Below are positions 1 through 64,000 of a DNA stretch of 64,000 nt, piece after piece (positions within the stretch are counted from its first letter, which is position 1; each line of letters begins with the position of its first letter). The stretch is from Phyllobates terribilis (taxonomy: Eukaryota). The stretch lies in assembly GCF_046119375.1 (NCBI RefSeq), contig NW_027362767.1, positions 262,322,001 through 262,386,000 of the forward strand, given 5' to 3'. The notes under the pieces are model-generated. The model searched no databases, had not been told where the DNA came from, and was given only the letters and a program-made list of their open reading frames with translations. A program made the position numbers and the translations under genes.

Positions 1-59
1 AAAACATTGGCAGATTCAGGAGAACAGCGACATTTACACCAGGTAAGGTATTTCAAATT

Positions 60-480
60 TCTAGCAACAGACATTGCTGTTTTCCTGCAGATAAAAGGTC
101 AATGCTGCCTCACTGAAACTAAATCTGCAGGGAAAAAATGAACTTGTTTCTTCCCAGGAGCTGCTGACTTTCAGTCATGGTGGTGTGGCTGAGCGGCTAG
201 TCATCGTTCATGTAAGCACGCCCTTTGAGTGACAGCCACTGCTGCACCGTGAGCTGCCAGAGTAACGGCGTGCTGACATCTACCACTCCCACTATAGTGA
301 GCTTTGACGGTAGCCGCTCAGTGCACACACCATGACTGAAAGCCGGCGGCTCCTGGGAGGAAATCGCTTCATTATCTCCCTGTAGCTGCGCTGTCAGTAA
401 AGTGCCAGGCTGCATTGACCTGAAGATTGCCGGCACATCTGCAGGTACAGAGCATCAGCCGAGGTGACAGATTCCCCTAA
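60..480. mobile_element. Palindromic MITE, T2/Kolobok-like
   Basis: Internal inverted repeat (about 130-200 versus 320-385) and a right end ggtgacagattcccctaa resembling the T2-type ends elsewhere in the window; left boundary uncertain. Confidence 0.45.
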
Positions 481-999
481 GGTGACTTTCCGGTCTGAGA
501 AGGTGATGTTATGTCACTATCTGATCAGGGGAGATAAACACAGGCTCCAGTCTCGGCTTCGGATAATGGAGGGCCCCGTTTCCCTGCGCAGCTCCACGGT
601 TCCTCATTTATTAGAAGAGGTCAGACCCCGAGTCCAGCTCACAGGGGATTGTCTAGGCTAGATGCAGTTGGAACAAACCCTCAGCTGTGAGAGGCATTAC
701 TACAGGACTGGATATAGTGATGTCATTGAGTGACAGCAGCAGAGATGTTAGTACATGGACATAAACTGATCGGAAACCACTATGTGACTATGGAGGGAAT
801 TAAACAAGTCCTCCCTAGAGCCACTGTGTAGGTGAACGGCTCCCTGACATGCTGCAATCCGTAGTCTGCCGGGGTTATCTCTGCTCGTTATGTTATGGAG
901 TTTCTATTTAAGCATTTCTCTAATAAATGCTGCTACTTTTCTCCACATCAAGGTCAATTTAAGAGCCAAATATAATTAAAGTGATGAGAGCAGAAGCAG

Positions 1000-1290
1000 A
1001 GAGCCGAGATAAGTGACGGACTGAACCGACGGTTTCCCTCCGTGTGTGTGAAAACGGGAACCATAATTACCTGCTCTTGTTTCCCCTGAGCGGGTGGGGA
1101 GAGATTTTACTGCCGGACCGTAGTCTTCTCATCAAGGTTCCAAGCGCAGCTTCCGGTAAGTGAGGTCGGGGAACAGGGAGATCATGTGACCGGGCTTACA
1201 CTCCTAGGAGGGGGGCGTCTTTACCAATCAGAACGCGGCTTGTATGAGCTGCACCACCTGAAAAAGAGCAGTGATTTGATTGGTTCCTAT
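1000..1290 (+). promoter_or_regulatory. HDHD3: Probable HDHD3 promoter and non-coding first exon ending at 1155
   Basis: CpG-enriched segment, strong donor ccg|gtaagt (GT at 1156-1157), E-box tcatgtgac near 1182, CCAAT motifs near 1224 and 1278; the HDHD3 coding exon has its own acceptor at 5629-5630. Confidence 0.55.
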
Positions 1291-2448
1291 TAGTAAGAAG
1301 GACTTTATTATTTCCTGTGTTTCAGTGGCTGAATCCCAGTTGGTAGATACCTAGCAGTGATGAGTGAGGAGGGACAGCGCTGTGCACTCAGTGTGATACA
1401 CAGCCATGACACCAAGAAGGCACCAAGCATGGTGGGATGAGGCTGGACAAAAGCCTCGCTGTGAAGGGCTTGTCCACTACTCTAATACTGGCCTATGTTT
1501 AGGATAATAGTATAGAAAATTGGGTGCTCAGCGATATGGTGATGCTCTGGAGTACAATGGCCAAAATCCGTAATAGATAGAAACTCCAGCACTCCAAATC
1601 ATAGAATGCCAATTGTTTATTAACAACGAAGTAGCAGAAGCTAGATAATCAGACCCAAAATGAAGTCAGGTAGAGGACTGAACGTTTCGGCCTGGCATGG
1701 CCTTTGTGTCAAGGTATATGGTGTCTGAAGGGTCCCAATGTGCAGAAGCACGGTCTCTGTGGAATCACGGCATTCACAGATGCCATGGGTTATTTAAAAA
1801 GAAATTAAGTTATCTCATACCCAAAGAACAGGTGATCGCTGGGGGTCCGACCAATGGGACCACCAGCGATCCTGAGAATGGGGCTCTGGAATGCCATCCT
1901 GAATGGAGTTGCATTGCTCTCACTCGACCTCCGCTCTATTCACTATCTATGGGGATGCCAGAGAAAGAGGTGTTCACCGCTCCGTTATTTTCCCAGTCCC
2001 ATAGACAACGAATGTGCGCCTCCCTTCCATTCAGCTGAATATCCCCTATCCTTTGTGTAGGGATTAACCCTATAAAATCATATTTCCCCACACCCTGCAT
2101 AAATAAACAGCCTCTAAACCTGACTTCTGCCCTAGTACAGACTGTGCAGTCTGGCTTTCTGTGTAGCCTATAGCTGGCCATACACATAAGATAGCCATCT
2201 CTCCTGACTCTCCCATACACAGGAGCTCTCTGCTCAACTGACCGCTCCTGGGCTCTGTATGAGAGAGCCACTGGCTTATCTTCAGGAGAACAAAAGGATC
2301 GGGGAATTTATTCCATCTGCCCATTCCTTATGTCCCCCGATATAATCTGTAAGGGAAGAGTCAGGAGGCCCCTTACACATTAGATGGTCGGCCGATCCTT
2401 CAGGAGTCAGTGAGTTCGGATGACTTTTATTTAAAGTGTATTGGGGCC

Positions 2449-2817
2449 TTAAAGGGAACCTGTTATTTTGAAAATTGTGTCTGATCCGCAGGCAGGATGT
2501 TCTAGTGCTGGAGGATGTGATCAGCATAATATACATTTTTGTGGGAAAGGTTTCTGTATAGCTTGTATTTTATTCATTGAAGTATGCAGTAGTCCAGTGG
2601 GCGGTCCCTGTGGGACTCTGCATGCAGAGATTGTCGTCAGTCACTGAATAGGACCACCCACTCAACTCCTGCATACAAACACCAGGAAAGTCAATGAATA
2701 AAATACAAGTGATATTGAATAATTCCCCAGAATTCTACATATTATACAACACAGCTTCTCCTCCTCTATACTATGGTATTCACAGATCACACCTCGTGTA
2801 CAACCTGACAGGTTCCA
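2449..2817. mobile_element. T2/Kolobok-like MITE
   Basis: ttaaagggaacctgt start and tgacaggttcc end, with an internal inverted repeat. Confidence 0.55.
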
Positions 2818-2827
2818 ATCCGGTTAA

Positions 2828-3669
2828 GGCTGTGTGCCCACGATGCGTTTTTTAAGCGTTTCCGCAGCGGCAATTCCGCTGCAGAAACGCTTAAAAAACG
2901 CATGGTAGAAGGTCTGCCATGTTCCCCAATGATAATCCGCATGTGCTGTGCACATGCTGTTGAAATTTCCGCTGCGGATTATCAGTACGGAAAAATATGC
3001 AGTACTACCAATTATTTTGCGGAAGCGCTGCGTTTTCACCGCCATTGACTTTCATTGGAACGCATGGATTACGCATCACTGCATCTGTACATGCAGAATC
3101 CATGCGTTTCAATGTGCGGATGGTACCCGGGTTTGGAGAAGAGGAGACTCTCCTCCGGACCCGGGTACCATAGAATCTGTAAAAAAAAATACTAAAATAA
3201 AAAATAACCATTATACTTACCTTCTGATGGCCCCCGGTCTCCTTGTCTTCGCTTGCCGGCAGATCGCGGTGGACTGAAGGACCTGCGCTGACATCATTTA
3301 GTCATATGACGGCTGGTCCTTCAGTGTACCGCGAGCTGCCGGCAAGCCGAGACGCATCGAATAAAGACACCGCGGGCCATCAGAAGGTAAGTATAATTTT
3401 TATATTTTACCATTCTTTAAGGTCACACTATATAAATCCATACCGGTTGCATGGATTTATATAGTGTGACCAAGTTGTCAAGCACTTTCCAAGTGATGCT
3501 TGGAAAGCGCTTGTCAACCCGCATGTGGAAATGCAAGTGAAGAACGCTTCACATCCGTATGTCCCTGGCAGGAAAACGCATGTACAATCCGCATGCGTTT
3601 TTTCTGCCAGGGACATGCAGAAACGCTCAAAAAAAATCCGGAGCATTTCCGCATCGTGGGCACATAGCC
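2828..3669 (+). mobile_element. PIF/Harbinger (Tourist-like) non-autonomous element
   Basis: TAA target duplication (2825-2827, 3670-3672); 20-bp TIR ggctgtgtgcccacgatgcg / cgcatcgtgggcacatagcc; an inverted copy lies at 55185-56135. Confidence 0.8.
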
Positions 3670-3777
3670 TAAGACAACAGCTCTCACGTGACCATGACTC
3701 CCTTTATTGCGTTACACCAACACCCTGGTGTGATTTTTAGGTCTGTACGCCCTGCTATTTTGAACAGGTTAGCTTAA

Positions 3778-4512
3778 GGCTATGCTCCCACGTAGCAGAT
3801 TTGATGCAGAGCATTTTTGCCTCTCTCTGGCAGAAAAAAACACATACAGATTTACATGCTTTTTTTTCTGCCAGAGAGAAGCTTTTTTTCAGCATTTTTA
3901 CATGCGTTTTCGCATGCGTTTTTTCAAGCACTTTTCCAAGCGATTTTAAGCGTCACTTGGAAAAGTGCTTGACAAGTTGGTCACACAATATAAATCCATG
4001 CAACCGGCATGGATTTATATTGTGTGACCAACTTAGATGCTTTAAATGCTGCATCTATAGTAAAAAAAAAAAAAAACATCAGCTGACTAAATGACGTCAC
4101 CGCGGGTCCTGCAAGTACACCACGGGACGCCGAGGAGAGAGGATCGGCACCGGGAGGAGACTGGAGAGGTGAGTATACAGTTTTTTTTTATTTTTTACTT
4201 TTTTATTTCTTTTTTTCACCGCGTGGTAGCCGGGATGAAGAGGAGTTGTAGTCTCTTCTTCATCCTGGGTACCACACGCACCGCGATTACGCTGCAAATT
4301 CGCGGTCATTGAATTTAATTGAAACGCTGCATTTCAATGTTCCTCAATGGCCGCAAATTTGCAGCGTAATCGCGGTAGAAATGGTCATGCTGCGTTTTGC
4401 AACGCAATGCGAATTTGGCTCGCTAATTAGCGCATCATGCACACAGCACATCCGAATTCACATTTCTTTGCATGGCAGACAGTTTTACAAGCGTTTTTGC
4501 GGACGCATGGCC
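3778..4512. mobile_element. Related Harbinger-type non-autonomous element
   Basis: TAA flanks (3775-3777, 4513-4515), imperfect TIR ggctatgc / gcatggcc, and an internal hairpin ggtcacacaatataaatccatgc-aaccg-gcatggatttatattgtgtgacc shared with the 2828 element. Confidence 0.65.
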
Positions 4513-5326
4513 TAAAATTTCACGTTATGGCATAAAATAACAGGGAAATGGTGCAAGAATTAAACATGGATGACCTATATCATGGTGGTTTAGGTTAAGG
4601 CATGCCCAGTCTCATCCAAAACAGACATCACATCTGTCCTCCCAGTTATACAGGGGAGAGAGCGTCGTATCATACACAACACTGCATACAGGGTATTCAC
4701 AGTATAGTGGCCAGTAGGTGGCGCTGTAAATCTCACGTTTAGCGGTTCTTGCCTGCTCAGACTTTTAGTTTCACGAATCACAGCATTCAATATTACCTGT
4801 GCATTTTATTTTTTTTTCAGCCAGTGACCGCTTCATGGCTGTTTGGTAAAATAAGCCCCGTTTCCAGGCTCTGATAGGGAAGATGTTGGGGCTTGCACCT
4901 AAGACAATAATGTTCTCGAACAGTTAATCCCCTGGGTACACATGTGCCAGCGCACAGTGACTGTGGCTCTATGTGTTTGCTTAAATTCTTACCCAAGATA
5001 TTTATTGTGCCCATCATAATGTGGGAGAGGTTATAAGATTTCTGATATGTGTCAAGATGGAGTCATGTGCTCTTTGTGGAGGGAGGAGGGGTATGCAGCT
5101 GATGAATAATATGGGGGAAACATTTGGACATAAAGGAGAAGTACCTGTTCTATGACTAATGGGAATGTTGGGTGGAGTGTAAATTCCAGAGTATAGTTGT
5201 AATTTAGGAAAAAATGAGTGCTCCATCTTCTCTTGTCAGCGAGAAAATGGACCCCCAATTCAAAACATAGAGTAGAATATGCCAATGGTTCTCTATCAGC
5301 CATTTCTGGTTGGAGATAGAGGCTTA

Positions 5327-5529
5327 GGCTTGGGCCCCACTATCAGTATTTGGTCAGTATTCGGTCAGTATTTTTTCTCAGGAGTGGGAGCCAAAACCAG
5401 GAGTGGGTAATAAATGCAGAATTGGTGACTTGTTTCTATTATACCTTTTCTCTGATTGTTCCTCATCTGGTTTTGGCTCCCACTCCTGAGAAAAAATACT
5501 GACAGAATACTGATAGTGGGGCTGTGGCC
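5327..5529. mobile_element. Palindromic Tourist-like MITE (copy 1 of 3), in the HDHD3 intron
   Basis: TTA flanks, near-complete self-complementarity, same family as 50434-50661 and 62046-62229. Confidence 0.8.
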
Positions 5530-5645
5530 TTACACTAGTGTCCGTCCATGGGATTAGGTGACAATTGGGTTAGTTGCCCTTTAAATAGTAACTCTGCTAT
5601 ACTGCAACTAACGGTTGTCTCCTTTTTCAGAAAAGTTGTTGAAAA

Positions 5646-6356
5646 ATGAAACTCAAGCTTCTAACATGGGATGTGAAGGACACCCTGCTTCGGATGCGGC
5701 TTCCCGTCGGCCAACAGTACCAGGCGGAGGCCAGGAGCAGAGGCCTTCAGGTGGAGTCTGCCGCCCTGGAGTCTTCCTTTCAGCAGGTGTACGGCAACTA
5801 TTGTCGTCTGTTCCCCAATTATGGCCGCTCCCAGGGCATGACTTCTCAGCAGTGGTGGCTGGACGTGGTGTCCCAAACATTTCGTCTCACAGGCGTCCAA
5901 GATGAGAAGTTCCTCCAACCCCTGTCTGAGAAACTCTACCAGGACTTCTCTACCGCCAAGTACTGGGAGGTCTTACCCGGCGCCCGAGAGGCACTTATAG
6001 GATGCAGTGAACTGGGGCTTAAGATGGCGGTGATCTCCAACTTTGACCGGAGGTTGGAGGACATCCTCAGGCAGGTTGAATTAGACGGACATTTTGATTT
6101 TGTGCTCACTTCGGAGAGCGCCGGTGTTGCTAAACCAGATCTGGGTATTTTTCATAAGGCCCTGAAGCTGGGGGACGTGGCTCCGCATCACGTCGCTCAT
6201 GTCGGAGATGATTTTGTGAATGATTATAAGGCTGCTAGAGAAGCCGGGATGTTCAGCTTCCTCCTCCAGAGGGGTCTCAGGGATGACATCCCTTCAGATC
6301 ACTTTATCCAGTCACTAGATCAGCTTGTCCCCCAACTACAAGAGCTCATGAAATAA
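5646..6356 (+). CDS. HDHD3: Haloacid dehalogenase-like hydrolase domain-containing protein 3 (236 aa, single coding exon)
   Basis: HAD motifs WDVKDTL, ISNFD, AKPD and HVGDD; branch point ctaac and acceptor tttttcag at 5629-5630 just upstream; adjacent to BSPRY as in mammals. Confidence 0.93.
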   Translation: MKLKLLTWDVKDTLLRMRLPVGQQYQAEARSRGLQVESAALESSFQQVYGNYCRLFPNYGRSQGMTSQQWWLDVVSQTFRLTGVQDEKFLQPLSEKLYQDFSTAKYWEVLPGAREALIGCSELGLKMAVISNFDRRLEDILRQVELDGHFDFVLTSESAGVAKPDLGIFHKALKLGDVAPHHVAHVGDDFVNDYKAAREAGMFSFLLQRGLRDDIPSDHFIQSLDQLVPQLQELMK

Positions 6357-6651
6357 CAGGGGACTCCTGACTGATCTCATCTTAAAGGGGATTTCCAGCT
6401 CAAAAAACATGAAGGAGTAAAAGGGCAGACATGACTTTAAGCGTTGCTAGGGATGTGCCCTAGCAACAACCATAGCAAACAAAACTATTAAAAAGTCTGG
6501 TTGCTAGGCAAAGTACCCATAGCAACAGCACTCAGAGACAAACGTGAACTGTTGCTGAGCTGTTGTATATTTGGGAGTTTTTTTGCAAGATTTCAGGAAG
6601 AGAATCCGATAAATGCATCTTTTCTAAAATTGTGTGAAAATTTTAAAAATA

Positions 6652-8281
6652 CAGTACAGACCAAAAGTTTGGACACACCTTCTCATTTAAAGATTTTTCT
6701 GTATTTTCATGACTATGAAAATTGTACATTCACACTGAAGGCATCAAAACTATGAATTAACACATGTGGAATTATATACTTAACAAAAAAGTGTGAAACA
6801 ACTGAAAATATGTCTTATGTTCTAGGTTCTTCAAAGTAGCCACCTTTTGCTTTGATGACTGGTTTGCACACTCTTGGCATTCTCTTGATGAGCTACAAGT
6901 GGTAGTCACCGGAAATGGTCTTCCAACAATCTTGAAGGAGTTCCCAGAGATGCTTAGCATTTGTTGGCCCTTTTGCCTTCACTCTGCGGTCCAGCTCACC
7001 CCAAACCATCTCGATTGGGTTCAGGTCTGGTGACTGTGGAGGCGAGGTCATCTGGCGTAGCACCCCATCACTCTTCTTCTTGGTCAAATAGCCCTTACAC
7101 AGCCTGGAGGTGTGTTTGGGGTCATTGTCCTGTTGAAAAATAAATGATGGTCCAACTAAACGCAAACCAGATGGAATAGCATGCCGCTGCAAGATGCTGT
7201 GGTAGCCATGCTGGTTTAGTATGCCTTCAATTTTGAATAAATCCCCAACAGTGTCACCAGCAAAGCACCCCCACACCATCACACCTCCTCCTCCATGTTT
7301 CACGGTGGGAACCCGGCATGTAGAGTCCATCCGTTCACCTTTTCTGCGTCACACAAAGACACGGTGCTTGGAACCAAAGATCTCAAATTTGGACTCATCA
7401 GACCAAAGCACAGATTTCCACTGGTCTAATGTCCATTCCTTGTGTTCTTTAGCCCAAACAAGTCTCTTCTGCTTGTTGCCTGTCCTTAGCAGTGGTTTCC
7501 TAGCAGCTATTTTACCATGAAGGCCTGCTGCACAAAGTCTCCTCTTAACAGTTGTTGTAGAGATGTGTCTGCTGCTAGAACTCTGTGTGGCATTGACCTG
7601 GTCTCTAATCTGAGCTGCTGTTAACCTGTGATTTCTGAGGCTGGTGACTCGGATAAACTTATCCTCAGAAGCAGAGGTGACTCTTGGTCTTCCTTTTCTG
7701 GGGCGGTCCTCATGTGAGCCAGTTTCTTTGTAGCGCTTGATGGTTTTTGCAACTGCACTTGGGGACACTTTCAAAGTTTGCCCAATTTTTTGGACTGACT
7801 GACCTTCATTTCTTAAAGTAATGATGGCCACTCGTTTTTCTTTACTTAGCTGCTTTTTTCTTGCCATAATACAAATTCTAACAGTCTATTCAGTAGGACT
7901 ATCAGCTGTGTATCCACCTGACTTCTGCACAACACAACTGATGGTCCCAAGCCCATTTATAAGGCAAGAAATCCCAGTTATTAAACCTGACAGGGCACAC
8001 CTATGAAGTGAAAACCATTTCCGGTGACTACCTCTTGAAGCTCATCAAGAGAATGCCAAGAGTGTGCAAAGCAGTCATCAAAGCAAAAGGTGGCTACTTT
8101 GAAGAACCTAGAATATAAGACATATTTTCAGTTGTTTCACACTTTTTTGTTAAGTATATAATTCCACATGTGTTAATTCATAGTTTTGATGCCTTCAGTG
8201 TGAATGTACAATTTTCAAAGTCATGAAAATACAGAAAAATCTTTAAATGAGAAGATGTGTCCAAACTTTTGGTCTGTACTG
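6652..8281 (-). mobile_element. Tc1-family DNA transposon, 1630 bp, about 268-bp ITRs
   Basis: TA target duplication (6650-6651, 8282-8283); ends cagtacagaccaaaagtttggacaca and its reverse complement; ITR 6652-6919 versus 8014-8281 with about 6 mismatches. Confidence 0.95.
6815..7867 (-). pseudogene. Tc1 DD34E transposase with two in-frame stops and no frameshift
   Basis: MARKKQLSKEKR start; catalytic WSDESKF, QQDNDPKH and LNPIEMVW; TGA at 7349-7351 and TAG at 6893-6895 in one continuous frame ending GYFEEPRT*. Confidence 0.9.
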
Positions 8282-8971
8282 TATCTCATTTAATAAAATG
8301 TGAGTTACCACTTATTTCGCCGCCGTTATGGGGATGGTCGCCCAGTAATGGCGGCCACATAGGTTGTCATCTAGAAACGCTGCCCACTGCTGTAGGAGTA
8401 GTTTATTACTAGGCATATTTGCCCTCCAGGAAACTGCATGAGCCGTGGCATTCACGTCTTGTCACCCGGGGAGGTCCCTTTAAATGTGCCACTTGCTGTT
8501 TTCTGTACCAAGCGGGCAAAGTCCACTTCCTTCTCCATGCACAGTTGACAGCGGGTGAGATAAATCTGAGGTCTATTTGCGATCAGCGGCTTATCTGAGT
8601 GAAGAGGGGACATAACAGGAGCGTGGGAGCTGTGTACACAAAACTGTATACAGGGTCCTGGCTCTTAGCCCCTGACGGGTACAGCGTGCATTACGGAAAT
8701 TAAAGGGAAATTCAGAAAAAATCCTACCCTGGGTGATCATCCTTGGTCACATTTTTCCAGGTGACAGTACGATGCTGCATCATATCTTTGACCAAATAAA
8801 CAGTACACCCTCAATTCCAAAGGCCTCCACCTCCTTTCACATGGTAATCCTCTAGTTTGCCAGTTTATGGGCTCCCAAAATTTTTTAAATTGTGTTGCCA
8901 AAATGTAATGTGTAATGTTATAATAGACCAAAGACACATAAATGTTATAACAATATAATATTTTAATAGTG

Positions 8972-9350
8972 AAGGTGACCTGTCACTTTCATAAATATGT
9001 AGTTTTTTTAACCCAGTGTAAATGCTACCATTCTCCTGAATCTGGTGATGTTTTTATTTTCTTCCTGCGCCTCTCCATTCTTGAGATATGGCCTCCACTT
9101 CCCTGTATATAACTCTGGTCTTGTTAGCCAAGTGGGTGTAGTCCTCACGGTATTCCACGGGTGTGTTCTTTTTAGGACCACACCCACTTGGCTAATAAGA
9201 CTAGAATTATATACAGGGAAGAGGAGGCCATATCTCAGGAACGGAGCTGCGCAGGAAGAAAAGAAAAACATCACTAGATTCAGGAGAACAGCGGCATTTA
9301 CACCAGCTTAAAAAATTACAAATTTATGACAAGTTTCAGGTTCTATTTAA
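8972..9350. mobile_element. Palindromic T2/Kolobok-like MITE
   Basis: Inverted arms of about 130 bp (9012-9145 versus 9175-9306) and gacctgtca / tgacaagtt ends; the same family sequence occurs at positions 1-45. Confidence 0.65.
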
Positions 9351-10490
9351 TACAACATTATAACTTCTATTAGATTAGAACAATTTTTATAGATTTTTGT
9401 GCAAATATATTTAGAATTTCTGGAATTCTACATCTGAATCTTCACACAATCATGTCTTCCAGAATATCTATATTTTACAGGATTCACAGTCTTAAATTTT
9501 CCAAGGCAAAAGTGGAATGCAAAAATAGTCATGTATATAAGAGAGAGGGGCAAAAACTTTGTAATTCAACATGCAAATGAGCTTGACCAGTATTCTAATT
9601 AGGAAAAAAAGTATCCGCCCACATGTCTCTGGCTCCACCTCCTTGAGGTCAGAAGCAGAAGTGGCGGACAGACCGCCCTCCACGGCTTCAGTGGATGCAA
9701 AAATTGCAAAAATATTACATTGCCATCTACTGACGAGGTTTGGATTTATCGCTCTGTTCCCCATGCCACCCTGGATGTAGGAGGAATGGTGCGCCAAAGT
9801 AAGCATGGCCACTACTAATACTACATTGCTGGCCAGACAAGGTGGCCCATGGAGAAATCATGGGTGGCAGGAGCTGGACATACAACCTGTTCATCACCTC
9901 ACCAGCTATATTAGAGATCAGTTAGGGTTATTTTCTGTTGGATCATTAATAATGTTTTCACTTTAACTCAATAGCACCACCCTTGTCCTTGGGTTGGGTC
10001 TGGTATTGCAGCTCAGCCCGATTCATTTGGTTGCGCTGCTGTAGTATCAGACACAAGCTGTGGACATGAATGGTGCTGTTTCTGGAAAATAAAAAGTAGG
10101 GTCTTGGGACTTCTGGAACATTTTTGCAGGACTTCCAAGAAGTCAGTGTTACATAACATAGTATGACCTGGTCCTAGGGAGTCACACATTGATTTCTCAG
10201 TGATAACATGCCACCTGGTGTCCATCATGGTCTTACTGCATTCTGCTTGTGGGACCTCAAGTTCGGATCCCACGTATCATTCTGTAGACCTAACATAGGC
10301 AAGGAAGGCACCGTAGGACCATAATCGGCCACCTATCTCCAACCTGGTAAGGGCCAGCTTCCTGAGAAGCAACCAAACTTTAGGTGGAGTTCATCTTTAC
10401 ATATGTAACAACATCACAGAGATTGTATAAAAATCTTCAGTCACTTCTATACAAATCCCTTTATAAATAAGGAGGACGCATCCATCATCA

Positions 10491-11014
10491 TCACTTCTCA
10501 AGACTAATGCTCTCATCGGCCACTGCAAACACTGGGCTGATCGGAGCGGAGAACCTCGTCTGGTGGCTATGCAAGATGATGCAAGAAGAAGGGTCGAAGA
10601 AGATCAGCTCTCCGGCGTCCATGTCCACCAGGATACCGACTTGTTTGGGACTCTTGAGAAGTTCTACGGGGTGATGCTGAGAGTCGTGGGAAAAGCGGAA
10701 GTCTTTGTCGTAGCGAGAGAAGATCCAGGACACGGGGTTGTAGCCGAGCCTGGCATCATTGCCCGAGCCTTTTCGTGCGATAGATCTGTAGGTGATGCCA
10801 AGCTTGTAGGCACCGCAAGTCTCCACGTTCACCTTCCACATATGGATGCCCTTCTGGAAGGACTCTACTGCCAAGCAGTTGGGCCAGTGGTCGAATCTTT
10901 CAGGTCCGTCTGGATAGTCCTTTGCTTTCTTTAGGAAGAACTTAAGGCTGTTATCGTCTGATAAGGCAAGTAAGGGGCTCATGGTCTTCTCATCAAATGT
11001 GAGGCTTTCACAAG
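10491..11014 (-). CDS. BSPRY: BSPRY coding exon 6 (PRY-SPRY/B30.2 domain to stop codon)
   Basis: Acceptor cttacttttcag; reads (A)CESLTFDEKTMSPLLALSDD...GPERFDHWPNCLAVESFQKGIHMWKV...PVFAVADESISLEK*; 524 nt with phase matching exon 5. Confidence 0.93.
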
Positions 11015-11073
11015 CTGAAAAGTAAGAAGACGTTATGTCCCATCATCCTGAGAGGTTAGGTGATACTAACTGG

Positions 11074-13990
11074 TATACTGACCAGAGGTGTAGGAGAGGA
11101 CAGGAGAGTAATATATATGAAGATGTATTGTGTTATACTGACCAGAGGTGTAGGAGAGGACAGGAGAGTAATATATATGAAGATGTATTGTGTTATACTG
11201 ACCAGAGATGTAAGAGAGGACAGAAGAGTAAGATATATGAAGATGTATTGTGTTATACTGACCAGAGGTGTAGGAGAGGACAGGAGAGTAATATATATGA
11301 AGATGTATTGTGTTATACTGACCAGAGGTGTAAGAGAGGACAGAAGAGTAAGATATATGAAGATGTATTGTGTTATACTGACCAGAGGTGTAGGATAGGA
11401 CAGAAGAGTAAGATATATGAAGATGTATTGTGTTATACTGACCAGAGGTGTAGGAGAGGACAGAAGAGTAAGATATATGAAGATGTATTGTGTTATACTG
11501 ACCAGAGGTGTAGGAGAGGACAGAAGAGTAAGATATATGAAGATGTATTGTGTTATACTGACCAGAGGTGTAGGAGAGGACAGAAGAGTAAGATATATGA
11601 AGATGTATTGTGTTATACTGACCAGAGGTGTAGGAGAGGACAGAAGAGTAAGATATATGAAGATGTATTGTGTTATACTGACCAGAGGTGTAAGAGAGGA
11701 CAGAAGAGTAAGATATATGAAGATGTATTGTGTTATACTGACCAGAGGTGTAAGAGAGGACAGAAGAGTAAGATATATGAAGATGTATTGTGTTATACTG
11801 ACCAGAGGTGTAAGAGAGGACAGAAGAGTAAGATATATGAAGATGTATTGTGTTATACTGACCAGAGGTGTAGGAGAGGACAGAAGAGTAAGATATATGA
11901 AGATGTATTGTGTTATACTGACCAGAGGTGTAAGAGAGGACAGAAGAGTAAGATATATGAAGATGTATTGTGTTATACTGACCAGAGGTGTAAGAGAGGA
12001 CAGAAGAGTAAGATATATGAAGATGTATTGTGTTATACTGACCAGAGGTGTAGGAGAGGACAGAAGAGTAAGATATATGAAGATGTATTGTGTTATACTG
12101 ACCAGAGATGTAAGAGAGGACAGAAGAGTAAGATATATGAAGATGTATTGTGTTATACTGACCAGAGGTGTAAGAGAGGACAGAAGAGTAAGATATATGA
12201 AGATGTATTGTGTTATACTGACCAGAGGTGTAGGATAGGACAGAAGAGTAAGATATATGAAGATGTATTGTGTTATACTGACCAGAGGTGTAAGAGAGGA
12301 CAGAAGAGAAAGATATATGAAGATGTATTGTGTTATACTGACCAGAGGTGTAAGAGAGGACAGAAGAGTAAGATATATGAAGATGTATTGTGTTATACTG
12401 ACCAGAGGTGTAAGAGAGGACAGAAGAGTAAGATATATGAAGATGTATTGTGTTATACTGACCAGAGGTGTAGGAGAGGACAGAAGAGTAAGATATATGA
12501 AGATGTATTGTGTTATACTGACCAGAGGTGTAAGAGAGGACAGAAGAGAAAGATATATGAAGATGTATTGTGTTATACTGACAGAGGTGTAAGAGAGGAC
12601 AGAAGAGTAAGATATATGAAGATGTATTGTGTTATACTGACAGAGGTGTAAGAGAGGACAGAAGAGTAAGATATATGAAGATGTATTGTGTTATACTGAC
12701 CAGAGGTGTAAGAGAGGACAGAAGAGTAAGATATATGAAGATGTATTGTGTTATACTGACCAGAGGTGTAAGAGAGGACAGAAGAGTAAGATATATGAAG
12801 ATGTATTGTGTTATACTGACAGAGGTGTAAGAGAGGACAGAAGAGTAAGATATATGAAGATGTATTGTGTTATACTGACCAGAGGTGTAAGAGAGGACAG
12901 AAGAGTAAGATATATGAAGATGTATTGTGTTATACTGACCAGAGGTGTAAGAGAGGACAGAAGAGTAAGATATATGAAGATGTATTGTGTTATACTGACC
13001 AGAGGTGTAAGAGAGGACAGAAGAGAAAGATATATGAAGATGTATTGTGTTATACTGACCAGAGGTGTAGGAGAGGACAGGAGAGTAATATATATGAAGA
13101 TGTATTGTGTTATACTGACCAGAGATGTAAGAGAGGACAGAAGAGTAAGATATATGAAGATGTATTGTGTTATACTGACCAGAGGTGTAGGAGAGGACAG
13201 AAGAGTAAGATATATGAAGATGTATTGTGTTATACTGACCAGAGGTGTAAGAGAGGACAGAAGAGTAAGATATATGAAGATGTATTGTGTTATACTGACC
13301 AGAGGTGTAAGAGAGGACAGAAGAGAAAGATATATGAAGATGTATTGTGTTATACTGACCAGAGGTGTAGGAGAGGACAGAAGAGTAAGATATATGAAGA
13401 TGTATTGTGTTATACTGACAGAGGTGTAAGAGAGGACAGAAGAGTAAGATATATGAAGATGTATTGTGTTATACTGACCAGAGGTGTAAGAGAGGACAGA
13501 AGAGTAAGATATATGAAGATGTATTGTGTTATACTGACCAGAGGTGTAAGAGAGGACAGAAGAGAAAGATATATGAAGATGTATTGTGTTATACTGACCA
13601 GAGGTGTAGGAGAGGACAGAAGAGTAAGATATATGAAGATGTATTGTGTTATACTGACCAGAGGTGTAAGAGAGGACAGAAGAGAAAGATATATGAAGAT
13701 GTATTGTGTTATACTGACCAGAGGTGTAGGAGAGGACAGAAGAGTAAGATATATGAAGATGTATTGTGTTATACTGACCAGAGGTGTAAGAGAGGACAGA
13801 AGAGTAAGATATATGAAGATGTATTGTGTTATACTGACCAGAGGTGTAGGATAGGACAGAAGAGAAAGATATATGAAGATGTATTGTGTTATACTGACCA
13901 GAGGTGTAAGAGAGGACAGAAGAGTAAGATATATGAAGATGTATTGTGTTATACTGACCAGAGGTGTAAGAGAGGACAGAAGAGTAAGAT
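11074..13990. repeat. Homogeneous 60-bp minisatellite (about 49 units) in BSPRY intron 5
   Basis: Unit gttatactgaccagaggtgtaRgagaggacagaagagtaagatatatgaagatgtattgt; a few 59-bp units; degenerate copies continue to about 14460. Confidence 0.97.
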
Positions 13991-14462
13991 ACAGGGAAAA
14001 ATAATATATTAGATGAAGAGTCTTTTTAATGACCGGAGGTGTTGAAGAAGACAGAAGAATGCCTTATATTTACCAGAGGTGTTGGAGAGGACAGAGATAA
14101 ATAATATGTGAAGATGTAGGGATTTATACTCTCCAGAGGTGTAGGAGAAGACAAAGGAAGAAGATTTATGAAGGTGTAGTGTCTTATATTGATCAGAGGT
14201 GTTGAAGAATACAAAAGAAGAAAAAGTGGACTCTTCATCTGACCAGAGGTGTGCAAGAGGACAGAGGAAGAAGATATATGATCTTGCAGTTTCTTATACT
14301 GACTGGAGGTGTAGCAGAATATATACTATGAAGATATATAAATGCTTATTGTCCTATACTGCCCGGTGGTGTAAAAGGAGGACAGAGGAAGAATGTACTG
14401 TATATAAATGTGTAGTGTCTTAAACTGACTGGAGGAGTAGCAGAGGACCGACTAAGAAGATA

Positions 14463-16035
14463 CAGGTGCTTAACACAAAATTAGAATATCATCAAAAAGT
14501 TAATTTATTTCAGTTCTTCAATACAAAAAGTGAAACTCCTATATTATATAGAGTCATTAAAAACAGAGTGATCTATTTCAAGTGTTTATTTCTGTTAATG
14601 TTGATGATTATGGATTACAGCCAATGAAAACACAAAAGTCATTATCTCAGTAAATTAGAATACTTTATAACAACCGCTTGAAAAATGTTTTTAAAATCCG
14701 TAATGTTGTCCTACTGAAATGTATGTTCAGTAAATGCCTCAATACTTGGTCGGCTCCTTTTGCATCAATTACTGCATCAATGCGGCAATGTGGCATGGAG
14801 GCGATCAGCCTGTGGCACTGCTGAGGTGTTATGGAAGCCCAGGTTGCTTTGATAGCAGCCTTCAGCTCGTCTGCATTGTTGGGTCTGGGGTCTCTCATCT
14901 TCCTCTTGACAATACCCCATAGATTCTCTATAATAGATTCTCTATGGGGTTAAGGTCAGGCGAGTTTGCAGCCAATCAAGCACAGTGATACTGTTGTGTG
15001 TAAACCAGGTATTGGTACTTTTGGCAGTGTGGACAGGGGCCAAGTCCTGCTGGAGAATGACATTTCCATCTCCAAAAAGCTTGTCGGCAGAGGGAAGCAT
15101 GAAGTGCTGTAAAATGTCCTGGTAGACGGCTGCGCTGACTTTGGTCTTGATAAAACACAGTGGACCTACACCAGCAGATGACATGGCTCCCCAAACCATC
15201 ACTGATTGTGGAAACTTCACACTAGACCTCCAGCAGCTTGGATTGTGGCCTCTCCACTCTTCCTCCAGACTCTGGGACCTTGATTTCCAAATGAAATGCA
15301 AAATTTACTTTCATCTGAAAACAACACCTTGGACCACTGAGCAACAGTCCAGGTCTTTTCTCCTTGGCCCAGGTAAGACGCTTCTGGCGTTGTCTATTGG
15401 TCATGAGTGGCTTGACACAAGGTATGGGACACTTGTAGCCCATGTCCTGGATACGTCTGTGTGTGTGGCGGCTCTTGAAGCAATGACTCCAGCAGCAGTC
15501 CACTCCTTGTGAATCTCCTCCAAATGTTTGAATGGCCTTTTCTTAACAATCCTTTCAAGGCTGCAGTTATCCCGGTTACTTGTGCACCTTTTTCTACCAC
15601 ACTTTTTCCTTCCACTCAACTTTCCATTAATATGCTTGGATACAGCACTCTGTGAACAGCCATCTTCTTTAGCAATGACCTTTTGTGGCTTACCCTCCTT
15701 GTGGAGTGTGTCAGTGACTGCCTTCTGGACATCTGTCAAGTCAGCAGTCTTCTCCATGATTGTGGAGCCTACTGAAACAGACTAAGGGACCTTTTTAAAT
15801 GCTTAGGAAGCCTTTGCAGGTGTTTTTTTGTTAATTATTCTAATTTACTGAGATAATGACTTTTGTGTTTTCATTGGCCGTAAGCCATAATCATCAACAT
15901 TAACAGAAATAAACACGTGAAATAGATCACTCTGTTTGTAATGACTCTATATAATATATGGGTTTCACTTTTTGTATTGAAGAACTGAAATAAATTAACT
16001 TTTTGATGATATTCTAATTTTGTGAGAAGCACCTG
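14463..16035 (-). mobile_element. Tc1-family transposon (1573 bp, about 200-bp ITRs) with frameshifted transposase
   Basis: TA flanks (14461-14462, 16036-16037), ends caggtgct / agcacctg, and transposase fragments from MEKTADLTDVQK (15757) through VMVWGAMS, LQQDLAP and RIDAVIDAKG. Confidence 0.92.
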
Positions 16036-16037
16036 TA

Positions 16038-16505
16038 TATAAATGTTTAGTGTCCTATACTGACCGGAGGTGTAGCAGAGGACAGGGGAAAAGTATATAA
16101 GATGGTGTAGTGTCTTATACTGACCGGAGGTGTAGCAGAGGAGAGGGGAAGAGTATATAAAATGGTGTAGTGTCTTATACTGACCGGAGGTGTAGCAGAG
16201 GACAGGGGAAGAGTATATAAGGTGGTGTAGTGTCTTATACTGACTGGAGGTGTAGCAGAGGACAGGGGAAGGGTATATAAGATGGTGTAGTGTCTTATAC
16301 AGACTGGAGGTGTAGCAGAGGACAGGGGAAGAGTATATGAGATGGTGTAGTGTCTTATATTGACTGGAGGTGTAGCAGAGGACAGGGGAAGGGTATATAA
16401 GATGGTGCAGTGTCTTATACTGACCGGAGGTGTAGCAGAGGACAGGGGAAGAGTATATGAGATGGTGTAATGTCTTATACTGACCGGAGGTGTAGCAGAG
16501 GACAG
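16038..16505. repeat. 60-bp minisatellite (8 units) overlapping the 3' end and donor of BSPRY exon 5
   Basis: Unit gacaggggaagagtatataagatggtgtagtgtcttatactgaccggaggtgtagcagag; the gene-proximal unit includes the last 21 nt of exon 5 and its GT donor. Confidence 0.95.
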
Positions 16506-16609
16506 ACAGGGCCCACAGTCTGTTCAGTAATGGACTCTGACAACAATTCATGTTAAAGTTTAACTTCTCAGACTCCTGAGGTTCCAGAATTCCTTCAGCT
16601 TCTTCTGTT
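16485..16609 (-). CDS. BSPRY: BSPRY coding exon 5 (125 nt)
   Basis: Acceptor cattgtag; (R)TEEAEGILEPQESEKLNFNMNCCQSPLLNRLWALSVLCYTS; donor ccg|gtcagt at 16483-16484; phases fit exons 4 and 6. Confidence 0.9.
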
Positions 16610-16736
16610 CTACAATGAGAAGACACACACACGATAAGACGTATACCTGCCATCTACTGCTAATAAAGGCGACATCCACATCATGTATCAAATGGACATC
16701 AGCTCGGCAATGCAGACCTACATATCTCCATGGTAA

Positions 16737-18331
16737 CAGACCACCAACAGCTCCCAAGGTCAGACCCCGTAGTCACACTCCCTCCTATCTGCAGACCACC
16801 AACAGCTCCCGAGGTTGGACCCTGTAGTCACACTCCCTCCTATCTGCAGACCACCAACAGCTCCCGAGGTCAGACCCTGTAGTCACACTCCCTCCTATCT
16901 GCAGACCACCAACAGCTCCCGAGGTCGGACCCTGTAGTCACACTCCCTCCTATCTGCAGACCACCAACAGCTCCCGAGGTCGGACCCTGTAGTCACACTC
17001 CCTCCTATCTGCAGACCACCAACAGCTCCCGAGGTCAGACCCTGTAGTCACACTCCCTCCTATCTGCAGACCACCAACAGCTCCCGAGGTCGGACCCTGT
17101 AGTCACACTCCCTCCTATCTGCAGACCACCAACAGCTCCCGAGGTCGGACCCTGTAGTCACACTCCCTCCTATCTGCAGACCACCAACAGCTCCCGAGGT
17201 TGGACCCTGTAGTCACACTCCCTCCTATCTGCAGACCACCAACAGCTCCCGAGGTTGGACCCTGTAGTCACACTCCCTCCTATCTGCAGACCACCAACAG
17301 CTCCCGAGGTTGGACCCTGTAGTCACACTCCCTCCTATCTGCAGACCACCAACAGCTCCCGAGGTCAGACCCTGTAGTCACACTCCCTCCTATTCGCAGA
17401 CCGCCAACAGCTCCCGAGGTCGGACCCTGTAGTCACACTCCCTCCTATCTGCAGACCGCCAACAGCTCCCGAGGTCAGACCCTGTAGTCACACTCCCTCC
17501 TATCTGCAGACCGCCAACAGCTCCCGAGGTCAGACCCTGTAGTCACACTCCCTCCTATCTGCAGACCGCCAACAGCTCCCGAGGTCGGACCCTGTAGTCA
17601 CACTCCCTCCTATCCGCAGACCGCCAACAGCTCCCGAGGTCGGACCCTGTAGTCACACTCCCTCCTATCTGCAGACCGCCAACAGCTCCCGAGGTCAGAC
17701 CCTGTAGACACACTCCCTCCTATCTGCAGACCGCCAACAGCTCCCGAGGTCAGACCCTGTAGTCACACTCCCTCCTATCCGCAGACCACCAACAGCTCCC
17801 GAGGTCGGACCCTGTAGTCACACTCCCTCCTATCTGCAGACCGCCAACAGCTCCCGAGGTCAGACCCTGTAGTCACACTCCCTCCTATCTGCAGACCGCC
17901 AACAGCTCCCGAGGTCAGACCCTGTAGTCACACTCCCTCCTATCTGCAGACCACCAACAGCTCCCGAGGTCGGACCCTGTAGTCACACTCCCTCCTATCT
18001 GCAGACCACCAACAGCTCCCGAGGTTGGACCCTGTAGTCACACTCCCTCCTATCTGCAGACCACCAACAGCTCCCGAGGTTGGACCCTGTAGTCACACTC
18101 CCTCCTATCTGCAGACCACCAACAGCTCCCGAGGTCGAACCCTGTAGTCACACTCCCTCCTATCTGCAGACCGCCAACAGCTCCCGAGGTCAGACCCTGT
18201 AGTCACACTCCCTCCTATCTGCAGACCGCCAACAGCTCCCGAGGTCAGACCCTGTAGTCACACTCCCTCCTATCTGCAGACCACCAACAGCTCCCGAGGT
18301 CGGACCCTATAGTCACACTCCCTCCTATCTG
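16737..18331. repeat. 55-bp minisatellite (about 29 units) in BSPRY intron 4
   Basis: Unit gcagaccaccaacagctcccgaggtcggaccctgtagtcacactccctcctatct. Confidence 0.96.
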
Positions 18332-18419
18332 TCCCTCACATTTTTCCTAAGGGACCAAATGTTAGCAGAGCATCGCTAGGGAAGATCAGACTACATGGGG
18401 GATTATTTGTAGTCTGTTA

Positions 18420-18600
18420 CCATATGTTCTCCCTGTGTTTGTGTGAGTTTCCTCCGGGCTCTCCGGTTTCTTTCCATACTCCAAAGACATAATGATAGGG
18501 AATCTAGATTGTGAGTCCCAATGGGGACAGTAATGATAATTTCTGTAAAGTGCTGTGGAATATGTTGGCGCTATATAAAAAATAAAGATTATTATTATTA
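18420..18600 (+). mobile_element. 5'-truncated tRNA-derived SINE (V-SINE-like)
   Basis: Body matches the SINE at 42843 (tatgttctccctgtgtttg...caaagacata...tagattgtgag) and ends in an aataaagattattattatta tail. Confidence 0.75.
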
Positions 18601-18701
18601 TGGAGACACATAAATCTGCAGAGCAGCTGTCGAGGAGGATTGCTACAGTTACTGTGCAGGCGTCTCCGCTTACAATATTAGAGTTTCGTACAAGCACTGA
18701 C

Positions 18702-18727
18702 CTGTCCTCCATTTTATTTTCAGAAAC
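18702..18727 (-). CDS. BSPRY: BSPRY coding exon 4 (26-nt microexon, VSENKMED-R)
   Basis: Strong polypyrimidine acceptor ttttctttctcctctcag and donor ag|gtcagt; phase 0 to 2 links exons 3 and 5; short post-coiled-coil exons are typical of TRIM-like genes. Confidence 0.85.
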
Positions 18728-18934
18728 CTGAGAGGAGAAAGAAAACAGAATTACAATACAATTCATTTAATCCAGAATCCAATAGTCCAAAAATTCTGAT
18801 AAAACAGAATCAACATAACCTGGGGTCTCCTAACACCAGGAGGGTCTCTATCCTGTTATATCACTTATAATCCAGAACATTTCAGAGTCTAATTCCGGAC
18901 AAAAGAAATCTGCATAGTACAGATTGTTACATAC

Positions 18935-19165
18935 AATGAGGTTGAGGTCGTCCATGTTGGTCAGCATGTCCACCAGATAGCTCCTGATACCAGACAGCTT
19001 CTTGGTGGACTCGGTCCAGTGGGCTCTCTGGGTGAGGATCCCCTGCTGGGCCCGCTCCTCCTCCGCGTGGATCTCCTCCAGGAGGCGCTGCTCCTCATTG
19101 TCACACACCGTGCGGATGAAGTTCAGCCGCTGGATGATCATCTCACGAGCTTTTCTTGCCGTGCT
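18935..19165 (-). CDS. BSPRY: BSPRY coding exon 3 (231 nt, coiled coil)
   Basis: Acceptor ttacag; STARKAREMIIQRLNFIRTVCDNEEQRLLEEIHAEEERAQQGIL...MDDLNLI; donor att|gtatgt. Confidence 0.92.
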
Positions 19166-19396
19166 CTGTAACAGAGGTGCAGGGCTCATTACACTCTATC
19201 AGATGTACATGGAGGATAACATGAATACAGAGCTGCGTTCACAATTCTACAGGATTCAGAGCTAAAATCTCCCTTCTGCATCGTACACAAAGGTAACCGC
19301 AGTTTGGGAAGTGTCAGCCTCTGTACAGTGATCTGAGATAGGAAGAACTAACTGTCCTCCAGCATTGTGGGAGCTGATCTTGATAAACCACCTGAC

Positions 19397-19837
19397 AACA
19401 GCACCAGCAGAATAGTGAGTGCAGCTCTGGAGTATAACATAGGATGTAGTTCAGGATCAGTACAGGATAAGTAATGTAATGTATGTACAGAGTGACTGCA
19501 CCAGCAGAATAGTGAGTGCAGCTCTGGAGTATAATACAGGATGTAACTCAGGATCAGTAATGTAATGTATGTACACAGTGACTACACCAGCAGAATAGTG
19601 AGTGCAGCTATGGAGTATAATACAGGATGTAACTCAGGATCAGTACAGGATAAGTAATGTAATGTAAGTACACAGTGACTCCACCAGCAGAATAGTGAAT
19701 GCAGCTCTGGGGTATAATACAGGATGTAACTCAGGATTAGTACAGGATCAGTAATGTAATGTATGTACACAGTGACTCCACCAGCAGAATAGGGAGTGCA
19801 GCTCTGGAGGATAATACAGTGTAAGTCAGGATCAGTA
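19397..19837. repeat. 97-bp satellite, segment left of the Gypsy insertion
   Basis: Unit gtgactgcaccagcagaatagtgagtgcagctctggagtataatacaggatgtaactcaggatcagtacaggataagtaatgtaatgtatgtacaca. Confidence 0.95.
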
Positions 19838-20861
19838 TGTGGCACCCCAGGGGTCTGGTTCCCACAGTGATAGCAATATTACGTCTGTGAGCAGGTGGGA
19901 GGTTTCCTGGTCAGACATCCTATGCATGCCACACCTCCTGCCCAGTCCTGGGAGGGGAAGAACTTCCCCTATATAAAGCTGGGGCTGAGGCAGGGTTAGT
20001 GTGTAGAGAAAGAGCAGAGAACACAGACAGAGACACAGTCTGGTCTGTAGTGGAGCAGCTATAGGAAAGAAAGATCAGGAGCTCTGTGGGAGCTGTGCTA
20101 AAAGAGGTCAGGGCTGGAAGCTGTAGAGCTCGCCCTGATTGAAGAGTTCTTACCGGACCCGGAGTCCGAGGCTGTGGGGACTAATCCTTACCCCGCAGCA
20201 GAAACCGCCCGGCAGGGGATTTCAGGTTCTCTGGCCAAGAAACCCGAAGGCACGGTCACACGCAAGGGACCAGCACCGCGACGTGGAGCGGAAGCTACCA
20301 AAAGGCCCCGAGTCACCGGCCATACGGGTGAGCACCACACGGTACACTCAGGGACGTGGGCTACTTTTACCCGCCTCTAGCAAGGTAGCCAGAAGAGTAC
20401 GATTAGTTGGGGAGGCCTACAACTCCGCCTGGCCAGGGGAGATCCCATCAGCTCACGGACTGACCAGGCCCCGATCGCTAGCCAGTACTCCGGGAGGGTC
20501 TACCTTGTCACCAGTAAAGACCCAGAACTACACCGCACCGTCTCTGAGTGGTTCCTGCTACCCCCCTTCAAACACGTCGGTTGCCCTGAGGCCATACCCC
20601 TCCCGTTGGGGGTTCTACCAGCTACGCTGCACAACCTTACCACCGGCCTCAGCGGTCTGCCCTGCAGCGGCGGCTTCATAGCCGCATTCAACGGGTGGCG
20701 TAGTCGAACACCGTACCATCTTCTGCTAAACTCTGCCGCTCAGTTTGACTCCCTGGGCACGGACCGGGTCACCGCCACGAGACTACTACCCCTATCAGAT
20801 CCGGCTCCGGGTAGGCTCCCGCGTGCGCAACGCTACTCAGCACAGGCCCAGGGGCGCGTCA
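19838..20861 (+). repeat. 5' LTR (1024 bp)
   Basis: Matches 27384-28407 except T/C at 20228/27774 by visual comparison; TATA-like tatataaa near 19970; agtaaa poly(A)-like signal near 20513. Confidence 0.97.
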
Positions 20862-20866
20862 ACTTT

Positions 20867-20886
20867 TGGCGTAGTCGGCAGGATTC
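20867..20886 (+). promoter_or_regulatory. Primer binding site complementary to the tRNA-Ser 3' end
   Basis: tggcgtagtcggcaggattc is the reverse complement of the vertebrate tRNA-Ser 3' end gaatcctgccgactacgcca; it lies 5 nt after the LTR. Confidence 0.9.
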
Positions 20887-21304
20887 CGTGCCCGCAACCA
20901 CCGGGTACTGCGTGCCTGAAAAAGAGACTTTTAAACTTACCTGTGGTGAAGATTCCCGCCATCCGACGCCATCTTCTACCTTCTTCCCGCCATCCATGGA
21001 GTTTTCCCACCGTTGGACGCCATCTTCTGTCTTCTTCCCGCCATCCGTGGAGTTTTCCCGCCGTTGGACGCCATCTTGAAGACGCCGCGCGGGAAGAAGA
21101 GGGGCGTGGACTCCGAAAAGCCCGCGAGAACTGAAGCCCCGCCTCACGTCCGGACGTTGCGTAAGGTCCTGGAAGGAGCCCAGCAGACGCCGACGTCACA
21201 GGAGCGCGACGGAAGGTCCTCGACCCTGACGATCCACTGCGGAGCCGCGGCCTACGGAAGAGGATCATCTCAAGGTAGGCCACGGTCCACTAGGGGGGAG
21301 GAAG

Positions 21305-22285
21305 ATGTCGGATACGGAGGAGAGCTTCACTGCCACAGCCACCGCCAGCGCCACCGCTGCAGCGGTCATGCCTTTCACGATGCCCTATATCCCGGGGGCA
21401 GCCTGGCTACCCCAGTACTCAGGGGAGTCACATACCCTGAATGACTTTAGAGAAAAGCTGGATAGCCTCTTCCAGGTGTACCCCCTCACAGAAGAGCAAA
21501 AAGTGAGCATCCTGGTGGCCCAACTAACCGGGGCAGCCCAAAGGGAGGTAAAGTCCTGGCCACCTGGGAGGAGGACTGTCGCAGGGATATTAACCCGGCT
21601 GAAGGACACCTTTGATACCCGCACCTCAGCTGAGATTTATCTTAGATTCTACGGGTGCAAACAGCAAGCACATGAGAGTATAAGAGACTATGCTTTAAAC
21701 CTACAAGAGGCCCTGAGAGCCATTAAGCAGACCGACCCTGACGGCGTGGGAAACGAGGACAGGCTGTTGACCGAACAATTTATAGAGGGACTATATTGCA
21801 ATGCCCACCGAACCCAGTTGCGGGCAATGGCCTTACAGGATCCTCATCTGGACTTTGCACAGTTCAAGGACAGAGCCATCCGGGTGCTCCGAGAACCGGC
21901 ACCGGGTGGCGTTGTGACCCACAGGCGCCCTACTACCGCTTACCACCAGGAGGCGGCGCCCTTGTCGGCAGGGCCTGTGGGAGCTGATGCGCAGGCTTTG
22001 AACAATGACCCGGCTCCAGACCTGCACCATCAGGTCCAAGAGCTAGCTAAAAGCGTTGCCGCGCTAACCCGAACTGTGCAGTCGTTACAGGTTTCTGCTC
22101 CAGGGAAGATCCAGCTGGCATCCGGACCGGAGGACATCCCGTGGCGTCGACCAAGGAGGACCCCACCGGCCAGAGGAAGACCCAGCGACCGATACAACGA
22201 GGACGGACAACCCATCTGCCGCCGCTGCAATCAACCCGGACATATGGCAAGGTACTGTCCTTTAAACTGGCACAACCTGGGGTAG
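21305..22285 (+). CDS. gag: Gypsy Gag (PNMA-like capsid plus CCHC zinc knuckle), 326 aa, intact
   Basis: LPQYSGE capsid-type motif and C-terminal CRRCNQPGHMARYC knuckle, located after the PBS. Confidence 0.9.
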   Translation: MSDTEESFTATATASATAAAVMPFTMPYIPGAAWLPQYSGESHTLNDFREKLDSLFQVYPLTEEQKVSILVAQLTGAAQREVKSWPPGRRTVAGILTRLKDTFDTRTSAEIYLRFYGCKQQAHESIRDYALNLQEALRAIKQTDPDGVGNEDRLLTEQFIEGLYCNAHRTQLRAMALQDPHLDFAQFKDRAIRVLREPAPGGVVTHRRPTTAYHQEAAPLSAGPVGADAQALNNDPAPDLHHQVQELAKSVAALTRTVQSLQVSAPGKIQLASGPEDIPWRRPRRTPPARGRPSDRYNEDGQPICRRCNQPGHMARYCPLNWHNLG

Positions 22286-25200
22286 AGGGCCAACCCCCAG
22301 GAATAAGATCACCAGGCCCATCAAACTGGCGTGACAAATATGTGGGAGGACGTCCAGTCTTGCCTGTGGTACTGGATGGCATTCCTATGAGTGCCCTACT
22401 TGACACCGGGTCACAGGTCACCACCATCCCGTACGTGCTCTTTAAGCAGTACTGGAATGACTCGGATATAACCCGCTACCCTGACGACGACTTGAGTATC
22501 ATCGCCAGTAATGGTCAACCCGTGCCACAGATCGGATTCAAAGAGATGACCATTAAAATCGGTAGAGTCGAACTGGCAGCACAGGGACTGATCATTGTAG
22601 ACATTGACAAGCGCGAGAGTCACCCAAAGATAACGCTAGGAACTAATGTGATTGAAAATTGTCTTGCAGAGGTGATTTTCATTTTACAGCAGGTTGCCAA
22701 GAACGCCAGCTCCGGCCAGCAGCGAGTGCTCCAAAAAGAGATCCGGGCACTGATGCGACGGCAACAGGTGGAACTCTCCGGTGGTGAGATTGGTAGCGTG
22801 AGAATGTGTGACCCTTTCCCTATTGCCATGCCCCCAAAAAGTGAAATGATGATTTGGTGCCGGGCAGCTATTGGTCTAAGAGGTAGAGACTACCAAGCAA
22901 TGGTAGAACCCGTCTACTCAGACAGTAGGCCCACCATTTTGACAGCACGGGGGGTGGTTGACGTACGCCATGGGAGGGTGCCCGTTCGCATAATAAACAT
23001 CGGGAAGAGAGAAGTACACCTGCCCCGGTATGCCACGCTAGCTAAATTGTTCACCATAAACCAGAATGCTGTACAGGCCGTGGAACCCTTGCCTCCATCT
23101 CAACCAGAGGAAGGTAACGGCTCTAACAAACCAATGGAGGACTGGTGTCAGCAACTACATCTGGGTACTGACTCCACTCCCTCACACCAAAAGCAGGGAG
23201 TCTATCGGGTGGTTCAAGAGTACGAGAGAGTGTTTAGTAAACACCCGTTAGACTTCGGGCGAGTAAAGGGGGTAGAACACCACATCCCCACGGGAGACCA
23301 TCCTCCCATAAAGGAGAGATACCGACCCGTACCCCCTGCACACTACCAACACGCCAAGGGGATGCTTAGAGACATGAAGGAGGCTGGGGTAATCAGGGAT
23401 AGCTGTAGCCCCTGGGCAGCTCCACTAGTCTTGGTTAAAAAGAAAGACAACACCATGAGGATGTGTGTAGATTACCGGAAAATCAACCGTATCACACACA
23501 AAGATGCGTACCCCTTACCAAGGATAGAGGAGTCTTTGGCTGCTTTAAGATCTGCTAACTTCTTCTCTACTTTGGATCTCAATGGCGGGTACTGGCAGGT
23601 TCCTGTAGCAGAGGCGGACCGGGAGAAGACCGCATTCACCACCCCGATGGGACTTAGCGAGTTTACCTGCATGCCGTTCGGACTCTGCAACGCACCAGGA
23701 ACCTTCCAACGGTTGATGGAATGCTGTCTGGGACACCGAAACTTCGAGACGGTCCTGTTATACCTGGACGATGTCATCGTCTACTCCAAGACCTACGAGG
23801 ACCACCTGAAACACCTGGCAGAAGTGTTCGAAGCCCTGGCAAACTACGGCCTAAAGGTGAAACCCTCCAAGTGTCACCTCCTGAAACCAAAGGTGCAGTA
23901 CCTGGGACACGTGGTGAGTGCTGACGGAGTGGCTCCCGACCCTGATAAGATCACCGCAATTAAGGAATGGCCAAGCCCCTCCAGCGTAAAGGAGGTGCGG
24001 CAGTTCCTCGGGTAGGCTACTACCGAAGATTCATTCCCGGTTTCACCAAAAAGGCAGCTCCTATGCAGGACCTCCTGATAGGCCAGTCCAGGAAGGCCAA
24101 GAACCAGAAGCCACCCTTCAGATGGGAGAAGCTGGAAGAAGAGTCCTTCCGCCAGCTGAAGATGGCCCTGTCACGGGTGTGTTGCCACGAAGATCGTCAC
24201 GAGTACACAGCCTGACTTCTCGCAGCTGACTTGTTGGTGCTTTGTGTTTCTCGGCAGTGAGGGAGTTAATTCTCTCTCTCTCTCTGGGCTAGATGAGGTC
24301 CAGCCTCGCCCAGCTGCAATCAATACTTCTGTAGTGAGACTCCTTCATATACCTGCTGGTCTGTTTGGGAGGTGTCGGTGAAAGCATTTCATTCAGACTG
24401 ACAGAGCAGATCGTGGTGTTTGGAGTTGCTGAGATAAGTGTATTTGGAAGTGTTTTTTCCCTTTCCTCGCTTTATCATTTATCTCCTTTCCCGTTGGTTT
24501 TCCCTCTGTTGTAGTTGAGAAGTTGTTTGTATGCAAGGTGGTTTTGGTTTTTCCCTTGTACTGTCTCGTTCGTCTAAATACTGTGTTTGGGCATATTATT
24601 TCTTGTTCCCTTTGGTAGTGATCGGGGTCCTTCTCAGGACTAGATTACTGAGGTGCAGGGATCTTCAGGAGGTAGGGGTTACGCTGGCGGCCTGGACCTC
24701 TGTACCTTTAACAGTACCTCCAGGTTGAGGGATTAGTCAGGGCCCCAGCTTAGGGTCAGCTTAGGCCTCCTACCTCCAGTATACAGAGACAGCGTGACAG
24801 GCCCTCACGGGGGATGAAATCCTGGCGTACCCTGATTACAGCCAGCCCTTTATCCTCTACACCGACGCAAGTAACATCGGGCTAGGAGCCGTACTGTCCC
24901 AGATCCAGCAGGGGAAAGAACGAGTAATTGCTTACGCCAGCCGAAAACTGCGACCCACCGAAAGAAACCCTGAGAATTACAGCTCATTCAAGTTAGAATT
25001 CTTGGCAGTGGTGTGGGCAGTCACCGAACGCTTTAAGCACTACCTCGCCTCTTCCCGGTTCACCGTGTACACGGATAACAACCCGTTGACACACCTGGAT
25101 ACAGCAAGACTCGGTGCCCTGGAGCAGAGATGGATGGCCCGCCTGTCCAACTTTGAGTTCACAATCAAATACCGGGCAGGACGCTCCAATACCAACGTGG

Positions 25201-27020
25201 ATGCCTTGTCCAGAATGCCAAACCTACCGGACGTGGGGGAAGATCCAGAGGAACTGGAAGAGGTTGAACTTCCCGCGTTCCACCATCATGGGACTATCCA
25301 GTATTCCCACCGTGTAAGGAGTAAGCAATCCGCTACGTTCAATCCCTTACCTCATTACAACTGGGCGGAAACGCAAGACAGTGACCCCGCCGTCCGACTG
25401 GTGAAGGAGATGCTGACTCAGCCAGATGCCCGCCTTGACCCAGACGCTCCGGAGGAGGCCAAGCAACTGTGGATTGAGAAGAGTCGACTGTTCCTTTACA
25501 AGGGGAAGTTGTGCCGCAGAATGGTTAACTCCCGGACGCATGAACTGATCTGGCAAGTAGTGGTGCCAAGAAGAGACGCGGCTATGGTACTGGAGGCATA
25601 CCACGACAGAGCTGGGCACTTCGGATGGAAGAAGCTGGAGTTCCTGCTGCGCGGGCGGTTCCACTGGGTAGGCATGAGAGGAACCATCGAGAGGTGGTGC
25701 AGGGACTGTGGACCGTGCCACCTAAGAAGGAAGGACCGAGCCAGCCAGAAGACTCCCTTGCAGCCCATCATCACCCGACAGCCACTGGAACTGGTAGCCC
25801 TGGACCATGTGAAACTGGCTCCAAGCAGATCTGGGTATGTCTACGCCCTCACAATCGTAGATCATTACTCCCGGTTCCTGGTGGTGGTCCCGGTCAAGGA
25901 CTTAACGGCTCAAACAGCAGCTAGAGCCTTCCAGCAGCACTTCTGCCGTCCACACGGATACCCGGAGCAGGTGCTGACGGACCAGGGACCTGCCTTTGAA
26001 GCGGAAGTCTTCCAGGAGTTCTGCACTCTGTATGGCTGCCGGAAGATAAGAACAACACCCTATCATCCGCAAACCAATGGGCTCTGCGAGAAAATGAACC
26101 AGGTGGTGATAGATCTTCTGAAAACATTGCCCCTGGAGGAACGCAGTCTGTGGCCTGAGAAACTGCCTGATCTGGTGGACCTATACAACCACATCCCGGT
26201 AGGTTCTACCAACTGTACCCCGGCTTACCTAATGAGAGCAAGAACTGGTAAGCTTCCTGTTGATCTGGAGATGGGAGTCCTGACACCCGAGGACACTTCA
26301 CCAGAAGCAGACTGGGACACAGAAAGGCAGCAGCAGTACCGGAAAGTACAGGAGAGCGTGGAGCGAAGTCTCTGTCAAGCTAGAGAAAGACAGGAGAAGA
26401 CTTACAACCAGTATGCTCCCGCTGTTCCCCTGGTACCTGGAGAGCAGGTCTTGAAGAGGAAGAGACGCCTCCACAAGTTGGACGACCAGTGGCAGAAGGA
26501 CCCGTACACCGTACTGCCCTCAAGCCATGAGAACCCGAAAGTCTGCATAATCAGTAAGGATGGAGGAGAAACCACAGCCATTGTATCCCGAGATCACCTG
26601 AAGAAGTGTCCCGAACAGCTACGAAGCCCTGAAGAAGAACAAGAAGACCCTCAACCCGCAGAGGAAAGGGAAGATATGGTTAGTACTGTGCTCGGAGACT
26701 TCCCTCGGTCTTGGACTCAAGTCAATGGCGCAGTTGTGGTACCCGTCCTCACCTTCCTCCAACCAGCATCTCAAGTACCTACGGAGAAACAGGTAGAGCT
26801 GGAAGAGCAGCCGGTCCAGGAGGCAGAAGACCCCACACAAGCAGACCAGGAGGATCAACCCTCTGCTTATAGTGAGCCTGCCGTACCCCTAGTGAGCCAA
26901 AGAGCCCGTAGACAGCTGCCCAGTTTACCTTTGACAGCTCCTACACCTGGTAGCTCAGGACCAGTCAGTCAGCTCTGTAGGTCCACTAGAGGCCAGTTAC
27001 CCGTACGTTGGAGGATCTAA
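22261..27020 (+). pseudogene. pol: Gypsy Pol (PR-RT-RNase H-integrase) disrupted by an about 4-nt deletion near 24012 and a solo-LTR insertion
   Basis: LLDTGSQVT protease, YLDD RT (23761), YTDAS RNase H, HHCC and DDE integrase; frame shifts at FLG/VGYYRRF; removing 24169-24804 restores KMAL-TGDEILAYPDY. Confidence 0.93.
24169..24799. mobile_element. Nested solo LTR (631 bp) of a second LTR retrotransposon
   Basis: Terminal inverted repeats tgtcacg / cgtgaca, 5-bp target duplication GGCCC (24164-24168, 24800-24804), no coding capacity. Confidence 0.9.
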
Positions 27021-27374
27021 GTGTTTAGACTGTTTATTTGTATTTACCTGTTTTCTGTTACCTGTAAATAATTGTGTATTTTTAGTTATTTTATAGGTGT
27101 CGTTTATGGATTATCCGGAATCCTTTGTACATATGTTGGAGCGTAACCCAGGAAAGGACTAAAGACTGTTAAGGACTCGGGGTAGGACAGACCCCTACCT
27201 GGTTACGGCTCCCGGTCTCTTGGTGAAATGGACACCTTTGTTTTCTTCAAAGACTGCACCCGGTTGCGGACATGCCGTGACCATCCTAATGTGTTTTTCT
27301 TTATTATGCTGTTTCTGTTTATAACTTGTTTTGTTTACAAAAATATGTTTAGTCCCGGAGTACTAAATTTCACT

Positions 27375-27383
27375 AGGGGGGAA
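27375..27383 (+). promoter_or_regulatory. Polypurine tract
   Basis: aggggggaa immediately before the 3' LTR TG at 27384. Confidence 0.85.
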
Positions 27384-28407
27384 TGTGGCACCCCAGGGGT
27401 CTGGTTCCCACAGTGATAGCAATATTACGTCTGTGAGCAGGTGGGAGGTTTCCTGGTCAGACATCCTATGCATGCCACACCTCCTGCCCAGTCCTGGGAG
27501 GGGAAGAACTTCCCCTATATAAAGCTGGGGCTGAGGCAGGGTTAGTGTGTAGAGAAAGAGCAGAGAACACAGACAGAGACACAGTCTGGTCTGTAGTGGA
27601 GCAGCTATAGGAAAGAAAGATCAGGAGCTCTGTGGGAGCTGTGCTAAAAGAGGTCAGGGCTGGAAGCTGTAGAGCTCGCCCTGATTGAAGAGTTCTTACC
27701 GGACCCGGAGTCCGAGGCTGTGGGGACTAATCCTTACCCCGCAGCAGAAACCGCCCGGCAGGGGATTTCAGGTCCTCTGGCCAAGAAACCCGAAGGCACG
27801 GTCACACGCAAGGGACCAGCACCGCGACGTGGAGCGGAAGCTACCAAAAGGCCCCGAGTCACCGGCCATACGGGTGAGCACCACACGGTACACTCAGGGA
27901 CGTGGGCTACTTTTACCCGCCTCTAGCAAGGTAGCCAGAAGAGTACGATTAGTTGGGGAGGCCTACAACTCCGCCTGGCCAGGGGAGATCCCATCAGCTC
28001 ACGGACTGACCAGGCCCCGATCGCTAGCCAGTACTCCGGGAGGGTCTACCTTGTCACCAGTAAAGACCCAGAACTACACCGCACCGTCTCTGAGTGGTTC
28101 CTGCTACCCCCCTTCAAACACGTCGGTTGCCCTGAGGCCATACCCCTCCCGTTGGGGGTTCTACCAGCTACGCTGCACAACCTTACCACCGGCCTCAGCG
28201 GTCTGCCCTGCAGCGGCGGCTTCATAGCCGCATTCAACGGGTGGCGTAGTCGAACACCGTACCATCTTCTGCTAAACTCTGCCGCTCAGTTTGACTCCCT
28301 GGGCACGGACCGGGTCACCGCCACGAGACTACTACCCCTATCAGATCCGGCTCCGGGTAGGCTCCCGCGTGCGCAACGCTACTCAGCACAGGCCCAGGGG
28401 CGCGTCA
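27384..28407 (+). repeat. 3' LTR (1024 bp)
   Basis: Direct repeat of 19838-20861 at an offset of 7546 bp. Confidence 0.97.
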
Positions 28408-29564
28408 AGTACAGGATAAGTAATGTAATGTATGTATACAGTGACTGCACCAGCAGAATAGTGAGTGCAGCTCTGGAGTATACTACAGAATGAACTCAGG
28501 ATCAGTACAGGATAAGTAATTTAATGTATGTACACAGTGACTGCACCAGCAGAATAGTGAGTGCAGCTCTGGAGTATAATACATGATGTAACTCAGGATA
28601 AGTAATGTAATGTATGTACACAGTGACTCCACCAGCAGAATAGTGAGTGCAGCTCTGGAGTATAATACATGATGTAACTCAGGATCAGTACAGGATAAGT
28701 AATGTAATGTATGTACACAATGGCTGCACCAGCAGAATAGTGAGTGCAGCTCTGGAGTATAATACAGGATGTAACTCAGGATCAGTACATGATAAGTAAT
28801 GTAATGTATGTGCACAGTGACTCCACCTGCAGAATAGTGAGTGCAGCTCTGAAGTATAATACAGGATGTAACTCAAGATCAGTACAGGATAAGTAATGTA
28901 TGTACACAGTGACTACACCAGCAGAATAGTGAGTGCAGCTCTGGAGTATAATACAGGATGTAACTCAGGATAAGTACAGGATAAGTAATGTAATGTATGT
29001 ACACAGTGACTGCACCAGCAGAATAGTGAGTGCAGGTCTGGAGTATAATACAGGAGGTAACTCAGGATCAGTACAGGATAAGTAATGTAATGTATGTACA
29101 CAGTGGCCGCACCAGGAGAATAGTGAGTGCAGCTCTGGAGTATAATACAGGATGTAACTCAGGATCAGTACATGATAAGTAATGTAATGTATGTGCACAG
29201 TGACTCCACCAGCAGAATAGTGAGTGCAGCTCTGGAGTATAATAGAGGGTGTAACTCAGGATCAGTACAGATAACTAATGTAATGTATGTACACAGTGAC
29301 TGCACCAGCAGAATAGTGAGTGCAGCTCTGGAGTATAATACAGGATGTAACTCAGGATCAGTACAGGATCAGTAATGTAACGTATGTACACAGTGACTAC
29401 ACCAGCAGAATAGTGAGTGCAGCTCTGGGGTATAATACAGGATGTAACTCAGGATCAGTACAGGATCAGTAATGTAATGTATGTATACAGTGACTGCACC
29501 AACAGAATAGTGAGTGCAGCTCTGGAGTATAATACAGGATGTAACTCAGGATCAGTACAGGATA

Positions 29565-31174
29565 CACTACCATTCAAAAGTTTGGGGTCATTTAGAAATT
29601 TCATTATTTGTGAAAGAAAAGCACATTTTTTTTCAGTGAAGCTAATATTAAATGAATCAGAAATACACTCTATACATTGTTAATGTGGTAAATGACTGTT
29701 CTAGCTGCAAACGTCTTGTTTTTATTGCAATATCTACATAGGTGTATAGAGGCCCATTTCCAACAACCGCCACTCCTGTGTTTTAATGGTACATTGTGTT
29801 TGCTAACTGTGTAAGAAGGCTAATGGGTGTTTAGAAAACCCTTGCGCAAGTATGTTAGCCCAGCTGAAAACGGTTTGGCTGATTTGAGAAGCTATAAAAT
29901 TGACCTTCCTTTGAGCTAGTTGAGAATCTGGAGCATTACACTTTTTTGTTCTATGAAACTCTCAAAATGGCCAGAAAAAGAGAACTTTCATGTGAAACTC
30001 GACAGTCTATTCTTCTTCTTAGAAATGAAGTCTATTCCATGCGAGAAGTTGCCAAGAAACTGAAGATTTCCTACAACGGTGTGTACTACTCCCTTCAGAG
30101 GAGAGCACAAACAGGCTCTAACCAGAGTAGAAAGAGAAGTGGGAGGCCCCACTGCACAACTGAGCAACAAGACAAGGACATTAGAGTCTCTAGTTTGAGA
30201 AATTGATGCCTCACAGTTCCTCAACTGGCAACTTCATTAAATAGTACATGCAAAACGCCAGTATCTACGTCTACAGTGAAGAGGTGACTCCGGGATGCTG
30301 GCCTTCAGGGCAAAGTGGCAAAGAAAAAAACATATCTGAGACTGGCTAATAAAAGGAAAAGATTAATATGGGCAAAAGAACACAGACATTGGACAGAGGA
30401 AGATTGGAAAAACGTTTTATGGACAGACGAATCAAAGTTTGAGGTGTTTGGACCACACAGAAGAACATTTGTGAGACGCAGAACAACTGAAAAGATGCTG
30501 GAAGAGTACCTGACGCCATCTGTCAAGCATGGTGGAGGTAATGTGATGGTCTGGGGTTGCTAGCCTTTGATGCTGGTAAAGTGGGAGATTTGTACAAGGT
30601 AAATCGGATTTTGAATAAGGAAGGCTATCACTCCATTTTGCAACACCATGCCATACCCTGTGGACAGCGCTTGATTGGAGCCAATTTCATCCTACAACAG
30701 GACAATGACCCAAAGCACACCTCCAAATTATGCATGAAGTATTTAGGGAAGAAGCAGGCAGCTGGTATTCTATCTGTAATGGAGTGGCCAGCGCAGTCAC
30801 CAGATCTCAACCCCATTGAGCTGTTGTGGGAGCAGCTTGACCGTATGGTGCGCAAAAAGTGCCCATCAAGCCAATCCAACTTGTGGAGGGGCTTCAGGAA
30901 GCACGGGGGGAAATGTCTCAAGATGACCTCAGCAAATTAACAGCTAGAATGCAAAGATCTGCAATGCTGGAATTGCTGCAAAGGAACATTCTGAAACGAA
31001 AGCAAAGTTTGAAGGAGAAAATTATTCTTTCTAATAAAAATCATTATTTCTAACCTTGTCAATGTCTGGACTATATTTTCTAATCATTTTGCAACTCATT
31101 TGATAAATAAAAGCATGAGTTTTCATGGAAAACACAAAATTGTCTGGGTGACCCCAAACTTTTGAACGGTAGTG
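29565..31174 (+). mobile_element. Tc1-family transposon, defective (copy 1 of a tandem duplication)
   Basis: TA flanks, 26-bp TIR cactaccattcaaaagtttggggtca, transposase MARKRELSCETRQ...WTDESKF...QQDNDPKH...LNPIELLW with stops and frameshifts. Confidence 0.93.
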
Positions 31175-31742
31175 TAAGTCATGTAATGTATGTACACAGT
31201 GACTGCACCAGCAGAATAGTGAGTGCAGCTCTGGAGTATAATACAGGATGTAACTCAGGATCAGTACAGGATCAGTAATGTAATGTATGTACACAGTGAC
31301 TGCACCAGCAGAATAGTGAGTGCAGCTCTGGAGTATAATACAGGATGTAACTCAGGATCAGTACAGGATCAGTAATGTATGTATACAGTGACTGCACCAG
31401 CAGAATAGTGAGTGCAGCTCTGGAGTATAATACAGGATGTAACTCAGGATCAGTACAGGATCAGTAATGTATGTACACAGTGACTGCACCAGCAGAATAG
31501 TGAGTGCAGCTCTGGAGTATAATACAGGATGTAACTCAGGATCAGTACAGGATAAGTAATGTATGTATGTACACAGTGACTGCACCAGCAGAATAGTGAG
31601 TGCAGCTCTGGAGTATAATACAGGATGTAACTCAGGATCAGTACACGATCAGTAATGTATGTATACAGTGACTGCACCAGCAGAATAGTGAGTGCAGCTC
31701 TGGAGTATAATACAGGATGTAACTCAGGATCAGTACAGGATA

Positions 31743-33351
31743 CACTACCATTCAAAAGTTTGGGGTCATTTAGAAATTTCATTATTTGTGAAAGAAAAGC
31801 ACATTTTTTTTCAATGAAGCTAATATTAAATGAATCAGAAATACACTCTATACATTGTTAATGTGGTAAATGACTGTTCTAGCTGCAAACGTCTTGTTTT
31901 TATTGCAATATCTACATAGGTGTATAGAGGCCCATTTCCAACAACCGCTACTCCAGTTTTTAATGGTACATTGTGTTTGCTAACTGTGTAAGAAGGCTAA
32001 TGGGTGTTTAGAAAACCCTTGCGCAAGTATGTTAGCCCAGCTGAAAACGGTTTGGCTGATTTGAGAAGCTATAAAATTGACCTTCCTTTGAGCTAGTTGA
32101 GAATCTGGAGCATTACACTTTTTTGTTCTATGAAACTCTCAAAATGGCTAGAAAAAGAGAACTTTCATGTGAAACTCGACAGTCTATTCTTCTTCTTAGA
32201 AATGAAGTCTATTCCATGCGAGAAGTTGCCAAGAAACTGAAGATTTCCTACAACGGTGTGTACTACTCCCTTCAGAGGAGAGCACAAACAGGCTCTAACC
32301 AGAGTAGAAAGAGAAGTGGGAGGCCCCGCTGCACAACTGAGCAACAAGACAAGGACATTAGAGTCTCTAGTTTGAGAAATTGATGCCTCACAGCTCCTCA
32401 ACTGGCAACTTCATTAAATAGTACATGCAAAACGCCAGTATCTACGTCTACAGTGAAGAGGCGACTCCGGGATGCTGGCCTTCAGGGCAAAGTGGCAAAG
32501 AAAAAAACATATCTGAGACTGGCTAATAAAAGGAAAAGATTAATATGGGCAAAAGAACACAGACATTGGACAGAGGAAGATTGGAAAAACGATTTATGGA
32601 CAGACGAATCAAAGTTTGAGGTGTTTGGACCACACAGAAGAACATTTGTGAGACGCAGAACAACTGAAAAGATGCTGGAAGAGTACCTGACGCCATCTGT
32701 CAAGCATGGTGGAGGTAATGTGATGGTCTGGGGTTGCTAGCCTTTGATGCTGGTAAAGTGGGAGATTTGTACAAGGTAAATCGGATTTTGAATAAGGAAG
32801 GCTATCACTCCATTTTGCAACGCCATGCCATACCCTGTGGACAGCGCTTGATTGGAGCCAATTTCATCCTACAACAGGACAATGACCCAAAGCACACCTC
32901 CAAATTATGCATGAAGTATTTAGGGAAGAAGCAGGCAGCTGGTATTCTATCTGTAATGGAGTGGCCAGCGCAGTCACCAGATCTCAACCCCATTGAGCTG
33001 TTGTGGGAGCAGCTTGACCGTATGGTACGCAAAAAGTGCCCATCAAGCCAATCCAACTTGTGGAGGGGCTTCAGGAAGCATGGGGGGAAATGTCTCAAGA
33101 TGACCTCAGCAAATTAACAGCTAGAATGCAAAGATCTGCAATGCTGGAATTGCTGCAAAGGAGCATTCTGAGGCGAAAGCAAAGTTTGAAGGAGAAAATT
33201 ATTCTTTCTAATAAAAATCATTATTTCTAACCTTGTCAATGTCTGGACTATATTTTCTAATCATTTTGCAACTCATTTGATAAATAAAAGCATGAGTTTT
33301 CCTGGAAAACACAAAATTGTCTGGGTGACCCCAAACATTTGAACGGTAGTG
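31743..33351 (+). mobile_element. Tc1-family transposon, defective (copy 2 of a tandem duplication)
   Basis: About 99% identical to 29565-31174 by eye, with the same flanks and the same inactivating lesions; offset 2178 bp. Confidence 0.93.
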
Positions 33352-35414
33352 TAAGTCATGTAATGTATGTACACAGTGACTGCACCAGCAGAATAGTGAG
33401 TGCAGCTCTGGAGTATAATACAGGATGTAACTCAGGATCAGTACAGGATCAGTAATGTAATGTATGTACACAGTGACTGCACCAGCAGAATAGTGAGTGC
33501 AGCTCTGTAGTATAATACAGGATGTAACTCAGGATCAGTACAGGATAAGTAATGTAATGTATGTACACAGTGACTGCACCAGCAGAATAGTGAGTGCAGC
33601 TCTGGAGTATAATACAGGATGTAACTCAGGATCAGTACAGGATCAGTAATGTATGTATACAGTGACTGCACCAGCAGAATAGTGAGTACTGCTCTGGAGT
33701 ATAATACAGAATGTAACTCAGGATCAGTACAGGATCAGTAATGTAATGTATGTACACAGTGACTGCACCAGCAGAATAGTGAGTGCAGCTCTGGAATATA
33801 ATACAGGATGTAACTCAGGATCAGTACAGGATAAGTAATGTATGTATGTACACAGTGACTGCACCAGCAGAATAGTGAGTGCAGCTCTGGAGTATAATAC
33901 AGGATGTAAGTCAGGATCAGTACAGGATCAGTAATGTATGTATACAGTGACTGCACCAGCAGAATAGTGAGTGCAGCTCTGGAGTATAATAAAGGATGTA
34001 ACTCAGGATCAGTACAGGATAATAATGTAATGTATGTACACAGTGACTGCACAAGCAGAATAGTGAGTGCAGCTCTGGAGTATAATACAGGATGTAACTC
34101 AGGATCAGTACAGGATAAGTAATGTAATGTATGTACACAGTGACTGCAACAACAGAATAGTGAGTACAGCTCTGGGGTATAATACATGATGTAACTCAGG
34201 ATCAGTACAGGATAAGTAATGTAATGTATGTACACAGTGACTGCACCAGCAGAATAGTGAATGCAGCTCTGGAGTATAATACAGGACGTAACTCAGGATC
34301 AGTAATGTAATGTATGTACACAGTGACTCCACCAGCAGAATAGGGAGTGCAGCTCTGGAGTATAATACAGTGTAAGTCAGGATCAGTACAGGATAAGTAA
34401 TGTAATGTATATATACAGTGACTGCACCAGCAGAATAGTGAGTGCAGCTCTGGAGTATAATACATGATGTAACTCAGGATCAGTACAGGATAAGTAATTT
34501 AATGTATGTACACAGTGACTGCACCAGCAGAATAGTGAGTGCTGCTCTGGAGTATAATACAGGATGTAACTCAGGATCAGTACAGGATATGTAATGTAAT
34601 GTATGTGCACAATGACTCCACCAGCAGAATAGTGAGTGTAGCTCTGGAGTATAATACAGGATGTAACTCAGGATCAGTACGGGATCAGTAATGTAATGTA
34701 TGTACACAGTGACTCCTCCAGCAGAATAGTGAATGCAGCTCTGGAGTATAATACATGATGTAACTCAGGATCGGTACAGGATAAGTAATGTAATGTATGT
34801 ACACAGTGACTCCACCAGCAGAATAGTGAGTGCAGCTCTGGAGTATAATACATGATGTAACTCAGGATCAGTACAGGATAAGTAATGTAATGTATGTACA
34901 CAGTGACTGCACCAGCAGCATAGAGAGTGCAGCTCTGGAGTATGATACAGGATGTAACTCAGGATCAGTACAGGATAAGTAATTTAATGTATGTACACAG
35001 TGACTGCACCAGCAGAATAGTGAGTGCTGCTCTGTAGTATAATACAGGATGTAACTCAGGATCAGTACAGGATCAGTAATGTAATGTATGTACACAGTGA
35101 CTGCACCAGCAGAATAGTGAGTGCAGCTCTGGGGTATAATACAGGATGTAACTCAGGATCAGAACAGGATAAGTAATGTAATGTATGTACACAGTGACTG
35201 CACCAGCAGAATAGTGAGTACAGCTCTGGAGCATAATACAGATTTAGCTATGGATGAAAGTGAATCACACATTGTTATTTCAGGTCTATGGTATTTTCAA
35301 AGTTGAAAATATTGGAAATTGTGATAAGGAGCCTTCACCTCCATGCTGGCAGTTATCGTCCTGTATATGGCATATATCTCGGGGTTACACGCTGTGCACA
35401 GAGGATATAATTAC

Positions 35415-35513
35415 CGCCACTCGTGGGATCTTGGCCGGCAGCGCGTCGCCGAGATACTTCTCTATTCCTGCTGTTTGTAGCTGCAGTTTTTCACACTGAT
35501 CGACGATCTTGTT
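35415..35513 (-). CDS. BSPRY: BSPRY coding exon 2 (99 nt)
   Basis: Acceptor tttcttctcag; NKIVDQCEKLQLQTAGIEKYLGDALPAKIPRVA; donor gcg|gtaatt; phase 0-0. Confidence 0.92.
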
Positions 35514-36899
35514 CTGAGAAGAAAACGTTTCATTAGTGACTTCTGTGATGACAGCGGTGGGATCAATAAGGACATCTCCGCCGAGCACAGACCTGACAGA
35601 TCACTGCTGCTTGCTGTCAGTGAATGGATAAGAATACCCCTTCTATTAGCGTAAAGGATAACTCCGCTTCAGGGATGGCAGCAGTTGTCCTGACAGAGAA
35701 GCTGAGATATAAGGTGCTGTCTGTAGAGCTGCTGATCCCTATGGAGAAGTGATACCCACATGTCGGCCGGTAACCCAACTCCTGAGGTGTTCTCTGCCCT
35801 GAACTCCAGGAGCCAAGGAATCAGGCCAGGAATAAAGGCGTCCATTGTGTGCGGGCCAGATGTAGAGAATGCAGCATTCTTGTCATAGGCGACCATGATG
35901 AGAGCGGCCACAGATCTGTCTCCGGATGGAGATAACTGAGCAGATTATTCTATTTAAAGGGGAACTCCTGTTGGATTTTACTTTAAAGTAGGGATCCACC
36001 TTAATTCATTTCTGCTTTAATTTCATTACTAATGTGCACCAGAGAGATCTGTGATGGGGCAGCGAAACTAACCAGCCTCTACCAATCCTGGAGTGGCTGA
36101 TACCAGGGAACAATAGATTGCACCCAGCTAGGAGGCACACTAGGAGGCTGACTCTAGAAGTCCTACGAGAACGTGAAATCTCCCCTAGTCAGTTCTTCAT
36201 CTCAAGGCAGCGCCATGGTGACCGCTGCATGGGGCGAGGGGTCTGACAACCCAGGAATTCCCCAGTTCCTCCCTGTTGTCAAGACACTCAGCATTGTTAT
36301 GGGGACACAGGCTATTCTTGTTTTGGTGATATGATGGCTGTCACTGCTATGAGGGAACTGTAACAGAGCACTGAGGATGTCATCGTTATGGGGGCACTGT
36401 TGTCACAGTTATGGGGGCATTGTGAAAATCATTGTTATGGAGGGCACTGACTGTCACTGTTATAAGGACGCGGTGGATGTCACTTTTATGGGAGGCACAG
36501 GCAGTCACCATTTTGTTGGCCTATTGGCGGATACTTTTTTTGTGGGGAATTTGGTTGTCACTGTTATAGAGGCAATATTGTCACTGTTATGAAGGCACTA
36601 GTAAAGTCACCATTATGGGGGGCACTGCGGCTGTAATTATTATAGGTTATAATATGCCTGCGTCCTTCTCAGCCCTTATTCACATTACGTCACTTGACAT
36701 ATGGTAAGGTTTTAATACTAGATGTAAGGACCGTCTCTAATAGGGTCATCTTGACGTGGTGGGATGGCTTTTATGTTTATTTGATCAAAATTATATTAAC
36801 TAAGTACCCGATATTATTTTCATCCACTATTGCTATTTATTTACTTGCTGCAGAGTATTTGCGTATTTTGTTTTTATCTTATGTTTTGTAGGTTATTAT

Positions 36900-38505
36900 A
36901 TGGCTGTCACTGTTATGGGGGAGATTATGGAGGTCACTGTTGTGGGGCTATTATGACAGGCACTGTGGAGAAATTTGTGGCTGTCACTATTATGAGGAGA
37001 CTTTGGTTATGGTGATTTTGAGGTCAGGCACTGTTATGGGGGCACAGTTGTCTCTGTATTGGGACCTCTGTAGCTGTTACTGTTATGGGGACTATTAGGA
37101 CAGGCACTGTTATGGGGGAACAGTTTTCTCTTTATGGAGACCTCTGTGAATGTCACTGTTATGTTGGCTATTAGGGCAGGCACTGTTATGGGGGCACAGT
37201 TGTCTGTGTATTGTGGGTTTTGTAGCTGTCACTGTTATGGGGCACAGCTGTCTTTGTATTGGAGCCTTTTTGGGGCTGTCACTATTATGGGAGCACAGCT
37301 GTCTCTGTATTGGGGGCTTTGTGGCTGTCACTATTATAAGGGCACAGTTGTCTCTGTATCGGGAGTTTTGTGTCTGTCACTGTTATGGGGGCATAGCTGT
37401 CTCTGTAGTGGGGGCTTTGTGACTGTAACTGTTATGGGGGCACAGCTGTCTGTATCCGGGGCTTTGTGGCTGTCACTGTTATGGGGACACATCTGTCTCT
37501 ATATCAGTTGCCTTGTGGCTGTCACTGTTATGGGGCACAGCTGGCTCGGTATCGGGGGCTTTGTGGCAGTCTCTTATGGGGGCACAGCTGTCTCTGTATT
37601 GGGGGCTATTAGGGCACTGTTATGGGGCACAGCTGTCTGTATCGGGACTTCTGTGGCTGTCACTGTTATGGGGGCACAGCTGCCTCTGTATCGGGGGCTT
37701 TGTGGCTGTCACTATTATGGGGCTTTGTGGCTGTCACTGTTATGGGGCACAGCAGTCTCTGTATCGGGGGCTTTGTGGCTGTCACTGTTATGGGGACACA
37801 GCTGTCTCTGTTATAGGACTTTGTGGCTGTCACTGTTATGGGGCTTTGTGGCTGTCACTGTTATGGGGCACAGCTGTCTCTGTATTGGGGGCTTTGTGGC
37901 TGTCTCTTATGGGGGCACAGCTGTCTCTGTATTGGGGGCTATTAGGGCAGGCACTGTTATGGGGCACAGCTGTCTGTATCGGGACTTCTGTGGCTGTCAC
38001 TGTTATGGGGGCACAGCTGCCTCTGTATCGGGGGCTTTGTGGCTGTCACTGTTATGGAGCTTTGTGGCTGTCACTGTTATGGGGCACAGCTGTCTCTGTA
38101 TCGGGGGCTTTGTGGCTGTCACTGTTATGGGGCACAGCTGTCAATGTATTGGGGGCTTTGTGGCTGTCTCTGTTATGGGAACACAGCTGTCTCTGTATGG
38201 GGGGCTTTGTGGCTGTCACTGTTATAGGGCACAGCTGTTTCTGTATTGGGGGCTTTGTGGCTGTCACTGTTATGGGGCACAGCGATCTCTGTATCGGGGG
38301 CTTTGTGGCTGTCACTGTTATAGGGCACAGCTGTTTCTGTATTGGGGGCTTTGTGGCTGTCACTGTTATAGGGCACAGCTGTTTCTGTATTGGGGGCTTT
38401 GTGGCTGTCACTGTTATGGGGCACAGCTGTCTCTGTATCGGGGGCTTTGTGGCTGTCTCTGTATCGGGGGCTTTGTGGCTGTCTCTGTTGTGGGGGCACA
38501 GTGAT
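36900..38505. repeat. Degenerate GT-rich tandem repeat (about 48-bp composite unit) in BSPRY intron 1
   Basis: Recurring ggggcacagctgtctctgtattgggggctttgtggctgtcactgttat; older degenerate copies at about 36290-36640. Confidence 0.9.
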
Positions 38506-39172
38506 AATAGTATTATAGCTGCCTATATCTATGGCAGGTGGGTTTCATCCCTGGTTCCCAGCTCTCTCCGGTATGTGTAGAGCGTGTAGGGCGCAGTGAG
38601 TCAGCGTCGTGCGCGGCTCGTGTCACCGCGGTGTCACCCAGGAAATGGCAGATATGAGGGAAAACCCGCGACATTCCTCTCCTTCCTCTCCCACTATGGT
38701 CTATAGGTGATCCGTCATCAGACTTTTTAGGGTATGCTCACATGTTTAGGATCTGGTGCGGATTTCAGCGCTTTCCTGGACTCTAGAAGGGCACGCCTGG
38801 GAAAGCTGGAACCATATCAGAAAAGTATAATGCATGTCACCCAGCTTACCAAGGGACAGAAAAAGCGAAACTTAGAAAACCTGCAAAACATCCCCCTGAG
38901 CCCACGCGCAGTGTCGCCCCCTCCTGCTGGCACGGGCACGGCCTGGCAGGTGTGATTGGCTTGCTTGGCACAGAAGAAATCATCTGTACACAATTCTTCC
39001 TTCTGCTGCAATGAGTCAGGTCTCTGCTGCAACACACTCCCCTCCTCCTGCTGCACACAAGGGTGCTCCAGCGTTAACCCTAGGATGGCCAACCGCACTG
39101 CAGGGTGGCATCGGAGGGGCACAGCTCTGCAATGCAGGGGGGAGAGGGGGATTTGGCATGAGGACTACTCAC

Positions 39173-39565
39173 CCGTATCTGGGATGCCCTTTCTTCTGCT
39201 GGCTTGGTCCGGTGAGCTTGGCAGGTGCCCAGGGATTTGCACTGGGCACAGATGAGCTTGTATTCCTGATAACAGAAGAGGGTAAGCTGGTGCCCATGGT
39301 CCCTGCAGGTGTCGGGCACTGATAAATCTACAGGTCCCTGTTGCACTTCAATCTGTCCAGGTGATAGATGGTCTTCAAGATCAATGGTCTCCTCCTTGGA
39401 GCTGTCCAGGGATAAGGTGGCCAGGGAACCATCAGGGATCCACTCCACAGCGAAGGGAGACGTCCTGTCCATGTCCAGCTTCCCAGATCCATCCCAGGAA
39501 TGAGAGCCAGTGATCACCCAGAGAGCAGGCTGGGGGTCTCCAGGAGCAGAGCCTGGGTGGGACAT
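39173..39565 (-). CDS. BSPRY: BSPRY coding exon 1 (N-terminus plus B-box)
   Basis: ATG at 39565 (MSHPGSAPGD); B-box CRDHGHQLTLFCYQEYKLICAQCKSLGTCQAH; donor cgg|gtgagt; the six exons total 1398 nt (465 aa). Start codon choice is inferred. Confidence 0.85.
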
Positions 39566-39980
39566 GCTGGGGGTGAGCAGGACCCTGGAGAGAGGAGGTC
39601 TGGGGCTGCCAGCAGCCTGCGCTCCTGCACCTGTCTCCAGGTAGAGAGAGACAGAGACAGCCCCAGGGAGGAGCCAGTGACACAAAGTCACCAAGGAGAG
39701 ACTGTGACAGATCCTCTGATCTGGACCCCGACCAATCGCTGAGGGCAGGAAGAGCAATGATGGGACTTGTAGTTCCACAACTGCTGCAGGATACAAGGAC
39801 ACGACTGGATGATCACACGGGGGTCTCACAGATCAATAGAAATAGCACATCTGGCACCAGGTCACCGGATAGATCCTGGAGAATTCTGCCCGATCCTAGT
39901 GACTTATTATGGGGTCTGAGATTGTGCGATTCTCACCTAGCAAATATGTCAGGGGTCCTGAAAGTTGTAAGATAGCCAGA

Positions 39981-40041
39981 CATTCATCCATCCATTCATT
40001 CATCCATCCATTCAATCATTCATTGATCCATTCATTCATTC
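39981..40041. repeat. (CATT/CATC)n microsatellite
   Basis: Direct reading of the sequence. Confidence 0.85.
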
Positions 40042-40439
40042 CTGGACAGTCAGTAAATTTTGGACACTTATTTCCTGTTTAAGAAATTGATGCGTCCGTG
40101 ATTATTTCGAATTATTGTGAGTGTAATTCTCATTATTTTACAGCTCACAGTGACTGTGGCTGATGTTTTATATCAGAATTATGGGCTGGAGGCATGGATT
40201 AAGTAATACCTTAGAGTCACTGTGGTTTTAAGTCTTATTTCACAAGTCAATAATACACAAGAAAATAAACAACGTTATATCTTATCAGAGAAATCTGCTT
40301 CTTCCTCCTGGACTGATCTTTACTCTCAATTCATCTGTATTCAGTGATGACCAATGTTCCCATTACTGAGATAGGAGATGACAGCTGGTGCTTATAAGAT
40401 TCTATGGAGAGAAAAGGGGCTAGAGGCAGACACCGACAT

Positions 40440-41610
40440 TGTGCTGTGGGTGTACATTGGGTGTCGCACCGGGGGCTGTGGTATGACATTGGGTGTCCCA
40501 CTGCGTACTTTGGGCACTGTGGGTGTTCCGCTTCATACTCTGGGTGCCCCACTGCGTGCTCTGGGTGCTGTGGGTGTCCCGCTCTGTGTTCTGGTTCTGT
40601 GGCTGTTCCACTGCGTGCTCTGGGTGCTGTGGGTGTCCCGCTGCGTTTTCTGGTACTTTGGGTGTTCCACTGCGTACTCTGGGTGCTGTGGGTGTTCCCG
40701 TGCGTGTTTTGATTCTGTGGGTGTCCTGCTGCCTGTTCTGGTTTTGTGGGTGTCCCACTTCATACACTGGGGGCTGTGGGTGTCCTGCTTCATACTCTGG
40801 GTGCTGTGGGTGTTCCACTTCATACTCTGGGTGCTGTGGATGTCCAGCTTCACACTCTGGGTGCAGTGGGGGTCCAGCTTCATATTCTGGGTGCAGTGGG
40901 TGTCCCGCTGCATACTCTGGGTGCCCCGCTTCATACTCTGGGTGCTGTGGGTGTTCTGCTTCATACACTGGGGGCTGTGGGTGTCCCACTTCATACACTG
41001 GGGGCTGTGGGTGCCCCACTTCATATTCTGGGTGCTGTTGGGTGTCCCGCTTCATATTCTGGGTACTGTGGCTGTCCCGTTCATACTCTGGATGCTGTGG
41101 GTGTCTCGCTTCATATTCTGGGTACTGTGGGTGTCCCGCTTCATACTCTGCATGCTGTGGGTGTCCCGCTTCATATTCTGGGTACTGTGGGTGTCCCGCT
41201 TCATACTCTGGGTGCTGTGGGTGTCCCGCTTCATACTCTGGGTGCTGTGGGTGTCCCGCTTCATATTCTCGGTGCTGTGGGTTTCCTGCTGTGTGCTCTG
41301 GGTGTTTTTGGTGTTCCGCTGCGTGCTCTGGTTCTGTGGGTGTCCCACTGCATACTCTGAGTGCTTTGGGTGTCCCGCTTCATATTCTTGGTCCTGTGGG
41401 TGTCCTACTGCGTGCTCTGGATGTTGTTGGTGTCCCGCTGCGTGCTCTCGTTCTGTGGGTTCCCACTGCATACTCTGAGTGTTGTGGGTGTCCCGCTTCA
41501 TACTCTGGGTGCTAAGGGTGTCCCGCTGCATGCTCTGGGTTTGGGCATGTGCCACTGCGTAGTGTCCTGCTTCATACTCTGGGTGCTATAGGTGTCCCGC
41601 TGGGTGCTGC
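40440..41610. repeat. 30-bp minisatellite upstream of BSPRY
   Basis: Unit gggtgctgtgggtgtcccgcttcatactct with variants. Confidence 0.92.
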
Positions 41611-43042
41611 GGCTTTTCCTTCAGTTGTCTATGACCTCCTGATGTGACACTGAGGAATGTGCATATCCATAGATAAGTGCTGTGTACAGGAGATCGCCTC
41701 ATAATAGGTTACCTATTTATCACCAGTCATACAGGGAACCTTCTGGGAGCAGTGCTGTTCAGGACTCTAGGAAAGCTGGGTGTGTGATGTCACTACAGGC
41801 TGCACTGAATCAATCTCTGTGGGATCAGTCAGCGCTGGATGAAGGGCTCTGGGATTTAGGATCGTTTCCTCATCTACATGAGGAACAACACGTTTGACCA
41901 GTTCTCCCACTAATAAGAAAAGGCCACCGGTATCTCGATTTCACAACTAGGGCGGACTGGATATGATGGAAGATGTGTCATGTTTCTCACAATTATTGTG
42001 TGAGGGAAGCCATAGACATAGTCACCAGCTATCCCGAATAGAGGGAAGGAAGGATTGCTCCTGCTCTCGCTCACCCGGCCAGTCCATATTTTATATTCCA
42101 AGTGCTTATTACTGATAAAAACACATAACAAGAATACTGGATCAGTCAACAACTGCTTGCTGATGGTTTCCACATAACAACAATAGAAACAATTCAAACA
42201 ATGTTGATTCGTTGACACAAAATGACCATCTACCTTATAATTAAGTGACAGTGGTGAACAAGTCATCCAGAGAGCTGTAAAAATCAGGTTAAACGTGTTA
42301 CACCAGTAATGTCGGATAGTGTTAGAGATGACTAACAAACATGGAGGATCTGCGACATCAGTTGTCACCGGCAGGATCGGCCATCTCTCTTGACGACCTG
42401 GCCGTATATAACTTTGTAGGCACCAGGCGAGGAAGGGGTTGTGTGCATGCTGGTAGGACAAGGGAGCTGTCGTTCACCCTCACATGAACATCACCACACT
42501 TACCCACGGCAGGGCCGGCTCCAGGTTTATCAGGGCCCTAGGGCCGCTCTTCACTTTTGATCTCTCCTTCTCACCTTCCAAGATTTTTGGTAAATTGTTT
42601 CTTTTTTTTGTATGCTGCAAGCTGTAGTTTTCACAACTACCATTTTGGGATCCACCTAACATTCTGATCTCGTTTTGTTTTATATTTTTTGGGATGCAAA
42701 GTGACGAAAAATCAGTGATTCCGCAATTTTGATGTTTTTTTTCATTTAGGCGTTAGCTGAATAAAATAAATATGACATTTTATTAGTTCAGACAGTTATG
42801 CACATAGGACTTGAATCTGTGTGATTGCTTGTGATACATGTAGGGCAGTATGGTGGCTCAGTGGTTAGCACTGGGGTCCTGGGTTCAAATCCCACCAAGG
42901 ACAACATCTGCAAGGAGTCTGTATGTTCTCCCTGTGTTTGTGTGCGTTTCCTCTGAGTTCTCCAGTTTCCTCCCACACCCCAAAGACATACTGATAGGGA
43001 ATGTAGATTGTGAGCCCCAATGGTGACAGTGCCGATAATGTC

Positions 43043-46000
43043 ATAGTTACATAGTTTATAAGGCCGAAAAAAGACAAGTGTCCATCCAGTTCAGCCTATT
43101 TCTTGTGCACTGCAGCTATTCCGCAGCATTGATCCAGGGGAAGGCAAAAAAACCCCATGCGGTATAGGTCAATTTACGTCATTGAGGAAAAATTCACTTC
43201 CCGACTCCAATCTGGCAGTCAGATTAAATCCCTGGATTAATTAACTATCACTAAGCATAAGATGTAATTTTATTGTTCTCAAGAAAGGCGTCCAGGCCTC
43301 TCTTGAACTCATTAAGTGAGTTGGACATCATCACTTCCTCTCCCAGAGAGTTCCAGAGTCTCACGGCTCTGACCGTAAAGAATCCCCTTCTATGCTGGTG
43401 CAGGAACCTCCTTTCCTCCAGACGCATAGTGTGCCCCCTCGTCTTTGTCACCATCCTTGGTATAAACAGGTCATGGGAGAGATCTCTGTACTGCCCCCTG
43501 ATGTATTTATACATGTTTATGAGGTCTCCCCTAAGCCTTCTCTTTTCCAACGTAAATAGACCTAATTTTGACAACCTCTCTGGGTATTCTAGTCCCTCCA
43601 TTCCCTTTATTACCTTAGTCGCCCTCCTTTGTACCCTCTCTAGCTCCAATATGTCTTTCCTGAGCACCGAAGCCCAGAACTGTGCACAATATTCTAAGTG
43701 CGGCCTTACCAGTGCTTTATACAGAGGAAGAACAATGTTCTCATCATATACCCCTATTCCTCTTCTGATGCATGCCATGACTCTATTTGCCTTCGCAGCT
43801 GCTGCCTGACACTGGGCACTCCAATTTAATTTGCTGTTAACCAAGACGCCCAGGTCCTTCTCCATGTCAGATTTCCCCAACGGTTTCCCATTTAATATGT
43901 ATGGGTGACTGCTGTTTTTCTTTCCCATGTGCATGACCTTACATTTATCGGCATTGAACCCCATTTGCCACTTTTTGGCCCAACTCCCCAATTTATCTAA
44001 ATCCTCCTGTAGCTGTGCCCTATCCTCATCTGTATTAACTACTTTACAAAGTTTAGTATCATCTGCAAATATTGCTATTTTACTATGCAACCCTTCCACT
44101 AGATCATTAATAAATATATTAAATAATATAGGGCCCAAGACAGACCCTTGAGGCCCCCCGCTAGTAACCCTGACACCCCCTGAGCTTACTCCATTGATAA
44201 CCACCCTCTGCTTTCTATCACTCAGCCAGCTATTCACCCACTTGCACACATTATCCCCCAGACCAAGCATTCTCATTTTATATACCAACCTTTTGTGTGG
44301 CACGGTATCAAACGCTTTGGAGAAGTCAAGGTATACAACATCCACTGACTCTTCCCGGTCCAGCTGTGAGCTCACCTCCTCGTAGAAGGCCATCAGGTTT
44401 GTTTGGCAGGAGCGATCCCTCATGAATCCATGTTGATATGGAGTTAGACAGTTATTATCATTAAGATATTCTACAATAGCATCTCTAAGAAATCCTTCAA
44501 ACAATTTACCCACAACAGACGTTAAGCTGACTGGTCTATAGTTCCCAGGGTCACTTTTAGACCCCTTTTTGAATATTGGTACCACATTTGCTTGGCGCCA
44601 GTCTAGTGGGACAGTCCCTGTCCATAAAGAGTGCTTGAATATAAGATACAGCGGTCTGTCTATCACATTACTTAATTCTTTTAGTACCCGGGGGTGTATG
44701 CCATCTGGGCCTGGTAACTTGTCTATTTTGATATTATTTAGGCGTTTCTGAACTTCCTCCTGGGTTAGGTGGGTGATATTTAGCGGAGGGTTTACTTTAT
44801 CACTCTGCATTTCCTCCGATAAATTGTTTTCTTTTGTGAAAACAGTGGAGAAGAAGCTATTGAGTAGGTTTGCTTTACCCTCATCGCCCTCTATGATTTT
44901 ACCCAGGTTATTTTTCAATGGGCCAACTCCATCAGTTTTAATCCTTTTACTGTTTATATAGTTAAAGAACAGTTTGGGATTCATTTTACTTTCTTTGGCA
45001 ATTAGTCTCTCTGTCTCCTCTTTTGCTATTCTTATTTGTTTCTTACAGATTTTGTTTTTTTCCCTATAAGATATTAGCGCTTCCTCGCTGCCTTCTTGTT
45101 TAAGTTTAGTGAAAGCCCTTTTTTTGTTTTTCATTGCCCTCTTGACTTCCTTATTTAGCCACATTGGCTTCCTCCTATTCCTAGCCCTTTTATTCCCATA
45201 AGGTATGTACCTTCTACAGTGACTATGTAGGACTGTTTTGAAAATTTCCCATTTTCTATCCGTGCTCCTATTACTAAAGATACTATCCCAGTCTATAAGG
45301 TGAAGGGCATCTCTTAGCTGATCAAACTTTGCCCTCCTGAAGTTCAGTGTTTTTGTGACTCCCTTGCTGGGCACCTACTGAAGCACATGTGGAATTGTAT
45401 AATGTTGTAGTCACTATTTCCCAGGTGCCCCCCGACCTGCACCTCAGTTATTCTGTCTGGCCTGTTAGTTAATATTAAGTCTAAAAGGGCCGTCCCTCTA
45501 GTTGGTTCCTGCACAAGTTGTGACAAATAATTGTCTTTGATAATTGACAGAAACCTGTTTCCTTTCTGAGATCTACAGCTTTCAGTTTCCCAGTCTATAT
45601 CGGGGTAGTTGAAGTCCCCCATAATAATCACCTCGTTATTTTTTGCTACTTCGTCTATTTGTCTCATTAATAGACTTTCCGTGGCTTCTGCTATATTTGG
45701 TGGTTTATAACAGACTCCTATGATAATTTTATTATTGTTTTTTGCCCCATGTATCTCCACCCATAAGGACTCGACCTCCTCATTTCCCTCCCATACATCC
45801 TCCCGTATTGTAGGCTTTAGACACGTCTTTACATATAGACAGACTCCACCCCCTTTCCGATTTCTTCGATCCCTTCTAAACAGACTGTAACCCTGTAAGT
45901 TAACTGCCCAGTCATAGCTTTCATCTAACCATGTCTCGGTTATTCCCACTATGTCATAGTTACCTGTAGATATTTCTGCTTCCAGTTCATCCATCTTGTT

Positions 46001-46193
46001 TGTCAGGCTTCTGGCATTTGCTAGCACGCAGTTGACACGATTTTGTTTTGTTCCAATCTTCTCCCTGTGGATTGTGTTAGAAATTTTCTTACCTCCCTTC
46101 CAAGTATCTTGTCTTGGACCTTCTTTGTCGCACTTCATATCTTTCATTAGTATGTTCTCTGGTTTCATGTTCGTGTCCGGCGTTTTTCTTCCC
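43043..46193 (-). mobile_element. 5'-truncated CR1 non-LTR retrotransposon (about 3.15 kb)
   Basis: ORF2 with APE endonuclease and RT; 3' tail ctatgtaactatg; ATGTC duplicated at 43038-43042 and 46194-46198. Confidence 0.93.
43251..46193 (-). pseudogene. CR1 ORF2 (endonuclease plus reverse transcriptase) with one frameshift near 45372
   Basis: NARSL, GITETW, GDFNYPD and LDLILT endonuclease motifs; YLDFSKAFD, PQGSVLGP and FADDTK RT motifs; two long frames join at agtagg/gtgccc. Confidence 0.92.
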
Positions 46194-47229
46194 ATGTCTG
46201 TGAAGCGATGTGGAATTAATGATGTTATATAAGTAAAATAAATAAATAAAATACAAAGTAATAATGTAAAATTACTGATCTCCTATGATCCCGTGACACA
46301 GGTGTATACAAACATGGTGGGCACGGGGCCATTCAGAAAACCCATGACAACATCATCAGCTCCCCATTTCTAACTGCTTAAATGCCGCTGTCACAATTGG
46401 CAGCAGCAGCATCTAAGGGGTTAAGCAGCTGTGATCAGAGCCCATGTCACACATGCAATATGCAGGGGGATGAGTGGCCCCTAGGTGCAGTGGATATAGC
46501 CCATGCAGGGCTAGCTGGGTGCAGGTGCCAATCTTGCCCATGTGCTTGGTTAGGCAGCAATACCAGTCACAGCCCATGGGCAAGAGTGGTGCTATCTGTA
46601 AAATCACATTCTAGTTTCCTTTTTGAAGGGTATTCCCAACTAATAAAGTGACGACCCCCACAGACCCTAAAATTAATTGTAACATCTTTCTTTTTAACGT
46701 TTTCCCTGCACAGTAATCCTCCCTGACCAACTGGCTGCACAGGGGACTGCAGCTGGCCCAATTCACTGTGGTGGAGGCACATGCTCCAGTTTTCCGCACA
46801 CAGGCGCCAATTTTATATGGAGCTTAAAAACATTCGGGTAATAAAATAACATTTCTTAGGCCAGATGCGAAATCATCGTGTATAGCCGGGGACTGGTGCA
46901 TGTGCCTGGCAATATATCACCATGGAAACATAACCATATGGACTCAGACTTCAATGCCCTTGCAACCAATCAGATTCCAGCTCTCATTTTTAACCCCTCA
47001 ACCCCCCCTTGGACACATGAAAGCGGAAACCTGATTGGTTGCCACGTAAATCTCCCCTTAGTACTGGCTGTGCCGCTTTTTTTGCACTGAGATTGTGAAC
47101 TGTAGCAGGTCAGGGCTATAATATCCAATAGGACCGGGACTCTGGTGGTGAGGCCGAGACAGTGCACAAGCGTCACGGGTACAATTCCCACGTGTAAGGG
47201 GAGGAACCAAAGCGTCCCGCTCAGCGGGG

Positions 47230-47356
47230 AGGCTTTTCCAGGTAACACCCGGTCCCTGGTAACCGGCGCCGCGTTGCTAAGGAGGCAGGGAGTCAGCAGC
47301 AGAAGGTGGCGGGGAGGATGAAGCAGCCCCGGGGGCGGCAGGAGGAGCCGTGTGGG
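47230..47356 (+). promoter_or_regulatory. WDR31: Probable WDR31 promoter and first exon with clustered RFX X-box-like motifs
   Basis: GC/CpG-rich; ttttccaggtaac (47234), gtccctggtaac (47252), gttgctaagg (47273); candidate donor ggg|gtaact at 47357. Assignment is inferred. Confidence 0.5.
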
Positions 47357-47639
47357 GTAACTGCTCTTCCTTTATGTGTATACTGTGTGACTACGACCCG
47401 CATCACCCCAGCCTGTGGGCGTTCTCTCATATCCCGCACTATTTGTCCATCAGTTGTATCTGCTTTCTTATATCCGCTATTATTTTCTATGTAGACATGT
47501 GTATCCTGTATATTCTCGCCTCTTATGCGCCATATTGTATCTGCACGTGACGTCACATTCGCAGTTTCGCCATGGAGTCGTCCTGTCAGTCATATAGTTA
47601 GGCCGCGACGATTGTGTGGCGAAACATCGCCGTACGCCG

Positions 47640-49865
47640 CTGCTAAATCACAGCGAAAGGCAAGCGAATGGCGCAAGGTGCCGCGACCACAATAAGGGTA
47701 TGTGCACACGGTTAGGAGCCGCTGCTGGATCACAGCAAATGGCGCAAGGTGCCGCGACCACAATAAGGGTATGTGCACACGGTCAGGAGCCGCTGCTGGA
47801 TCACAGCGAAACGCAAGCGAATGGCGCAAGGTGCCACGACCACAATAAGGGTATGTGCACACGGTTAGGAGCCGCTGCTGGATCACAGCGAAAGGCAAGC
47901 GAATGGCGCAAGGTGCCGCGACCGCAATAAGGGTATGTGCACACGGTTAGGAGCCGCTGCTGGATCACAGCGAAACGCAAGCGAATGGCGCAAGGTGCCA
48001 CGACCACAATAAGGGTATGTGCACACGGTTAGGAGCCGCTGCTGGATCACAGTGAAAGGCAAGCGAATGGCGCAAGGTGCCGCGACCGCAATAAGGGTAT
48101 GTGCACACGGTTAGGAGCCGCTGCTGGATCACAGTGAAAGGCAAGCGAATGGCGCAAGGTGCCGCAACCACAATAAGGGTATGTGCACACGGTCAGGAGC
48201 CGCTGCTAGATCACAGCGAATGGCGCAAGGTGCCGCGACCACAATAAGGGTATGTGCACACGGTCAGGAGCCTCTGATAGATCACAGCAAATGGCGCGAG
48301 GTGTCGCGACCACAATAATGGTATGTGCACACGGTCAGGAGCCGCTGCTAGATCACAGCGAAAGGCAAGCGAATGTCGCAAGGTGCCACGACCACAATAA
48401 GGGTATGTGCACACGGTCAGGAGCCGCTGCTAGATCACAGCGAAACGCAAGCGAATGGCGCAAGGTGCCACGACCACAATAAGGGTATGTGCACACGGTC
48501 AGGAGCCGCTGCTGGATCACAGCGAAACGCAAGCGAATGGTGCAAGGTGCCGCGACCACAATAAGGGTATGTGCACACGGTCAGGAGCCGCTTCTGGATC
48601 ACAGCGAAACGCAAGCGAATGGCGCAAGGTGCCGCGACCACAATAAGGGTATGTGCACACGGTCAGGAGCCGCTGTTAGATCACAGCGATACGCAAGCGA
48701 ATGGCGCAAGGTGCCGCCACCACAATAAGGGTATATGCACACGGTCAGGAGCCGCTCCTAGATCACAGCGAAAGGCAAGCAAATGGGGCAAGGTGCCGCG
48801 ACCACAATAAGGGTATGTGCACACGGTCAGGAGCCGCTCCGAGATCACAGCGAATGGTGCAAGGTGCCGCGACCACAATAAGGGTATGTACACACGGTCA
48901 GGAGCCGCTGCTGCATCACAGCGAAAGGCAAGCAAATGGCGCAAGGTGCCGCGACCACAAAAATGGTATGTGCACACGGTCAGGAGCCGCTGGTAGATCA
49001 CAGCGAAAGGCAAGCGAATGGCGCAAGGTGCCATGACCACAATAAGGGTATGTGCACATGGTCAGGAGCCGCTGCTAGATCATAGCGAAACGCAAGCGAA
49101 TGGCACAAGGTGCCGCGACCACTATAAGGGTATGTTCACACGGTCAGGAGCTGCTGCTAGATCACAGCGAAACGCAAGCGAATGGTGCAAGGTGCCGCGA
49201 CCACAATAAGGGTATGTGCACACAGTCAGGAGCCGCTTCTGGATCACAGCGAAAGGCAAGCGAATGGCGCAAGGTGGCGTGACCACAATAAGGGTATGTG
49301 TACACGGTCAGGAGCCGCTTCTGGATCACAGCGAAACGCAAGCGAATGGTGCAAGGTGCCACGACCACAATAAGGGTATGTACACACGGTCAGGAGCCGC
49401 TGCTGCATCACAGCGAAACGCAAGCAAATGGCGCAAGGTGCGGTGACCACAATAAGGGTTAGTGCAGACGGTCAGGAGCCGCTGCTAGATCACAGCGAAA
49501 CGCAAGTGAATGGCGCAAGGTGCCGCAACCACAATAAGGGTATGTGCACACAGTCAGGAGCCGCTGCTACATCACAGCGAAACGCAAGCGAATGGCGCAA
49601 GGTGCCGCGACTACAATAAGGGTATGTGCACACAGTCAGGAGCCGCTGCTAGATCACAGCGAAACGCAAGCGAATGGCGCAAGGTGCCGCGACTACAATA
49701 AGGGTATGTGCACACAGTCAGGAGCCGCTGCTACATCACAGCGAAACGCAAGCGAATGGCGCAAGGTGCCGCGACTACAATAAGGGTATGTGCACACAGT
49801 CAGGAGCCGCTGCTAGATCACAGCGAAACGCAAGCGAATGGTGCAAGGTGCCACGACCACAGCGA
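47640..49865. repeat. CpG-rich 82-bp tandem repeat (about 27 units, with a 72-bp variant)
   Basis: Unit cacagcgaaacgcaagcgaatggcgcaaggtgccgcgaccacaataagggtatgtgcacacggtcaggagccgctgctggat. Confidence 0.95.
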
Positions 49866-50433
49866 GCGACTTATAACAAGCCGTTTTTTGCGTCTTGTTT
49901 GCGGCGGCTGCGTAACGATCTTGTCCACTACGTTTCGCTGCCATGTAGAAATGGATCAGTGTCATCTGTGGCCACAGCCAGAGAGTAAATGTCGGTCTGC
50001 ACTGCCACTCCCCAGAAGGATCGCACTCGTTGCTGTTTTCGACATAAATCAACCACGAGTTGTTTTTTTTGTTACACGTTGCGGTTGTAATGCGGTTATT
50101 TATTAGGTCTAGGACACATCGCACATTATGTTAATTGTTGTGTAGTCCTAGACTAAGGATAAGGCCTGATGGTGCAGATGCTGCTGAACCCCCCCCCCCT
50201 CCTTCCCTATGTCAATGGTCAGTTGCCGCTTAATTTCGTTTCACTATTGGCCGCGCTGTCACCGTCTGGTCGAGCCCTTACTTACTGCCATTATATGCCT
50301 CCTACTGGTACAATGTACCATTTTGGTGTCTTCTTGTGTAGCAGAGGGGCCTTAGGCCCCCTTAGGGACCAGGTGCGACCTATTCCACTTCTCCATCTGC
50401 ACTCTCAATATTTCCAGACAATGTCCTCCCTTA

Positions 50434-50661
50434 GGCCACAGCTCCACTATCAGTATTCGGTCAGTAATTTTTCTCAGGAGTGGGAGCCAAAACCAGGAGT
50501 GGGTGATAAATACAGAATTGGTGACTTGTTTCTATTATACCTTTTCTCTGATTGTTCCAATAAAAACAAGTCACCAATTCTGCATTTATCAAGCACTCCT
50601 GGTTTTGGCTCCCCCTCCTGAGAAAAAATACTGACCAAATACTGATAGTGGGGCCGTGGCC
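50434..50661. mobile_element. Palindromic Tourist-like MITE (copy 2)
   Basis: TTA target duplication (50431-50433, 50662-50664); ends ggccac / gtggcc. Confidence 0.85.
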
Positions 50662-51099
50662 TTAGAAGCGGATCCTACACTTTTAGGGAATTGCTATTTA
50701 AGCAATAAGAGCATGTTTTAGCAAATCATTGAGACCTTGGTGCCCCCTAGAGGAGTGTAGTGCCTGCTGCTCCTTTGCTAGTGTTTTCATCGAGCCGTAA
50801 ATCTTATTCTTTGAGCCAAGCTACTGCTCCCTGTTATCAGACAGGCTGACTGTAGTCTTCTTCACTGGCATAATTGACAAAAAATACAGAAACCTCCATG
50901 CTCTACCTCTTCCTAAACCACTAATTTATGTCCCATATCCAGTGCTGAGATCTCGCCCCCCCCTCCGAGACCCTTCCATCATGTGTGACTGATCTCAGCC
51001 CTGAGGCTCATTATACGCTGCTGACTATAGGCCGTGGCCCTTTAAATCCTTGTCCTCAGCCTTTTGACACAGTGTAAAGACCTCAGGCCACGCTGAACC

Positions 51100-51213
51100 C
51101 TCCTCTCCCCATAGCGGGCGGGCTTGCGTCCTGGTGGGGTTACGTCAATCAGACTGACACCCTTTATCCTAATGAGATCTCCCTTAGAAACTTAATGCCG
51201 AGAATTGGGACAG
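51100..51213 (+). other. WDR31: Possible alternative upstream exon or promoter of WDR31
   Basis: GC box gggcgg and ttacgtca motif near 51115-51146; strong donor cag|gtgagc at 51214. Confidence 0.4.
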
Positions 51214-51917
51214 GTGAGCGGACGCCACATTTTCCTTTCTCCTTCTCTGTAATAATTGTCTGCTGTGATCAGATTTGTGAGATCCCCCGAATATGAAGGG
51301 GCCAGTCTGTAAATACATGAGAGCCTTTCTATATCCGGATAGTCTGTAATCTGCTCAGACTGGAGCGAGGATTGTAATATATCCAGCGGTAATGAGCCAC
51401 TTATCCCACTCGTCTGTCTGGTGTGGATGCCCCGGTAGTAAATATATTGGTAATGTTATTAATCTGTGGCTCTTCTCCTCTGCCGACGTTGATTTTTAGG
51501 AGGCACATCTTCGCCTCAGAACTACTGATGAGGGGTCCCCTGTATTTTCATGCCACGTCCATAGATGAATTTTGGATGAATTTCCGCTTTCACTATTTGA
51601 AGTGGAAGATGAAAGAGGGGGAAACATTAACATGCTGTACACTTCCTTTGTTCTTAGCCAATCAGTAACAAGAGCCTGAGGAGCAGTGATCATTTGAGAG
51701 GGTTCACATGGACATCACCGTGATCCAAGTATCAGTTCTGATGGGGGAGCTTCTATATGTCTATTACATAGAACAGATGATACCGTGACGTTAGTGATTC
51801 CGGATCACCAGACGTTCATTTGTTATCTTTCCTCCTGGCAGGTGGCACTTTAGGATTCCTGATGTCTGGCCCTGTCATTCTTCATCGGCTTCTGTCATCC
51901 CGTCACCAGTTGGGATA

Positions 51918-51964
51918 ATGGGAAAATTCCAGAGTAAAGTCAAGCGGAACAGCTCTAAATACAG
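51918..51964 (+). CDS. WDR31: WDR31 coding exon 1 (exon starts at 51842)
   Basis: MGKFQSKVKRNSSKY-R resembles the mammalian MGKQQSKLK segment; acceptor at 51840-51841; donor ag|gtaaat. Confidence 0.88.
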
Positions 51965-52339
51965 GTAAATATGTTACCAGAGATGGGAAAACCAAAGACT
52001 GCCCCCCCCCTCCAGAGGACCAGCCAATGTGCAGAGGGGAAATTTTGGAATCTTTAAAGTAACGGTGCTAATCCCCCCCCCCTCATGTGGAAAAGCTTCC
52101 ATATTTCCGCTGTACACATTGCATCATTGCCCCATGTGACCAAAAAGTCTTTAGGAGAAACTTTCATCTACTGGTGCTGACCCTGTGGGGAGATCTTGGG
52201 GGGCACAGCTAGGTAGGTATGACTTACTTGTACCCCCCCATTCTAGTACTGCAGCACTCTGTATACATCTCAGCCATAGACCTCAGCACTTTGTATCATC
52301 TGTCCTGGTATACATTCACATTGTTTCTTCCATGTGCAG

Positions 52340-52469
52340 GGCTGACAGTCACGTAGAGGAGAGGTTGCCGGTTCAGACAGTCCCGCAGTACAGTCGGGCC
52401 CACAATGACGCCGTCACCTACATCGCTGCCCTGAAATCCGACCTCTGCGTGTCAGGTGGCAAAGACAAG
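52340..52469 (+). CDS. WDR31: WDR31 coding exon 2
   Basis: QYSRAHNDAVTYIAALKSDLCVSGGKDK; tgcag acceptor; aag|gtaagt donor. Confidence 0.92.
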
Positions 52470-53249
52470 GTAAGTACTTAACCGCGGAGTCGCTGAGCAC
52501 CGGATACTGCGGCTGCCCTGCCTTGTAATTAACAGACCGGGGCTCAGATTCCCACCTGATGACGGGCAGAGGTTAGGCGTGTTCATTGGCTGATCCCTAT
52601 CATTTCATTGTGATCTGTATACAATCTACGGACCAGACAGACATTTGCCCAATAAAGATCCATATTATTGTCTATTCGATCCTTTGTTTCCAAAGCAGTG
52701 GAAATGTCTTTTGACTGCTTATCCCCCTTTTTGCCAAGAGAAAATGATGAGAAAATGAGCCGATCATGTGTGCTAAAGGGATCGACCAGAATTAGAAAAT
52801 CATGGCTGCTAAATGCTAAAAGCAGCGCCACACCTGCCAACAGGTAGTGTCTGGTATTGCAGCTATACTGATGTGAATGCAGCTGAACTGCAATAGCCTG
52901 AACACATCACGTGCTGCTTTTGGAAGAAAGCCGCCATGTTTTTCTGTTGTGTGACATCCCCTTTAATAGAAGGTGAGGGTGTGATATTTGCTGGCTGAGT
53001 GTACAGCCAAGGTATGTTTTGTGCCTTATTGTGGGGTGATCAAAAGCCCTGCTTTGTGGTGCATAGAAATGTTTTCCCTTCCCGTGCCCTGTGGACATCG
53101 TACGTGAATCACTTTGCCCCAACGTATCGAGGTCCCCTGATAGCTTTAAGCATGGGTATGGCGGCAACTTCTCAATCACCCGGGTCTGGACGTATCTCTG
53201 CTTGCTAAATTTGGGGGCAAAGTATGACTGATGCTTTACTATCTTGCAG

Positions 53250-53324
53250 GCTGTGGTTGTGTCCAATTGGAGAACGGGCAGTGCCCTGAAGAGGTTTGTG
53301 GGGCACGAGCGAGAGGTGTCTAAG
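53250..53324 (+). CDS. WDR31: WDR31 coding exon 3
   Basis: AVVVSNWRTGSALKRFVGHEREVSK; canonical splice sites. Confidence 0.92.
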
Positions 53325-53428
53325 GTAATTCTGTGCCTACGGAGCGAGATGTAGAGAGCACACATCACATTCACACGGGTGAGAAAACAGACGTGTTCAT
53401 CAGGCTGTGTCATGTCTCCACCGTACAG

Positions 53429-53573
53429 ATCGCCTGCGTGTTCGGATCCAACCGCATCTTCAGCGCCTCTCGGGATAAGTCCGTCCTCATGTGGGATCTG
53501 CACTGTAAGGCTGGCAGTGCCCAGAAGTTCATCGGGCATCACTTAATTGTCACTGGATTGGCAGTAAGCCCCG
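53429..53573 (+). CDS. WDR31: WDR31 coding exon 4
   Basis: IACVFGSNRIFSASRDKSVLMWDL...GHHLIVTGLAVSP; weak donor ccg|gtctgt. Confidence 0.9.
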
Positions 53574-53651
53574 GTCTGTACTCGCTCATGCACACTGTTA
53601 TTCTTATATTAGTTGTCACCCACCTTCTGACTTTCTTCTTGTCACTTGCAG

Positions 53652-53752
53652 ATTGTACCAAGATGGTGACGGGGTCTCGAGACAACACCCTGTGTAAATG
53701 GGATGTGGAGTCCGGACAGTGTCTGCTCAAAGCTGCAGTGTCCAGAAATTTG
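53652..53752 (+). CDS. WDR31: WDR31 coding exon 5
   Basis: MVTGSRDNTLCKWDVESGQCLLKAAVSRNL; donor ttg|gtaagt. Confidence 0.92.
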
Positions 53753-53974
53753 GTAAGTTCAGTGTTCTAGATAGGACTGAGGTGCTGCCACAATGTGCTG
53801 CACATGATCTCTGTATAGATAGCAGTGTGGGGGGCAACAGTAGCAAATCTGAATTATTTCACTATTCAGCATCATGTCCTTCGGACAGGCTGTCAGTGTG
53901 TGATTGGTGAAGGTCTGCTCAGCAGAGCATAATCACTGTGTGCAGGATCCTGACCTCGACGCTCTGCCCTATAG

Positions 53975-54042
53975 GTGACGCACTTATGCTGGGTTCCCGG
54001 AGAGTCCTACATCGTTCAGACCTCAGAGGATAAAAGCACCCG
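53975..54042 (+). CDS. WDR31: WDR31 coding exon 6
   Basis: [23 protein letters not shown]; canonical splice sites. Confidence 0.92.
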
Positions 54043-54337
54043 GTCAGTTATTCTTGTGTATTCAATAGGATGTGATGTCTCACCACGTACAAGCATTATA
54101 TGTGTGATAAACAGGCAGAATTCAGATCCAGTAATGACATGCTGGAAGGCCAGGAACGGTGCAGAAAGCAGGGATGTGGGTGCCTGACCCCACACACCAC
54201 TTAGGTCTCCCTCAATTTGTCAGAACAGAGGTCTGCTTGGCTGTTTTACAACAATACTCCTCCTTTTACCGGTAGTAGTAAAACATTTTTTACCTCCTTT
54301 TCACTTTCCTAGTTTTCTGAGTAGATGCCTCTCTTTC

Positions 54338-54645
54338 CCCAGTAGTCACAGCGGGACCCCTCTACTTCCCGAGTAGTTACAGCGGGACCCCTCTACTTCC
54401 CGAGTAGTCACAGCGGGACCCTCTACTTCCCCAGTAGTCACAGCTGGACCCCTCTACTTCCCCAGTAGTCACAGCGGGACCCCTCTACTTCCCCAGTAGT
54501 CACAGCGGGACCCCTCTACTTCCCCAGTAGTCACAGCGGGACCCCTCTACTTCCCCAGTAGTCACAGCGGGACCCCTCTACTTCCCCAGTAGTCACAGCG
54601 GAACCCCTCTACTTCCCCAGTAGTCACAGCAGGACCCCTCTACTA
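54338..54645. repeat. 31-bp minisatellite (about 10 units) in a WDR31 intron
   Basis: Unit ctctacttccccagtagtcacagcgggaccc. Confidence 0.92.
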
Positions 54646-55184
54646 CTTTCCAAGCAATGACAGCAAAACTCTCTCATATAACATAACCTTGCTCTCACAG
54701 TAGTCACATTTGATTTCCACATTTCCCTCAAGCTCCAGCATTGAGAAATGGCAAAACCGATATGATACTGTAATTTCCCTCAAGATCAATAAAGTGTATC
54801 ACAGTAGCAGAACATAGAGACGAATTACAACGTAACAGTAGAATTTTTCAGGTATAATCTCATACATACCCATTCATGACCAGTCAGTACGATATACAAT
54901 TATAGCACCAATAATACACCAGTCACTTCTGGAATTTCACACTTAGGTAGCTGTTGTACATTCCCTTAGCAGCCGGCACGAACGATTTCCTGTATCTTTC
55001 CTCCTTACACCTTAGTAGGATTAGACGGTTACTGAAGGTGCTCCTCTGCCTCATGAACTGCTCATATAATGGGGGTGTGTTATTGCTCCTTATCGCCATA
55101 TAATGGGGGTGCGTTATTGCTCCTTATCGCCATATAATGGGGGTGCGTTATTACTCCTTACCGCCATTTAACGGTGGTGCGTAA

Positions 55185-56135
55185 GGCTAAGTGCCCACGA
55201 AGCAGAAATGCTCCGGATTTTTTCTGCATCTCCCTGGCAGGAAAAACGCATGCGGATTGTACATGCGGATTGTACATGTGGATTGTACATGCGGATTGTA
55301 CATGCGGATTGTACATGCGGATTGTACATGCATTTTTCCTGCCAGGGACAAGCGGATGTGAAGCGTTCTTCACTGGCATTTCCGCATGCGGATTCACAAG
55401 AGATTTTAGCATCACTTGGAAAGTGCTTGACAACTTGGTCACACTATATAAATCCATGCAACCGTAGTAAAAAAAAAAAAAAAAAAAAGAATAAAATGGT
55501 GAAAAATAAAATATTATACTTACCTTCCGATGGCCCCCGGTCTCCTTCTCCTGTGTCTTCGACGGCTCACGGTGGTGTAAAAGGACATTTCATGACGTCA
55601 TTTAGTCATGTGACAGGTCACGCGACGGCCGACGTGACCTGTCACATGACTAAATGACGTCATGGAAGGTCCTTTTACACCACCGTGAGCTGCCGAAGAC
55701 ACCGGACACATCGTACAGTAGACCGGGGGCCATCAGAAGGTAAGTATAATGTTTTTTTTTTTATTTTAAATTCTTTTTTTTTACAGGTACTGTGGTACCC
55801 GGGTCTGGATGAGAGTCTCCTGTCCTCCACACCCAGGTACCATCCACACATTGAATCGCTGAATATCCGCATGTGCACATGTACTCATGCGGATATTATG
55901 CGTTTCAATGCAAGTCAATGGCAGCAATTACGCCGCGTTTCTGCAAAATTAATGGACGTGCTGCGGATTTTTCCGCAATGATAATCCACAGTGTAAATTT
56001 CCGCAGCATGTGCACAGAACATGTGGATTATCATTGGGGAACATGGCAGACCTTCTACCAAGCGTTTTTTAAGCGTTTCTGCGGCGGAATTGCCACTGCA
56101 GAAACGCTTAAAAAACACATAATGGGCACACAGCC
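55185..56135 (-). mobile_element. Harbinger-type non-autonomous element, inverted relative of 2828-3669
   Basis: TAA/TTA flanks, matching TIRs and internal sequence; internal 13-bp unit catgcggattgta repeated about 6 times. Confidence 0.8.
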
Positions 56136-56139
56136 TTAT

Positions 56140-56400
56140 TGTTCATTATCGCCAAACACTTCTGAATTCTTTTCTCGACTACCTCCTCAAAAGTGTCAAG
56201 ATGGCAGCCAACAGTGGAGCTTGCCTTCTTGATGAGTTTATTTAGCTTATTAGCATCAGACACCCGCACACTACTTCCCAGGTATATGATTGCGGAAAAG
56301 ATGGCACTTGCTCCTACGGACTGGGAGAACACTCCTAACATTACAGACGGGAAGAGGAGGAGGCGCTCTGCCTCTAGCTCATCCCTCCCATCTACATAGA
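56140..56400 (-). mobile_element. Decayed non-LTR retrotransposon fragment (Rex1/Babar-like RT C-terminus)
   Basis: FSQSVGASAIFSAIIYLGSSVRVSDANKLNKLIKKASSTVG resembles the post-RT region of Rex1-type LINEs; recognised from memory, not searched. Confidence 0.55.
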
Positions 56401-56712
56401 TGAGAGCTGCTACTGATACAATTCTATCTCAGTAATGGGAAAGTCTTCACTGAATGCAGATTTCACCTCAGAATTGAGAATTTTGATAATCACTGATCAA
56501 TTTTGGCAGAGGAAGAAGCAGATTTCTCTGATTAGAGATATTACAAAGTTTCTTATTTTCACATGTACTATTGATTTATGAAATAAAAATTAAAATGCTG
56601 GTTATTCTTTAAAGGGTGACTCTACCCAAGCTGGAAATATCATATGAAAGAAAATCCGGCTGTCCTGCACCAGTGCTAGGAACTTCTATACTAATGTGCT
56701 AAACTACCCTAA

Positions 56713-56994
<282 letters not shown>

Positions 56995-57225
56995 TAAAAA
57001 CCCCTAAAAGCCGCTCACCTGTATATACCTCTCTATACAGGATTTGTGCCCCAGGTGGATGTTCTTAGCCCTAGAGATATGTGACATCTAGGGCAAGTCG
57101 TTTTCTACACTTCCTTTCAACTACCCCAGTCATGAACATGGCTGTCATCTCTCAACTGCTTGAAATGGCTGACAACAGAGAGCAGTAGGTTTTAGTCAAC
57201 AACACAGCTTATGAAGTCAAACTGA

Positions 57226-57414
<189 letters not shown>

Positions 57415-57825
57415 TGATCAGTCTATAGTCCTCTTTATGACTTGCGTGGTAAGTGATACTACATTGTCAGCACGTGCCATCACTTTATAATTGGTGAGAT
57501 CTGACCCTGATAATGAAGGGGCTGCAGTGATGATTTATAACTGCAGACCCTTCTAAATGTTTCCAGCACAACAGCGCTCACATCATCCTGGCCGTACGAG
57601 GAACTGCAGCCAACCCTGTGTAATAGAATAGGAGGAAAGTGAGGGGATATACATATATAGTATCTGGCTTGTATTGTGGAAAATGTAGTCCGATCTTATG
57701 TAAAGAATTAATTTCCCACAGTGCAGTAAAGCATTGATCAAATGGATCAAAACTATTCCTAGAAATCCCCCTCCATACAAGCATGCGTGTGTCACCAATA
57801 TGCAGAGGGGAATAAGTCCCATTGA

Positions 57826-58089
<264 letters not shown>

Positions 58090-60504
58090 GCGGGGGTGCC
58101 GCAGAAAGTCCCCCTCCCCACCAATATCACACCCAGGGTCCTATCACTGCGGCAAGGATATCCACATTGTGTATGGGATAAAGAGGCGGCGATTACCTCT
58201 AAGCACTTCTATAGACTAATAATCACACTAGACGATGGCGCTCCTGTCCTGTCCTGCTGCTAGGGGCGATCTCAATGGAGTCAGTGAAAGTTTAGAGGCA
58301 AAACATGGCAGCTCAGTGGTTGGCATTATTGCATCACATGGCGGCAGTCCTGGGACATCAATCGAGAGATGTAGCACTGCCTATCCGTGACCTGTCCTCC
58401 TGATGAACACTCATACTTGAAGCGGTTTCCATTAGTGACCGCGCACTTAGATCTGTAACAGCCAATATTTTTGTAGATTTTTTTTTTTAATATTTGTGTA
58501 TATGAATTATTACTGTATATTTGGTGTTGTGTAGATATAACAGAAGCGGTCATCACACCACTGGACCGGGGGAGATCAGAGGCCGCCCGGCTCTTCTGCA
58601 GTCGCTTATTTCCTGGGTGAATAATCTGGTAGGAAGATCCTTTCCTTGTGGGAGGGTTTGGCATTAATCTTTCATTTATGCGGAGCGGTAGACCCTCTTT
58701 ACAGATTTTCTCTTATTTTATTGTTCATCCGGATGATAATCAGGTTGCAGGCAGCCCCTGATCTCCCAGAATCCAAAGGACAGTTTGTTTTTTAGAATAT
58801 GTGTTAACTGCGAAAGCATCTGTGACTTTTTCCTGTGGATTGGTACATGGAGGAGGGTGAGATCCTGGTCAAATTAATCCCTTTCAATGTACCGGGGGAG
58901 AATCCTGCAAGATCTGCTTTTTTCACAAGTGGATTTTGCAGCAGATTTGCAGCGAAATTTAGGCAGGTGCCAAGGATGATGGGACTGGACTAGAGGTGAG
59001 CAACAAGATTCACAGGACCCTGGCCTCGTCGGAAGTCTGTGCCCACCGGAGCAAATTTCCTCCTACCTGCCGATATCTCCTTCTCCGCACTAGTAGTCCC
59101 AGCACGACGCACTCACCAGGCCTACTGATCAGAAGAGGTGCCGGGACACTGGCAAGAAGGAGGTTCACAGGGCTCTGGTCCGAGGCTACACACTACCGAC
59201 ATGGCTGCTGGGCAAGGGTCCTGCAAATCTTTTTGCTCAACTCTTGATTGGATTAAGTTGTTGTTTTGTTTTTTTTTTACACTTTCTCATCTCCAATATC
59301 TAGATGAGGATTTCTAAAATCTTTCTAATATTTGAAGCCTTTTCATTTACTACCTTTTTAGGATCTCTGCTTACTGTCAGGGAACCCGTCCTGAGCTCAC
59401 ACAGCCGCAGGGCTCATTAGAAGCGGGAGGTCTGATGCACGGTACCATCCACGCACCTTATCCAAGATAACAGCAGGAATGATTCCTTTCACTTTCAGCA
59501 AGCAGAGATCTTGAAAATAATGAGGCGTCAATACCCAAAGTATATTACAAGTTTGTATAACTTTGACTTATATGCAAAAAATAGAAAAATGTGGAATAAT
59601 TTGTATCTCCCCTGCGTTGGCCACATGGGGGCAATGTTGATAACCCCCCTCTAGCTGTTTAGGAGCCTGTAGCCTGTAATGGGAGGGCCATTATAGCCCC
59701 CATACAGACCCCTAATAGTTTACTGTGCCAGGAAGAACACTTGTTTTTACTGTTTGTTTTTGCATATATTTAATGTGTATAGTGACATTCCTTTAATCCA
59801 GCACCTGAAATTCCAGTAGTCCAGCATAAAACTGTACGATGAGAAGCAGAGGGAACCAACTAAGTGACAAAGGCAGATACTGTGGCAATGGGGTGAGGTT
59901 TGGAGGTTCTCTTCTCTTACAGGTTAGTGGCGCTTTGTCCACTGATCCAGAATGTCTGATAATTCAGCAGCGATCAGGTCCTGTAGTTCTGGTTCTGATT
60001 AGACTGTATAATGTTTACATTTTGTATTGTACTTTTGAGTTTAAGCCTGTGAGATAGATGCATCCTCCATGTACTGTGTGTAGATATGACCATACTGTGA
60101 GGCTTTATTACCCTCTGGATCCATGTTGTGCATAGGGAAATACTGAATAAAGCAGATACTTGTGCTCTGTACTTAGACTTTTGTGATATTATTTTATAAT
60201 AAAAAACAACTCCCATGATCAAAGGTTTTCTGTTGATGCTACAAGTCAGGACCCCTGAGAAAGTAATGCCAAAACTAGACAAGAGTCAATGGAGCCCTGT
60301 GAAGGAGTATGAAGAAAGGGCGCTGTACAATCACATGATGCCCGCAGAACATTGCCCCTCACGCTACAGAACATTGCCTGACTGCACTGCCTCTGCCGGC
60401 TTATCTTTCCATGGTGCCACCTCCTCCCCATGTAAGTGACGTCCCCAGCCATCCACATGTTTTCAGTACCGATTCATCAAACCAGGCCACCTTTGCTTGC
60501 TCTA

Positions 60505-61590
60505 TGGTCCTGTACCCTCTTTCTACCAAAGCTTTGATGCTCTGTGTGTCCTGACTCCTTTTTATCATACATGTGATGCTCTGTGTGTCCCGACCCCTTT
60601 CTTTCATAGCTGTGATGCTCTGTGGGTCCTGACACCTTTCTATCATAGCTGTGATGCCCTGTGTGTCCTGACTTTCTATCATAGCTGTGATGCCCTGTGT
60701 GTCCTGACTTTCTATCATAGCTGTGATGCCCTGTGTGTCCTGACTTTCTATCATAGCTGTGATGCTCTGTGTGTCCTGACTCCTTTCTATCATAGCTGTG
60801 ATGCTCTGTGTGTCCTGACACCTTTCTATCATAGCTGTGATGCTCTGCGAGTCCTGACTCCTTTCTATCATAGCTGGGATGCTCTGTGTGTCCTGACTCC
60901 CTCTATCATAGCTGTGATGCTCTGTGTGTCCTGACTCCTTTCTATCATAGCTGGGATGCTCTGTGTGTCCTGACTCCTTTCTATCATAGCTGTGATGCTC
61001 TGTGTGTCCTGACTTTCTATCATAGCTGTGATGCTCTGTGTGTCCTGACACCTTTCTATCATAGCTGCGATGCCCTGTGTGTCCTGACTTTCTATCATAG
61101 CTGTGATGCTCTGTGTGTCCTGACTCCTTTTTATCATACATGTGATGCTCTGTGTGTCCTGACTCCTTTCTATCATAGCTGTGATGCTCTGTGTGTCCTG
61201 ACACCTTTCTATCATAGCTGTGATGCTCTGCGAGTCCTGACTCCCTCTATCATAGCTGTGATGCTCTGTGTGTCCTGACTTTCTATCATAGCTGTGATGC
61301 TCTGTGTGTCCTGACTCCTTTTTATCATACATGTGATGCTCTGTGTGTCCTGACTCCTTTCTATCATAGCTGTGATGCCCTGTGTGTCCTGACTTTCTAT
61401 CATAGCTGTGATGCTCTGTGTGTCCTGACTCCTTTTTATCATACATGTGATGCTCTGTGTGTCCTGACTCCTTTCTATCATAGCTGTGATGCCCTGTGTG
61501 TCCTGACTTTCTATCATAGCTGTGATGCTCTGTGTGTCCTGACTTTCTATCATAGCTGTGATGCTCTGTGTGTCCTGACACCTTTTATAT
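60505..61590. repeat. 39/36-bp minisatellite (about 28 units)
   Basis: Unit ctgtgatgctctgtgtgtcctgac(tcc)tttctatcatag. Confidence 0.95.
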
Positions 61591-62045
61591 CATAGTCAGC
61601 AGTACATTTACCAGTAATTTAAGGTTGTGTCGCTCTTCTGTGGGATCGGACCAGTAGGCCTCCTTCCCTTTCGTCACATTGAGCCTCGGATGCACATGGC
61701 TTTCGCTGGGGAATAAAGCTGTGCAGCAGGAATGACTGTAATACGTCCTTCCTCCAGCAGAGGGCAGAGCAGGTTTCCACCTTACGCTATTGTTGTAAAG
61801 GTTTTTTTTCGTCTGCATTTTATCAGTTTACCAATTTGTCTATTAACACTTCTTATGCCATGTTTTATGATAACTAGTAGGAATCCTAAGAATTTTGCTG
61901 ATTTTTAATGTCTGCTTTTATGTTTAGCTATAGTTTAGTGTACCAAGACGAAGCCTGAAGAGAGGAGGGAGGAGGCCGTAAGTGAGATTAATGGTGCTGC
62001 ATGGACACTTACAGGGATTGTTCCACTAAGATACAGTATGTATAA

Positions 62046-62229
62046 GGCCACGGCCCCACTATCAGTATTTGGTCAGTATTCGGTCAGTATTTTTTCTCAG
62101 GAGTGGGAGCCAAAACCAGGTGAGGAACAATCAGAGAAAAGGTATAATAAATGCAGAATTGGTGACTTGTTTCTATCACCCACTCCTGAGAAAAAATACT
62201 GACTGAATATTGATAGTGGGGCCGTGGCC
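62046..62229. mobile_element. Palindromic Tourist-like MITE (copy 3)
   Basis: taa|ggccacggccccactatcag start and inverted end; same family as 5327 and 50434. Confidence 0.8.
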
Positions 62230-62286
62230 CAAGGGTGATGATATCGTGTGAGTGGTAGTCAATTTACAATATGGAAGTCAGGAATA

Positions 62287-63770
<1,484 letters not shown>

Positions 63771-64000
63771 GATAAACGGACCGAATCCTATAGTAGTATG
63801 GCATACTAAGTAGTCGGGTTATTCCTCAAGATATACATAAAGCCTACAAAAAAAATCGAGTATCACCCAAGAAATATAGAACAATCATAGGTATATATTA
63901 GAAACAAATTTTATTAAATAGACATAATAAAACCGTACAACAAGAGTAAAAATAATAGGTCACTAGGGGTAGGAATACACACAGTTATAGAACGGCCGGT

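What the first reader, a model, noticed from the sequence alone, without database searches (positions are those of the whole stretch)
16038..16505. In-frame ladder of 8 splice donors: a minisatellite made from the BSPRY exon-5 junction
Seen: the 60-bp unit contains the last 21 nt of exon 5 plus the donor. GT donors recur exactly every 60 nt at 16484, 16424, 16364, 16304, 16244, 16184, 16124 and 16064; five are identical ccg|gtcagtat. The exon-5 frame stays open through all units (repeat GQYKTLHHLIYSSPVLCYTS) and every donor is phase 1, so each can join exon 6 in frame. Inference: alternative donor choice would add 20 x n residues (n = 0-7) between the coiled coil and PRY-SPRY, a VNTR-tuned isoform series whose range changes with copy number. 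I know of no description of this for BSPRY.
Basis: partly seen in the sequence, partly recalled or inferred. Interest (0 to 1): 0.82.

Follow-up and report, generated by a model that had tools for sequence, protein, structure and literature searches.

The report
Silent splice-donor repeats in frog BSPRY intron
A 60-base repeat copied from the end of exon 5 and its splice signal fills almost all of the next intron of a frog BSPRY gene, but the assembled RNA I could inspect splices only at the first copy, as in known human cases such as the F7 gene.

Summary
A 60-bp tandem array lies at 16035-16505 on the minus strand. It has eight GT sites exactly 60 nt apart, five of them identical (CCG|GTCAGTAT). 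All eight are phase 1, and the exon-5 frame stays open through them.

The array is only the upstream tip of a roughly 65-unit minisatellite. That minisatellite makes up nearly the whole 5,470-nt BSPRY intron 5 and is split by a 1.6-kb Tc1-like transposon.

In four RNA assemblies from two studies, one ~2-kb contig per run joins exon 5 at the first donor (16485) to exon 6 (11014). The contigs give no depth over the array. No database protein carries the repeat peptide, and no frog BSPRY model checked has an insert at this junction.

Orthologous arrays exist in Eleutherodactylus, Engystomops, Leptodactylus and Mixophyes, so the array is old. The in-frame property is not conserved among them.

In this frog the exon end itself carries the array's sequence variant, changing the protein from CCTT to CYTS. 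A former pseudo-site probably became the real donor.

This class is already described: human F7, IFI6, CBS, LMNB2 and PDGF. The scan has also noted similar arrays elsewhere in this genome.

One point is unresolved. Eight other RNA-like runs hold 18-40% of the array's words, and I could not lay them.

The parts
16485..16609 (-). BSPRY exon 5 (125 nt), ending in codons for ...LWALSVLCYTS plus the first base of a split codon
   Evidence: In each of four runs an RNA contig covers 16485-16611. The last 2 nt fit both exon 4 and the intron. The spliced translation is open and matches orthologues.
16483..16484 (-). Authentic 5' splice site GT (context CCG|GTCAGTAT), the only donor seen joined to exon 6
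   Evidence: The loose end before 16485 in X1, X2 and X3 equals window 10985-11014, the start of exon 6. In X15 the contig ends at the same base. Predicted U1 duplex energy is -7.1 kcal/mol.
16035..16505 (-). Proximal part of the 60-bp minisatellite: 7.9 units, with seven pseudo-donors at 16424, 16364, 16304, 16244, 16184, 16124 and 16064
   Evidence: TRF, sequence, site table. Contig depth is zero over 16058-16462 in four RNA runs.
14463..16035 (-). Tc1-like DNA transposon inserted into the eighth unit, flanked by a TA duplication (16036-16037 and 14461-14462)
   Evidence: 214-nt terminal inverted repeats at 14460-14673 and 15825-16038, 94% complementary. Weak, sub-threshold DDE_3 and HTH hits. 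Removing the element and one TA restores a continuous repeat unit (read).
13992..14460 (-). About eight degenerate units of the same minisatellite
   Evidence: Sequence. Core matches at 14173-14193 and 14409-14429.
11074..13991 (-). Distal, homogeneous part of the same minisatellite: 48.7 units at 97% identity, most carrying CTG|GTCAGTAT
   Evidence: TRF. About 45 sites with U1 duplex energy -6.9 kcal/mol, almost equal to the real donor. Consensus is 79% identical to the proximal units.
11015..11016 (-). 3' splice site AG of intron 5. The array ends about 55 nt upstream of it.
   Evidence: Sequence and the RNA contig junction.
10494..11014 (-). Coding part of BSPRY exon 6 (PRY-SPRY domain, stop codon included)
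   Evidence: Pfam PRY E=6e-13 and SPRY E=1e-11. tblastn to frog BSPRY.
18702..18727 (-). BSPRY exon 4, a 26-nt micro-exon (VSENKMED), donor ACAG|GTCAGTGC
   Evidence: The loose end behind 16611 in the RNA contigs reads exon 4 preceded by the end of exon 3.
18935..19177 (-). BSPRY exon 3 (coiled-coil part)
   Evidence: tblastn to P0001 and P0003. The junction is confirmed by the RNA loose end.

Best explanation
The eight-donor ladder is the upstream end of an old intronic minisatellite. Its founding unit was a duplication of the last 21 nt of BSPRY exon 5 plus the first 39 nt of intron 5, made in an ancestor of hyloid and myobatrachoid frogs. The array then grew and turned over by slippage or unequal exchange. 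In this frog it makes up almost the whole intron: about 65 units, with a Tc1-like transposon inside. Shown: splicing in the assembled RNA uses the most upstream donor. Inferred: the downstream copies are silent pseudo-5' splice sites, as in the human F7 intron-7 minisatellite, where a 5'-to-3' scanning-type choice takes the first functional site. The period of 60 and the open frame are incidental. Inferred: in this lineage an unequal exchange replaced the exon's last codons and the original donor with an array-type unit. That changed CCTT to CYTS, and the proximal eight units were then re-amplified from the new junction.
For: Array extent and family. Only the first donor is joined to exon 6 and the array has zero contig depth in X1, X2, X3 and X15. 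The junction sequences were verified. Database checks: no database protein shares words with the repeat peptide. All frog BSPRY models checked show LC[CY]T[TS] directly followed by [AVI]CE, with no insert. Orthologous arrays start at the same junction and in the same register in E. coqui (60 bp x ~14), Engystomops (47 bp x 6.7), Leptodactylus and Mixophyes (60 bp x 12.3). Pelobates and Nanorana have unique sequence after the donor. The in-frame property is not conserved: E. coqui pseudo-sites lie at 53+60n nt with a stop after 62 nt, and Engystomops has period 47. Exon-end transfer: the exon end is ctgctgcaccaccg in E. coqui, Leptodactylus and Mixophyes. The arrays of E. coqui, Engystomops, Leptodactylus and the distal array here carry tacacctc. 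The exon end here is ctgctacacctccg, the array state. Precedent: PMC1557585 describes the F7 case and lists IFI6 6-16, CBS, LMNB2 and PDGF.
Against: The RNA evidence is from assembled contigs, which drop rare variants, and the tool itself warns that a hole proves nothing. Eight other RNA-like runs of the same species (X17, X22, X25, X27, X30-X33) hold 18-40% of the array's sampled words. That is as much as DNA runs hold (32-50%). An isoform with two extra units would hold 35%. The unit consensus is 76-88% identical between species, while four-fold sites are only 50-67% identical. A purely neutral by-product does not obviously predict that. About 50 pseudo-sites pair with U1 as well as the real donor, so their silence rests on position alone, which I could not test.
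Confidence: 0.72

Rival explanations
1. Some pseudo-donors are used, most likely the first one or two. This would give minor BSPRY isoforms with 20 or 40 extra residues between the coiled coil and the PRY-SPRY domain, as happens at the IFI6 (6-16) and CBS minisatellites.
For: Four pseudo-sites are identical to the real donor over the 9-mer and its context, all are in phase, and the frame is open. RNA-like runs X17, X22, X25 and X27 hold 34-40% of the array words, close to the 35% expected from a +2-unit isoform. In IFI6 and CBS two pseudo-sites are used.
Against: Four RNA assemblies with depths of 45-115 on the BSPRY contig show no contig with array sequence. No predicted protein carries the repeat peptide. 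No annotated frog BSPRY has an insert, including Mixophyes and Leptodactylus, where some pseudo-sites are also in frame. DNA runs hold a similar share of the words, so unspliced RNA explains equally well. F7, LMNB2 and PDGF use only the authentic site.
Confidence: 0.2
2. The array is kept by selection as an intronic element. One possibility is a platform of U1-binding sites and pyrimidine-rich motifs that helps define the short exon 5 with its non-consensus GTCAGT donor, or that protects the intron from premature processing.
For: The array has persisted at the same site in two neobatrachian superfamilies. The unit consensus is 76-88% identical between species, against 50-67% at four-fold sites. 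In E. coqui the array consensus is closer to the other species' arrays than E. coqui's own first intron copy is.
Against: Copy number, period and degeneracy vary widely: 6.7 x 47 bp, about 14 x 60 bp, and about 65 x 60 bp. Many units have lost donor quality, for example GTCATT in E. coqui, CCT|GT in Engystomops, and GTCAAT or GTCTGT here. A transposon sits inside the array. Pelobates and Nanorana splice the same exon without any array. The consensus of many copies can stay near the ancestral unit without selection.
Confidence: 0.12
3. The array or its copy number is an assembly artefact.
For: DNA runs hold only 32-50% of the sampled array words. Copy number could not be checked with short-read contigs.
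Against: DNA runs from three samples in two studies hold the array's words. The units carry distinct single-base variants rather than being perfect copies. Orthologous arrays exist in four other frog assemblies.
Confidence: 0.02

Closest known systems
Human F7 intron-7 37-bp VNTR (Borensztajn et al. 2006, PMC1557585)
   Same: It is a minisatellite whose first unit spans the exon-intron boundary. The authentic donor is followed by identical pseudo-sites, and only the most upstream site is used in normal mRNA (here).
   Different: F7 copies 4 exon bases and has about 5 pseudo-sites. Here 21 exon bases are copied, there are about 65 units, and the array fills the whole intron. The competence of the pseudo-sites was shown by mutagenesis for F7 but is untested here.
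Human IFI6 (6-16) exon-2 minisatellite and CBS intron-13 31-bp VNTR (cited in PMC1557585; Turri et al. 1995)
   Same: Both are boundary-spanning minisatellites that reiterate the donor.
   Different: [quoted passage not shown] Here no such transcript appeared in four RNA assemblies.
Human LMNB2 (100 bp x 10-15) and PDGF intron-4 (81 bp x 16-18) boundary minisatellites (cited in PMC1557585)
   Same: They have long units and many copies, and only the authentic donor is used.
   Different: These are different genes and taxa. I know of no report that those arrays overwrote the exon end or persisted across superfamilies, and I did not check this.
Other donor-copying arrays noted by this scan in the same frog genome (ALAD exon 1, s1-209235; three genes, s1-224811)
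   Same: They are locally made tandem arrays that start at a real 5' splice site and copy it tens of times.
   Different: Those arrays sit at first introns. This one is at an internal coding exon, is in frame, and has orthologues in other frogs that I examined.

Membership tests
Boundary-spanning minisatellite with silent 5' pseudo-splice sites (F7 IVS7 type) | A tandem array whose first unit spans the exon-intron boundary | tested here: met
   The array runs 16035-16505 and the exon ends at 16485. The last 21 exon bases are part of the unit.
Boundary-spanning minisatellite with silent 5' pseudo-splice sites (F7 IVS7 type) | The authentic donor sequence is reiterated downstream | tested here: met
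   Four of the seven proximal pseudo-sites are identical to CCG|GTCAGTAT. About 45 distal sites read CTG|GTCAGTAT with nearly the same U1 pairing energy.
Boundary-spanning minisatellite with silent 5' pseudo-splice sites (F7 IVS7 type) | Only the most upstream donor is used in mature mRNA | tested here: inconclusive
   Met at contig level in four runs. However, contigs drop rare variants, and eight other RNA-like runs hold array words.
Boundary-spanning minisatellite with silent 5' pseudo-splice sites (F7 IVS7 type) | Pseudo-sites become active when the upstream site is inactivated | not testable with these tools
   This needs minigene mutagenesis. There is indirect support: the present donor has the array's sequence state, as if a pseudo-site had taken over.
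Boundary-spanning minisatellite with silent 5' pseudo-splice sites (F7 IVS7 type) | Copy number varies between individuals (VNTR) | not tested
   Short-read contigs cannot count the units. DNA runs hold only 32-50% of the words, which is uninformative.
Minisatellite providing several used splice donors (IFI6 6-16 / CBS type) | Transcripts spliced at one or more pseudo-sites | tested here: inconclusive
   None in four RNA assemblies. No protein carries the repeat peptide.
BSPRY orthologue | PRY-SPRY C-terminal domain, and best matches named B box and SPRY domain-containing protein | tested here: met
   Pfam PRY and SPRY above their cut-offs. Frog BSPRY proteins are 79-93% identical over the exons.
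Tc1/mariner DNA transposon (the insertion in the array) | Terminal inverted repeats, a TA target duplication and a DDE transposase | tested here: inconclusive
   214-nt inverted repeats and a TA on both sides are present. The DDE_3 hit, at E=0.0034 and 17.7 bits, is below Pfam's cut-off, and the ORF is fragmented.

The most novel reading that the evidence does not exclude
The intron-5 minisatellite is not inert. It has persisted for a very long time in hyloid and myobatrachoid frogs, with a unit more conserved than synonymous sites. It has rewritten the end of a conserved coding exon (CCTT to CYTS) by handing the splice junction to one of its own units. In some tissues its first pseudo-sites may be used to make +20 or +40 residue BSPRY isoforms.
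Probability: 0.15. Interest if true: 0.6.

Novelty: new member of a known kind. Interest (0 to 1): 0.32.

Why it matters
Arrays of identical splice donors are natural experiments on how the spliceosome picks one site among equals. This frog intron offers about 50 near-equal donors and an in-frame read-out, a larger test bed than human F7. The comparison across frogs adds two things I did not find in the papers I read. Such an array can persist at one junction across two frog superfamilies. Its turnover can also move the real junction into a repeat unit and so change two residues of a conserved protein. If the pseudo-sites prove to be used in some tissue, BSPRY would gain a length-variable linker. 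The present evidence makes that unlikely.

Tried and rejected
Only 15950-16736 could be laid, so exon 5 to exon 6 joints were read from loose ends rather than as joints.
Those runs remain unexamined.
- Searching 5.8 billion proteins with the four-unit repeat peptide found no candidate. The 260-aa read-through ORF matched only the exon-5 part of BSPRY orthologues.
- DNA could not be fetched for six frogs. Anomaloglossus, Dendropsophus, Pseudophryne and Leptobrachium are not on record. The files for Bufo gargarizans and Dendrobates tinctorius are too large. The array-to-exon transfer in those lineages therefore rests on protein sequence alone.
- MaxEntScan is not available offline. I used U1 5'-end duplex energies as a proxy.
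- My first four-fold-site count used the wrong exon-6 frame. It was redone correctly.
- Pfam at the default threshold found nothing in the transposon ORFs. Only weak hits appeared at E up to 1.
- I rejected the idea that the unit is a dispersed genome-wide repeat captured by the exon. All 58 core matches in the 64-kb window lie in this intron, and the outgroups have the exon end as single-copy coding sequence.

Full report

Yes. Tandem Repeats Finder reports a 60-bp array at 16035-16505 with 7.9 copies and 93% matches.

Read on the minus strand, GT dinucleotides in the same unit position lie at 16484, 16424, 16364, 16304, 16244, 16184, 16124 and 16064.
- Five sites read CCG|GTCAGTAT.
- The other three read CCA|GTCAAT, CCA|GTCTGT and CCA|GTCAGT.
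- All are multiples of 60 nt from the first site, so all are phase 1.

The exon-5 frame has no stop between 16656 and 15873. The unit shares its last 21 nt with the end of exon 5.

The in-frame property is not statistically remarkable. One period in three is a multiple of 3. My own estimate is that a 20-codon unit lacks a stop in a given frame about 38% of the time. Because the units are near-identical, one open unit makes them all open.

**2.

The same repeat family continues downstream. There are about eight degenerate units at 13992-14460. A very homogeneous block of 48.7 units follows at 11074-13991, with 97% matches. That block ends about 55 nt before the acceptor of exon 6.

A 21-nt core of the unit has 58 matches with up to 3 mismatches in the window. 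All are on the gene strand and inside this intron, against 0.01 expected by chance.

A 1.6-kb element separates the proximal eight units from the rest.
- It has 214-nt terminal inverted repeats at 14460-14673 and 15825-16038, 94% complementary.
- It has a TA on each side.
- It carries fragmented ORFs with weak, sub-threshold DDE_3 and helix-turn-helix hits.

It looks like a Tc1-like transposon. Removing it together with one TA restores a continuous unit.

Intron 5 is therefore 5,470 nt long and is essentially one minisatellite of about 65 units with a transposon in it. The scan's note s1-211485 on the same window says the same of 11015-14460.

**3. Gene and exon structure**

Frog proteins named "B box and SPRY domain-containing protein" are the best matches. 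Exon 6 has PRY and SPRY domains above Pfam's cut-offs. tblastn with two frog BSPRY proteins places the exons on the minus strand.

| Exon | Window coordinates | Note |
|---|---|---|
| 3 | ends at 18935 | coiled-coil part |
| 4 | 18727-18702 | 26-nt micro-exon |
| 5 | 16609-16485 | 125 nt |
| 6 | starts at 11014, coding ends at 10494 (stop codon included) | PRY-SPRY domain |

Joined in this order, the exons give an open frame reading ...LNLIVSENKMEDRTEEAEG...LWALSVLCYTSACESLTFDEK....

**4. Which donor is used?**

Four runs of the same species from two studies were laid on 15950-16736: X1, X2, X3 and X15. All are stored as assembled contigs.
- In each run a single contig of 1.7-2.0 kb, at depth 45-115, covers exactly 16485-16611.
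- In X1, X2 and X3 its continuation beyond 16485 is identical to window 10985-11014, the first 30 bases of exon 6.
- In X1, X2 and X3 its continuation beyond 16611 is exon 4 preceded by the end of exon 3.
- For X15 the loose ends at those two places are not among those listed; its contig has the same boundaries.
- Contig depth is zero in every bin from 16058 to 16462 in all four runs.

Database checks agree with this.
- No protein among 5.8 billion shares words with the repeat peptide.
- The 260-residue read-through ORF matched only the exon-5 part of orthologues.
- None of about 24 amphibian BSPRY models checked has extra residues at this junction. That includes Mixophyes and Leptodactylus, where some pseudo-sites are also in frame.

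The dominant product therefore uses the first donor.

There are limits to this evidence.
- Contigs drop rare variants, and the tool warns that a hole proves nothing.
- A second run search showed that eight other RNA-like runs of the same species hold 18-40% of the array's sampled words. DNA runs hold 32-50%.
- An isoform with two extra units would hold 35%. Unspliced RNA could give the same share.
- I had no read-laying run left, so this is unresolved.

**5. Donor strength**

MaxEntScan was not available, so I computed duplex energies with the U1 5' end as a proxy.

| Site class | U1 duplex energy (kcal/mol) |
|---|---|
| Real donor and its four identical copies | -7.1 |
| About 45 distal CTG|GTCAGTAT sites | -6.9 |
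| Units that have lost the G at -1 | -3.2 to -3.4 |

About 50 sites in the intron are as good as the real one by this measure. The choice of the first site is therefore positional.

**6. Origin and age**

I fetched the BSPRY locus from six other frogs.

| Species | Locus | Intron 5 and array |
|---|---|---|
| Eleutherodactylus coqui | L003 | 863 nt, of which about 14 units of 60 bp run from the donor to about 35 nt before the acceptor |
| Engystomops pustulosus | L001 | 6.7 units of 47 bp, a deletion derivative |
| Leptodactylus fuscus | L007 | degenerate 60-bp array with 35- and 94-bp sub-periods |
| Mixophyes fleayi | L005 | 12.3 units of 60 bp starting at the exon boundary |
| Pelobates cultripes | L004 | unique sequence after the donor |
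| Nanorana parkeri | L006 | unique sequence after the donor; the intron has an assembly gap, which I left alone |

Where the array exists, the register is the same in every species, with 20-21 exon bases in the unit.

By NCBI taxonomy these carriers span Hyloidea and Myobatrachoidea, while Nanorana is in Ranoidea. The array therefore most likely arose once from the exon-5 junction, after the split from ranoids. From my memory of frog time-trees, not checked here, that is on the order of 100 million years ago.

The first 20 or so intron bases of single-copy Pelobates (GTCAGTACCAGGCACTGC...) resemble the start of the unit. This fits a local origin.

**7. The array has fed back on the exon**

The exon ends ...ctgctgcaccaccg (residues CCTT) in E. 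coqui, Leptodactylus and Mixophyes. Nearly all other amphibians also have CCTT.

The arrays of E. coqui, Engystomops, Leptodactylus and the distal array here all carry ...tacacctc.... In this frog the exon itself ends ...ctgctacacctccg (residues CYTS). It has exactly the two array-state bases, and the first intron bases are array-type too.

The chance that two random substitutions in the last 21 exon bases hit those positions with those bases is roughly 0.003, by my rough estimate.

The simplest reading is an unequal exchange or deletion that fused exon 5 to a downstream unit, so that a former pseudo-site is now the real donor. All eight proximal units carry the chimeric ctgctac form. They therefore appear to be a younger re-amplification of the new junction. 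The distal block is an older lineage, 79% identical to the proximal units.

Bufo gargarizans, Dendrobates tinctorius and Anomaloglossus also have CYTS. Their DNA could not be fetched.

**8. Is the in-frame ladder conserved?**

No.
- In E. coqui the pseudo-sites lie at 53+60n nt, out of frame, and the read-through frame stops after 62 nt.
- In Engystomops the period is 47 and the frame stops after 113 nt.
- In Mixophyes and Leptodactylus some sites are in frame and others are not.

This argues against a conserved coding role.

**9. An unexplained point**

The unit consensus is 76-88% identical between species. Four-fold degenerate sites of exons 5 and 6 are only 50-67% identical, and the non-repeat intron flanks are about 52-61% identical. 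The simple binomial P values run from 7.5e-3 to 3e-7.

In E. coqui the array consensus is closer to the other species' arrays than E. coqui's own first intron copy is. This could reflect selection on the units. It could also be a consensus effect of many copies. I could not separate the two.

**10. Comparison with what is known**

Borensztajn et al. (PMC1557585) describe the human F7 intron-7 37-bp VNTR, whose first unit spans the exon boundary.
- Its identical pseudo-sites are functional but silent.
- The most upstream functional site is always chosen.

The same paper lists other boundary-spanning minisatellites.
- IFI6 6-16 has 25 pseudo-sites, of which two are used.
- CBS intron 13 has two pseudo-sites used.
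- LMNB2 and PDGF use only the authentic site.

The present case is a new member of this known kind. The scan has also noted donor-copying arrays elsewhere in this genome: ALAD (s1-209235) and three other genes (s1-224811), where a follow-up reached a similar verdict. I found no paper on such an array in BSPRY.

**11. Verdict**

- The origin from the exon-5 junction is supported.
- The isoform ladder is not supported by the RNA I could inspect, though minor use is not excluded.
- The most interesting additions are the age of the array, its take-over of the whole intron, and the likely array-to-exon transfer that changed two residues.

Noticed in passing
window 16040-16484; runs X17, X22, X25, X27, X30-X33: Eight RNA-like runs of the same species hold 18-40% of the array's sampled 31-mers. 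That is about as much as DNA runs hold (32-50%), yet the four runs I laid show none. The cause could be unspliced RNA, tissue-specific retention or pseudo-site use.
   Followed up: partly
window 16737-18331: A second large minisatellite (55 bp x 29, 97% matches) fills most of BSPRY intron 4, ending about 125 nt upstream of exon 5. It is unrelated in sequence to the intron-5 array.
   Followed up: no
window 19402-19837, 28408-29564, 31175-31742, 33352-35241; L007:4079-4519: A 97-bp tandem repeat family recurs at four places in the BSPRY introns. By eye, the same unit seems to occur, in reverse orientation, in the Leptodactylus fuscus BSPRY locus. It may be a widespread frog repeat or a transposon-borne array.
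   Followed up: no
window 20139-27020 (+ strand): Long ORFs with gag-like, protease/reverse-transcriptase (YLDDVIVYS) and integrase-like sequence suggest an LTR retrotransposon. It is inserted antisense in the BSPRY intron upstream of exon 3.
   Followed up: no
window 15950-16038: The terminal repeat of the Tc1-like element attracts hundreds of RNA contigs with summed depths up to 42,000. The transposon family is therefore abundant in transcripts of this frog.
   Followed up: no
window 16245, 16305, 16365 (minus strand): Three proximal units read ...ccctgtcctctgctacacctccag, a pyrimidine tract followed by AG. They are also acceptor-like, so splicing within the array is conceivable. No RNA contig shows it.
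   Followed up: no
window 18702-18727: Exon 4 is a 26-nt micro-exon whose donor (ACAG|GTCAGTGC) is of the same non-consensus GTCAGT type as the exon-5 donor.
   Followed up: partly
L004:15103-16706 (Pelobates cultripes): Pelobates intron 5 has its own unrelated 62-bp x 26 minisatellite, starting about 220 nt inside the intron. Frog BSPRY introns seem generally prone to minisatellites.
   Followed up: no
unit consensus across window, L003, L005, L007: The repeat unit consensus is 76-88% identical between frog families, while four-fold degenerate sites are only 50-67% identical. This is unexplained.
   Followed up: partly
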